DNA of 64,000 nucleotides. Origin: Basidiobolus meristosporus CBS 931.73. Lineage: Eukaryota > Fungi > Basidiobolomycota. Within the stretch, counting starts at the first letter, position 1; each line of letters begins with the position of its first letter. The position numbers and the translations under genes were made by a program. Location of the stretch: the NCBI GenBank assembly GCA_002104905.1, contig MCFE01000080.1, forward strand, positions 1 through 64,000, read 5' to 3'. The notes under the pieces were generated by a model that saw only the letters and a program-made list of their open reading frames with translations, did not search any database and was not told where the DNA came from. Of the stretch, positions 1 through 64,000 are shown piece by piece.

Positions 1-22
1 CTGCCCCAGTGAGCAATCAACT

Positions 23-1051
23 GTGTTCTCAGTACCTAATGGAGTGGTTCCAAGCTCTGTGCTTGATCCTATACTGTTTGTCATTTTCCTGAATGACTTC
101 CCAAGACTCTCAGCTGACTACCTGGTTACCCTCTTTGCTGATGACATCAGAATATCCTCCTCCAATGTGCAACAAGACTCCCAGGCCATCCACCAATACT
201 TGCAGAAGAATAATCTGCAGCTTTCCATTGCAAAGACAGTACCTTTGGGTTGTCCTATCAACTTAGAGAACTGCACTCTACCTGCTCAGGTTTCTGCTAC
301 ATATCTTGGCTTTCCTTTCCTTCCTACTGGACTAGACTCTGGAGCACATTTGAAGAAGAGAGTTTTCCTGGCAATACAGGCACTCCACAAGCTACTGGCT
401 GTTACTCCTCCTACAACTTCAGCTCCCAGCTGCCTCCTTCTACTCAAGCAGTTTGTCTTCCCTGTCCTGGAATTTGGCTTACCACTTCTCTCTCTTACTT
501 CTAGAGCCTGCGCTAAGCTTGACAAGTTTGCAGTATGGTGCATTACCTTCTTGATGCCTCATTTGCCTGAATGCCCCAACAGACATGCTATTCTTGGTGC
601 TTTTGGGTTTATGCCCTATAAGATCAGACTTCTCTATCTTAGAACCAGATTATATCTCAGACTTCACCACTGCAACAACCCACTCCTCAAGGCCTGGAAG
701 AGAACATACAACACTACACCTGGCTCCTGCTGGAGAACAATACTTGGAGATCCTGAAGTCAAGAAGTTTTCTCATTATATTCTGCAGTCAGAAAACCCCA
801 GGCTGGCCTACCTGAAGTACTTAACAGACCTTTGGCAGCAATATCTGAAGCAGCACACTCCCTTTATGATGAATATCAATCCTAATCATATTCCCCTCAT
901 TAATGTTGTTCACAAATTATTCTTACCCCTTTTGCTACTCCCCTTCCCACTGAACAGCGTCTTGAGTACAGAAGAACTATCATCACTTCTTATTAACTTA
1001 CCTACAAATTCCTCTCAGCTACACACTCTGGTATCAATGCTACAACAGTAG
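23..1051 (+). mobile_element. Non-LTR (LINE) retrotransposon reverse transcriptase, 3' portion, degenerate
   Basis: The 342-aa ORF has GVVPSSVLDPILFVIFLND (degenerate GVPQGSVLGP..F.I..ND) followed by LFADD and a YLG motif. It is almost free of CpG, and AATAAA lies at about 1075-1080. Confidence 0.8.
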
Positions 1052-3440
1052 CGCTGACTTCTTTGTTTCAACTGAAATAAAGATTTCACCTGTTGGTGAC
1101 TGTCTCCCCCCTAACCCTAAGTTCAAGCTCTAGTTCATTTTAACAGAGACTACCATTGCGTCTCTCCGATCAAGTCAATATTTACATTCGTCTTTTATGT
1201 TATTTGGTACCCAGTTTTCAACTCCAACCTATCCTTGTAACAAATGGAACTTTCACAAGTGTTTTTGGCGATTAAACAGGCGAGAAAACGATCTTTATTA
1301 AGTAAGGTGATACAAATACATATCAATATTTTCGTGTCTAGGGGTTGCAAGCGTAGTCAATTCTGCTCAAAGCAGAAGTCGGGATTAGAGCAATCATATG
1401 GTAAGGAACTTCATGAACCTTGATTTTTTGTTTGTAGACTGGTTGCAGTGAAGCAGATCAAATATTTAGCAACAAAGGCGATTTTTCCGCTGGTTGACTA
1501 CCAAGTCTTTTTCATTCTGCACTTCGCCAATTCTTGGATTGATGAACATATTGAACCCCTCCCCAATTTCAGGCAACTGTTACACCTTCAGAACTTCGAT
1601 AAATCTATAATTGCGACTCGATGTAATACACGGTGTCATTAGCATGACCTCCCACGGATCTGATCAAGATTTTTCTCAGCAGCATTTGGCAAGTAATGGA
1701 TTAAGCGGCAACACATGTCAGGGTTAGGGTTAGATTCCTACTTCTTTTCCATTGTAACCAAAGCATAGGGATCTGAATTCCGCCATTCTTTTTGCTGAGT
1801 TCACCACTTGTATGGTTCGAAAACAATACGCATGTGGGCCATGTATGGGACTAGATCACGCCTAGCTATCATTATGCATATCACCCGCAGAAACGCACTC
1901 TGCATTCCTTTTGATCGCTGGTCTAATATATGTCCCTGTGGTTTATCCCATCAATCATGGAATATGGAAGGGTAATGAAGATAGTCCTGATTGGTGCAGA
2001 TGATTGGCTAGAGAACCTGAACCCATTTGGGATTCACCTGGCACAGCATGGCTTAGGTATTCCTTCAGATACCCCTTCCTGGCGACAGTCTAAGAATGGC
2101 TGCGGTGCTACCCGGAAGTCGAAAGATGTTCTACCTCGTAAAAGAATGGGATACGGAAGTGCGTATCATTTTACACAAATCTCAATAACCACAGCCTATC
2201 AGATCCCTCCAGTGTGCGCTAATGTTCAAGGTTGAGGATCACACGCGCGGCGGTCCCAACAGTTAGCCAGTTTTTCTAGGCGTCTGCGCCCATTGGTAAT
2301 CGCACTTGAAGCTTAATTCAATTACATGAGTGGCAGCACATCTCTATGTTGAAGTCATCTATCCCCACAGCTTTGCTGTTCTGATCCTGGGATTTAGCCA
2401 GAATCTTGGAAAAACTCTCTACCACTTCCGTTGTTGCGCTGTGCTCTTCAGACTCGGGGCAATGCGCTACGCTTGTCGTTTGATATTGCCAATCATCAAA
2501 CATTGTGGGGAAGTGGCTACAGGATACGCCGCCAAAGTAAAACCACCCTCCACATACTGCTTAGAGGTACGCCCAATGCAAGCAAAGGCGATTATAGGGC
2601 ATTTGATAATATAGCTGCCTCTCATTCCAGAAATGGTTACCCTTCATAAGTGGCTGAGTGGTTTGGAGAACCATCGATCTCACTCACCAGAAGCCCACAC
2701 CCGTAGGCCACTCATCACTATGGCCCACGATCTACAAGGGGGTCTCCCCAATTGTTATACTAGACTATCTATCAGGGCATCAATATTGGCTACCCTTTCG
2801 AACAGGCAGGTTTTCAGCTGATAGTGTGCTCAAAATCATAGATTGCTCACACGGTGACCGCATATGGTAGAATGCCCCTACGATGTTGATTGGCTCGTAT
2901 GGATTCGCATGGATGTCAAACTCAGCGACACCTTACCCATGATTCTCTGGCCATAGAACCAGATATGCTAAATCAGGGAAAACGAACACCAAGGTGCCTA
3001 CGCAATTATCGGCATTGGGCTTTGACCACTCTGCAATTGGACAGCAATCCACGGCCGTCACTGGCTCCCTCTCAGGAAGAAGAGGATACAGATCCAGCTG
3101 GCCACCAGCACCGGGAGCCCGTGGAAATACTGGAGACCACCAAAAGCTACCGTTTACCCAGGCTGCCTCGTGAATGAAGTATGCTAGAGACGGGAAGATT
3201 TATTGATCACAAAATTGTTGGGTAATGAATTTTGGAATGACTGAAAATCAATAGAGAGGGATATGACATGCTTTTGTACAATGTGTGGAAGTAGGAATGG
3301 GAGATATGGAAACAAAAAGAAACGGAATAAATGAGCGCATTTCAATACAATACATATGTTTAAATTGATCCATCACTAATTAATGGGAAACTTGAGCCAC
3401 TATAGGGCGAGTTTCACCTACAGTAGTTGACCTAGAACTA

Positions 3441-4316
3441 TCATGCACCGCACCGATCTCCAATGGATTTCATTCGATCAAGATGTTGCGCCGTTCGAGG
3501 CAGTGCGCTATTTGTAGAATCAAAGCAAAGGGGTATTTCTGAAGGCGGCATGTATCGCTCAGGAAGCCCTGCGTGTCTGAACGGGAAAAGTGCTGCGTTA
3601 TCGATGCTCATTCTTCTTTCCTGTATGGAGGGGAGCTTCGGCAGATGAAATCTCTCATCTGTTGGTGTGGAAGGGAATGACCGATGGAAATGTGAGCCTT
3701 GCTCAAGAAAAAAATAACCAGTGTCCCCTTGAGCCCCTTGGAGATGATTCTCCCGAAGATTCTCTGAGCATACGCTCGACCGGCGGTGTCCCCGTCGGGA
3801 CTTGGAGGACATGTGCGTACGGTAGTGCTGCATCATGTTGTCTTGCCTTGAGAATCTGGATGGACAACCTGCCATTAAGCAAGGAAAATTCTTCTCACCG
3901 GTATGGATCCTATTGTGCCTTGCTAAATGTCCACTGCAGAAAATGAAGGGTCAGATTTTGCAACAACAAAGGGAGTCCGCGTGCGAAAGTACAAACCTTG
4001 TAGTGAAGCTGCGAAAGCATCCAGGGTAGTTACATTTATATTTCCTTCTAGTATTGGCCTGTGTGGCATCCAAGGAAGCAAGTTTGACTTTCCGTGGTGA
4101 GGACGATGGGGTATGGTCGTCTCCCTCGTTCTCCAGACTCGACGAAGGTGATGATGCTGGTGCAGGAGGCAGAGGGGATGCATCATCGTTAAGCAAGCTG
4201 ACAACTTGCCCGTCGGATGTAGTGATCGATAGACTTGACTTTCGCTCGGACTGATTACTACGCATCAGCTGGTCTTCTGCGGTTGACTGGTCCTCACCGG
4301 CACGAAGGTGTATCAT
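3441..4316 (-). CDS. Two-finger C2H2 zinc-finger transcription factor, Nrg1-like; exons 4316-3997 and 3933-3441
   Basis: Splicing the 63-nt GT..AG intron (3996-3934) gives [55 protein letters not shown], a typical fungal Nrg1-type finger pair. Confidence 0.9.
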
Positions 4317-7300
4317 GTTAGAGCAAGCTTACGATGCTGTTTGTTGTGGATGGAGTATGAGGTAAGTGGAGGGTGAAGATATTATATTAATTCCAAGTAA
4401 GACGAAGCGAAGTACTGAGACACGTAGACGAGTTTGAAGATCGCAGTAGTCGGTGGCTCCTTATATATTTCATATGAGATTCCTGTAAACTGGTTGACTC
4501 CGGCGAATTTGTTAAGTACCCAAATTTGGTGAATCTAAAATGAAGTCCGAATATGGAATATCCTCCTTCAACCCTAGAAAAACCCTACGTTTTGGTGCCA
4601 ACCAGGCTCTAATAATAAAATGTATGTGTTGCGTAGTTTATGCTGAACTGGTATATGTAGCCTATAAAATCATATTTACACCGTACCACATTTATTTCAT
4701 TCCAAAGTAAGCCATCGGTTGAATTTCTTATTAGTATGCTTCAGTGAACTAGACTTCATACTTGAATTAACTGGGAATGAATCAGCATACCGCATGTTTT
4801 ACAGTTTAACTTTCCAACAGGAACTCTTCAGCGGCGGATTCTAGCTTTCATCATCACTACTTGCGAAATGAGATCGACAAATTGGAACTGTTTCTCAGCA
4901 TTCAGCACCCAACCTTACACTAACCTTGGCCTTTGGCAGTCAGTTCTTCCACCACCCCTGGTTGAATTATGGGAACCCGAACGACGTAATAGATTGGAGG
5001 ATTCAGGGAATGAGATCACCAACTCCACCTGCACTGATAGCTGCCTACCGTTCACGCAAGTCTCAACCCTTGAAAAGAAGATCAGTCTTGCATTATCATG
5101 ATCTGGACATGGTTCTGATTAGACACTACAATTATTTTTGCTGATTCGCCATATATTCTCTAACACAGCGTAGAATAACCGTAAACTGCGGTGTTATCGG
5201 CGGGATCTTTGACTAATCGTACATCATATAATCAAGAAATCCTTCCCACTATCCGTTGTTACAAAATCATGCTTGTTCTTGGAATCAAGCCATTTTCAGG
5301 TGCACCTAGGGTTTGTGGTGGGATATGATCCTTTGGGTGAGAATTCCAAGGATGTTGCGCGATAGTATATTCCTTTGAGGGATCCGTGGACCCTACTTCC
5401 TCGCCATTGGAGATCGTTTTCTCCCCGAGACTGCTAGAGTTATGCGAAACAGCGGTCTAGTCGATTGTTGGGGGGAGTCATTAGCGGCTGTAAATTTTCT
5501 CAAACTTTGTGGCTCGATTGACCATCAGAATATAGTATATAAGATCAATGGCCACACTTGAATATGCATCATTTTAAGGAGGTAACACAGGATCACTGCA
5601 TCCCTCCAAATACATCACACCAATTAAAAGTGTTCGCTACTACACTGCTGAATGGAAGTTATCTATGGCGTAAATCAGAAACTCTATTGAATAGTTTGGC
5701 TGGGAGGTGCTAGCATCCGATAGGATATGTCTTAGTCAATCCCAGAAAGATTTTCACACATCTTCACCCTGCAATACGGTAAACCTGAATTGGACATCCA
5801 CTATGCAAGGAGGACGCAAGCCTCGATACAAACCACCTAATCTTTGTGGAAATTGAGTTGGGCCCACAATGAGACATGGATAAGCTTCATCGTTGATGTA
5901 GCGGGAAGCCTACAGGCTCTATCTCCATTGTGACGTGCTCTGGCCTCTAAAATGCGCGGCAGGCTTAGCACCGCCATCGTTTGATGTACACTTGGACCAC
6001 GACGCAGGTAAGGCTCTTCGTAAATACAAGCAGGGAAATCTGCAACTCTAGAGAGTCGGCTGCACTTGAATCATTGATATGGCAGCAACACTTAGTTCTT
6101 GAGAATCATCTCATCTTCATGATGTTCCCATCGAGGGGTATTGGAGTCTTTCGGATTCCACCTGGAACAAGTATTGTCATTGGAACTTAAAATAAGGGTG
6201 TTCAAACGGGTACAGGCTACATGTCGTCAGATGTCAGACCACTTTGATTTCTTGCTGATTCCAGAAGCGCGTCTAAATTGGATCTATTGACAAGAATTAG
6301 ATCAGCCTTAGCTCCAATAGTACTCGTTGAATTATCACTCCCATCTGGGAATCTTATAGATCAATTGGCCCTGACAACACTTCACGGTGACTGGCATTCT
6401 CCAAGTACCAGAACCGAACGGGTTTGGGTGCACCTGCCCGCCTGCACTAAAAACAACTCATCAATTCTGTTTGCCGGCCTTTGCATCAAGTCATGTTTCT
6501 GATCTATTGGTGGCAGTGACATATGCATGACTTCGCTGGAGGCCAAGAGAGACCGTACAGAATGAAAAGATACATCGAAGCCCCACACTGCTTCCGGTTT
6601 TAGCACACACCTTGGAACCTTCCCCCCCCCAACGCCAGCGGTCCATGAGCGGCTGATTTACACAAACTGAATTTGTGAACCAACCATTCACCGAGTCCCC
6701 ATCTGGATTAATCTCTGCCTTAGGTAGTGGGAGCGAAATCAAATCAGCGAAGATAATCATTACTATATTTTAAAGAATATTATGAGCATTAGCATGGTCA
6801 CACTGCCCGCCTGCCTTCCACAAAACTGGTCAAGTCTCAAAGATTAGGTTAGCACCTGCAAGTAGACGCAACCCCTTATGAAGGCATATGGATGCCATAA
6901 ATGGATCGTTGCATCCCACTGTGCTGGTCCATTCGCTTAAAATTCGTAATATGCCATTAGTTGGGAGTGCTTGGCGAAAATATTCTCATGTGGAGGCCAC
7001 ATATATCTGTACATGCCGAGGTCAGTGTGCAAGAGAAGCGTCGTACGCATTTCTTTGGAAGTGCCGCCTTGAGAACATGTGTGCTTAAACGTGCGCCGTG
7101 GGGCTACCATAATATCCCATTTCCCCTGCACCAATGTGATAAGATTAGCCATGATCTAGATTCGGGTTGATAATTCTCTTACTGGAAGATCTAATTGGAA
7201 TATGGTTCCAGATTTCCAATCGAGATCTGGTTGCCAGCATAACCTTCTCATTGTGTATTGGTGATCGGAGTGAATACTGGGCTTGCAGCTCACGAGAGTA

Positions 7301-10300
7301 GGTTATTAATACTATTTGAGCATCCAGCAATGGATGAAGCGATCGGAATGGATACAATCATCAACATTCAAGCCACTTCGAGCGCCTTCCATAAATGGCA
7401 CTCTATAGACGCTGTATACTATAAGCATGATGTGTACATGAATATATAGAGCTACAGGCGGAAATTCCATCCCTTGATGATATTAAATGCCCTGTCTGAA
7501 TGGCGTTCCACTCTTGAACATTTGCGGATGCGGATACTGCGCGATTCCAAGGAATCCGTTATCGCGATAAACGCTGCAACGCACTCTGAAACTGTGTATA
7601 CTAAATGTGTCTTGCCTGGAGCATTTCAGATTATCGTGAATTTCCACTCTCGACAATCCATAGTTCAGGTTGTCGTATGTGCTTTCCGATCAGCCGAAAC
7701 AATCCGAAAGACTATCGTGAAATTTCTCAGTAATACTTCCGCCCGGTTCCAGAACTGAACAGCTTGCTTTCTCGGGATTTACGGAGTCACTTAGCAACAA
7801 ACACACATTGGCATGGACATGCAGTGACTTCGGGTCGGTGGAAACGATGGTATCTAAGTATGTATCCCTTTTCATACCCATTGGCAAGTAGAGTCAAATA
7901 GTAAACCAATAAATGACCTTTGACGGTTTGACGGCTTGAGCAATCTAGTTGGGTTATACAGCTATCTTTCCAGTAATCTCTTTTCAATGCCAGTATATAT
8001 CAAATTCGCATTCCACAGGGCTGAATTGTAACCTACAGTGAATGTGTCATTTCCGCAAGTCACCATGGCACCGAATCACCATATCCTCTCAGGCGGAATC
8101 AGATGTGCAGCAGAGTTCACGTGTACTCAAGAGCGCCGTATAGGCCTGCCACTGTTTGATCACCTCTGCTTAGAGTAGGGTACCAACTAATCCTCAGCGG
8201 TGCGGTCAAATTAGAACTCGCACCTGAGTCATAGATCGTGGTTCGGAATCGATAGTCGAATCCCCTGACAACGACAAAGCTAGATGCAAACCCAGGCAAT
8301 TCAGCTTAAGTTCTGGGCGCCACATGATGTCATAGAGGCATCAGCTAACCCAGCGTAGGGTTGGAATTTTACACACTTACCATGGATACATGAGCCCTGG
8401 TGGCGTCCATAAACGGGTTGGAACCCAGACGTGATCGAGGGTAATCTTCCCTATAGTTTGCCCTTACAATCATTCCCTGGTATGTTGCTTATACATCGTA
8501 TAGTATGCGAAGATTAATGCAGGTAGAGATTAGCGCTAAATTTCATCAGTTGCAGATGCCTCATGATAAAGGGCATTCCGAACAAGAGCCCCAGATCCAA
8601 TATATCCTGTTCACTTCCCTCTAACCCTACAGCACTCACTTAACGGTCCAGTCAAGCCTGGATATCACCATCGTGTAACCCAAATTTGAACATATATCAC
8701 ACCTCGCAACTATGCTAAAAATGGCGGATTCCCCATATGAACAGCAGTGCAAGCCCATGCCTCTTCCAGATCCCTCGGATCTATCCAGGCTACCCCGCAG
8801 CAAAACCGCACTGAGTGGGGTGGCCTACCCTAAGCAGACGCTACTCTGGGCTTCCATAGAAACGCACCCCAAAATAGACTTGGTTGCAGCAAGGAAATGT
8901 TCACTACACACCATTATATGGGTATATGGTTAATTGATCACGGTGCTCAAGGGAACCTTGCATCAACCCAATGGCCATTGCTCAAACTACATGCTAATGT
9001 AACCCTCCTTTGTAAAAGAGCGATCAATGCAATTGAATCAACAGATGGAATACCTGTAAAGTAGACTCGAGCCCCACTGGCCGTGGAGTTTCAAATGGCC
9101 ATCACAAGATAGAAAATGGGCCAATATAGGAAGTGAACTTCCAGAGCTATAATGAGCCTTCACAACCCAGGAGACAGGCCGGCCATTGGCTACGTTCTGG
9201 AATCCTGATTGTGCAATGATAAAGACATTTACGTCACGATGGATAGATGAGCATCTCAATATTGATACTTGAAAACTCCCAGCGCTATGCTGGATAAACT
9301 CACCCTATCATAGAGTAGAGGTGAGGTTTCCTGAACTGATTATATTGTATCACATCAAAACAAACACGAACGCGACGTAATGAGGAGTGAAATTCTAGCT
9401 CGGGAAGGGGGATCAACTTAGGTACGGGAGCCGCATGAGATGGAGTGGACTATAAGCTGGACTGGCAATCCCAATAAGCCCCAGATATTTGGGGCACAGC
9501 GGGTTCTTGCTTCGAAGGCTTCCGGCACGAGGCCACCAGCTCGATTCGTTTAGACCGGTGCTGTCCAGGGGTACTCACCTGGCCGGCTGCATTTTCGTTA
9601 TCAGAGAGCGTTTGTCAATGTGTGCTGGTTGAGTTACCATCCCTGCATGGCTTCCGCCTAGGAGCCCTTGGGGAACCCCTCCCTGTACTACTCACCACTC
9701 GGCATTTGGGGTACTGGTATGCAGCTCAGTTGGAGGAATCCAAGTGCCTTAAATCGATTGATGTTTATTTCCTAATGGGTTCATCCTCTGAGCAATCAGC
9801 ATATTAGTTTCGTTCGGCACGTTGCTCAAATAGGACCTAGAATTTCATGCTACAAGAGATTTCTTGCTTCGCTGTAGCATTCGTTTTGTGGCAAGGATTG
9901 TGGGCGTTTCTCGATACATGTATTACTGGACAGAAGGGTCTATTCTCAGCGAACCCCAAAAGATCCTTGCCATAAATGGCCAGGATACCTAAGGAGAGGT
10001 GCTGGTTAAGCCACCTCACATATAGAAGCCTCTGCTGTGGTTGCCGATTTTTGCACAGTTCAATACATTGTTACTGTAGGTTCCAGGATAGCAATGAGGT
10101 GCGACATATATGACTTGGTTTATGGCAGGAATGCCATCGTCGAATCTGTAATGGTTACTTTGGTGTCACACGCCATCCGTTGACCAATTGATAGCCAGGG
10201 CTCGCACGCAAGGATACTGCAGAGGTACCAAGGGGCTGAGAGAATTCTTGATATCTCAAGTAAGATATCTTTTGTAATACTCTCGCCCAATATCGATATA

Positions 10301-10668
10301 TTGCTCTCCAGTATGGCAATGAGGGTATGTGTTCTAGCAATCATTGGCAAACGAGGCGTATACCTTCACGAGCATTACGTATACGTTACATCTGTGAATG
10401 ATTAGGGTATCAGCGTATGTAATATTGATGATCTAATCAAGAGCCTCTCAAGGACAACATGCGAGATCCATTTCGAAGCCCGACCAGCCAGCAGGTTTCT
10501 GGCCCAACAATGGCAAGTTTGAGGGAGTTTCCAGTGCTCCAATCGCCAAGTGATTCTTGGGATAATGGCTTAAGCACCGATTAATCGCCTCGGTAAGCTG
10601 CTGATTGGTCCGTCGCTTAGTTTCCTTGGAAAATATCGTAAAATCAGATACCTCGCCATTTACGCGTA

Positions 10669-11574
10669 ATGACCACCGGATTTTTTCGGTTGATAATGTT
10701 CGCTCAAGACACACGTTTCACAGCGGAAGGAAATGCTACTGGAGTTTCGACAACAGCAGACAGAAAACGCTCCGTGGAGGAGGAAGCAGCTGACACGAGA
10801 GAGAAAGCTTCGGTGAAAAAGCCCAGGAAACGGGCCAAGAGGAAGCACAAGAAAAAAAAGGCTGAGCAGGGCCAAACGGAGGAGCAGGCCTCACCCCGAG
10901 AGCATCTCATAGAGGAACAAGGCCCCTCGGTTTCGGCGAAAAATCTCCTGATCCTTGATCTCAACGGCACCTTGTTGTAAGCAATAGCGAAACCCCTTCA
11001 GCAATCATCAATACCTTCCATTACTTAATGCCTTCCCTGTTACGGATATAGAGTGAGAAGCAAGAAGAGTAAGGCGATATATATGAGACCACACGTGCCG
11101 GAGTTCGTGGAATTCATCCTAAAGAATTTCGCGGTGATTGTGTGGAGCTCTGCCAGGCCGGAAAACGTCAACCGCATGATTTTGAAGGTTTTTAAGCACC
11201 GCCGTTCGTTGCTATTGGATGTGTGGGATCGGTCTCACCTCCATCTAGATGAAAAAGACTACTACCGAAAGGTCGACGTGGTCAAGGACCTCACCTGGGT
11301 ATGGGAAAAGCACACGCAGTGGAACAAAACCAACACGGTACTCATTGATGATACTGAGCACAAGGGCCAACTTCAGCCTGACAATCATATATGTTTGACG
11401 GAGTTCATCAAGGGCGATACAGGCGACAATGAGCTCCTGAACGTAAGAGCCTATCTGGAAGTCTTTTTGCAGGGCAGCATGGATGATATACAGAGCTATA
11501 TACGTGACAACGCATACGTGCCTTCAAAAACCGATGACCTTTCGGCTGATGAAATCGAACACTCGGAAGAGTAG
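10669..11574 (+). CDS. FCP1/NIF-family HAD phosphatase-like protein; exons 10669-10976 and 11052-11574
   Basis: The intron GTAAG..TAG (10977-11051) joins LLILDLNGTLL to VRSKK..RPHVPEF..F.V.VWSSA..W.R..KDL..NTVLIDD. A Lys-rich NLS-like stretch lies in the N-terminus. Confidence 0.85.
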
Positions 11575-14500
11575 GGTTATATCCTTCATTGTATTTCTGT
11601 TCTATATAATGTATTTGGCTTTGTTGGTATGTAATCTCTTGATAAGACGTACTTGTTTAGACTAGCGATATGTCGAACGCATATAGACTATCGCTTACAC
11701 CAAGTATTCGGTGTTAGATGCATACATGTTTATATAACTCGTTGATGGATGATTTAGAGGATAAAGTGGGCCTGTCTAGTCAACTTTTTACCAATATTTA
11801 TTCCCATTCTGCTTCGTTTCGTGAGTACTTTGCGCAAGTTAATGAGGGGTGGCAACTGTTAAAAAAGCGGTCCAGCATATGTGATATTGTGAGCGATCGA
11901 AGCTGAACTCCGTTGACCATAGCTTAATTTTCCGGTAGTTAGGCCCAGTGCAGCACTGAAGAAATCGTTGCTGCTGAGGTTCGAAGTTGGGTGCTGATTG
12001 GAAGGGGAAAGCTGCAAAACCCGATAGTGTATCTAGAACTTTGAAAATCTTTGGGTAATTACCGTATGGAAATCTGGACTTGGTGGCTTACGTATATTTT
12101 ATCGTAGCTTTTCGGTGTCTCTCCATTGACCAACAACCAAAGAACCATAAATACATCAAAACTTTGGAAATGGAAGTCTCTCGATGCAGTCCTACAATTA
12201 GCTGTTGGAGGCAGTAAGACGTGTATTTACCTATGGTCATATATATTCCACTTTTAAGGGCCAACAATTCAACCAACTCCGTACTCACATGCTTGGTTGA
12301 ATTAACTAGAATATCCCATACAACAGATGTCAATATCTAACTGCAGAGTTACAAGGGAACAATGAGGCTACTGGTGCGTGAATGTTTGTCTATTCGTCTT
12401 CCAAAGCTGTAACATGTAAACACTGAATATATGGGGTTGGTAGACTGTAATGTGCCTATATCAACTTTTATGAAGCACCACAATGTGATACTTGTATTTC
12501 TTACATACTCGCGTGTTAAAGAGAATGTCCCCATGCTAGTGGCGGAGTTTTTCAGTCTAAATATTGTAGGGTCTGTGTTGTTAAAGTTATAAAAGAGGCC
12601 TCAGTAAAGATTTCTGATGAACACCATCAAAATGTTGTGAGCTTTGAAGATTCTGGAAGTGATTGAGAGAACAAGCTGAATACTTGGTTTTCACTGAATG
12701 CTTTATTGAAGGTAAAAGTGGCATATATATTTTTGCGGGGTCTTGGAAATACAAGCACGTATGGAGGATTGCGTGAGCATGCGTGCAAAGTTTGGGCGCT
12801 TCTAGGCCACTTTGTGAATTTTCATGTTGTGAGTGTTTCACATTATGGTGAAATATTCCCAGTAAATCCCAACAAAGAGTAAAGGTCATAAGCTATGATC
12901 TAAGTGACTAACCTAACGGAATATTTAAGTCTAAATACAATACCTACAATACAAAGCACTTCAGTCCTACCTGATTTGCAGTTTTCACACATCAAGCTTA
13001 AAGGTCATACTAGCGTATAGTACTCCACATACTGTCTACACCCTCATCAGCACCCATTGTATGAATAGTCAAGGCCTAGCTAATGGCCAATGGCTTCACA
13101 TAATTTGCAAGGTTTGGCTTTATGTGCTGGGTGGAATACCATCATGATACTATGTAAATATGGTTGGAATACCAGGAAAGCATCATATTGAAATGTATAC
13201 TAGGAAAGGTAGACATTGATAAACTGGTTAAAATGTTTAACATTGTAAATAATAAGCCCCAACACTGCTACCTGCTACCGTAAATCTCCCTTAGTTTTCG
13301 GAGAAAACGTAGCAAAACTATGTCCATAACTTATATCGCAATTGCGTACAGATACATGTATTGCTATTGGGAGTATTGCAGGGCTATTGTCATTTTTGTT
13401 TGCATGCATGTTTCCAGGCCTCAAGATACCAGGGTACCAGTGCCACAGCAGAGATTTCTAACAAACGGTAGGAATGCCACGAGAAATAATAGAAGCCCAA
13501 GTTTTGTTAATGCCTAGAGAGACTGAGGCACGTGTACGGTTCTTGAAGATTTGTAATATTCTCCAATTCCTACCTACACATCCTCGCATTTATCACGGTG
13601 TCGATCCTACTGCTGTTTTACTAAACATCGTGAAGTCTCCTCATTCAGGCTGTGGCTTTCGGTTGATCCTCCAGCTTGTATCAATGAATTCGTAGTCTTC
13701 GGCCTCAAACGCCCACAAAGAAGAGGTGCTCATGTGATTACCAATGGAGATCTCCTCCCTGGTAGGAAACGCCCTTCCCCGACGGGAACGATATTATTAA
13801 CTACGACATCTTCGTTACCGGACATCATTTTTACCAGTACAATCCTGGAGCTACTCTTAGTGGAGGCAGCTCACGCCAGCCCAATTGGATCCATATATTG
13901 CCAATTGGACTGGATCGTTACATTTAAGTTCGTCTAGACTACTAATTGTCAAGTCGCTGCTACAATCGAGGGCTGGATCATATATCACCTGAAGAGCAGT
14001 GCAGCAGCTTTGTTCGGTCAAGTGGAGTCCTTTCCACATGTTCTTGTTCAAAAGAGATCATGCCAGGGCTAACGAAAATGTGAATTATTGTTGAGTTCAG
14101 TTGGTCGTCTTCCGCCTATCCTTGTTGAGGTAATATGCCATATTATGCGGTTTTGTCAAAGTCTGAAATGGCCCCAACCTCAGCAACCATCTACAATCCA
14201 TGCCTACAAGGCTCCAATAGAACTGGCTCTCGTTTCCATCGGTAGTGCTTTGAAAAGGTTAGCCAACTAGTTGTCGATCTCTAGAATATTCAAGTTGTCG
14301 TTTACAGCAGCCTTCTTCAATAAAACTGCCAACAATTGTTAATTCTGTGTTTATAAAATGACCAAGTCAATCCGCACCTCCAACCCCCAGCCTCCTGTTA
14401 CAGTACACTGCGTATGTGTATACATTGAAGTGTCTTCTCGTCCTTGCCGGTTGAGCTTCTATTCTTACCAAGCCCTGGGTTCTAATAGTGTTCAGGATAT

Positions 14501-15082
14501 GGTATTATACCGATAGGTGAATGACTAGATTCCATTTGGCACAGGATCTGTATACCACAAGGAGGCGGAGCGCTTAAAGGGCTTTGAATCCACTATAACA
14601 GAAAGCCGCCTCTGTCCAAAATCAACGCAATCACGCCCGCCGAGTAAATACAAGAGTATCCAGATTTCTGAATCACAAGGAAAGTCAATGTAGGCATGAA
14701 TGTAGGTACAAACTTGGAGAATCAAGTGGATACAAGCATTGGCTTCCATGTAACTATCAAAAAGCACGTCTCGGGGTAGTGCTGATCAGCTCCACAAACC
14801 CAACGTTCTGAATTGTAAAGACCACGACTACCCATGTGGCTTGCTGGTCATGAGTATGATTAGCACCTCTTACTAGATGATTTATTCATATGTTCATTTG
14901 CCTCGGCATATCCAGCTAGATCAACACGTCAGCCAGTGATCCATGGTCCAACTTCAGTCTACAGCAATTCCTTGAATTAGGATCCTCTCAATTGCTTACC
15001 GAAATCATCATTTTTTTTACAATAATTTTGCTTTTCTAATTTGGTGAAAGCTATCTATACTTGTGACATCGACTACTAGATA

Positions 15083-17389
15083 ATGTTCTTACAACGTCTT
15101 GGCCACTTCAAGTCCTTAGTAAGAAACAACTCGGTCTTAACTAATCGCCTGCTCACTCTTAGAATATACAACAGCTACCACACCAGCAATCCTCGCATGC
15201 CGTGCGATAAATCTAAACGCTCCATTCCCCCAGTTACTACGCCTTACACCTCGACAAATAGACGTGTTATGAATAACCAAAAAAGTTACGGAATAAGTAA
15301 AAATACGGGGCGCAAGATGAAGATCGATCTCAATCAAAAGGAGAGTGAAATATGTGACCTCTTGCATGATGTTGCCTTGAATTTAAAGAAAACCAACCCG
15401 GAGCTCCCTTCGGTTGAATTAAGGGTGGCGGGGGGTTGGGTTCGAGACAAAGTTTGTGTTTGCTCTAAAAAACCGAATTTTCTTGTGGATTCGAGTTGGC
15501 TAACGACAATCCTTTAGTTGCTAGGACTGGAAAGCCATGATTTAGACATTGCCATTAACAGCATGCTTGGCTATGACTTTGCGCTTCATGTAAATGATTA
15601 CTTGAAGAAGAAAGGCTATTCCTCCAAGCACGTGACTAAAATCGCCTCGAATCCCGATAAGTCCAAGCATTTGGAAACAGCAACCTCCATGGTATTTGGG
15701 ATGTCGCTTGACTTTGTGAATCTGAGGGGCGAAGTGCGAGAGGAGAACGGAAGCCCTCTCGAGGCCGTAAGTTTCTACTAGACAGTTGTGCAGCCTATGC
15801 TGTCCGTATCTGACCTTTCCGTGAATAGTCGTTTGGAACTCCCTCCCAAGATGCCTTCCGCCGGGACATTACCATCAATGCGCTCTTCTACAACATACAT
15901 ACCCAGGAGGTGGAAGATTTCACCAACATGGTAAGCTGAAGTTTGCCTACAAAACGGACGCACAGAAACTCACGCCGCCACCGCGCCACAGGGAATCGCC
16001 GATCTAAGTGAAGGGCTGATCCGTACTCCCCTTCCTGCCATCGAGACTTTTAGAGATGATCCACTGAGAGTTCTTCGATGCATTCGTTTTGCTAGCATTT
16101 TTGACTTCGACATAGTGGAGGATATTAAGAAAGTGACTTCGGAGCCAGAAATCATGGTAACACCAGCATTGCAGGCTGTGTTCGGACTCCACTAGCATAG
16201 CTGACCATTGTGACCCATCCATAGAATGCATTGAGCAAAAACATCAGCAGAGAGCGCATTGGCGTCGAGCTGGACAAAATTCTCCGAGGTAGACGGGCTC
16301 CAGACAGAGTGTCTCTTTAGGGAAAAGCGGGGAAACTAACCCTCTCTTCTTGTAAACAGGCCCAAACCCGTTGAAGGGCTTAGAGCTTATACATGGACTG
16401 AATCTGTTCAATGTTGTGTTCACAAAGCCATCCAATGCAACCGCTGATAGCACGCAGGACGAGAGCATAGGATTGCAGCTCTCGAAAACCATCAACTGGT
16501 ATGTGAAAGGCAACGAGGCGAATAGTTCTAGAACGCATGCTTACCAGAGAGATGGCCAGGCTCATTCAGAAGAAACATATCGGCGAAGTGATTCCCAACT
16601 CAACCGAAGAAATCAGATGGCTTTACCTGGCGTCGAACCTCATACCGTTCAAAGACTTGACGTATCAAGAGAAGAAGAGACAGCTCACCGTCGTTCATTA
16701 TTCAATTAGAGAGGGGTTGAAGGTACATGCGGATGTGTGCTGCGCTTCGACCACACGCCACTAACCTGATTGGCCACGTCTTCTTAGTCTTCCAATGTTG
16801 ATATTGATACCACATGCAAGCTGTTCAGTTCGCTGGACTTGATTCGCGAGGCAGTCGAGAGCAACTATAGCAAAGCGTTGGACAGGCCCAAGCTAGGGAT
16901 GCTGCTCAGAGAGATCGGAAACAAGTGGCGGTTGGCGGTGATGTTTTCGTTGGCTAACGACGTTCTACCATATCAGGCAAGATCAAACCAGTTTGAGCAA
17001 GGTTAGTAGGTTTAGCTAGTCAACCTCCGATCAACATGGAAGTGCTCACCCAGCCAGCAGAAGACAAAGCCATGCAACAGGTTATCGAGAAATACCGAAG
17101 GTTCGTTGCGCAAGTTCATGAGTATGGCATCGAGGAATGCTATTCGTGGAAGTACATCGTGGATGTAAGTTGGGCTTGCTAATAGAAATCAGCAAGGCTA
17201 CTCACTCTCTTCGGCAAATCCCCGGCTATTTAGGGAAAGAAGGCAGCCACGCTCCTAGGAATCAAGCCAGGCCCACAAATCAAGGGCATTCTCGAAAAGG
17301 TCATGTACTGGCAGCTTGGGCATCCGGAGGGCACACCAGAGCAATGCGTCGAATTCATCCAGAGCCTAGCACCGGAATCCAAGCAGTGA
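15083..17389 (+). CDS. CCA1: Class II CCA tRNA nucleotidyltransferase, about 10 exons
   Basis: Motifs VAGGWVRDKLLGLESHDLDIA, FGTPSQDAFRRDITINALFYN, DDPLRVLRCIRFAS and SRERIGVE are recovered across GT-AG introns (e.g. 15452-15517, 15767-15828, 15931-15991, 16157-16224, 16289-16359). The last exon reads GKKAATLLGIKPGPQIKGILEKVMYWQLGHP and stops at TGA 17387-17389. Confidence 0.95.
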
Positions 17390-18393
17390 CCTGGGAATGC
17401 AGTATATCACGATGAGTTCGTCCCCGCTTTAAGCGTAACCCCGCCACATAGAAAGTATATCATTGATTAAAATATTTGCAAACAACCAGTGGTTACCTGC
17501 GATTGTATAGAGCATGTGATGGCCAAAAGGCTCAACCCACCGCTATGACTCATTACACAAGCAGGGCAGCGGGATTCAATGGATAGAGTATGGACAGCGT
17601 ATACGTAACTGTGAGCAGGTGCGCCATTAATCCTAATATTGACGCATTTACTCCACATACACCCGTGGATTGCACCAAACAGGTAGATATTGCTAGTGGA
17701 ATTTATGCCGTTTCAGAGGGCCACTTTTCATTTGAATGCAGGCTGCTCGGCTAGCACCACATCCTAGTCATCTGGTCACGCTGGCGTCTCATCCAACAGA
17801 GCTTCTGTATTATACAGATCTGCTGAATAAACCTTTCCACAACGGTAGCACAAGCCATGCCAATAACGACTATCGCGGTGAGGCCGAACCTCGAATCATC
17901 CATGTTCCCCTGGCTCCTGAGGAGAACAGGAGGGGTAAATGGAAATCCCACCCATGATCCTCGGTAATCATCAGTGCTCGTACACATTGCACCATGGCTT
18001 GAATTCGGATATCAGGAAGAAACCCATCCTCAGAGCTGACTCTTGATGCTATATCGATTGCATAACCAGTTATCAAACCAGTTTCTCTTGGGATTGTACG
18101 GAAAACCATCAGAAATTAAAGTATGAGCGTCTTTTTCCCTGCCATCCCTCTCTCACCCGTCTCTCAACTCTTATTATAATTACCGTTTAATCCCTCCGAG
18201 CTCTATTTAGCGCTTGTACCCCCGCCCTAACATATTCATATATACCTATTTCCTCATCTCCACGCACTCTGCAGAGTGACCAGGCGTAAGTGTGCATTTT
18301 ACTCTTGTCCTTCTGACCTTACTTTTTACCTTGCCTTGGCGAAGCATTCCCAGTCCGCTTGATTGAGCATTTTTATGTCAGCTTGAGAAAGAG

Positions 18394-18609
18394 ATGTACT
18401 CCTCAGCAATCATCACCAACAACAGCCAGACCACAGTTGCGTCTCCAAAGCAGGATTTGGAGGAGGAGCTAGACGACCCCATGGAGCTAGATGAGGACAA
18501 CAACACACCGGTCATACCGGAGTACGCACTTCGACGGAGAGGCGCCATAGCCGTGGTGGACAAGTCGGTGCAATCCTTCTTTGCCACCCGAATACCCAGC
18601 GGAAACTGA
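18394..18609 (+). CDS. 71-aa acidic microprotein with an RRRGAI PKA-pseudosubstrate-like motif
   Basis: ATG-initiated ORF. A plausible 5'-UTR intron (GTAAGT 18286 to CAG 18381) ends 12 nt before the ATG, with TATATA near 18240 and a pyrimidine-rich leader. No homologue is recognised. Confidence 0.55.
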   Translation: MYSSAIITNNSQTTVASPKQDLEEELDDPMELDEDNNTPVIPEYALRRRGAIAVVDKSVQSFFATRIPSGN

Positions 18610-20105
18610 GCCCCGCGCTCACAATTTCCCATTTTTTTGTATATTCCTTTCTTATTCATTAGGCTAGCTCTACGCTTCATTCATCTCTGGAGATAGCTGA
18701 GTAAATGTTTATTTTCGCTTTGAAACATCATTTTGAGCCTTACGGCCTTGTCTTGAACTGTGGGTGAGGCGGATACTGACCTTCATCTGCCAACCACCGA
18801 CCAACGCAAGTGAGCAGCCCATCGTATACAACAGTGCGGCTCTAGTCAGAGCGTAGCTACGAGACACCCAGGCCAGAGATCAATGGGGGGGGGTCCACTT
18901 ATATAAGTGGAATTTCACGCTAGCAAGAGTCAGATTTGTTTACCCATTATTGAACGAGCCGGTGGTGAGGTTCGATAGGGGCCGGATTGGTTGCTGAAAT
19001 GCCCGTGTAACAACATAGAAATTTTTCACTCCCCAGCATCGTATATGGCCAGCGTGTATGCTAGTGTTCACCCACCAGCAGGACATCCAGACCCATGTCA
19101 AGACCGGTTAGAGAGGACTAGATCAGAACAAATCCCATTTTCCTCATCCACAGGCCGGCCGCATCACGGTTGCGCGTCAGCGACGGCCAGCTTCATTCAT
19201 AAGCTTGTGCCACCGTAGCATTGCCTGGAGATGCTGTGAATCTTCGGTGCTTACTCCATGATGCAAGATGCCCGTGATTGCGCAAACAAGTCGCCCATCG
19301 GGTGATCCAGCTGCCAATGCCTGGCAACTGGTAATTCTAGCCAGTGGAACCAGTTCACCCCGTCTAAAAGGGTGGTAGCTAGCCCCATCATTTCCATGGT
19401 AGCAACGGCGGCATCATTCAATTCGCAGGCCGATTGCTGTATATAGATGAGTCGTTACTAGTTCCATGGCAATTGGGGTCACAGATACACCGTGCCAATC
19501 CTTGCCTCTTGTGACCAAGATGGCACATTTCCATGATGTGGGGGTCATTGCTGCTCCCTTACATTAGGCAAGGGACTTGGGATGGGAAGCCCCTGGCCAA
19601 TGTCCGGAAGCAGATCAGGCTGGAGATTGGGTTTTGGAGGATGTCTCTGGAGAAACCCAGTTGCAATCCCCTCAGTGCGCAACGGGCGTGGGGCATGACC
19701 CTTTCACTGGGTCATTGCAAGACCACGAGGTGGTGGTTGAGACATCGCGCATGCAGTGCCTCGGCAATGGAATTCCAAGGATTGTAACAATAAGGGTTTA
19801 TGAGTTGCACTGAAACCTTGGAGTCAGGTTCAAAGCGGTCGCAGCGGAGGAAATGATTCAATCATGTCCAAGTAGGCCCATCGCTCAATTTAGAGTGAAA
19901 CAACTCTATCTATCCTGTGCAGGATCCCATCGCCCACTGGATGCCGTCATCGCAGAGCATCAGGAATCGCTTCATTCTTGGTAGTAGCATTTGATGTGCT
20001 TTCGTGCAACTCGAGTTCGTCTATAAAGCCCTAGGTGTGATGGCCGCCTGCAACCAACCCAACGAACATAACGTCCATTACCCCCACTCGTTGCAGTCGT
20101 TAACG

Positions 20106-20969
20106 ATGTCCAGTACGGCGGTCCTCAGCATTGCCCCCATCCACGAGTTTCCTCATGTCGCAGACCTCGACGCACATCAGGATCTCTCAAAGCCACTTGA
20201 TTCCCAACCCACCAGCCTCCCCGACCCCTCAGCCAAAATCGCCGAGTATGTTCGAACGGTGCAATTCCCTGGCAAGGCGGAGTTCCGGGAGATCCTGGCT
20301 GATCGTCAGCGAACCAACGATCTGTATCAATATATCCTAGAGACCCGCAAGACCCTCGATCATCTAACCAAAGAGTGTGAAGACGCTCGCACCCAATGCA
20401 TCAGCGAGCTGCCTGAGAGCTGGACGGTGCGTATCTCGCCTTACTTCGAGGACGCACATCAGATGGCCATCCAGCGGTTTCATGCCCCTCAGTCTTCCTA
20501 CTTCCTGCCATCCCATGACGAGCAGATCTTGGCGCTTGTAAGGCAGTGGAACGTCTTTCCAGAGTCCATCTTTGCCTTCCCCCACGGCCGCGAGAGAATC
20601 CTGGCATGGATCAAGACCACCTACGAGCTGGAACGCGCAGCGGTGCGCAACAAAATCCTTGGGCTTCGAATGAGCACGCGCAAGAACCGCAAACTCAATG
20701 GCAAGAAGCTGAGCCAGGAGCTGCTTCGCTCCACCAGGCTTCCCGTGACTCTTCAGTCCATCCAGAAAGCTGTGTTGCTGCGCCATCTGGCCAAGATGTC
20801 TGGTGCCTGGGATGGTATCAGAGCCCCCGACACCACACAGAGGCAGCAGCAATTTTGGCTGGACTACCTTCAAGAGTTGCACACCCTTCGTGCCATGGCC
20901 CGTCACAAGGCCGAAGCCCGTCTCTCCAAGGTATTGAAGGAGGACCAGAGAAATCACGGGCCTTATTAA
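20106..20969 (+). CDS. Uncharacterised intronless protein (about 287 aa from ATG 20106; the frame is open from 20004)
   Basis: Long GC-rich ORF with natural, helical-looking composition. TATAAA at 20022-20027; another in-frame ATG at 20040. Confidence 0.7.
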   Translation: MSSTAVLSIAPIHEFPHVADLDAHQDLSKPLDSQPTSLPDPSAKIAEYVRTVQFPGKAEFREILADRQRTNDLYQYILETRKTLDHLTKECEDARTQCISELPESWTVRISPYFEDAHQMAIQRFHAPQSSYFLPSHDEQILALVRQWNVFPESIFAFPHGRERILAWIKTTYELERAAVRNKILGLRMSTRKNRKLNGKKLSQELLRSTRLPVTLQSIQKAVLLRHLAKMSGAWDGIRAPDTTQRQQQFWLDYLQELHTLRAMARHKAEARLSKVLKEDQRNHGPY

Positions 20970-21854
20970 TGGTATTAGGGCCAGAGTTGACTTGTCCTCT
21001 GCAGCTATTAATTGAACAATGATCTTTCGTGTAACATCGGTTTCAAATTGAATCAGCCTTCATGGCTCGAGGTCTCAGAGCAGAGTCGATTGCCTGTATA
21101 TTTGTATTGCTAACTAAAATGTATTTCTGGTTAAACCATCGATCCATCTTCGCCTACCTCGCTGATATTATGGTGGCTGATCTTTCATGAATCCATCTTT
21201 CTGACAAACAATCAGCACTGCTGATGTGAGCGTGTACAAAGAAACCATATACGGGTTGTCCCAGTAGGGCCGGGTGCGTTTCCACCAAGGATCCTGCGGG
21301 TTGCCACTGGTTTGTCCGGATGCGCTTCATACCAGAGGCGAAGCTGTGGTCATGGAGCACACGGAGTGTGTGTGGAGTGCAGATCATGGCCGTCTCCAGA
21401 TGCGGGTTCGCATTTCAGGTTTTCTCTTCCTTTTGGAGGGATTCCAAGAGATGGCCAAAATCCTTGATACACTACGGCACATAGGATTACTCGATTCCCG
21501 AATCGGTTTACCAGAGGCACGCCATTCACTTGATTGTCCTGCAATGAGGCAACAGTAGGGTCCTTTGTTGGATAGCCCTTATAATATGCATGCAGGTGAT
21601 TAAACAACTCTTTATCCGACCATTCGCGCAGGCGGAACGAGCGTTGTGTAGGTGGCTACTCGAGGGTGGATTACGCTCGTTGTTGGGGTTTGTATAAGAT
21701 GGACTCGGCGGTACGTGCACAAAAGCTATTTTCAAAGATTTTGGGAGATTCAATATCGACCCCTTCACAAGAGCGTATAATCTACGCGGAATGCTGCACT
21801 AGCTGGTGAGTCCAGCATTATTCTATTCCATTGAATCCAAAGATTGCTGCTATT

Positions 21855-22520
21855 ATGAGCCTGTATTCGACATTCCACCCTTCTGATCATGTCACTACTC
21901 CTTTGGTGCATGACGACAGTTCCATGCGATACTCTGGTAGCCCACCCACCATCCCACCGAAAGTGTACACTATCCGTAGACTCGAGTATGGCCCAGGCAC
22001 TCTGGAATATGAACTCACACTCGACTATTTAAGACGATCTCGGAGTGTAGAGATATTCCGTAGAGAATGCAACCGACAGCCATCTCATCCCATCTCCCCT
22101 AACTTACGTCATCTTCCCATGTGTTGCGTATCCCTTCCTCCCAATCCGGTAGACTCGGCATTTACCCAACATGAATGCACCACCACGGGGGAGGAGGAGG
22201 GAGATGAGAAACTAGACATGTTGGATGTAAACGAGGACACCCCTGCTCCTCCATCACTCCAGCAGCTAAGACAGTGCTTCAGACCCGACTCACTTGGCCA
22301 AATCGACATTGAGAGCCAACAACCCATCATCCCTGCCGGATCGCTGCTCTTTTTGTTTGGCTTCATATTCATGCCTCTCTGGTGGCTTGGCTCCTACTAC
22401 CCCAACCCTTCCAGCTTGGAAATCCACCTGCAATGGCGATGTTATAATCGTATGATGTCCGTCGTTTCGATCTTTCTGTGCTGCTTCGTTATTGCGATGC
22501 TCGTCTGGTGGTTGAATTAA
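21855..22520 (+). CDS. Uncharacterised membrane protein with two C-terminal transmembrane segments
   Basis: Low-complexity N-terminus, then LLFLFGFIFMPLWWLGSY..WRCYNRMMSVVSIFLCCFVIAMLVWWL, a pattern common in fungal C-terminally anchored proteins. First in-frame ATG at 21855. Confidence 0.75.
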   Translation: MSLYSTFHPSDHVTTPLVHDDSSMRYSGSPPTIPPKVYTIRRLEYGPGTLEYELTLDYLRRSRSVEIFRRECNRQPSHPISPNLRHLPMCCVSLPPNPVDSAFTQHECTTTGEEEGDEKLDMLDVNEDTPAPPSLQQLRQCFRPDSLGQIDIESQQPIIPAGSLLFLFGFIFMPLWWLGSYYPNPSSLEIHLQWRCYNRMMSVVSIFLCCFVIAMLVWWLN

Positions 22521-23290
22521 GATTTGGATTTTAAGTGATCCCTGCTCAATCCAGTCAGAAGGTATATTTCCTGATAGAATCATGGTTGATAGTCAGACGG
22601 CACATGCTCCATAGAATGGGTATTTAGACATCAGATGCATACATATATATAAAGTTATTTACCAAATTCAAACATGTATCTGGTAGAGTGGTCATTCTCG
22701 TTTAATGTAGCTATAGGAGGGGTGAAACCCACATAGGATGATCAAGTAATGATTTCTAGGCAACCTTGTGCTGAACAGATGTTGCTCAAAGCCAACTCAC
22801 TGTATGGCGGGTGGACAAATCATGATGCAGCGCTGATGTATTATTAATCGAGCCAGTCTCAATGAACCTACGTCGAACCTTTCCGTGAAAGTCCACATGG
22901 CTACGTGTGGCATGTGTGGAGAGATGATCATGGCCGCATTAATCGTGCAGTAGGATTGAGAGACCGAGTTGACCGTCCTACATGACCTAATCTAACGATG
23001 GCTGCTTCTCCTATCCACTGCTAAGCCATACGCAATGTTGATTACTGGTTCAACCCCTCCCCCTCCATATTTCCCACTAATTCCTTGAATTTCTGATATT
23101 TCCATGTTTTATGCAGCATTATTCCTGCATCAAAAGATTCGTAAAGGGCTCATGAGTTGGGGAGCTTTGAAATTCTAATCATTGCAGTTTTACTATACAC
23201 TTTTCAACTCATCAATAAGGGTCAAAGGGTAAGGGATAAGGCTGATTGTGACTTGAACCACATATCTGTATAAATGTGGTCGTGCTCTGC

Positions 23291-24667
23291 CTAGTCAATG
23301 TTGATTCCTTTAATAGCCATCATGGCGGTTAGGGCTGCTCCTACTCCACTACCATCCTTGGCCAACACCAACTGTATTTTCTTGGCAGTGTCCTTGCCTA
23401 GAAGTTGCTCAAGAACCTTGATCAACGACTCCTTGAATCCAGGCAAGAATTGATACACTGTTCCGTCAATACCAACTGTCACCTTTTCCGCGAGAAGATC
23501 CTTCCGCTTCAAAAGCACAGCTGCCAGTGCTGCTCCACTAAGCTGCGCTGCTCTCTCGGATACTAATTGAGCCACCGACTTCACCAAGAGTCGATCTCCA
23601 GCTGAGGTCTCGGGGATTCCCATTGTATTCTCCAAGATCAGCTTGACCTCCTCAAGATCCGCACTGTTATCAGAAATGATCGATGAGACATAAGCTGTGT
23701 CGAAGTTGAACGGCTTGTTCATCTCTGTCGAGCAGTGTGATCCGAAGATGATGTTACGGTCTATCAGGTCGATAAGTATGTTGCGCGTAATCTCTCCAAG
23801 ATACAGTCCAGAGATCATCTTCTCAAAGATTTGATGGAATGGTGCAGGGGATGAGTTGTCCAAGCGATTGTCATACTTCGTCACTGGAAGGACCTTCTTG
23901 TCGTTGCCAAAGGCTCCCCACTCCATGTTCACAATCATCTCCGCCTCGTCATTGGGCCCATCCCACTTGGGAATGGCCTCAATCCGCTCAAGGTACGCGG
24001 TGTTGGTGCCTGTACCAAAGATCACACCAGCAGTGGTTGTGGGCTCGGCGTATCCAGCAGCGAGAAGTGTTCCGACCGTGTCGTTCACCAGCGCAGCAAC
24101 CTTGATCTTGTTCAAGTGCTTGCGGTTCAAGGCATCCTGCAGCAGCTGGGCCACATCATGGCCAACCACGTTGGTTGCTGTGAAGCTCTTGGTCCATTGC
24201 AAGAGTTTGCCACGGTTGATAGCAGTCTGGTTGATTGGGAAAGAGAAGGTGAAGCCAAGCGGGATGACCGCAGCTTGTCGTAGTAGTTCAGCTTCAGCAC
24301 GTGAGGTAATAAAATCCTCAACACATTCAGCAAGAAAATCGAAAAGGTATTTTCCATCGCCAGTCTTATGCTCCAAAGAGAGAGCATATTTCTGTTGAGT
24401 CACTTCAAATTCTCCACCTCCTTTCAAATTCACCTGGCAAACACGAAAATTGGTCCCACCGAGGTCAAGTGCCAGATATGCCCCGGTCTCTTTGCCTGTG
24501 GGACGACCAGTGACATAGCTGGGAATCATGGCAAGGTTCTGACCGTTCGCTTTCAGTCCATCCTCCATGGCTTTTATAAAACTATCGACGATCTCGCGAA
24601 GTTTGGCCTCCGGAAGGTTGAACTGGGATTCAAGCTCGCGGAATGCAGAATTCTGTTTTTCGTCCAT
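23291..24667 (-). CDS. HXK: Hexokinase, copy A (intronless)
   Basis: Motifs ALDLGGTNFRV, PLGFTFSFP, WTK, VNDTVGT, GTGTN, NMEWGAF, FEKMISGLYLGE and DGSGVGAA. First ATG at 24667; TATATAA about 50 nt upstream. Confidence 0.97.
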   Translation of the reverse strand: MDEKQNSAFRELESQFNLPEAKLREIVDSFIKAMEDGLKANGQNLAMIPSYVTGRPTGKETGAYLALDLGGTNFRVCQVNLKGGGEFEVTQQKYALSLEHKTGDGKYLFDFLAECVEDFITSRAEAELLRQAAVIPLGFTFSFPINQTAINRGKLLQWTKSFTATNVVGHDVAQLLQDALNRKHLNKIKVAALVNDTVGTLLAAGYAEPTTTAGVIFGTGTNTAYLERIEAIPKWDGPNDEAEMIVNMEWGAFGNDKKVLPVTKYDNRLDNSSPAPFHQIFEKMISGLYLGEITRNILIDLIDRNIIFGSHCSTEMNKPFNFDTAYVSSIISDNSADLEEVKLILENTMGIPETSAGDRLLVKSVAQLVSERAAQLSGAALAAVLLKRKDLLAEKVTVGIDGTVYQFLPGFKESLIKVLEQLLGKDTAKKIQLVLAKDGSGVGAALTAMMAIKGINID

Positions 24668-27600
24668 TGCAATAGAAGACAAACGATGTTATCTCAGCAC
24701 ATCAGCGAGTATCTTATATAAGTTCACTTGACGAATCATTTAAGCAGTTATTGCTTTCGTAATTTACTGGTAAACCTAAAGTGGTACGACGATGAGTAGC
24801 GCTTGATGTGCATCTGTGGCATCTGATTCGCCCGAGACTAGCTTTTTATCCCAAATAGAACCAGCTTGAAACATTTCCGAGACATGCCAGTATGCCAAAA
24901 GCCCAAGCACTCAGTGGTTTACAGTTAGGGGCTAACTCGAGATAAGATGGCATTCACCGAGGCTTAAGCACAGCACAAGTCATTCCATTACAGAGTGGTA
25001 CAACCAGATGAACACCTGTATCCGGATCCATCACCTGAGAGTGAGGTAAGCTTCTCTCGAAGCCCATTGAAGTCTCTGGGAATGAAACCGGCTCCAACGT
25101 CATGCTAACGTCTTGGTTTCTCATCATTTCAACGCATAAGCATAGGCAGCCAATCTAGCCAAAAATATTCTTCCCTCACCCTCTGAATTGGTCATCAAGC
25201 AGAAGTATGCCCATCCATTTACTAGATACACGTGCAAACGGCATCTTTCCTGGCGCGATTGGCATAGCGTGAGAACCTGTTTACGTGCACACCAAGGTTT
25301 CTGGAGCAGTAGCCCTTTGAACTTGAGCACACTCCAGCCATTGGCCCTAAACCAATGGGATGGCGCCTACTGATGGTTGTGCTAGTGGGTTGATTTGCAT
25401 TCCCGAAGTTTGAGCAGCCATAGGATCTCTACTGTAGATCAAGTACATAACTCTTTGGCTCCCAGTCATATAAACCACAAGTGGCTCAAAAAGCCGAGAG
25501 TGTACTTGCTTGGCGCTTTTTTTCAGCACCGATTTCTTGTTTCGGTCGATCTGGGCAAACATTTTGGCTACAGCATTGGCAATAGATGTCTTCATTGCTG
25601 ACTAACTGAAATGAGAGGATTATTGATTTTTTGTTGTGAAAAACGACAACTAATGACTGTAAATCTGCGTGGCAGGCCTACTAAAGGAAAATGACTCTTC
25701 ATGGCCATCTGTATGCCACTTCTTGACAATTACCATGCTGGAACCAATCATATATGCTTGGGATATCCAATTGCCCACACTACCAGGAGTCGATTCTTGA
25801 TTCATCGTAAATCATGGACAGATTGACCTACTATTTCTCGATTAATCTGATCGAGTGGTGTTCACCAAGTTTCCCGGGATGGCCAATAAGCAACAGCATG
25901 GTTAAATCTGGAAGTCAGAATGCTAGACATAAATGGATGAACCTCACCAAAACTCGATTTGCTTGAATAGTCGTTCAAGCCTCAAGTTCCTTAAATATCT
26001 ATTGCCTACACAAATGGAGAAATTTGCATCCTAACCGTGAATTATGGTCTCGTGAAATATGTATGGAGAACCCAAAGGCCAAGCTGATGTCGGCACCGCG
26101 CCAGGCATAGGGATATTGCGGAGTAGACTGTTCTAGAGTTGATGTAAGAAGGCAATCGGTTAAATTGCCTATCGACCTAGGACGATGCTCGGCACCATTT
26201 CACAATATGAGGCTTTTCAATGTAGAGCGTTCACCAAGTTGGTCACAGGGCCACCATGCCTTTCTCATACAGAACCATCTCCACTCCATCGAATTTCCTG
26301 GAATACCCCGATACAAATATTGGGCATTGCGCTGGCCCAGTAATTTGCACCAATTGCCTAGACGGTGCTACGAAGTCCATGCAATCCCTTATTTCACTGC
26401 TCGGATGATCATACCTCCTGCCCACCAAATCCCCTTTGATCCCACTTGGCTGGAGTTGGCTCATTTGTATGGTCCATGGAAACTGGCAGCGAACACCCCA
26501 CTGTCGTCAGGGATACATACGACATAGACGCTGGCGTGTGAGCTAGATTAAAGTGTAAAACATGTGACATAGGCTATTACGTCTATCTGACCAGCTGGAC
26601 AACGCTGAGGTTGGTTTTCTTCCCGAATGGCCTGGTCATATCCAGCGCAGCTGAGCCGGGATCTCCAACGACCTATTCCATCATGAATCCAAGAGGCTGA
26701 ACCCACTCGAACAAATATATTCATAATTCGTATAACCCAAGGCCTACGTTTACCACATATATTATGGTATCGAGAACTTTCCATTTCTAGCTGCAATTAA
26801 TATTCGAAAGTGATGTTGTCTCAGCTTCCTAATAAAGCAGCGCACCTTTCTACCAGTCCGTCATGTTGTAGAGTGGTTCCTTGCTGGAAAATATATTTGG
26901 AAGAAAGCTCGTACCAAAGATGGCATCCTTCCCATTTTATTCAAGGTTGTCACATTCGTGGCTGAGTTTACTGGTGTCTGATCAAGGACTGGAATAGGGG
27001 CAGGTGGCTCTACAACGCTTTCGCTACCATTGACCTGGGAGTCGTACGATCATTGCAGGCGAGAATGGTGGCCTGCTGTATTGGCCTATGTTACGGCCCT
27101 ACGCATTTCGTAATTGTTTGGGCATGGATACGGATTGCGTTGCAACCAGTTGACGAGTGGTTTGTTGGACGGAAAATCCGTAATTCTTTGGCCTAGTTCC
27201 TCTGAATGGCCACCTATCTAAATGGTTATGTCAGCTGCATCCCAATTTGGCAGCGGAATAATGATTTCGTTACCCATGCATATTTGCTAGGTCAATTTTG
27301 TGGCTCATTTCTCGCCGGGATACCCCGGTCGGTAGTAACTAACGTTGGCAGAGCTAAAATGCATGGCTATAAATGAGAATTGGATGCACCAGAATTGAAT
27401 CAAATCTAATATTCATTTCCACCTGCTTGGAGGTTATCTGTCCGGTAGTACTCCGAAATGTCTCCCATCACTTTGGATGAAAAACAAATGAGCGTTTTGC
27501 TTGACCTGGAGAGTCAGTTCACCATCTCCGAGGAAAAGCTCAAGGAAATTGTGGATTCTTTCCTCCACGAGATGGAGTTGGGATTGAAAGCTTCTGGCCA

Positions 27601-28749
27601 AAACCTTGCCATGCTTCCTTCATTCGTCACCGGTCGTCCCACTGGTCAGGAAAAAGGAAGTTTTCTGGCTTTAGACTTGGGCGGTACCAACTTCCGCGTC
27701 TGCCAGGTCGATTTGAAGGGAAACAGCGAGTTCTCTATCGCCCAACACAAATACACCGTCTCGGATGAGTTGAAGAGTGGTGATGGTAAACTCTTGTTCG
27801 ATTTCTTCGCCAACTGTATTGAAGATTTCATTACCGTGCATCCTGCAGCTGAAGCTCTTCGTCAGGCTTCAGTCATCCCGCTTGGCTTCACCTTCTCTTT
27901 CCCAATCAACCAGACTGCTATCAACCGTGGCAAACTCTTGCAATGGACCAAGAGCTTCACAGCAACCAACGTGGTTGGCCATGATGTGGCCCAGCTGCTG
28001 CAGGATGCCTTGAACCGCAAGCACTTGAACAAGATCAAGGTTGCTGCGCTGGTGAACGACACGGTCGGAACACTTCTCGCTGCTGGATACGCCGAGCCCA
28101 CAACCACTGCTGGTGTGATCTTTGGTACAGGCACCAACACCGCGTACCTTGAGCGGATTGAGGCCATTCCCAAGTGGGATGGGCCCAATGATGAGGCGGA
28201 GATGATTGTGAACATGGAGTGGGGAGCCTTTGGCAACGACAAGAAGGTCCTTCCAGTGACGAAGTATGACAATCGCTTGGACAACTCATCCCCTGCACCA
28301 TTCCATCAAATCTTTGAGAAGATGATCTCTGGACTGTATCTTGGAGAGATTACGCGCAACATACTTATCGACCTGATAGACCGTAATATCATCTTCGGAT
28401 CGCGCTGCTCGAAGGAGATGAATGAGCCGTTCAACTTCGACACAGCTTATGTCTCATCGATCATTTCTGATAACAGTGCGGATCTTGAGGAGGTCAGGCT
28501 GGTCTTGGAGAATACAATGGGAATCCCCGAGACCTCAGCTGGAGAACGACTCCTGGTGAAGTCGGTGGCTCAATTAGTATCCGAGAGAGCAGCGCAGCTT
28601 AGTGGAGCAGCACTGGCAGCTGTGCTTTTGAAGCGGAAGGATCTTCTCGCGGAAAAGGTGACAGTTGGTATTGACGGAACAGTGTATCAATTCTTGCCTG
28701 GATTCAAGGAGTCGTTGATCAAGGTTCTTGAGCAACTTCTTGGCAAGGA
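23391..28749. repeat. Inverted repeat with arms 23391-24268 and 27872-28749 (about 878 bp, about 98.5% identical) inside the two hexokinase CDSs
   Basis: Manual base-by-base comparison gives about 13 mismatches, only one of them in 27872-28386. The antisense ORFs in the supplied track are also nearly identical between the arms. Confidence 0.95.
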
Positions 28750-28840
28750 AAGAGTCGAGAAGGTGCAATTGGTGTTGGCCAAGGATGGTAGTGGAGTAGG
28801 CGCAGCCTTGACTGCTATGATGGCATCCAAACTCTCTTGA
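27458..28840 (+). CDS. HXK: Hexokinase, copy B (intronless), divergently oriented from copy A
   Basis: Same motif set as copy A in a 460-aa ORF. Confidence 0.97.
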   Translation: MSPITLDEKQMSVLLDLESQFTISEEKLKEIVDSFLHEMELGLKASGQNLAMLPSFVTGRPTGQEKGSFLALDLGGTNFRVCQVDLKGNSEFSIAQHKYTVSDELKSGDGKLLFDFFANCIEDFITVHPAAEALRQASVIPLGFTFSFPINQTAINRGKLLQWTKSFTATNVVGHDVAQLLQDALNRKHLNKIKVAALVNDTVGTLLAAGYAEPTTTAGVIFGTGTNTAYLERIEAIPKWDGPNDEAEMIVNMEWGAFGNDKKVLPVTKYDNRLDNSSPAPFHQIFEKMISGLYLGEITRNILIDLIDRNIIFGSRCSKEMNEPFNFDTAYVSSIISDNSADLEEVRLVLENTMGIPETSAGERLLVKSVAQLVSERAAQLSGAALAAVLLKRKDLLAEKVTVGIDGTVYQFLPGFKESLIKVLEQLLGKERVEKVQLVLAKDGSGVGAALTAMMASKLS

Positions 28841-31492
28841 ATTATGCTCAGATTGTAGAATGATGACGTATATTTCCAAATGCAAATCATCCGTTTCCCG
28901 GGCAGTGTAAATTAAACAAAATAAAAAATTCTAGTATATTCCCGATTTCTATTTGGCAAACGTGTTTCATAATGTAGTATTGGAGTGGTTTCTATTCTTG
29001 AACGGTGGGCCCTTGTTTTAGAAGTGATAGCTGAGCTGAAGGACCGGGTACTTTATCCCTGAATTTGGAACAGATGAGCTCGAATTGGGTACAGGATACT
29101 CCGTCATCTTGAGGACAAATTTGGCACAGAAGACATCCGTTTTGATGGTTGGTTTTGCCAGGTATGGCCGTATCAGCGAATTTGGTATTCTGGCCAAAAA
29201 TTGGTAGTCCATCCATATATAGGTCGACATTTGCGGATAAATGGATGTTTACCACAATAACTCCGCTCAAAGACAAGCAACCACCCCGGCAACTAAATCA
29301 GTTTTCTCAGTTTGGAAGCTACTGCTGCTACTTTGATGACCGTACTTACGGAGGCTTTAGGCTCGTGATTCGCACCATGCTCTATGGCTACGTCGAGGCC
29401 TTAGTTGTATCTTTCGGATATATACATACAAAAGAATGTCCATGCTTTGATACCAATATAGCTCCAGTTTGGATGGGTTACAGAGTTAGGACCAAGAGCC
29501 AGTGTAAGCCGTTGGCGGTCGTGGAAAATGATGGAGCATTCATTCCAAATATTTCAAACAATGCCTTGCTAAACATTGATTCGTAGGACACATGTAACAG
29601 CGAAACGTTGTGTGGAGTGTTTATCTTGGGCCACCACTGCGACATGACTTGATTGCTAATCAACTATCTCGCATTAACCACATATCTAGGTTATAGTATG
29701 TATGCACTTGGCTGCATCAAATTGACTTGCCTATCTACTCGAACGAAACAACATGGCATACATTCTCCGATCAGGATACCCTCTGCAGTGCTAAGATTTA
29801 ACGAGGACTTCGAATGCCTGTTTCAGGCTTACAAGATTCCATTCCGCCACAGATCTGTGCATCGCTTGGGACATCTAGCGCCATTAAGTATCTGAAAGGT
29901 ATCGGATTGGACTGTGTTGTGTCACAGGCAATTATGGTTAAATTGTGTGCATAGAGGTTGTCACAATCGCCCACGATTTAAAGCCGTGACGTATATGATT
30001 CATCCAAACCTTCAACTCCATCCAACACACTCACCTACCTCCTTGATATAATGTCCAACCGTGAATCTATACAACAGAATACACTGACAACGCTCCATCA
30101 TGCTGAAATTTATGCTTTTGATCGGAGACACCTTGGTTTCCTATTTGTTTTTCCCTGGTGACAGAAATCCCCCATTGAAATGCTCCTATCCACACTTTTC
30201 GATAGGCCAGCTTGACAGGGGGAACTCTGATGCAGGTGGATGAATAGGAGCTGACTATATCAGGAAGAATGGTTGTCACTGTGCCCAATGTTTCTGTCTT
30301 TGTAATCTCACATGGAGTTGGGATTTACCACTTCAGGCGGATGAAGACTCCCCACTGATATGTCCGTGACACGTCGATTGTCGCCCAGAAATATGTCAAC
30401 TCCAGCGGGGCTCTCTTTTTTAATGTCGACAACATCAGTAGGGTGCTGCCTCAGAAAATAGTGTCTTCTCGTCGCGTGTGCCTTACTTGGATGTGCAATG
30501 AATTGCCCAAGGTAAGGCAGCGATGTTAAGTCGATATCTCACTGGGTGTATATTCGGAGTCCATCGCATACCGAAGAAGATCAGAGGTTGGATGCAGCTG
30601 CCTTACTGGCTTGATAGCCAATCTGCCTGATAGTCTGCATAACCAATGCACCATTGTACATGATACAGAGTCTGTGGAAAGTCAGTACTCGCGTAGCTAG
30701 AAGATCGAACCTGATTGTCTGATTGGTGTTGCATTGGGTAGACCAGATGCAAGATGATGTTAGCCAGGGAAAATGACATGACATAGCTAGGAGGTTGCAT
30801 AACTTCAGTAACGATCATGGCAAGTTCTGATTCCAGATGGCTTCCGATCTCTTCACAAATCAGTCGCGCCCATCTCAGGCATTAAATTACGGGATGCCAG
30901 CCTTGGGGGATAGGGTCAGTTCCATTCAATAAGCAATCCCACACACAGCTGATCAGGTTGGGTTTAATGACTGATGTAGAGTAACGTCAGTTGCCGGAGT
31001 GTGCCTCTGTTACCTTGAAATGATGTAGCCAGTGATGCCACGGCCGACCGAATCACCAACAGCGCGAGATGATTGGAATCCGCTGTGCTGAACGATGAGT
31101 GGCTGGTTCAGATTCAAGATCATTAGTATCCATGCTTGTTCATAATTGCTTTTGCTCGAAGATGCTCTCCTGAATGCAGCATCTCACTCCCCAATACATC
31201 TTGGCCGGCGCTAGGTTGGGTCACTAGTCTAATGGAAGCGCTAGTATTACTTCATGTGCGCTCTTGTGTCTTAGTTACCAATGGCATTGTGGGGAAGTAC
31301 AACAGTAGCCACTTACCTAGTATTCCCACTAAGAAGCATCCCTATTTGTAGTCCCTTAATTCTTAATTACCAAAGAGGCCCATCAGCTGGCCATCAGCAC
31401 CAATGTGAATCGAGAAACACCGCTCTGCAGCTACATATAAAGCGGAGCCCTCCTTCCTAACCCACCGTATCCCACATCGAATATTTTCTACC

Positions 31493-32971
31493 ATGTTTAG
31501 TAAGAAAATCCAAGGAAACCCGGATGTAATACTTCGTGACTCCAAAGATGTCGCCTTCACACCATACATCTGGTTGTGTGGCACGACTGCCGCACTCGCC
31601 TCGTTTACTGCCGGCTACAACAGCGCCGCTCCTAATACTCCGGAGTCTATAATTAGAAATTGTGAGACTGAGGGTGACGAGGGCGGCTTCCCTCGCTGTA
31701 TCTCGATGAGCTCAGGAACTTGGTAATGCCATTGGCGGATGATTGAATGCCCGTTGGACCGACCCACTAATCCATTTGGTTGATATAGGGGATTGGCGGT
31801 TGGGATTCTAGCGATCGGAGGTCTTATAGGCGGTCTAGGTGCAGGCCCCGCGGCTGCCAAGTTAGGCCGTAGGCTGACTTTGTTATTGAACAACATATTT
31901 TTCATTGCTGGCGCAGTGCTGGTTGCTACGGCAACAACAACTGTACAATTCATCGTCGGTCGCGTTGTCACCGGTGTGGGCTGCGGGGCAGGCTCGGTGG
32001 TTGCACCCATGTACGTGGCCGAGGTCTCGACTGACGGAGCTCGTGGTGTGCTGGGGATCATGTACCAACTTTTCATGGTGTTGGGCATTCTAGTGGCTGA
32101 CTGCATCGGCCTTGGTCTATCCAATATCCCCGGGTGGCGGTTTCTCTTTGGGATTGCGATCATACCGCCGTTCCTACAGGTGGTACTACTACCGTTCTGT
32201 ACAGAGACTCCAAGCTACTTGCTGACCAGAAACAAGGTTGATGAGGCACGTATGGCGCTGCAAAGATTGAGAAAAGGTTGCGTAATCGACGCTGAATTCG
32301 AGCAACTCTGTTCCGCCGCTCACAACGAGGGCTCAAATGCGGGCGAGAATCTCAGCATCTGGCAGGTGGTGAGGGATTCCCACCTTCGCGGATTGCTCGT
32401 CATAGCCATCATCACGCATGCCTTCCAACAGCTCTCAGGGATCAACAGCGTTATCTACTATTCCACGTCTATCTTCAACGGGATTTTCGGCGTGGATAAT
32501 TCTCAGTTCGTGACGGTCGGTGTTGCCGGCCTCAACCTCATCATGACGTTCGTCTCGGTCGCTTTGATTGACCGCGCCGGTAGAAAGCCGCTGTTATACA
32601 GCAGCGGTATCGGTATGTGCATATGCTCCGTGTTGATAGTGGTCGCGTCGAGGTTCGAAGTGAATGTCTTGATGGTGATAGCCGTCATGCTGTTTGTGGC
32701 ATCGTTTGCCGTGGGCCTTGGTCCCATTCCATGGATGCTGGTGCCAGAACTAGTACCTACCTATGCGGTAACCGCAACTAGCTCAACAGCCACCGCCGTG
32801 AACTGGCTGTGCAATTTCGTGATTGGTCAGGTATTTCCCCCGATGAAGGATGGCCTACAGGATTTCGCGTTTTTGCCGTTTGCGGTCGTCTGCCTACTGG
32901 GCTCCGGCTACACCTACTTCTTTGTCCCGGAAACGAAAGGCCGTAGGCTGTATGAGGGCCAAGAGGCCTAG
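31493..32971 (+). CDS. MFS sugar porter, GLUT/YBR241C-Vps73-like; exons 31493-31722 and 31789-32971
   Basis: 66-nt GT..AG intron (31723-31788). Motifs GYN, GRR, GRVVTG, PMYVAE, PETP, QQLSGINSVIYYS, DRAGRK, GLGPIPW and PETKGR. Confidence 0.93.
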
Positions 32972-33361
32972 GTGGGGGAGGGGGCATTTTGATGTCGATC
33001 GTTGACTCCCTGGCATAATATTGCTCAACTAGCAAGACTCCATTAATTTTGTAATGTGTCTAATACATCATGAATCTTGTTGATCAGAATCTTTGTGTAT
33101 TATGAGTAAACACAACGTATTTCATGAAGCACGAACCAGCAAGCATCGGGCTTTGCCAGATGCACATTCTGCCAAGTGGCACTCGATAGCCATACTACTG
33201 GTTGCTCAAACGGGCCAACTGCATGACGATGGGCAATTGGCTGGGTGCATTCATGTGACGGCTTCTGCGCTCGCGCCAATCATATCGTCGTGTTTATCAC
33301 TCATGGGCTTACTGTGGCCTATAGACGACCACCGAGTGCATCAATCACATGACTTGCCAGG

Positions 33362-34350
33362 ATGCACTTGCGTTTTTCACAAGAACCATGCAACCAGGTT
33401 ATTCTGGGAGACAAGGAGAATATGTACACCTTTTCAGGAGATAGCTGGGTTCCCCACGAGCAGAATTTGGCAATTCCACCAAAGTCGTACAGCCAGCTGA
33501 GGATAGTGACGTACAACATCCATTTCGACAAACGCAACTACCAAACCCGCATCAAAGCCGTCCTCCACGAGCTCAAGAAGCAAGATGCTGACATAGTTTG
33601 TCTTCAGGAGATGATTCCTTTATTCTTGCCGGTATTTTTGGAAGATCCTTGGGTTCAGCAAAAATACCTGGTTTCTGATATCCACGGTCTCTCCTTCGCT
33701 CCCTACGGAGTATTCGCTATGACGAGACTGCATGATGTCCGGAATCGCTTGCGGTTGGTCTCCTTCCAGTCTCATATGAGTCGGAAGTTACTGATACTGG
33801 AAACCACCATCAACGGAAGAAAGGTACCGTGAACTATGCGCATTGCCTTTCTGACTGATTATTGAGTGTGCTCTTGAACCTACAGATCAACTTTGCCACC
33901 TCCCATTTCGAGAGTTTGGAATACAGCAAGAGCATGCGTCTGCAACAGTTCAAACATACCATGACTACTCTAAGCGACGGGGCGGCAGAGAGTTCGTTGA
34001 TTGTGGGCGATTTTAACATGTGCGACGAGCATGAGGAGGACCAAATCTTTCCTCTCAATGGGTTCCAGGATTGTTGGAGCCTGTTACGACCCGAAGACCT
34101 GGGCCATACAATGGGTGTCAACTACCCTCACCCTAAGTATCGTCCCATTCGGTTTGATCGAGTGAAGTTACGCAATGAAACGGACGAGGAGGTCCTCACC
34201 CCGATATCTATCCACACTTTTGGTGGGGATGCTATCGAGGCCACCGTAGGCCACCCCGTTTACCCCTCGGACCATCTCGGTATTTGCGCGTTGTTCTCAG
34301 TAAAAGGGCAACAGGATCGTGGTCATCCCTTGGAAAACGTCTTACCCTAA
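33362..34350 (+). CDS. Exonuclease/endonuclease/phosphatase-family enzyme, TDP2-like; exons 33362-33823 and 33886-34350
   Basis: Motifs TYNI, CLQE, TSHFES (TDP2 has TSHLES), GDFN, D.W..L..E..G.T, RFDR and PSDH. Intron 33824-33885. The start could be ATG 33362 or 33421. Confidence 0.85.
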
Positions 34351-35059
34351 GTTGCTAAAAATGCTCCCGAAGTATTATGTATCTTTCAAGCACGCCGAAT
34401 CATGAACACCCGCAGGTCTAATGACCCAAGCAGCAGCAGACCTGTCTTGCAAGTATAAATGAACTATCACTATCACTGTCACCGTCACTGCCACTGTCGC
34501 CTTGGGCTACTGTATATCATGCTCTCTTGTTAGTATAATCTCGAATCCAAGATTAAATCGCGCTGCCCTAATACCAATGCCCCCCTCTCCGTGACGACTG
34601 TTGGCCTTGGGATCTGGCCTAGTATCCAGTTAATCAGTATTTCTTGCCTATCCAGAATTTCTAGCAGCAACGGTTCAGTCGGGATATACATCAATAAAGT
34701 TGACTTTGGATGATGACATCAGAGGAGATTTGGGGTAAGAACATCGAATCATTCAACCTCAGCCATAATCCCTATGGAGAATCTCATACTTGGGATTTGT
34801 CTGATAATCTGCTGGTATTCTTCTGGTATTCTAATGATATTTGACCAGCATTCAGCGGATATTATTCCTTCAAATTTTCAGTTGTAATTCTTTGTGGACG
34901 TTGTGATTAGCTTATTGCCAAATTTGGTATGAATGCTATTTAGCCCAGTCTGCTCCTAAAAAATATGTCTGCCTGTCTGCCAAGTAACTAGCACCTGAAA
35001 CATTGAGAAATGTAAGTTTGGAGGAACTTGCAATGCAGCTGATATTGGTTGTAAGAGTC

Positions 35060-35773
35060 TTGTGGTGCTTCAAAGACTGTACAGTGTTCCTCTGCTGTTA
35101 CATTGGAAAATGGCTCAATTCTGTTCTGTGGCATTGAGCTACTTGAGTTCCTTCTTTGCAGCAAAGATACTGCATTCTCTATCCAGGATATTGATTGCTT
35201 TACATGCATTATCCACTTATCCTGTCTCTGGACTGTATCCTGCTTTCTCTGGGCCATTGCATCTATCCTATCAGCCACTGTACCCAATTGCCTCATTAAT
35301 GCTTTGGTATGGGCTGATAACATACTTGCAAATACTGGTGACAGTGATGTTATCATGGTCATTTGCTGTTCTTCAACTGGAGGTACTCTGTTTGCTGCAT
35401 TCTCATCTGCCTGAGCATTATGATTAGCTCATGGCTCTGCAGAGATTCTCAACTGCCTAATTGACTGAGAACCTGGGGGGTCTGCATTATTACCTTCAGT
35501 GGGCACACTCTTTATGTGGGTTTTTTTGGATGTAGCCCCACCTGTTGCCCTGAATGTCAAAGCAAGCTGTTGACCAGTTATTCTTCTGCTGCTATCAGCC
35601 ATGGGGTTTGGTAGGGAACCAGACAATTTTGCTTTATTTTTTGGCAGCACATATATGGAAGTGGGTCAAATTATAGGAGATATAGTATTACATATATATA
35701 TGTATGTGGTGCTACAACTTTATTTATAATGCTTACTATGGTGGGTCATCATTTAATCTTACACTTATGTAGG
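35060..35773 (-). mobile_element. Truncated copy C of the CACTA-like family (5' part of accessory gene plus promoter region)
   Basis: Colinear with about 38240-38950 and about 45155-45860; encodes PKNKAKLS and LASMLSAHTKALM. It is cut at 35774 by an LTR. Confidence 0.85.
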
Positions 35774-36380
35774 TGCTGTAGTAATTCCACCTAAATATTC
35801 ACCTAACTTAGTCACTGATATCATTACCTACAAATCTTAGAGAATACTGACCAAACTCCATGCTGGGATCTACTTGGAGTGTTTTACACCAAAACATCAC
35901 ATGCTCAGAGCAGGTGATTTCTCAGAATTGTCCAGACAGCCCCAAACTTTGCACACATGGTCTGGAGACCTTCATAAGTATACTCTGCATTTTTATTCTG
36001 ACAATACAATGAAAAATATCATTGCTGCTTTTACATTCAACAGATCATTGAATGAAACCACATACTCTACATGTTCTCCCAATCATTTCTAATATTGCAG
36101 ACACTCCTACTACTGGCTATAAGCCTTGAGCTGTCACTCTCTGCAATGTTTACTACTGCTATTACAGGAAGTTACACTCTGATCAATGTTGGATGGATCT
36201 AACAACTAAGTCTGGAAGGTGAAGATGGAGATGCTGCTGCATGAAAGAAGCCATTGAGATATGGCTAAGGGTGAATAGTGCACTCCTGACTATGTAGGAG
36301 AAGAAGCCCCAAAGTGCTTGATGAAAGAACAAAGTGCCTTTACCAAAAATTGTCTCAATTTCAATGACAAATTGCCAACA
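35774..36380 (+). mobile_element. Ty1/copia relic: ~340-bp LTR, PBS-like sequence and start of gag
   Basis: The LTR is the reverse complement of 55378-55723. It is followed by TGGCTATAAGCC (about 36114, resembling the copia GGTTATGAGCC PBS) and WKVKMEMLLHER, which matches the gag relic at about 55230-55280. Confidence 0.7.
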
Positions 36381-39300
36381 TGCAACAACTTCCAGTATGC
36401 CAATACTGAAATAGTTTACTGGGGGTTTGATATATCAATACCCTATGAAAAAATTATTGAGATAATCCCATCAAAAGGCCATAACAAAGTTAAAGTCCCG
36501 TGACTAAGTGGTACTGTCCAGAGACCATTGAAAATAATTGCACCTCAGATTTCCCAAAAAACTTAGTCAAAAATTTTCATCACAACAATGTATAAGTGGC
36601 CTTTGATTGGTTCCCAGCCAATTTGCTCACTTTCAGATGATAGACACTCTATTGCCTCCTACATTTGTGTGCATTGATTGGCTATTGCCTCTTTTTCACA
36701 CTCCTTACTTCCTGACTCAACCATTTCTCTTACTTTTCATGCGTACAAATTGATATATATCTGTTGAAACTTCAGTTGTACCTCAATTGCCAATTGTATT
36801 GACCTATACAAGCCCATATACCCTACACTATCATAAAGCCCAACCCCACACTCAACAAGTAACTCCATTAAAATCCACCACTCAATAAGTATTTCTGCAG
36901 TAATGCTCTGGTTCCACAACTTTGGCAGGAACCCAATGGCTTTATGTCACTGTTCATTCACTGGCTCCCACATGTCCTGGTCTTCAGCCAGCACTGCAAG
37001 GTCTAGCACCTCATCTGCCAGTCTTTGCAATAAATCCTTGCAATATTCCAGTGTGTTTTCTTGAGCACTGCTCTTGAAGAAGTGCTGCAAACTTTTGGTG
37101 TGCCTATTAATGTTCCAAAATCCCACTGAAGGCATTGCAATAGTCTTTCAAGCTCTTGATGTTGTAGCCTTGTCTGTCAGTGGGATCTCCACACTGTCAG
37201 CAATGGAGGATGAGGAGGCTGTGGTAGACAAATTGCCTTTTTTAGCAAACTCAACTATCTTGCTGGAATGTAGCTCAACTGGCTGCGCTTCTAACTCTTG
37301 TGAACACAGCTGTTTTCTTGTTGGTAATTCTTCTTGGCTATGATGGGATTCAGTCTGTTCCAGGCCTGCAGCGCTAATTAGCAAGAACTGCAGTTTTTTT
37401 GCATGCCTCCCTGACTCAGGCTTGGGTAGACATTTTTCCCTTTCACTTTTCTTTTATCACTGCCAGGTCTTTCACTGCTACTTTGTCTGAGTGCTTCTTG
37501 CAAAGAATTACATTTTCTCCTTGATAAATTCTGCTCTGACACACCTGTTTTGGCCTGCTTGTCCCTTGCTGGCACTCTTCTGGCAACCTGACATTTCTTT
37601 TCCGCTTGTTTTGAGCTCTTAACCATAGTTGTGATGGGCTCCTGTAAAAGTGGCTGGTTTTTTCACAGCCAGGTCCTTCACTGCTACTATGACTGAGTAC
37701 TTCTTGGGTAGTACTACGCTTTTTCCTTGATAAATGTTGTGCTGGTGCATCCATGTATGCCTACTTGTCCCTAATTGACACTCTTCCAGCTATCTGACAT
37801 CTCTTTGACGCTTGTCTCAAGCTTTTGGCCCTACTTGTAATGGGCTCTTGAGGAAGCCGCTGGTTGTTAGTCAGGGCACCCTTGTTCTTCTGCCTTTCAT
37901 AGTTTCTGCCATTCTTAAGATACTTTCTTAGCATACCAATGCTGGCCCAAAATCCAATTGCCTGCTTGAATCCAGGATAATGCTCATGGAACAAATCAAG
38001 TGCATTCTGCTTTGCCTTGAGTTCCTGATGGTCTCATGATATGCCAGCTTTAAGGTGGTGGCATGCTAGACTTCTGATGGCCTCTTGAATATTAGCCCAC
38101 TCTTCATTATTGCACTCTATGGCTTCATGGATCTTCAATGTCTTTTGATTTTTATGCTTTGGTATAAACACCACATTGTCTCCCTCCCACACTGTAGTAG
38201 GTTTTTCTGTGGGGTTTATCTTTGGGCACTGTTGTTGTGCCATAAAGACTGTATGGTGCTCCTCTGCAGTTATATTGGGAAGTAGCTCAATTCTTGGCTG
38301 TGACATTGAGCTTCTTGAGTTCCTTCTTTGCAGCAAAGATACTGCTTGCTCTACCTGAGATATTGATTGCTCTACATGTATTTTCCACCCATCCTGTTTC
38401 TGGACTATTTCCTGATTTCTCCAGGCCATTGCATCTATCTTATCAGCCACTGCACCTAATTGCTTCATTAATGCTTTGGTATGTGCTGACAACATACTTG
38501 CTAATGTAGGTGGTGGTGATGTTACAATGGCCACTTGCTGGTCTTCAACTGAGGGTACTGTGTTTGCTACATTCTTATCTGCCTGAGCATAATGGTCAGC
38601 TTGTGGCTCCACAGAGGTTCTCAATTGCCTACTTGACTAAGAGTCTAAGGAGTCCGCATTATTACCTTCAATGGACACACTATCCACAGGTCCTTTTTTG
38701 GATGTAGCCCCGCTTGTTGCACTGAATGTGAAAGCAAGCTGTTGTCCTACCATTCTTCTGTTGCCATCAGCAGTGGGGTTGGTTGCAAACCAGACAACTT
38801 TGCTTTATTTTTTGGCGGCACATATATGGAAATGAGTCAAAACAAAGGGGAAATAGTGTTACATATATGTGTGTATGTGGTGCCACAACTTTACTTATAA
38901 TGCTTACTTTGGTGGGTCATCATTGAATCCTACATTCATGTAGGTGCAATGACTCAAATACAAGACTGTATTAAGCTCACATAAGTATTGACCAAAAAGT
39001 GATATAATAGTGTTATGTTGATGAAGGTCATACTGTTTGCCCCATGAACAATACTGCTTTGACTCAGCACTGTAAGAGAAGAGAAAAAAGACCATGTGGC
39101 TATGGTGCAAGCCTCTCAGCCATGAAGCATGCAGACAGCATAGGAAGTATTACAAGGATCATGGCCAGTGTTTTGCCTCCCAAGTCATATTTGTCCATTC
39201 ATTGGTCACTACTGTACCAACATTATCTTGCCAGCCAGTTGACACTTCTACATTGGCACCTAGCTGTCTTTGTCACCTTGCGCAAACTGAGTCAGGTGAG

Positions 39301-40175
39301 TTTGTGATGCCTTTAGGCTCACCTCAGCCTTCTGAATATGGCACACAGAGTGATAGCTCTGGCAAAGAAGGTTCATTGATGGATTTTGAGCCTATCTCCC
39401 CTAACAACAGTACCACATAGGGGCTTGGTCAAATCCCTATATGCTATAAGACAACACCCATTGTACCAAATGCCAAGGATATATTATGGAGCCAAGTGAG
39501 CCCAGTAATCCATCTACTAGTCAATGATGTAATGTTGTGGCTAGAGAAGTGGCACATTTCCGCTAATATTAGTAATGGGGGCTTTGAGGATTTATTACTA
39601 CTTCTTGCCAAGATCATAATGGGATGCTACTTACTATATACATGGTACAAGTGGACAACTGTCATGTAGCTGGCAACATATGATCCAGAGACTGTCATGA
39701 CTCCAGCATGTGTTAACAGTTGTATGGCATTCACATCCCAAAACTCTACCACTGCACCATGTCTAAATTGTCAGGAATCTACCACCATTGAGGGAAAACA
39801 TTGTTCACACTCCAGATATACTCCAGTTATACCCCATCTGAGGAAGCTGATGCAGTCAAGCAAATATTGCAAAGCTATACAGTACCGCACTCAGTATCAA
39901 TCAAGTGCAATCATATCCAATATATTTGATGGCAAACAATACAAATAACTAAGAAGCAAGGGCTACTTTGAAGGTATGTATGACCATGCCTTTGCTTTAG
40001 CACTTAATGGATTCTCATTAAACAAGTACTCTACTAGCAAATCCTGCTGGCCACTGATTCTCATAAATCTGAATCTGCCACCCATCTTATGGTATCAGAG
40101 CAATAATCTGATGGTAGTCCCACTTGTATCTGGGCTTAAATCACCATCCAACCTGGACAGCTACCTGTATCCATT

Positions 40176-43128
40176 AGACTTGTTCCATTGTACCATTCCA
40201 GGGTGCGTGGCAAAATTTGCAGTCTGAAAGAACAGTTGGGTGCAATATTGTAGCTACCAGTAGGCAGGATTGCTCTTCAACAATTTTGCACCATGTGGGA
40301 CAATCTTGTACACTATGGCACAATCTGACATGATGAGGTTGGCACAAATGATTGCGCCAACTTGTAATGCTTGCATCAGGTACACAATTGGATACCGCTA
40401 TTATGGTAGGTAAGATCCAGTATTTGGGTATGTTTCTTTAATGTAAATGGAAATAAATGTATATCATACTACAAACTACACTAATATTTACAATTTTGGT
40501 TACCATCACTCCAATTGGATGGTATCTCAGTGGTTGATTGGTCCAAAAGTATCCCAAAGCTGTCAGCCCTGAATTTGCTCTTTGACCAATACACAAGCCA
40601 CCTGAATTGCAAAAAAAATACATTGTTTGGATCATAATAAATAATAGCAATTCAATGCAATTTCAGCATCTTCTCCTAGGTTTTTTTCTTACAGGAATGG
40701 CTCTGGTGGTGGAGGCACTTCATGTGGGCCATCATCAGTCAGTTCACCAGAAGAAACTTGCTGATGGTCAGGTGTAATGGCATGTGCAGACGCAACTTGA
40801 TGCGCTGGCATAGCCCTTAGCTGAGTTTGATGTGATGCCGCTGGTTGACGCAACTTGTCCGGCTCTAATGGACTTTTGTCTTTTTGAGCAGTTTGGCAAG
40901 TTCTGGTGGTTTTGCTCTAAAGCGCATGCATTGACCCTACATGCATTGACATGATGCTGAGCACTCTTGTGAAGGGTGTAAGTGTAGTTTGGACTGATGT
41001 GTGCTGGTGCGCTGAAGTTGCAAGTGATGGTAAGGAATCCATCAAGGTGTGCTGGCTCAATCTAGATACTGTTGCTTGCGGTCTGTATTCTTCCTCTTGG
41101 AGCTCACCTTGTGATTCCTCAAGGTATTCACTTACCCTCTGTCTGATACTTTGGAACTGTTGCCTGGATGAGTCCTGTGATATTGCTCTTGGAAGCCACA
41201 TAGCTCTACTAATATATCACATAATACATTAGTCATTTGAGGCAAAAACTCATTCAAAATCTCTTTGGTTCCCAAAGTCAAGGCACAAACAGATGCATCC
41301 AACCCATACTGAGCAAACTGTGTGCAAATTGTTCCTGTGCAGCTTCCTCATCAAATCCCCTCACTCTCAGCTCATTCTTGATTTCAATACTTGTCTTGTT
41401 CTATATCTTTTTACATACATCTGCTGGCATCTTGATGTAGAACTCACGCCATAGCTTTCTACTCAGGTTCCTCCATCTCTGTTGACTCTCCAAGGTATCT
41501 AGTTCTGCTAGCTTAATGAGTAGTGCCCAGATATCTGTATGAAGGCTCATAATAGATACCTGGGTCATACTGAAATCATCTGGCAAGAACTCAAACAGAT
41601 CCAACATCAACTTTCCCGGTCCAAACCGTGCTTGTGAGCTGAGAGATGGGTTTTGTCTGGGTTGTACTAAATATGAGTTGAGACTTGGTATAGGGACCAT
41701 AATGATGGATTTGGATACTTATACAGTAGTGCATTGGCATCAACCTGGTCTTATATGAAATATACATGAAAACTAATGTGATTGCTGAATTTTCCATTTA
41801 TTATGCATGATGCATCTTGGATTGCATTGACATGGATCAGACCACATCAATCACAGATTTCCTATTTGATTATAGACTTGTGAGTAAAACATCAATAAAA
41901 ATACCAAGTGATTGTTTGAGGATGATTTTTGCAACATAATGATGGGATACATGGCAATTAATGGAGATTTAATCATAATGCTTAGAAAATCAGATAAATC
42001 AAATTGATTGTGCCAAATTTATTCAAGTCACCTCAGCCCAATCATCTACCAATTTTAATATGCTTACTCATCTGAATGGTCTTTTCTCATCAATCCCATC
42101 ACTACCACTGTATTTCCTTTTGACACACTAGAGGAGAACTATACCAAGTACTGTGGACCATCTTCCCCAATTTACTCAAGGAGATCCCTTGTTGAGCTTC
42201 TCTGCTATTACAAAAACTATTGCCCTAGAAGGTTTCATCCCACTATCCATGGCAACAAAAGTCCTAGAAGCTTTCATTCCCAGCTGACAGCAATGGAGAA
42301 CCACCTTGCAGAGGGTATGAATGACTTAGAGCAAGTTTGGAGTACTAGGTTCAGAGACTCCAATACACTTCCATATCTCAGAGTGTTCAGCAACAGATTC
42401 CATATAAGGAGTATTTTGGATACCTTCCCAGTCAGGATTAACAGACCTTCTAGAGGACAGAGGCACTTTTATTCTGGCAAGTACAAGGCACACTGTGTGA
42501 AGTTTCAAGCACTGTCTCACATTTAGGATAATATCATCTGGTTTAGTGGGCCATTTGCTGGAAGTAGGCATGACAGAGCACTCTGGGTAGAGAATCATCC
42601 AGAATTCAGTAGAGGTGAGATATGTATGGGAGACTTAGCTTATATAGGAGAGGATTGTTAGAGATTAGGATGTATTACAGCTTATTGGAAGCCAAGGAAT
42701 GGTGTGCCTAGCAAGAAGCAGAAGCTCTATAGTGAGATATTTAATAATTTCAGAGTGAGGGTAGAGCATACACTTGGATATCTAAAGAGATTCAGCATAT
42801 TGGCAGGTAAATACAGAGGAAAGTCATATATAGGAGAAAAGAGCAGAATAGGTAAAATAGTTAAGATACTTATCAATGCACAGTACATACATACAAGAAG
42901 CCATCCACTGAGAGAAATGTGTCTGGAGCATCATGAGGAGTAAATAAAGCAAGGAAAGCACTACTCTGAGCAACATAAATAAGATTGAGTAAAATTACCA
43001 GTAACTATATTTTATACCACTAGGATTATGGTGGAAATTATAACTCCAGATGGTGCCATAGAGTGCCAGATTAATCTGGCACCTGAAATAGGTTGGCACT
43101 ATGCGGCACTATCCAACAGAACAAGTCT
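40176..43128 (+). mobile_element. PHIS (PIF/Harbinger/ISL2EU-type) DNA transposon, 2953 bp, ATT target-site duplication
   Basis: TIRs are AGACTTGTTCCATTG and the reverse complement of CAACAGAACAAGTCT. ATT flanks both sides (40173-75, 43129-31). The empty site TATCC-ATT-GCTGG is present in copy B (about 47080-47092). Confidence 0.9.
42062..42943 (+). pseudogene. DDE_Tnp_4-like transposase of the PHIS element, with in-frame stops
   Basis: ILDTFPVRINRP..Q..FYSGKYKAHCVKFQ, WFSGPFAGSRHD, MGDLAYIG and FRVRVEHTLGYLKRFSIL give the D-D-E triad context. The start is uncertain. Confidence 0.85.
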
Positions 43129-43679
43129 ATTGCTGGATGAATTTTGTATGCTTTCCAGCAGGATAACAGTAAATGGCCATCATGTAAAAGCGCATATTAT
43201 TATCTGTATTGGAGATACCCCAGCCATCTGCAAGATAGCAGGCTTTTCCAGGCACACTGGATGGTATTGTTGTCAAATGTGTGAGATCCAGGGTATTTAC
43301 TCAATAACACACACACTTTATTATTACCCAAACACCAGCACTAAGAACATCCCTTATCAAAGATTATTGAGATAATCCCATCAAAAGGCCACCACAAAGT
43401 TAGTCCCATGACTATGAGATACTGATCCCATCAGGACACTGTCCAGAGACCATTGAAAATAATTGCACCCCAGATTTCACAAAAAACTTAGTCAAAAGTT
43501 TTCATCACAACAATGTTTAAGTGGATCTTGACTGGTTCCTTGCCAATTTGCTCACTTTCTGATCCCAGACACTCTATTGCCTCCTACATTTTTGTGCATT
43601 GATTGGCTATTGCCTCTTTTTTGCACTCCTTATTTCCTGACTTAACCATTTCTCCTACTTTCCATGCATACAAATTGAT

Positions 43680-45733
43680 TTATTTCCGTTGAAACTTCAG
43701 TTGAACCTCAATGGCCAATTAAATCCACCTATGCAAGTCCTTATACCCTGCACTATCAAAAAGCCGAACCCCACACTCAACAAGTAACTCTATTACAATC
43801 TACCACTCAATAAGTATTTCTGCTGTAACAAATGGTTCCACAACTTTGGCGGGAACCCAACAGCTTTATGCCACTGTTCATTCATTGGTTCCCACACATC
43901 CTGGTCTTCAGCTGGTACTGCAAGGTCTAGCACCTCATATGCCAGTCTTTGCAAAAAATCCTTATAATATTCCAGTGCATTTTCTTGAGCACTGCTGTTG
44001 AGGAGGTGCTGCAACCTCTTGGTGTGCCTATTAATGTTCCAAAATTCCACTGAAGGCATTGTGGTAGTCTTTTGAGCTCTTGATGTTGCAGCCTTGTCTG
44101 TCAGTGGGATCTCCACACTGTTAACATTGGAGGATGTTGAGGCTGTGGTAGACAAATAGCCTTTCTCTGCAAACTCATCTACCTTGCTAGAGTGTAGCTC
44201 AACTAGCAGCACTTTCAATTCTTGTGAAAGCAGCTGTTTTCTTGTTGGTAATTCTTCTTGGCAATGATGGGGTTCAGTCTGCTCTAGGCCTGTGGCATTA
44301 ATTGGCAAGAGCTGCAGATTCTTTTTGCATGCCCCCTGTCTCAGGCTTGGGTAGACATTTTTCCCTTTACCTTTTCCTTTATGACTGCCAGGTCTTTCAC
44401 TGCTACTTTGTCTGAGTGCCTCTTGTAATGAACTACATTTTCTCCTTGATATATTCTACTCTGACACATATGTTTTGGCTTGCTTGTCCCTTGCTAGCAC
44501 TCTTCTGGCAACCCAATGTTTCTTTTCCACTTGTTCTGAGCTCTCAACCGTAGTTGTGACAGGCACCTGTAACAGCACTGTCAGGTCCATCACTGCTACT
44601 TTGACTGGGTGCTTCTTGAGTGGTAATAAACTTTTTCCTTGATAAATGTTGTGCTAGTGCATCTGTGTCTGCCTGCTTGTCCCTAGTTGGCACTCCTCCA
44701 GCTTCCTGATGTCTCTTTGATGCTTGTCTCAAGCTTTTGGCCATACTTGAAATGGGCTCTTGAGGAAGCTGCTGGTTTTTAGTCATGGCATCCTTGTTCT
44801 TCTGCCTTTGATAGTTTCTGCTATTCTTAAGATACTTTCTTAGCATACCAATGCTGGCCTAATATCCATTTGCCTCTTTGAATCCAGGATAATGCTCATA
44901 GAACAAGTCAAGTGCACTCTGCTTGGCCTTGAGTTCCTGATGGTCCCATGGTATGCAGGCCTTGAGGTGATGGCATGCTAGACTACTGACAGCCTCTTGA
45001 ATATTAGCCCAATTTTTTTATTGCACCCAATAACTTCATAGATCTTCAATGTCTTTTGATTTTTAGACTTTGGTATAAACACCACATTGTCTCCCTCCCA
45101 CTCCATGATAGGTTTTTCTGTGGGCTTTATCTTGAGGTACTGTTGTTGCGATTCAAAGACTGTATGGTGTTCCTCTGCTGTTAAATTGGGAAATGGCTCA
45201 ATTCTTGGCTGTGGCATTGAGCTACTTGAGTTCCTTCTTTGCAGCAAAGATACTGCTTTCTCTACCTGGGATGTTGATTGCTCTACATGTATTTTCTACT
45301 CATCCTATTTCTGGACTATTTCCTAATTTCTCCAGGCCATTGCATCTATCCTATCAGCCACTGCACCTAGCTGCTTCATTAATGCTTTAGTATGAGCTGA
45401 CAACATACTTGCTAATGTAGGTGGTGGTGATGTTACAATGGCCACTTGCTGGTCTTCAACTGAGGGTACTGTGTTTGCTACATTCTTATCTGCCTGAGCA
45501 TAACAGTCAGCTTGTGGCCCCACAGAGGTTCTCAATTGCCTACTTGACTGAGAGCCTGAGGAGTCTGCATTATCACCTTCAATGGGCACACTATCCACAG
45601 GTCCTTTTTTGGATATAGCCCTGCTTGTTGCCCTGATTGTCAAAGCAAGCTGTTGTCCAACCATTCTTCTGTTGCTGTCAGCAGTGGGGTTTGGTTGAGA
45701 AGCAGACAGCTTTGCTTTATTTTTTGGTGGCAT
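43680..45733 (-). pseudogene. Accessory (TnpA-position) gene of the CACTA-like family, copy B
   Basis: Homologous degenerate ORF in copies A, B, C and D: PPKNKAKLS, a coiled-coil-like segment, W..I...IR.L..HL..PWDHQE..F.EHYPGF..W..MLRKYLKN, an internal duplication, and C-terminal FWNINRHTKRLQ..WHKAVGF.PKLWNQS. Confidence 0.75.
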
Positions 45734-46079
45734 ATATTTGGAAGTGGTCAAACCAAAGGGGAAATAGTGTTATATATATGTATGTATGTGGTGTCACAAC
45801 ATCATTTATAATGCTTACTATGGTGGGTCATCATTGAATCTTACATTCATGTAGGTGCAATGTCTCAGATACAATACTGTCTTGAGTACGCATGAGTTTT
45901 GACCAAGAAGTGATATAATGGCATTATGTTGTTGAAGGTCAAACTGTTTGCCCCATAGACAAGACTACTTTGATTCAGCACTGTGAGAGAAGAGAAAAGC
46001 AACCATGTGGCTATTATGGCAAGCCTCTCAGCCATGAAGCACATAGAGAGCATAGGATGTATTACAAGGATCATGGCCA

Positions 46080-48752
46080 GTGTTTTGCCACCCAATTCAT
46101 ATTTGTCCATTCATTGGTCACTACCATCCAACATTATCTTGCCAGCCAGTTGATACTTCTGTATTGGCACCTAGCTGTCTTTGTCACCTTGCACAAACTG
46201 AGCCAGGTGAGGTTGTGATGCCTTTAGGCTCCCCTCAGCCATCTGAATATGGCATGCAGAGTGATAGCTCTGGCAAAGAAGGTTCACTGATGGACTTTGA
46301 GCCTATATCCCCTAACAACAGTACCAAGCATGAGACCAGTCAAATCTCAATATTCAATCAGACAACACCTCTTGAAACAAATGCCAAGGATACTTTATGG
46401 AGCCAAGTGAGCCTAGTAATCCATCTACTGGTGAATGATGTAATATTGTGGCTAGAGAAGTTGTGCATTTCCAATAATATCAGTAATGGGGGCTTTGAGG
46501 ATTTATTACTACTTCTTGCCAAGATCCTAACAGGATGCAACTTACCATATACATGGTACAAGTGGACAACCTTCATGCAGCTGGCAACATACAATCCACA
46601 GACTGTCCAGATTCCACCATGTGTTAACAGCTGCATGGCATTCACATCCAGAAATTCTACCATTGTGATATGTCCAAATTGTCAGGAATCCACCACATTT
46701 GAGGGAAAACATTGTTCACACTCTGGATATATTCTGGTCATACCCCATCTGAGGAAGCTGATGCATTCAAACAAATATTGCAAAGCTATATAGTACTGCA
46801 CTTAGTATCAATCAAGCGCAAACATATCCAATATGTTTGATGGCAACCATTATAAACAGCTAAGAAGCAAGGGCTACTTTGAAGGTATGTATGACCATGT
46901 CTTTGCTTTAGCACCTAATGGATCCTCATTAAACAAGTACTCTGCCAGCAAATCCTGCTGGCTACTGATTATCATCAATTTCAATCTGCCACCCATCTTG
47001 CAGTATCTGGGCAATAATCTGATGGTAGTCTCACTGGTATCTGGGCCTAAATCACTGTCCAACCTGGATAGCTACCTGTATCCATTGCTGGCCGAGTTTT
47101 GTATGCTTTCCAGCAGGATAGCAGTAAATGACCATCATGTAAAAGAGCACATTATTATCTGCATTAGAGATACTCCAGCCATCAGCAAGATAGCAAGTTT
47201 TTCCAGGCACAATGGATGGTATTGCTGTCAAGTGTGTGAGATCCCAGGGATTTACTCCATAACTGACACACATCATTATTACCTAAACATCAGCACTAAG
47301 AACATCATCTTTCCACAGAGAGAACATACAGAAGTCAGTATGCAATTGCAGCAAAGCTGGCCAGCTGTAAGCCATTGGCCAGAATATGGAATCAATCAGA
47401 AGCTGGAGATACTTAGGATAGAGGTTGTATGTTGTAGCAAAACCTTTCCACCGGGAGCAATGCATTTACTTTTCAACAATATCCCCACACTGATGACCAA
47501 GTTGTACATGTGGCATTTCAAGCCAAATAAGCCCTTTAAGATACCGCAGAAATTTGAAAAAATTGGCAAGATATTACAGTGTGTCTGCTACCCTAAGTAC
47601 TTTTCATGGGCTCCAATTAATATTCATATGCACATGCAACAATCAAATGAAAAGACTGGATGAACTGGATATGTATTTATTCAAGTGGCATTTGGAAGCC
47701 ATTCCTACCAAAAGTACATTGGAAGCATTAGGAGGTATACATGGACATTGTAGGAATATTTATCCAGAAGTGGATCACCAATGCCAACCAGACGCATCTA
47801 CAGCTGTTGTGTGAGGAGTTTGTGACAGGATTTGAGTGGCTATACTACAAACATAAAGCTGAATGCTTAGATCTCTGCCACTACTGTATTCATTCTCTAC
47901 TCCATCTTACATGGTGTGTGGAGAACATTGGGCCTTGCTTCACCTTTTGGGAGTTTCCTATGGGGTGGATGTGTGGGGATATAGGAAGTCAAGTCAAGTT
48001 GCAGGTACTACTATATTCCAATCTCATTGAGAATATTACCTTCACGTCTGTCATGGATGTGATGAGTTTGCACATGAAGGACAGCCAGGAAGAGTTGGAA
48101 ATTACTGAGGACAAATGTGCACATAGAGACACCTATGCCTATGGCATTAAGAAGCTAAGCAGCCCCAATGCATGGGTAATCAGTTAAGTAATACAAAATT
48201 GCGTTGGGTGCAACAAGCAACTAAGTTTTATTAGGAAAACTCTACCTAGGTATGTTGGATCTCTCATGGTCACAAGCCAACTTCTACGCCATTCAATACA
48301 GAATTCATACAAACAAAAGCCAGAGTGCACCTATAAGGGGGGCTAGAATCCAGCAGGGAGAAAGAATATATTGGCTAAATACCAAGAAGTTCCTTGCGGA
48401 TATTCAGGAGGTATTTATGGCAGAAGTGGCCACAACCAAGCATAAGTTTGCAAGATGTATATGTTACCAGCAGTACAAGGTATATGGTAACCTTGCAAGT
48501 AGCACACTAAAAAGCTGTAAAGTCAAGGTGATAGAAGTATGCCAATTGCAGCAGGTGTGCGCATTTGCAGAGGTTAGTAAGCAGGAGGCCATAATACTTT
48601 TGATTCAAACTATATGTGGAATACCCAAGGTTGTAGTGGGTAAGCAAATAAAGAGGGGTGATTCTACAGTGGAATATATGAATTGCACAAGGGGAGGTAG
48701 AAAAAGGAAATACCACTTGGTAAACTGGTACAGTAGCATTATACAGAACTAG
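46080..48752 (+). pseudogene. Transposase (family Tnp2/Transposase_21-like) of copy B, broken by stops and frameshifts
   Basis: Fragments read CVNSCMAF..CPNC, MFDG..YK.L, SCWLLIIINFNLPP..GPKS..NLDSYLYPL, DTPAISKIA.F..HNG.YCC..CEI.G, MHLLFNN, F..LYY..CHYCIHSLLHL..GP..FWEFPMGWMCG. Confidence 0.85.
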
Positions 48753-48920
48753 CTGTAGGCTGTCATACAGCCAATATTATGCCATCAGAGTCTTGCTGTG
48801 AGGCTGTTGCAATACCATCAAGTTTCTTGCCATACAAGGCAATTGGATGTCCTGGCCAATTGGATCCACTTAGAACAGTTACAATATGCTAAAAGACCAC
48901 AACAATACCATGCAAATATT

Positions 48921-49865
48921 AGACTTGTTCCATTGGATGGTGCCACATTGAGCCATGATTGCCAAATGATGCCATAGTGTGCCAGGGAGGCCAAGTGCAC
49001 CTAAACTTGGCCACAGAGTGTGAAACACAGCTCTGCATCTTCATGTAAAGCAGCCCCTGAGTTTCACCTATTATGCTGGAGAAAATCTATTTTTTGACCT
49101 TTTTTTTAGATCAATGTTATGCAGGATGTGTGAGAGCAGAGAAGGACTGAAGATATGCATCTGGTACTCAATACCCATGGCACTCTGAATCTGGCTCCTG
49201 TGGCTTGTAACATGTCTCAAAAATGAATGACACTATCTAGGTCCACCAGTACAATCTGGCACTATAAGTGTTTATATAGGTCTTACTTTAGGGCTAATTA
49301 TCAAATATAGTGCCAGATGATACCAGTGGACTAAGATAGTGCCATTCATTCTTGAGGCATGTTACAAGCCACAGGAGCTAGATTGAGAGTGTCATGGATA
49401 TTAGATTTTTTCCATTGTGCCATTGATCATAGTGCCAGAAAGTGCTGAATATTTTGATATTAAATTGATATTTTAGGGTCATATGCATGTCAATTTTGAT
49501 TCCTAATTGGCACTGTATGGCACCATCTGGCACTCTGTGGCAGGATCAGGCACCATCTGGCATGCTATGGCTCTATTGGGCACTATGATCAGCTGGAATG
49601 AAGGAACAAGTCTATAGAGTACCAGATGCATATCTTCAGTCCTTCTGTGCTCTTACACATCCTGCACAACATTGATAAAATAAAAAAGGTCAAAAAATGG
49701 ATATTCTCCAACACAATGGTGAAACACATGGGCTGCTTTGCATGAAGATGCAGAGCTATGCTTTGCACTGTGTGGCCAAGTATAGGGTCACCTAGCATCC
49801 CTGGCACACAATGGCATCATCTGGCAATTGTGGCTCAATGTGGTACTATTCAACAGGATAAATCT
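48921..49865. mobile_element. Foldback MITE of the PHIS family with ATT TSD, containing a nested 211-bp mini-element
   Basis: Termini AGACTTGTTCCATTGG and CAACAGGATAAATCT. ATT at 48918-20 and 49866-68. The empty site is visible in copy A at about 52697-52715. Confidence 0.9.
49403..49613. mobile_element. 211-bp mini-MITE nested in the foldback MITE
   Basis: Termini AGATTTTTTCCATTG and GGAACAAGTCT, flanked by ATT/ATA. The sister MITE has uninterrupted GGGC-ATT-GAGTACC at about 54452-54465. Confidence 0.8.
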
Positions 49866-50359
49866 ATTGTTACAGCACCAATTAAATCTTTAAAGTTTTA
49901 TCCCCTTATTTGGTTATCAAATTAGCAAAACACTGTTGTGATCCCATCATAAGATTGTAAGGAGGGTCACTAATTCCAGGCTGCTGGTATTATGACAGTC
50001 CCTGAACAGGATCCTGACAGCTGATCTGGATCAGATCCACCCGCAGGACCAAATTATTCATCATAGGGATCATCATTCCACAGAGAGAACATAGAGAAGT
50101 CAACATGCAATTGCAGCAAAGCTGGCAAGCTATAATCCATTGGCCAGAATTTTGAATCAATTGGAAACTGGAGATACTTAAGATAGAGGGTATTTGTTAG
50201 AGCAAAAGCTTTCAACTGGGAGCAATGCATTTGGTTTCAACAATATCCCTATACTGATGACCAAGTTGTACATTTGGCATTTCAAGCTAAATGTTCCCTT
50301 TGAAATACCAGAGAAATCTGACAGATTGGGAGCCATATGTTGACATTGTAGAAATATTT

Positions 50360-51542
50360 TGTGGGTTATTACTGACTGTACTTGGTGAGTGGGAGAGCCT
50401 GTACATTGTGGTGGTGTAGAGGTACTCCTGGGAGAAGCTACACAACTCAAGTTGTGTGAGGTGTCTGATGGGTGCAATAACCTCTGTGTCTAAACTGCTG
50501 GTGTCTTGGTCAATATGTCACTATGGTAAAAGCTCCTGCTTCTCTATATTCCTAGGTGCTCCAAGTGTCTCCAAAGGCCTCTGTGTGTCTTGTCCACTAC
50601 CCTGAAAAGCCCCTTGATGGCAGGTCTGAGATGTACTGTTGAAGGCAGGTGTAGTGATCAACTGCTAATCAATAAGGGAGAAGTGTTAATGATACAAGGG
50701 ATGATTTATTTATGAGGGATTGCTTTCCCTTAAATACTTTTCCTGATTGCCAGGTGATTACTATTGACAAGGTTCTAGAAGATTCTAGGTATCAGTGGAA
50801 ATCTTGATGACATCACTATGAGCTAAAAATATACCAAGAATGTCCTGGAAGGTTCTAAAAGGCACAGCACATTCAACCAATCAGGAATCAGTAGTCTGAA
50901 ACCTGTGCAAAATAAAAATACCATGTGGTATTCAAATGGTAGGGATGGTAACACAGACTTAGGTCATGTGTCATGGGTACTGACATGGGTACTTGCCTTA
51001 TGTAGATACATATACTGATCACAAAGCTGAATAACATCTGGGATAACTAATGCTAATAACTAATCAGGGTAAACATCATATGGGGATAATACTGATAATA
51101 TGGGCAAAAGAAGAATGGGATAATACTGATAAGATAAAATATGGATAAGTATATCATAATTGCTATATGAGTAAACTTGTCTGTGGGAGGTATGTTTACC
51201 CTACCACAATGTTAAGTCAGTACCACTTGGTTCAGAATAGCTTCCAATAGAAGGTAGCAAGGTAATAAAGACTTGTGCCTATTTCTGTCCAAATCCTCTT
51301 CTCCTCTCACTTGGTTCAATATGGTAGATATATATACCACTTGGGGGGCTTAGATAATAGACAATGTGTTATAAAATAGTGGTGTGAACACCATCCTGTT
51401 ATGGTAAGTGTTCTAACTAGATAAGGGCAGGGATAGGAGGGAGGGTGCATGGGGGAATCATAGGGAGAATACTGGGGGACTTTGGGTAGGACTCTGTGGA
51501 GAACTCTTGGGCAAAGAGTGGGTACTGCATTTAGTACTCACA
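50360..51542. mobile_element. Solo LTR, 1183 bp, TG...CA with a perfect 5-bp TSD (TATTT)
   Basis: TGTGGGT...ACTCACA flanked by TATTT at 50355-59 and 51543-47. Copy A transposase resumes in register with copy B (AATATTTATCCAGAAG). Confidence 0.88.
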
Positions 51543-53104
51543 TATTTATCCAGAAGCAGATCACCAATGCCAAATTGACGCATCTATGGCTATTGTGCAG
51601 GGAGTTTGTGATGGAATTTGAGCAGCTATGCTACAAATATAAAGCTGAACACTTAGATCTCTGCCGCTACTGTATTCATTCTCTACTCCATCTTGCATGG
51701 TGTATGGAGAATATTGGGCCTTGCTCCAAATTTTGGGAGTTTCCTATGGAGTGGATGTGTGGGGAGATAGGAAGACATGTCAAGTCCCAGGTACTATCAT
51801 ATCCCAATCTCATCAAGAATATTACCTTCAAGTCCATCATGGATTTGATGAGTTAGCATATGGCGGATAGCCAGGAAGAGTTGGAAAATACTGAGGGCAA
51901 ATGTGCATATGGAGACACCAATGCCTATGGCATTGAGAAGCTAAGCAGTCCCAATTCATGGGTAATAAGTTAAGTAATGCATAATTGGGTTGGGTGTAAC
52001 AAGCAACTAATTTTTATTAATAAAGCTCTACCAAGGTATGCAAGATTTTGCATGGTCACAGGCCAACTTCTACACCATTCAATACAGAATTCACACAAAC
52101 AAAAGCCAGAGTGCACATATACAGGGGACTAGAATCCAGCAGGGAGACGGATTATATTGGCTAAATACCAAGAAGCTTTTTGTTGATATTCAGGAGGTAT
52201 TTATGGCAGAAGTGGCCACAACCAAGCATAAGTTTGCAAGATGTAAATGTTACCAGCAGTAAAAGGTATATGGTAACTTTTCAAGTATCACACTAAAAAG
52301 CTGCAAAGTTGAGGTGATAGAGGTATGTCAATTGTGGCATGTGTGCATGTTTGTAGAGGTTAGTAAGCAGGAGGCCATAGTTTCTTTTGATTCAAACTAT
52401 ATGTGGAATACCCAAGGTAGTAGTGGGTAAGCAAATAAAGAGGGGTGATTCAACAGTGGAATATATGAATTGCACAAGGGGAGGTAGAAAAAGGAAATAC
52501 CATTTGGTAAACTGGTACAGTAGCATTATACAGAACTAGCTGTAGGCTGTCATACAGCCAATATTATGCCATCAGAGTCTTGCTGTGAGGCTGTTGTAAT
52601 ACCATCAAGTTTCTTGCCATAAAAAGCAATTGGATGTCCTGGCTGGTTGGATCCACTTAAAATAGTTGAAGAGTGCAAAAAGACCACAATAATATCATAC
52701 AATTATTCTCACAACACCAATAAAATCTTGTCAAGTTTTATCACTTTATTTGGTTGTAAAATTTGCAAAATAGCATTGTCATACTCTCACAAGATTGTTA
52801 AGAGGGTCACTAATTCAAAGCTGCTGGTATTATGACAATCTCTAAGCGGGATCCTGATGGCTGATCTGGATCAGATCCACCTGTGGGACCAAATTATTTT
52901 TCATAGGAAATAGATGATATAACTGTCATTAATATACTTAATCTAGGGGTCAAATTTACTGTAGGCAGTGCTTCTTACTTCTACCATGGTGTTCTGACCT
53001 TCTGTTGAATATTAGGCATATTTAATTCTGTGGTAACCTTGCCTTATTTGGAAATCACTTTCCTTTCAGTGAAGTTATTTTCTCAAATGGAAGTTCTGAG
53101 CTGC

Positions 53105-53335
53105 TCTTTAACCTAAAGGGGTGTAGTGTAGAAGTCTCTAAAGGGCTCTTTAGACCTAAAGGGGTGTCTTTAGAGTAAAAGGCCTTTCTGTTGTGGTCAC
53201 TAAAGTGGACTTTACACTAAAGGGGTGCCTCAAGGAGCTTCTTCAGAGTAAAAGGGCTTCTTCAAGGGGTCTCTAAAGGTGTATCTAAAGGGGTGTGTTA
53301 AGAGTAAAGGGGCTTCTTAGAGGGGACTTTTCTGA
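53105..53335. repeat. Degenerate tandem array of TAAAGGGG-containing units
   Basis: Recurrent CTAAAGGGGTG / GAGTAAA(A)GGG(G)CTTCTT motifs with irregular spacing. Confidence 0.6.
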
Positions 53336-53973
53336 CCAAAAAGTGTCAGCTTTAATGTAGAACTTAGATTGAATTCTTGTGAGCTTTGCAGTCCCTTTAC
53401 TGACGTAATACCAATCAAAGACAGAATACTCAACAGTGCAAGTGATGCAGGGGAAGTCTTATAACCTTTAAACTTGTAAATGTAGCTTGGGGACTCTGGA
53501 AAGAGAGGCTCTCCATTTTTTTTCAGCTGGGGAAGTCATATATATGAAAATTCTGAAGGTTCAAAGTTTGTGGGGAATTGCACAAGCAATGCATATGACA
53601 CAAAGCTAAAATTTTGCAGTGGTGTAGATTGAACATTGGCACAACACCTGTGAGAATATCACATTGCTTGATTGGCAGTTTGAAAGTTACACACAGTTCA
53701 AGCCACCATAGTAATCCTAGTAACAAAGGCCTATTTTATATGGTAATTGGACTCTTTTGATCATAACTCCTTGAGTACAACTTCAAGTGAGCTGCAATTT
53801 GAAACATGTGTTGGCTACTGAGTGTTCTGCATGACATAGTATTTGTAGGTGGATTGCTTCTCAGGGTCTGGAGCTTTTGTCTTTCAAAGTTGGAAATTTT
53901 TGATCTTCCATATGTGTGTTACAACAGCAAAAGCAAAATAAAGAAATGGGTGCATTATTGTTTTTGAGATATT

Positions 53974-54708
53974 AGGCTTGTTCTGTTGGATAGTGCCACA
54001 TTGAGCCATGAGTGCCAAATGATGCCATTGTGTGCCAGAGGGGCCAAGTGAGCCAATACTCAGCCACAGAGTGTGAAACATATATCTGCATCTTTATGCA
54101 AAGCAGCTCCTGTGTTACACTCATTGTGATGGAGAAAATCCTTTTTTTGACCTTTTTTTTTAGGTCAATGTTTTACAGGATGTGCAAGAGCACTAAAGGA
54201 TTGAAGATATGCATCTGGTACTAAATACCCATGGCACTCTGAATCTTGCTCCTGTGGCTTGTAACATGTCACAAAAATGCATGGCACTCTCTTGGTCCAC
54301 TGGTACTATCTGGCACTATAGGTGCCTTGTATTGATCTTACTTTAGGGCTAATATTTAAATATAGTGCCAGATAGAACCAGTGGACCAAGATAGTGCCAT
54401 GGATTTTTGTGACATGTTACAAGCCACAGGAGCTAGATTCATAGTGCCATGGGCATTGAGTACCAGATGCATATCTTCAATCCTTTAGTGCTCTTACACA
54501 TCCTTCACAATATTGATCCACAAAAACAGGTCAAAAAAATGGATTTTCTCCTGCATCATAGGTGAAACACAGGGGATGCTTTGCATGAAGATGCAGATCT
54601 ATGTTTCACACTCTGTGGCCAAGTATAGGCTCACTTGGCCTCTCTGGCACACAATGGCATCATTTGGCACTTATGGCTCAATGTGGCACAATCCAACAGA
54701 ACAAGTCT
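53974..54708. mobile_element. Foldback MITE of the PHIS family, 735 bp, ~345-bp arms and ~40-bp loop
   Basis: Termini AGGCTTGTTCTGTTGGATAGTGCC and ATCCAACAGAACAAGTCT, flanked by ATT/TTT. The inner 80 bp of the arms (54241-54320 vs 54361-54440) differ at only 4 positions. Confidence 0.9.
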
Positions 54709-54989
54709 TTTGTTGTAATGGAACACTTTCCATTACCACAGTTGCTGCTGCCTTTAATTGGTCTCGGGCAGCTCCATTGTTGGTAATCACTGTGTATTAA
54801 TGCATATTCCTCTTCCTTCTTGTGGGTGCTTGATGGACTCTGGGGCTAATACAAGCCCTTAGAACCTGCCTGTCAGGCTATTCTGGATGGTAACTAACAC
54901 ATCCTCATCAGTGGTTGGTACACCCATAGATTCCATCTCATCCACCAGCAGTGTAATTTGGTTAATTAGATATTTCATTTCTTCTCCTG

Positions 54990-55723
54990 GCAGCATATTT
55001 GGGTTAATAAATTTTTGTCTAAAATGCATTTTGTTGGCAGCTGAGCATGACTAGTATATGTCTTCTAATGCCTTTCTGGCATTCTTTATGGTTTTTGCTC
55101 TTGATCATTGAATTAGCAGTTTGTCTTTGGCATTAAAGCAAATGCAATTAAAGGCACTTTGTTCTTTCTTCTGGTACTTTAAGGCTTCCTCTCCCACGTT
55201 TATAGGAGGGCATTCTTCTCCCATGACAATATCCCAAAGGGCTCTTTCATGCAGCAGCATCTTCACCTTGACCTTCCACATTTAGTAATTACATCAATCC
55301 AACTTTTCAGCAGAGAGAAAGCTCCAGTAATAGAAGTAGTAGACATTATAGAGAGTGATAGCTTGAGGCTTGTAGCTTGCTGTAAGAGTCTTGGAGTTAT
55401 TGGAAGTGCCTAGGAGGACAAGTAGACTACATAGTGTTCACTTAATGATTTATTGAATGTAAAGTAGTATTTATACTTTCACATGCTCTTGGTATAGCAA
55501 ACATATAGAATAGGCTTAGGAAGATCCCAAGTACATGTGTGCAAACTTTGGGGCTGTTTGGACAACTTTAAGAATTTTCATGTTCTGGATACATGGTATT
55601 TTGGTGAAAATATTTTAAGTAAATCCCAGCTAGGAGTTTGGTCTGTGTTTTCTAGGATTTCAAGGTAATGATTACAGTGACCAAGTTAGGTGAGTATTTA
55701 GTGAACTTCCAGTTTCTACAACA
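54990..55723 (-). mobile_element. Ty1/copia relic: LTR 55378-55723 plus gag start
   Basis: On the minus strand the LTR reads TGTTGTAG...CTTACAGCA, then a degenerate PBS and MWKVKVKMLLHERALWDIVMGEECP (copia gag N-terminal pattern). The 3' extent of the relic is approximate. Confidence 0.75.
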
Positions 55724-58700
55724 CTCCCACTCAACTAAATGCTCATACTGACTAGTTGTAATTGTCACTTAAGATATTGCAAATAATTATGCACATGACT
55801 TTAGCAGTATAGACCAGACACATGTGTTGGTGCCTCAGCTTCAGGAACCAAGGAGATTTTTAACATGCTTTTGCCCCAAATGACTAATATATTGCATTAT
55901 ATATTAGTAGAGCTATGTGGCTTCTGAGAGTAATATACACAGGATTCTTCAAGATAACAACTCCAAAGTTTCTAACAGAGTACAAATGATTACCTTAGGA
56001 ATCAGTAGGTGAGATTTAAGAGGAAGTATACCAACAATGACTGCTTTGTCTAGATTGCACCAGTACTCCTTGCTGGATTGTTCTCTAGGCCCTGCAATGC
56101 CAGCATACAGGGGCATGTCAGTGCATGTAAGTATAGCATTGTGCTGGACTTGACCAAGGGCCCCACCAATGTCTTCTGTTGAGCCTGCACACACTGCTAC
56201 ACCTAAGCATCAGAAAGTTGTTTCTGAAGAGCTCACAGATAAACACCGACTGGAAGTACCTCCACTGCAGGAGCATTTAGCATGTAAAAGAACACAACAG
56301 CACATGGCACTTCAGGCTGGTTCTGCAATATCCCTGAGAGATATGCAGCACAGCCATAAAGCAGCACTTCAACCATCAGCCAGGAGGCAACCTACTGACT
56401 ACAAGCACCCAAGTAGCCAAGATGATTGTCAGCAAGTAAGTAGTTCAGGTATACAAAGTAAGTAGCTGCCAAATGCTTCAGTAGTAATTTCAGTAAGAGA
56501 GTAAATTGTGAGAACTTAATATGATTGAGCTAAATAGCAATTGTTTGTCATGATCCAAGCAATTCTTTGTTTCTGTCATTGCACTCTAATCATTGTACAC
56601 CAATGATCATTTAGTGCTAGATGTAAGTGCTTTCATTGTTTTGCCACATTTGAGACAACAACCATTCAAATAAGCACCCTGCATATTTATACCTCATGTT
56701 TTACACTGGCACAGTTGTTTGATTTGTTTTGCAGCTACCCAATTGGTTACATGCTAGCTATGACCCTCTGTCTAATTGCTCAGATTGGGATTTATTTGCT
56801 GAATTAGCAAAATGTGATATTTGATGGCAAATTAGGTGGCTTGTGTATTGGTCAATAAGCCAATTGAGGGCTCATATTTCAGTATACTTGTGACCAATCA
56901 ATTACTGACACATCATCCAACTGGATTGATGCTAATCAAAATGGTAAGTATTAGTATAGTCCATAGTGCAATATGCATTTGTTGCCATTTACATCAAAGA
57001 AACTTATCCAAGTACCAGATTTTGCCTACAATAACCCTTATGAGATATAATTATAATGATCCCATCAAAAGACCCTCACAAATTTAAAGCCCCATCACAA
57101 AGAGGTATTGATCCTATCAGAACAGTGTGCAAGGACTGTCAAAAAGTAATTGCACCCCAGATTTCACAAAAAGCTTAGCCATAATTTAGTATCACAGCAA
57201 TACACAAGTGGCTTTTGATTTGCTCTCTGCCAATTCTCTCTCATTCAGAACTTGAGCACTCAATCACCTCCTATATTTGTGTACATGGATTGGCTATTGC
57301 CTATTTTTCACACTCCTTACTTCCAGACTCAATCATTTCTCTTACTAATTATGCATACCAAATAATTTATTCCTATTGAAACTTCACTTGTGTCTCAATT
57401 CCCAATTGTATTGGCCTATACAAGTCTCTATACTCCACACTAGCATTGGGTGCAACCCTACACTCTGCAAGTAACTCCATTAAAATCCACCACTCAATAA
57501 GTATTTCTGCTGTAACGCTCTGGTTCCACAACTTTGGCAGGAACCCAACAGCTTTATGCCACTGTTCATTCATTGGTTCCCACACATCCTGGTCTTCAGC
57601 TGGTACTGCAAGGTCTAGCAACTCATATGCCAGTCTTTGGAATAAATCCTTGCAATATTCAAGTGCATTTTCTTGTGCACTGCACTTGAAGAGCTGCTGC
57701 AACCTCTTTGTGTGCCTATTAATGTTCCAATATTCCACCGAAGGCATTGGTACAACCTTTTGAGTTCCTGATGTTGAAGCTTGGTCTATCAGTGGGATGT
57801 CCATTATGTCAGCAATAGACCAATTGCCTTTCTCTGCAAACTCTTCTACCTCACTGGAGTGTAGCTGAACTGGCTGTGCTTCCAACTCTTGTGAGAACAG
57901 CTGTTTTCTTGTTGGGAATTTGTCTTGACTACAATGTGATTCAGTCTGTTCTGGGCTTACGGCATTAATTGGCAAGAACTGTAGCTTTTTCTTATGCTTT
58001 CCTGTTGCTGACTGGAATAGGTTTTTTCACTTGACCTTTTCCTTTATCAATGCCAGGTCTTTCACTGCTACTTTGTATGAGTGCTACTTGTATTAAACTA
58101 CATTTTCTCTTGGGTGGATGATGCTCTACTGCAACTGTTTGGGCCTGCTTGGCCCTTTCTGACACTCTATGGGCAGCCTTGCATTTCTTTTGTGCTTGTA
58201 GTGAGCTCTCAGCCATAGTTGCAACAGGCTCTTGAGGTAGGGTCTTATCACTGCCAGTTCCTTCACGCCACTTTGACTGAGTGCTTTTGGAGTGAAAATG
58301 CACTTTTTCCTTGATAAATGTTGTGATGGTGCTTCCATGTCTGCCTGCTTGTTCCTTATCTGCACTCTTCCAGCTATCTGACATCTCTTTGATGCTTGTT
58401 TAGAACTTTTAGCCCTGCTTGTAATGGGCTCTTGAGGAAGGCACTGGTCTTGAGCTATTGCACCCTTATTCTTCTGCCTTTGATAGTTTCTGCTATTCTT
58501 GAGATACTTTGCTAGTATACTAATGCTGGCCCAAAAATCATTTGCTTGTTTGAATCCAGAGTAATGCTCATTGCAAAATTCTAGCACATTCTGATTGGCC
58601 TTGATTTCCTGATGGTCTCATGGCATGCCAGCCTTTAGGTGATGGCATGCTAGACTTCTTACAACCTATTGAATATTAGCCCACTCTCCATCATTCACTC

Positions 58701-58945
58701 AACTGCTTCATAGGTCTTCAATGTCTTTTAATTTTTAGGCTTTGTTATCAACACTACATTTTCTCCCTCCCATGCTATGATGCATCTTTCTGTAGGCTTT
58801 ATCTTTGGGCATGGTTGTTGTGCTTCAAAGACTATGCAGTATTCATCTGCTGCTACATAAAATAGTAGCTCAATTCTTAGCTGTAACATTGAGCCACTTG
58901 GGTTTCTCTGTTGCAGGAAAGATATTGCTTTCTCTAGCTGGGATA

Positions 58946-59293
58946 TGCTTTAAGAGTGTTGGAGATATTGGAGGTGATTTGGAGAACAAGTAGATTATGT
59001 GGATTTCACTTAATCATTTATGGAATGTAAAAGTAGTATTTATACTTGTACAGGGTCTTGGCATTACAAGCATGTAGAATAGGCTAAGGAAGGTCCCAAG
59101 AACATATGTGCAAAGTTTGGGGCTGTTTGGACAACTTTGAGAATCTTCATGTTTTGGGTACCTGGTATTTTGGTGAAAATATCCAAAGTAAATCCCAACA
59201 AGGAATTTGGTCAGTATTCTCTAGGATTTGAAGGTAGTGATCTAAGTGACTAAGTTTGGTAAATATTCAGGTGGATTTCCAAATTTCTACTAC
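58946..59293 (-). mobile_element. Solo copia-type LTR (348 bp) inserted in copy D's accessory gene
   Basis: Homologous to 55378-55723 over its full length, TG..CA ends, degenerate 5-bp TSD (GGATA/TGATT). Host sequence resumes at TTGATTGC. Confidence 0.8.
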
Positions 59294-60088
59294 ATGATTT
59301 TGATTGCTTTACACATATTATCTGCTCATCCAGTTTCTGGACTATTTCCTGATTTCTCTGGGCCATTGCATCTGTCCTATCAGCCACCGCACCTAAATGC
59401 CTCATGAATGCTTTGGTTTGAGCTGACAACATACTTGCTAATATGGGTGGTGGCAATGTTATGACAGCCACTTGCTGGTCTTCAGCCAAATGTACTGCAA
59501 TTGCTAAATTCTCATCTACCTCAGCATTATGGTGAGCTTGCAGCTCAGCAGAGATTCTCAATTGCCTACTTGACTAAGAGCCCAAGGAGTCTGCATTATT
59601 GCCTTTAGTGGGCACAATGTTAACATGGCCTTTTTTGGATGTAGCCCTACTTGTTGCACTGAATGTCAAAGCAAGCTGTTGTCCAACTGCTATTCTCCTG
59701 CAGTCAGCAGTGGGGCTTGGTTGGAAACCACAAAACTTTATTGTATTTTATAGCGGCTTATTTACTGAAGTGAGTCAAAATGAAGCAGAAAAAGTGCTAT
59801 GTATACATGTATATATAGTATCACAACTTAAGCTATACTACTTACTATGGTGCTCATCATTGAGTCTTACATTCATGTAGTTATAATGTCTCAAATTCAA
59901 GACTGTCTTAAATTTGCATGTGTATTGACCAAAAAGTGATATATTGATGTTACATTGATGAGTGTCAAACTGCTTGCCCCATGGACAAGACTACTTTGAT
60001 TCAATGCCATAAGAGAAGAGAAAAGCAACCATGTGGGCATTGTGGTATGCCTATCAGCCATGAAGCATGCAGATAGCATAGGAAGTAC

Positions 60089-60391
60089 TGTGGCAAGAGT
60101 ATCAGAGCTATTGTAAGTGATTGCAAGGATAAGTAGATTAAGTGGTTTTCACATAATGATTTGTTGAATGTAAAAGTAGCATTATACTTTTACATCATTG
60201 TGGCATAACAAGCACATAGAATAGGGTCAAGAAGGTTCCAAGAACATGTTTGCAGGGTTTGGGGCTGTTTGGACAACTTTGAGAATTTTCATGTTTTGGG
60301 TACCTGATATTTTTGTGAAAATATTCTAGGTAAGTTCCAACAAGGAATTAGGTCAGTATTCTTTAGAATTTGAAGGTAATGATCTAAGTGA
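60089..60391 (-). mobile_element. Truncated copia-type LTR of the same family
   Basis: Shares GGGGCTGTTTGGACAACTTTGAGAAT and flanking sequence with 58946-59293 and 55378-55723. Confidence 0.75.
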
Positions 60392-61519
60392 CAGAATATG
60401 GAATTAATTGGAAACCAGAGATATTGAAGATAGAGGATATCTGATGGAGCAAAAGCATTCCACAGGGAGCAATGCATTTGCTTTTCAATAATATTCCTGT
60501 ACTCATGACCAAATTGTACACAGGGCATTTCATGCTAAATGAGCCCTTCAAGATGCCAGAGCAATTTCAAAAAATTGGCAAGATATTACAGAGTATCTGA
60601 TGTGGTGGTGTCCAAGCAAGAGATACATCTAACACATGTCAAATGCTTCATGTTTGGGGTGTTCATTGGGTGCAACAACCTCTGGAAAAAGCTTGCTGGG
60701 AATACTTGGGTTTTGTCCCTACTCTAAGGTGAAGGGGAATAAAGCTATAAGCTTGTCAAGGGAAAACTATTGAGCTACAATCACCAGCTTTGTTGGCATC
60801 TTTACAAAAGTATGTGCTGGGTACAGCATCCTCCAAGATGACAATGTACCAAAGCTTCCAAAGTCAAAACAGCTGTACACTCCACCAGCAGGGACTTAAT
60901 AAGAATGCAGCTGTGGTCAATAGTTGTAACTACAGATAAGTATCTTTGTCTATACAGGAACAAACTTGGCAAAGAATCAAATATGATAAAAGGTGCCTGC
61001 CCTGAGTATTCCGCACAAGTAGTGCCTCCAAGGTCAGTAGGTGGGCAGGGTGGTTTCTTGGGAGTGCCCCATGGTTTGAGATTGGAAGTTCCAGAGGCAG
61101 CAGGTAGCAGTGATCACACTAATCGCAAAGTTGATATATTAATAAAAGGGATGCTGATTATGTTGAAATGTTTCAAGAGATAAATTGGAAGTGAATTGGA
61201 GAGTTAGAAGATTTACATGATATTCACTTGTTGTTTTATTGAGCTACAGCAGAGTATTTGTACTTATTGCAGAACTATGTAAATGTAGCTATTTGGTAGC
61301 TGTTAGCGGAGTCTCAGGAGTACATGTGCCAAGTTTCAGCTCATTTGGACAAATTTCAGATTTTCCTACAATTCTGTACTTCTCTAATTTCTAATAATCA
61401 GTAAATATCTTACAAACTAATTTCTAAGTTGATAATCTGAAAGACATCATTTCACTAAGTGCTAGTTCAAAATATATTAATATTTAGGTGCACTCCTAAT
61501 TATTTAAACCAGGTTAATT

Positions 61520-61960
61520 GTTGAGGGATTGACTCCCTTATATACTTTTCTTGCTGGCAATGTGATTACTAATAACAGTGTGCCAGAAGGTTCTGGATAT
61601 TAATAGAACTCTAAGTAAAATCAGTAAGAGCTAAGAACATTGTAAGTAGATGCCAGAAGGCTCTAAGAGGCACAGCACATCCAACCAATCAGCGATTAGT
61701 ATTCTGAAGTCTGTGTAAGATAGGGCCACCATATATGGAATGAAATAGTAGTGTTGGTGACACAACTTGATCATGTATTACAGATCCTGGTGCAGGTATT
61801 TACCTAATATAGAAGCACTTACACCTAGTAATCTTACAGAAAGTACGGGATCATTTATGCAATAAATAGCCAGCTATTATAGTTAACTGGCTTATGTAAT
61901 AACACTGATCAGATAAGACAAATGGGATCAAATTAAAATAAGGGTGGTAGAGAAGTAGGG
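61520..61960. mobile_element. Fragment related to the 1.18-kb LTR family
   Basis: AGGCACAGCACAT(C/T)CAACCAATCAG and flanks match about 50720-51150. Further similarity near 60600-60685 suggests a larger disrupted copy. Confidence 0.6.
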
Positions 61961-64000
61961 AAGTGAAAAAATATGGGAATGGGCACATCTGTCAGTGGGC
62001 ATCACTATGGCCCCACAGTTGAAATATTGAACTCTTTGGCATCATTCTGTAGCTAAAATTTTACTTTACAATTCTGGACTAGTCTTGGTCACTGTGAGAC
62101 TGATATACAGCTTAAACCTTGCCATTTTCTTCAGATCTATGATCTTATGATTATTCCCCTATAGTCAGGATCAAAATAGCATTGATACTAACTATTATGT
62201 ACTAACCCTGAAACTTGTACAGAATGCTCCTGAATATTGAGAAGCCCTCCTTGCTTTGTGTTACAGTTGTATTACTTGGCTCACCTTTGTGAGTTTCCTA
62301 TGGAGTAGATGTGTGGGTGGATAGGGAGTCAAGTCAAGTTACAAGTACTTCAATATCCCAAGCTCATCAGGGATTTCACCTTCACATCTGGTATGCATAT
62401 GGTTTGTTGATAAATGGAGGGTTAGTAGGAGAGTTGGAAACTACAGTTAATGGACATGCATATTGACACCTATGTAATTGGCATTAAGAAGCTAAGCAGC
62501 TCCAAAATGTGGGTAATTAGTCAAGTAACACAAAGCTGTGTTGGACACAAAGATCAACAAATTTCTATTTGAATGGCTCTACTAAAGTATGGCAGGTCTC
62601 TGCTGGCTGCATGCCAGCTTCTGTATCATTCTATCTAGAGTTAGCACAAATAAGACCCAGAACAAATGCACAAGAGGGACTGTACTCTGCAGGAAGAAGG
62701 AATGTATTGGCCAAAAACCAAAAGGTTCTTTGCAGATATTTGGGAGGTATTCATGGCAAAAGTGGCTACAACCAAACATTTGCTTGCTAGTTGTACATCA
62801 TGCCAACAATACAAGGTATATGGCAACTTTTAAGTGGCAAACTAAACAGCTATAAAACTGAGGTGATAGAAGCATCAATTGCAGCAGGTGGGCATGTATA
62901 GAAATAGGTAGGCAGGAGGCCATAGTTGTTTTTAATTTGAACTATACATGTTATACCTATGGTTGTAGTGGGTAAGCAAATAGATAATGATGATTCTGCA
63001 GTGGAACACATGTACAGCTCAAGAGAAGGCAAAAAGAAAATACCACTGGGTAAATCGGTACAGTAGTATTATAAGAAATAGCTGTAGGCTGCATTACTGG
63101 CACAAAAATGCCATCAGAGGTTCACAAAGTGGCCATCAAAACATCATCATGTTTTTATTACAAAAGGACACAGGGCGAGTTCTTCAGTTAGGTCTGCACA
63201 AATAAATGTGGACTGCAATGAGGCCATCAAAATAATATGCAACTCTTGGCAAAAGACTGTTCAAATACAGTCAGTTTCTTAACTTTATTGGTAGCAAACT
63301 TGGAAAATGCCGGCACATTACTGTTGTGCAATTATGTAGATGGTCAATAATTCCAAGCTGCTGGCACTATGATGGCCTCATTGCAGAGTTCTCACAGCTG
63401 GTTCATATTGGATATACCCGTAGAACTAAACTATATCTCATAGCAGTTCACCATGCCACTTCCAATCCTGCACAGAATATTACAACACTGACAATATATA
63501 TGGCTGCATGTCTGGCGCTACAGCTTTACTTACAATGCTTATTATTGTGAGTTGTCATTTAAAGCTGCATTCATAATGGTGTAATGTTCCTAACAGGACT
63601 GTTTTATACTCCAGCTTTATAGTAAAAATGCCATATAATATTATTACATTATTCAATATTAAGCTTTTACCCACAGTTGAGACCACTTTGACTTTATGCC
63701 ATAATTAAAAGGAGCATATAGCCTGTAGCTATTAAGCAGGCTCCATTGGATTATATTACATTGTGTCTAGCAGCTTAGGGTCCCTGATGGACTGGGCACC
63801 AAAACCATAAACATGATGCTACTGGGAGTTTGTAAATGGGCATATATTTAGTAACTTGTATCTGGGTTACTCAGGTCGGTATTATTACTGCTTTATTCAC
63901 TCTTGACAGTGCTCTCAGCTGAGCTCTGCTGATGACAGCCTACTTCTAATGATGTGCCTGGTATCAAAGAGGATATTGTGACTTTCCTAGTTTACTGTTT

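Follow-up and report, generated by a model that had tools for sequence, protein, structure and literature searches.

A lineage-restricted Basidiobolus microprotein carrying an RRRGAI motif: a candidate pseudosubstrate inhibitor of PKA

Introduction

Does a 71-aa open reading frame (ORF) of Basidiobolus meristosporus CBS 931.73, lying in DNA between recognisable genes and carrying the hexamer RRRGAI, encode a stand-alone inhibitor of the PKA catalytic subunit (PKA-C), or is the likeness of its motif to known PKA inhibitors a coincidence? To our knowledge, the cAMP-sensitive regulatory subunit is the sole established brake on the PKA catalytic subunit in fungi, and we know of stand-alone PKI-type inhibitors described in animals only. 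A PKI-like pseudosubstrate motif that blocks PKA-C is also embedded in ARHGAP36. In the literature searched, no fungal stand-alone PKA pseudosubstrate inhibitor was found.

PKI isoforms are largely unstructured proteins of 70-75 aa, with an N-terminal pseudosubstrate domain and a Leu-rich nuclear export signal (NES) (PMC7723848), and RI regulatory subunits hold the C subunit via the sequence RRRRGAI, in which the Ala is non-phosphorylatable (PMC5987730). Moreover, the Smoothened C-tail is reported to have a PKI-like pseudosubstrate motif blocking PKA-C that evolved outside PKI and the R subunits (PMC13186710). The ORF considered here was first pointed out in a preliminary description of 64,000 nucleotides of contig MCFE01000080.1, the whole of which is hereafter called the window, where it was read as a possible PKI-like inhibitor.

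Results

The ORF runs from ATG to TGA at positions 18394-18609 (+) of the window, stop codon included, as a single-exon coding sequence (CDS) with in-frame stops on its flanks, and its ATG is preceded by in-frame stops whether the putative intron upstream is kept or removed. In the encoded protein, residues 21-35 are DLEEELDDPMELDED and Leu46 to Val54 read LRRRGAIAV, so that RRRGAI occupies residues 47-52, encoded at positions 18532-18549. Acidic residues outnumber basic ones by 12 to 6, and the protein is mostly disordered by prediction, with a mean pLDDT of 0.34 (0-1 scale) in the ESM Atlas model. AlphaFold2, run with the four-sequence alignment described below, gave a mean pLDDT of 62 and only two short helices (residues 43-48 and 57-66), the best values, about 80, being reached at residues 41-50. 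The preliminary description of an acidic, probably disordered 71-aa ORF with RRRGAI at 18532-18549 thus agrees with our reading in coordinates, charge and low pLDDT.

In a word-indexed search a sole annotated relative came up: K7432_006542 (P0002), a hypothetical protein of 70 aa from Basidiobolus ranarum, with 72% identity. Its locus (L001) is syntenic with the window, having a CCA-adding-enzyme (PolyA_pol) gene upstream and a conserved gene downstream, and the remaining spacers of the two loci did not align. In the + frame, the comparison with P0002 showed 39.2 synonymous and 24.8 non-synonymous differences; pS was 0.80 (saturated) and pN 0.154 over the whole CDS, and pN was 0.073 for residues 24-71. 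An orthologue at 72% identity with saturated dS also suggests that the genome of the window is that of a Basidiobolus distinct from B. ranarum. Furthermore, start and stop codons are kept, the length stays at 70-74 aa across the four copies identified, and a 100-aa antisense ORF that overlaps the CDS is not an ATG ORF in B. ranarum. The 71-aa ORF is a real gene under purifying selection: with dN far below dS, synteny and two paralogues, the conservation of the ORF exceeds chance, which the motif alone does not. The existence of orthologues, on which the preliminary description had made its reading depend, was borne out by this syntenic B. ranarum orthologue together with two B. ranarum paralogues.

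The conserved downstream neighbour, at window positions 20004-20969 (+), is an uncharacterised 321-aa ORF with about 64% amino acid identity to a 287-aa B. ranarum protein without a Pfam family. Further along are an uncharacterised 229-aa ORF with a hydrophobic segment at its C-terminal end (21831-22520, +) and a hexokinase-like ORF of 463 aa (23291-24682, -).

Searching 1.84 billion representative proteins with a HMMER profile added the two B. ranarum paralogues, P0003 (71 aa) and P0004 (74 aa); the other matches of this search, P0005 and P0006, were discarded as repetitive false positives. A profile search of 5.8 billion clusters recovered the same four proteins and nothing further above noise, and a scan of metagenome contigs yielded 210 pattern matches, none of them confirmed by tblastn. 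No family, PKI included, was assigned to any of the four members by Pfam-A hmmscan at E up to 10; no PDB chain, and no PKI chain, was matched by the family profile; and no paralogue was found inside the window. As far as these databases see, that is, across annotated proteins and metagenome contigs, with unannotated fungal copies possible, the family appears so far only in Basidiobolus. A spread over early-diverging fungi, for which the preliminary description had suggested searching, did not emerge, the collections searched showing one genus only.

P0003 adjoins transposon debris, since the segment directly upstream of it (L002 1-170) resembles a copia-type reverse transcriptase fragment (…DLGELMYFLGLQI…SKYISDIL…). 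Apart from Basidiobolus, two insect-like AT-rich Logan contigs, L004 (6001-6120; SRR29340081) and L005 (4593-4700; SRR7796605), share a conserved exon (VPQYALRRRGAICV) that reads M(RFIRM)VPKLPLDIxVPQYALRRRGAICV, has a GT donor after it, and so bears RRRGAI. This exon matches the P0004 core at 11 of 13 residues, but at a sub-threshold E of 2-10, and the match is probably due to chance; look-ups of the corresponding gene in the PDB and the Atlas were blank.

The alignment (A2) comprises four sequences from two species (the window protein, P0002, P0003 and P0004) and has 20 invariant columns, 14 of which fall at residues 41-66 (I41, P42, Y44, A45, L46, R48, R49, G50, V55, D56, S58, Q60, F62 and R66). 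The 13 of these within residues 41-62 define a conserved core, IPEYALRRRGAIAVVDKSVQSF (18514-18579, +), with the consensus IP[EQ]YAL[RK]RRG[AG][ILM]x[VI]VDxS[VL]QxF, which also holds the modelled PKA-C interface described below apart from residue 39. An acidic block, EELDDPMELDED (residues 24-35; 18463-18498, +), holds three further invariant residues of A2, D28, M30 and D33, and lies outside the predicted PKA interface.

Within the core, the pseudosubstrate-like hexamer RRRGAI (18532-18549, +) would span P-4 to P+1, with Ala51 as P0. In the four members P-4 is Arg or Lys, P-3 and P-2 (R48 and R49) are invariant Arg, P-1 (G50) is invariant Gly, P0 (position 51) is A/A/A/G and never Ser or Thr, and P+1 (position 52) is I/L/M/I, always hydrophobic. 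The autoinhibitory site of PKG I alpha likewise has Gly at P0. Two expectations had been set out in the preliminary description: that P0 is never replaced by Ser or Thr, which holds in this alignment of four sequences from two species (Ala in three, Gly in one), and that RRRGAI is the most conserved block, which holds in that RRG is invariant, but the most conserved stretch is IPEYAL-RRG and not the hexamer.

The motif itself is not rare. The window ATG-ORFs of at least 50 aa add up to 18,079 residues and contain a single match to the pattern RR.[AG][ILMV], namely the RRRGAI of the 71-aa ORF; alone, the pattern is found at roughly the chance rate, about once per window. A selection bias also applies to RRRGAI, because such motifs were deliberately sought.

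Several non-coding elements around the CDS are shared with L001. A conserved upstream block, AACCAGTTATCAAACCAGTTTC (18064-18085, +), is nearly identical in L001 and is a candidate promoter or regulatory element; it contains two ACCAGTT half-sites, and these repeats, 12 nt apart, are a candidate transcription-factor site. The TATA-like block ATATTCATATATA (18232-18244, +), an identical 13-mer at the aligned position of L001, is a putative core promoter. A putative 5'UTR intron of 96 nt (18286-18381, +) has a canonical donor and acceptor (GTAAGT...TATGTCAG); its 3' end, TATGTCA(A)G, is kept in L001, where a GACTAAC resembles a branch point, and removal of the intron would take out an upstream out-of-frame ATG at 18375 as well. 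Past the stop codon, two 3'UTR blocks conserved in L001, TGTATATT, which is a PUF-like UGUA element, and TTCTTATTCAT (together 18638-18659, +), have a presumed regulatory role. The upstream, TATA-like, 3' splice and 3'UTR blocks persist between the window and L001 although synonymous sites are saturated.

The PUF/Pumilio-like UGUA element extends to the whole family, lying 29-68 nt past the stop in all four members, divergent paralogues included (window 18638-18645; L001 6257-6264; L003 6293-6300; L002 509-516). It reads TGTATATT at 68 nt past the stop of P0004 and, in L002, TGTATAGT at 50 nt past the stop of P0003. The presence of this element in every member suggests a shared post-transcriptional control.

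No kinase gene was found in the window or the paralogue loci, and PKA-C was for this reason taken from an environmental contig for modelling. A degenerate pattern for WTLCGTPDYLAPE located the metagenome/metatranscriptome contig L023 (Ga0138321_10048779), which encodes a complete 457-aa PKA catalytic subunit at positions 151-1524. With E = 4e-129 against mouse C-alpha and 2e-87 against PKG, this ORF is a bona fide PKA-C, and it is 98% identical to the PKA-C of Anaeromyces robustus (Neocallimastigomycota) over the region searched, residues 140-440. Contigs L030, L077 and L084, from the same collection, are near-identical to L023.

The complex of the 71-aa protein with residues 118-457 of this PKA-C, which comes from another fungal phylum, ATP and two Mg was modelled with ESMFold2. 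Three runs scored 0.92, 0.93 and 0.93, against 0.19 for the best of three controls, none of which had an RRxA-hydrophobic motif. In the calibration, 51 of 78 solved complexes and 2 of 108 mismatched pairs attained that mark, counts that are only a rough guide to the PKA-C complex, since small molecules were included in it and peptides are not covered by the calibration. The runs shared at least 69% of contacts, with a partner pLDDT of at least 49.

The modelled footprint on the 71-aa protein comprises residues 39, 41-42, 44-46, 48-55 and 60 and coincides in part with the conserved block, towards the N-terminal end of the block; both L46 and V55 lie within the interface. On the kinase (mouse PKA-C alpha numbering, which is L023 minus 105), the modelled interface takes in the Gly-rich loop (52-54) and the P+1 loop (197-203), as well as Q84, H87, F129, R133, D166, K168, E170, D184 to F187, 233-236 and 239. 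In the model, Ala51 contacts D166, F187 and C199-T201, i.e., the phospho-acceptor site; Arg49 contacts K168, E170 and T201 to position 203 (Asp in the L023 kinase); Arg48 contacts E170 and F129; Ile52 contacts the P+1 loop; and Tyr44, Ala45 and Leu46 rest on the 235/236/239 pocket, which is the site of PKI Phe10, and on R133. In the B. meristosporus PKA-C itself (P0124), 27 of the 30 interface residues are the same, and so are all the classical peptide-reading residues.

In this model with the catalytic subunit, of the kind that the preliminary description had called for, the contacts amount to a canonical pseudosubstrate pose for the motif (0.93, against 0.19 for the best control). Complexes of PKA with PKI and RI have been solved in the hundreds, and the score of 0.93 therefore measures likeness and may reflect memory and not binding.

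Discussion

Pseudosubstrate inhibition of PKA is, tentatively, the best single reading of the 71-aa protein on its sequence and the complex model, and we give it somewhat less than an even chance. According to this proposal, the free PKA catalytic subunit would take up the core from I41 to F62 in its substrate cleft, where the core would act as a pseudosubstrate that cannot be phosphorylated. Arg48 and Arg49 (P-3 and P-2) would pair with the acidic kinase residues by which substrate arginines are recognised, Ala51 (Gly in one paralogue) would fill the phospho-acceptor site, and Ile52 would sit in the P+1 loop, while Tyr44-Ala45-Leu46 would pack against the alphaF-alphaG hydrophobic pocket that is filled by Phe10 in PKI. 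The outcome would be a stoichiometric, cAMP-independent inhibition, as by PKI and the RI inhibitor site, and without homology to either. Binding, inhibition of PKA, and PKA over a related basophilic kinase as the target remain at the level of inference, because the pass of the model may be memory and because the core fits the motifs of other basophilic kinases too.

The resemblance to PKI is one of design. Both are small (PKI 70-75 aa), mostly unstructured, stand-alone proteins with an Arg-Arg-x-Ala-hydrophobic pseudosubstrate, and in the model an upstream hydrophobic element occupies the same Y235/P236/F239 pocket. In contrast, no sequence homology was detectable by Pfam-A hmmscan or PDB search, and the motif lies in the C-terminal half (residues 47-52 of 71), whereas that of PKI lies in the N-terminal 25 residues. 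P-6 is Ala45 and not Arg, P-11 is Val40 (Asn in P0004) and not Phe, and P-1 is Gly, where the RRNAI of PKI has Asn; the lack of the P-6 Arg and P-11 Phe of PKI had already been remarked in the preliminary description, and both replacements stand in the alignment. The Basidiobolus protein also differs in its acidic N-terminal half and in belonging to a fungal, one-genus family, and a Leu-rich NES of the LALKLAGLDI type was not recognisable in it. Its hydrophobic C-terminal helix (57-66, SVQSFFATR) is conserved in part, and by eye does not match standard NES spacing. Membership of the PKI family was rejected for want of a profile match and of the P-6 Arg and P-11 Phe, and for the misplaced motif. 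The earlier proposal of a PKI-like inhibitor thus survives in the conservation of the motif and in the modelled pose, and fails as homology to PKI, for which Pfam, PDB and HMMER searches were blank.

The core comes closer to RI, with which it shares the literal hexamer RRRGAI, Gly at P-1, Ala at P0 and Ile at P+1, the P0 residue being non-phosphorylatable across the family. The flank of the RI inhibitor site is SAEV, whereas that of the Basidiobolus protein is AVVD. Furthermore, unlike RI, the 71-aa protein has no dimerisation/docking (D/D) domain, no cyclic-nucleotide-binding domains and no Pfam domain at all, and since the cyclic-nucleotide-binding and D/D domains are absent, any inhibition that it exerts would not be relieved by cAMP. 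The motifs of Smoothened and ARHGAP36 are found inside large metazoan signalling proteins, in contrast to this free-standing fungal microprotein. That the protein works like PKI and RI is, from its sequence and the modelled complex, a supported hypothesis.

Although the pseudosubstrate positions are well accounted for, motif-matching on a 22-residue core is open to many readings, and we have spread our expectations over several of them. It is possible, if on balance unlikely, that the core is a short linear motif for another partner, the likeness to RRRGAI being coincidental and the protein a lineage-restricted disordered regulator. Consistent with this, the family has no homology to any described family and is limited to one genus, chance alone would give about one RR.[AG][ILMV] per window, and the conservation goes beyond what a pseudosubstrate needs (I41, P42, Y44, A45, L46, V55, D56, S58, Q60, F62, R66 and D28/M30/D33). 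Against it, the PKA-pseudosubstrate positions behave as expected in all four members, and the complex model is confident and canonical where the controls score low. In fact, D28, M30, D33, S58, F62 and R66 are conserved outside the modelled interface, and because several invariant residues lie there, the 71-aa protein is probably more than a kinase plug, or something else.

Alternatively, the core could serve a basophilic kinase other than PKA as its pseudosubstrate or docking peptide, for instance Snf1/AMPK, a CaMK-type or PKD/Chk-type kinase, or another AGC kinase such as Sch9. We consider this improbable. The Snf1/AMPK rule is hydrophobic-x-basic-x-x-S/T-x-x-x-hydrophobic and that of CaMK/PKD/Chk1 is L-x-R-x-x-S, and the invariant L46 (P-5), R48 (P-3) and V55 (P+4) about the non-phosphorylatable position 51 fit these rules, whereas PKA does not require conservation at P-5 and P+4. 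However, the P-3/P-2 Arg pair, the hydrophobic P+1 and the literal RI hexamer together make the PKA/PKG optimum, and the model finds a use for L46 and V55 in the PKA interface.

A degron reading takes the segment R49-x-x-[ILM]52-x-x-V55-D56-x as D-box-like and the protein as a small one, regulated with the cell cycle, that is an APC/C substrate or inhibits the APC/C as a pseudosubstrate, like Acm1 or Mes1; we regard this reading as very improbable. The D-box consensus is RxxLxx[IV]xN, to which the B. ranarum copies RGALAVVDQ and RGGICVVDN come near; R49 and V55 are invariant, position 52 is I/L/M, and small size and disorder would suit an APC/C substrate. Nevertheless, the Leu of D-box position 4 is present in one of the four members, position 9 varies (K/Q/G/N), KEN and ABBA motifs are absent, and the reading leaves unexplained the best-conserved part, IPEYAL-R, which precedes the would-be D-box.

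The idea of a chance ORF, or of an ORF inside a non-coding RNA, to which the missing Pfam domain and the overlapping 100-aa antisense ORF might point, is hardly credible and already disfavoured by 39 synonymous versus 25 non-synonymous differences with saturated synonymous sites and a pN of 0.073 for residues 24-71, by start and stop codons conserved at 70-74 aa in four copies, and by an antisense ORF with no ATG-ORF counterpart in B. ranarum.

Other short motifs were considered and set aside. By eye, the V-x-x-F spacing is wrong for PP1 RVxF, PVIPEY lacks the second hydrophobic residue of calcineurin PxIxIT, and the eIF4E-binding motif, LIR/AIM, PIP box and classical NLS misfit or are not conserved. 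A Kex2-processed secreted peptide was rejected, as the signal peptide is absent, and so was a 14-3-3 mode III C-terminus, as RIPSGN is missing from P0003 and P0004.

Returning to PKA inhibition, the fuller evolutionary proposal is that a small family of free-standing PKA-C inhibitors, cAMP-independent and acting as pseudosubstrates, arose independently in Basidiobolus. These sequence-unrelated analogues of PKI would combine an RI-type RRRGA[ILM] core with a novel anchor upstream of it, IPEYAL, and their regulation would run through a conserved promoter and the PUF-like 3'UTR element. We put this proposal forward with reserve, as a possibility that we rather doubt as a whole. Should the PKA reading fail, an ordinary lineage-restricted disordered microprotein would remain. 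If it is true, a cAMP-independent microprotein plug of PKA-C would be a new layer in fungal cAMP signalling and a pseudosubstrate inhibitor that arose by convergence, and it might give those who work on fungi a small PKA inhibitor that can be genetically encoded. The 71-aa gene is also an example of the conserved functional microproteins in the 'intergenic' DNA of early-diverging fungi.
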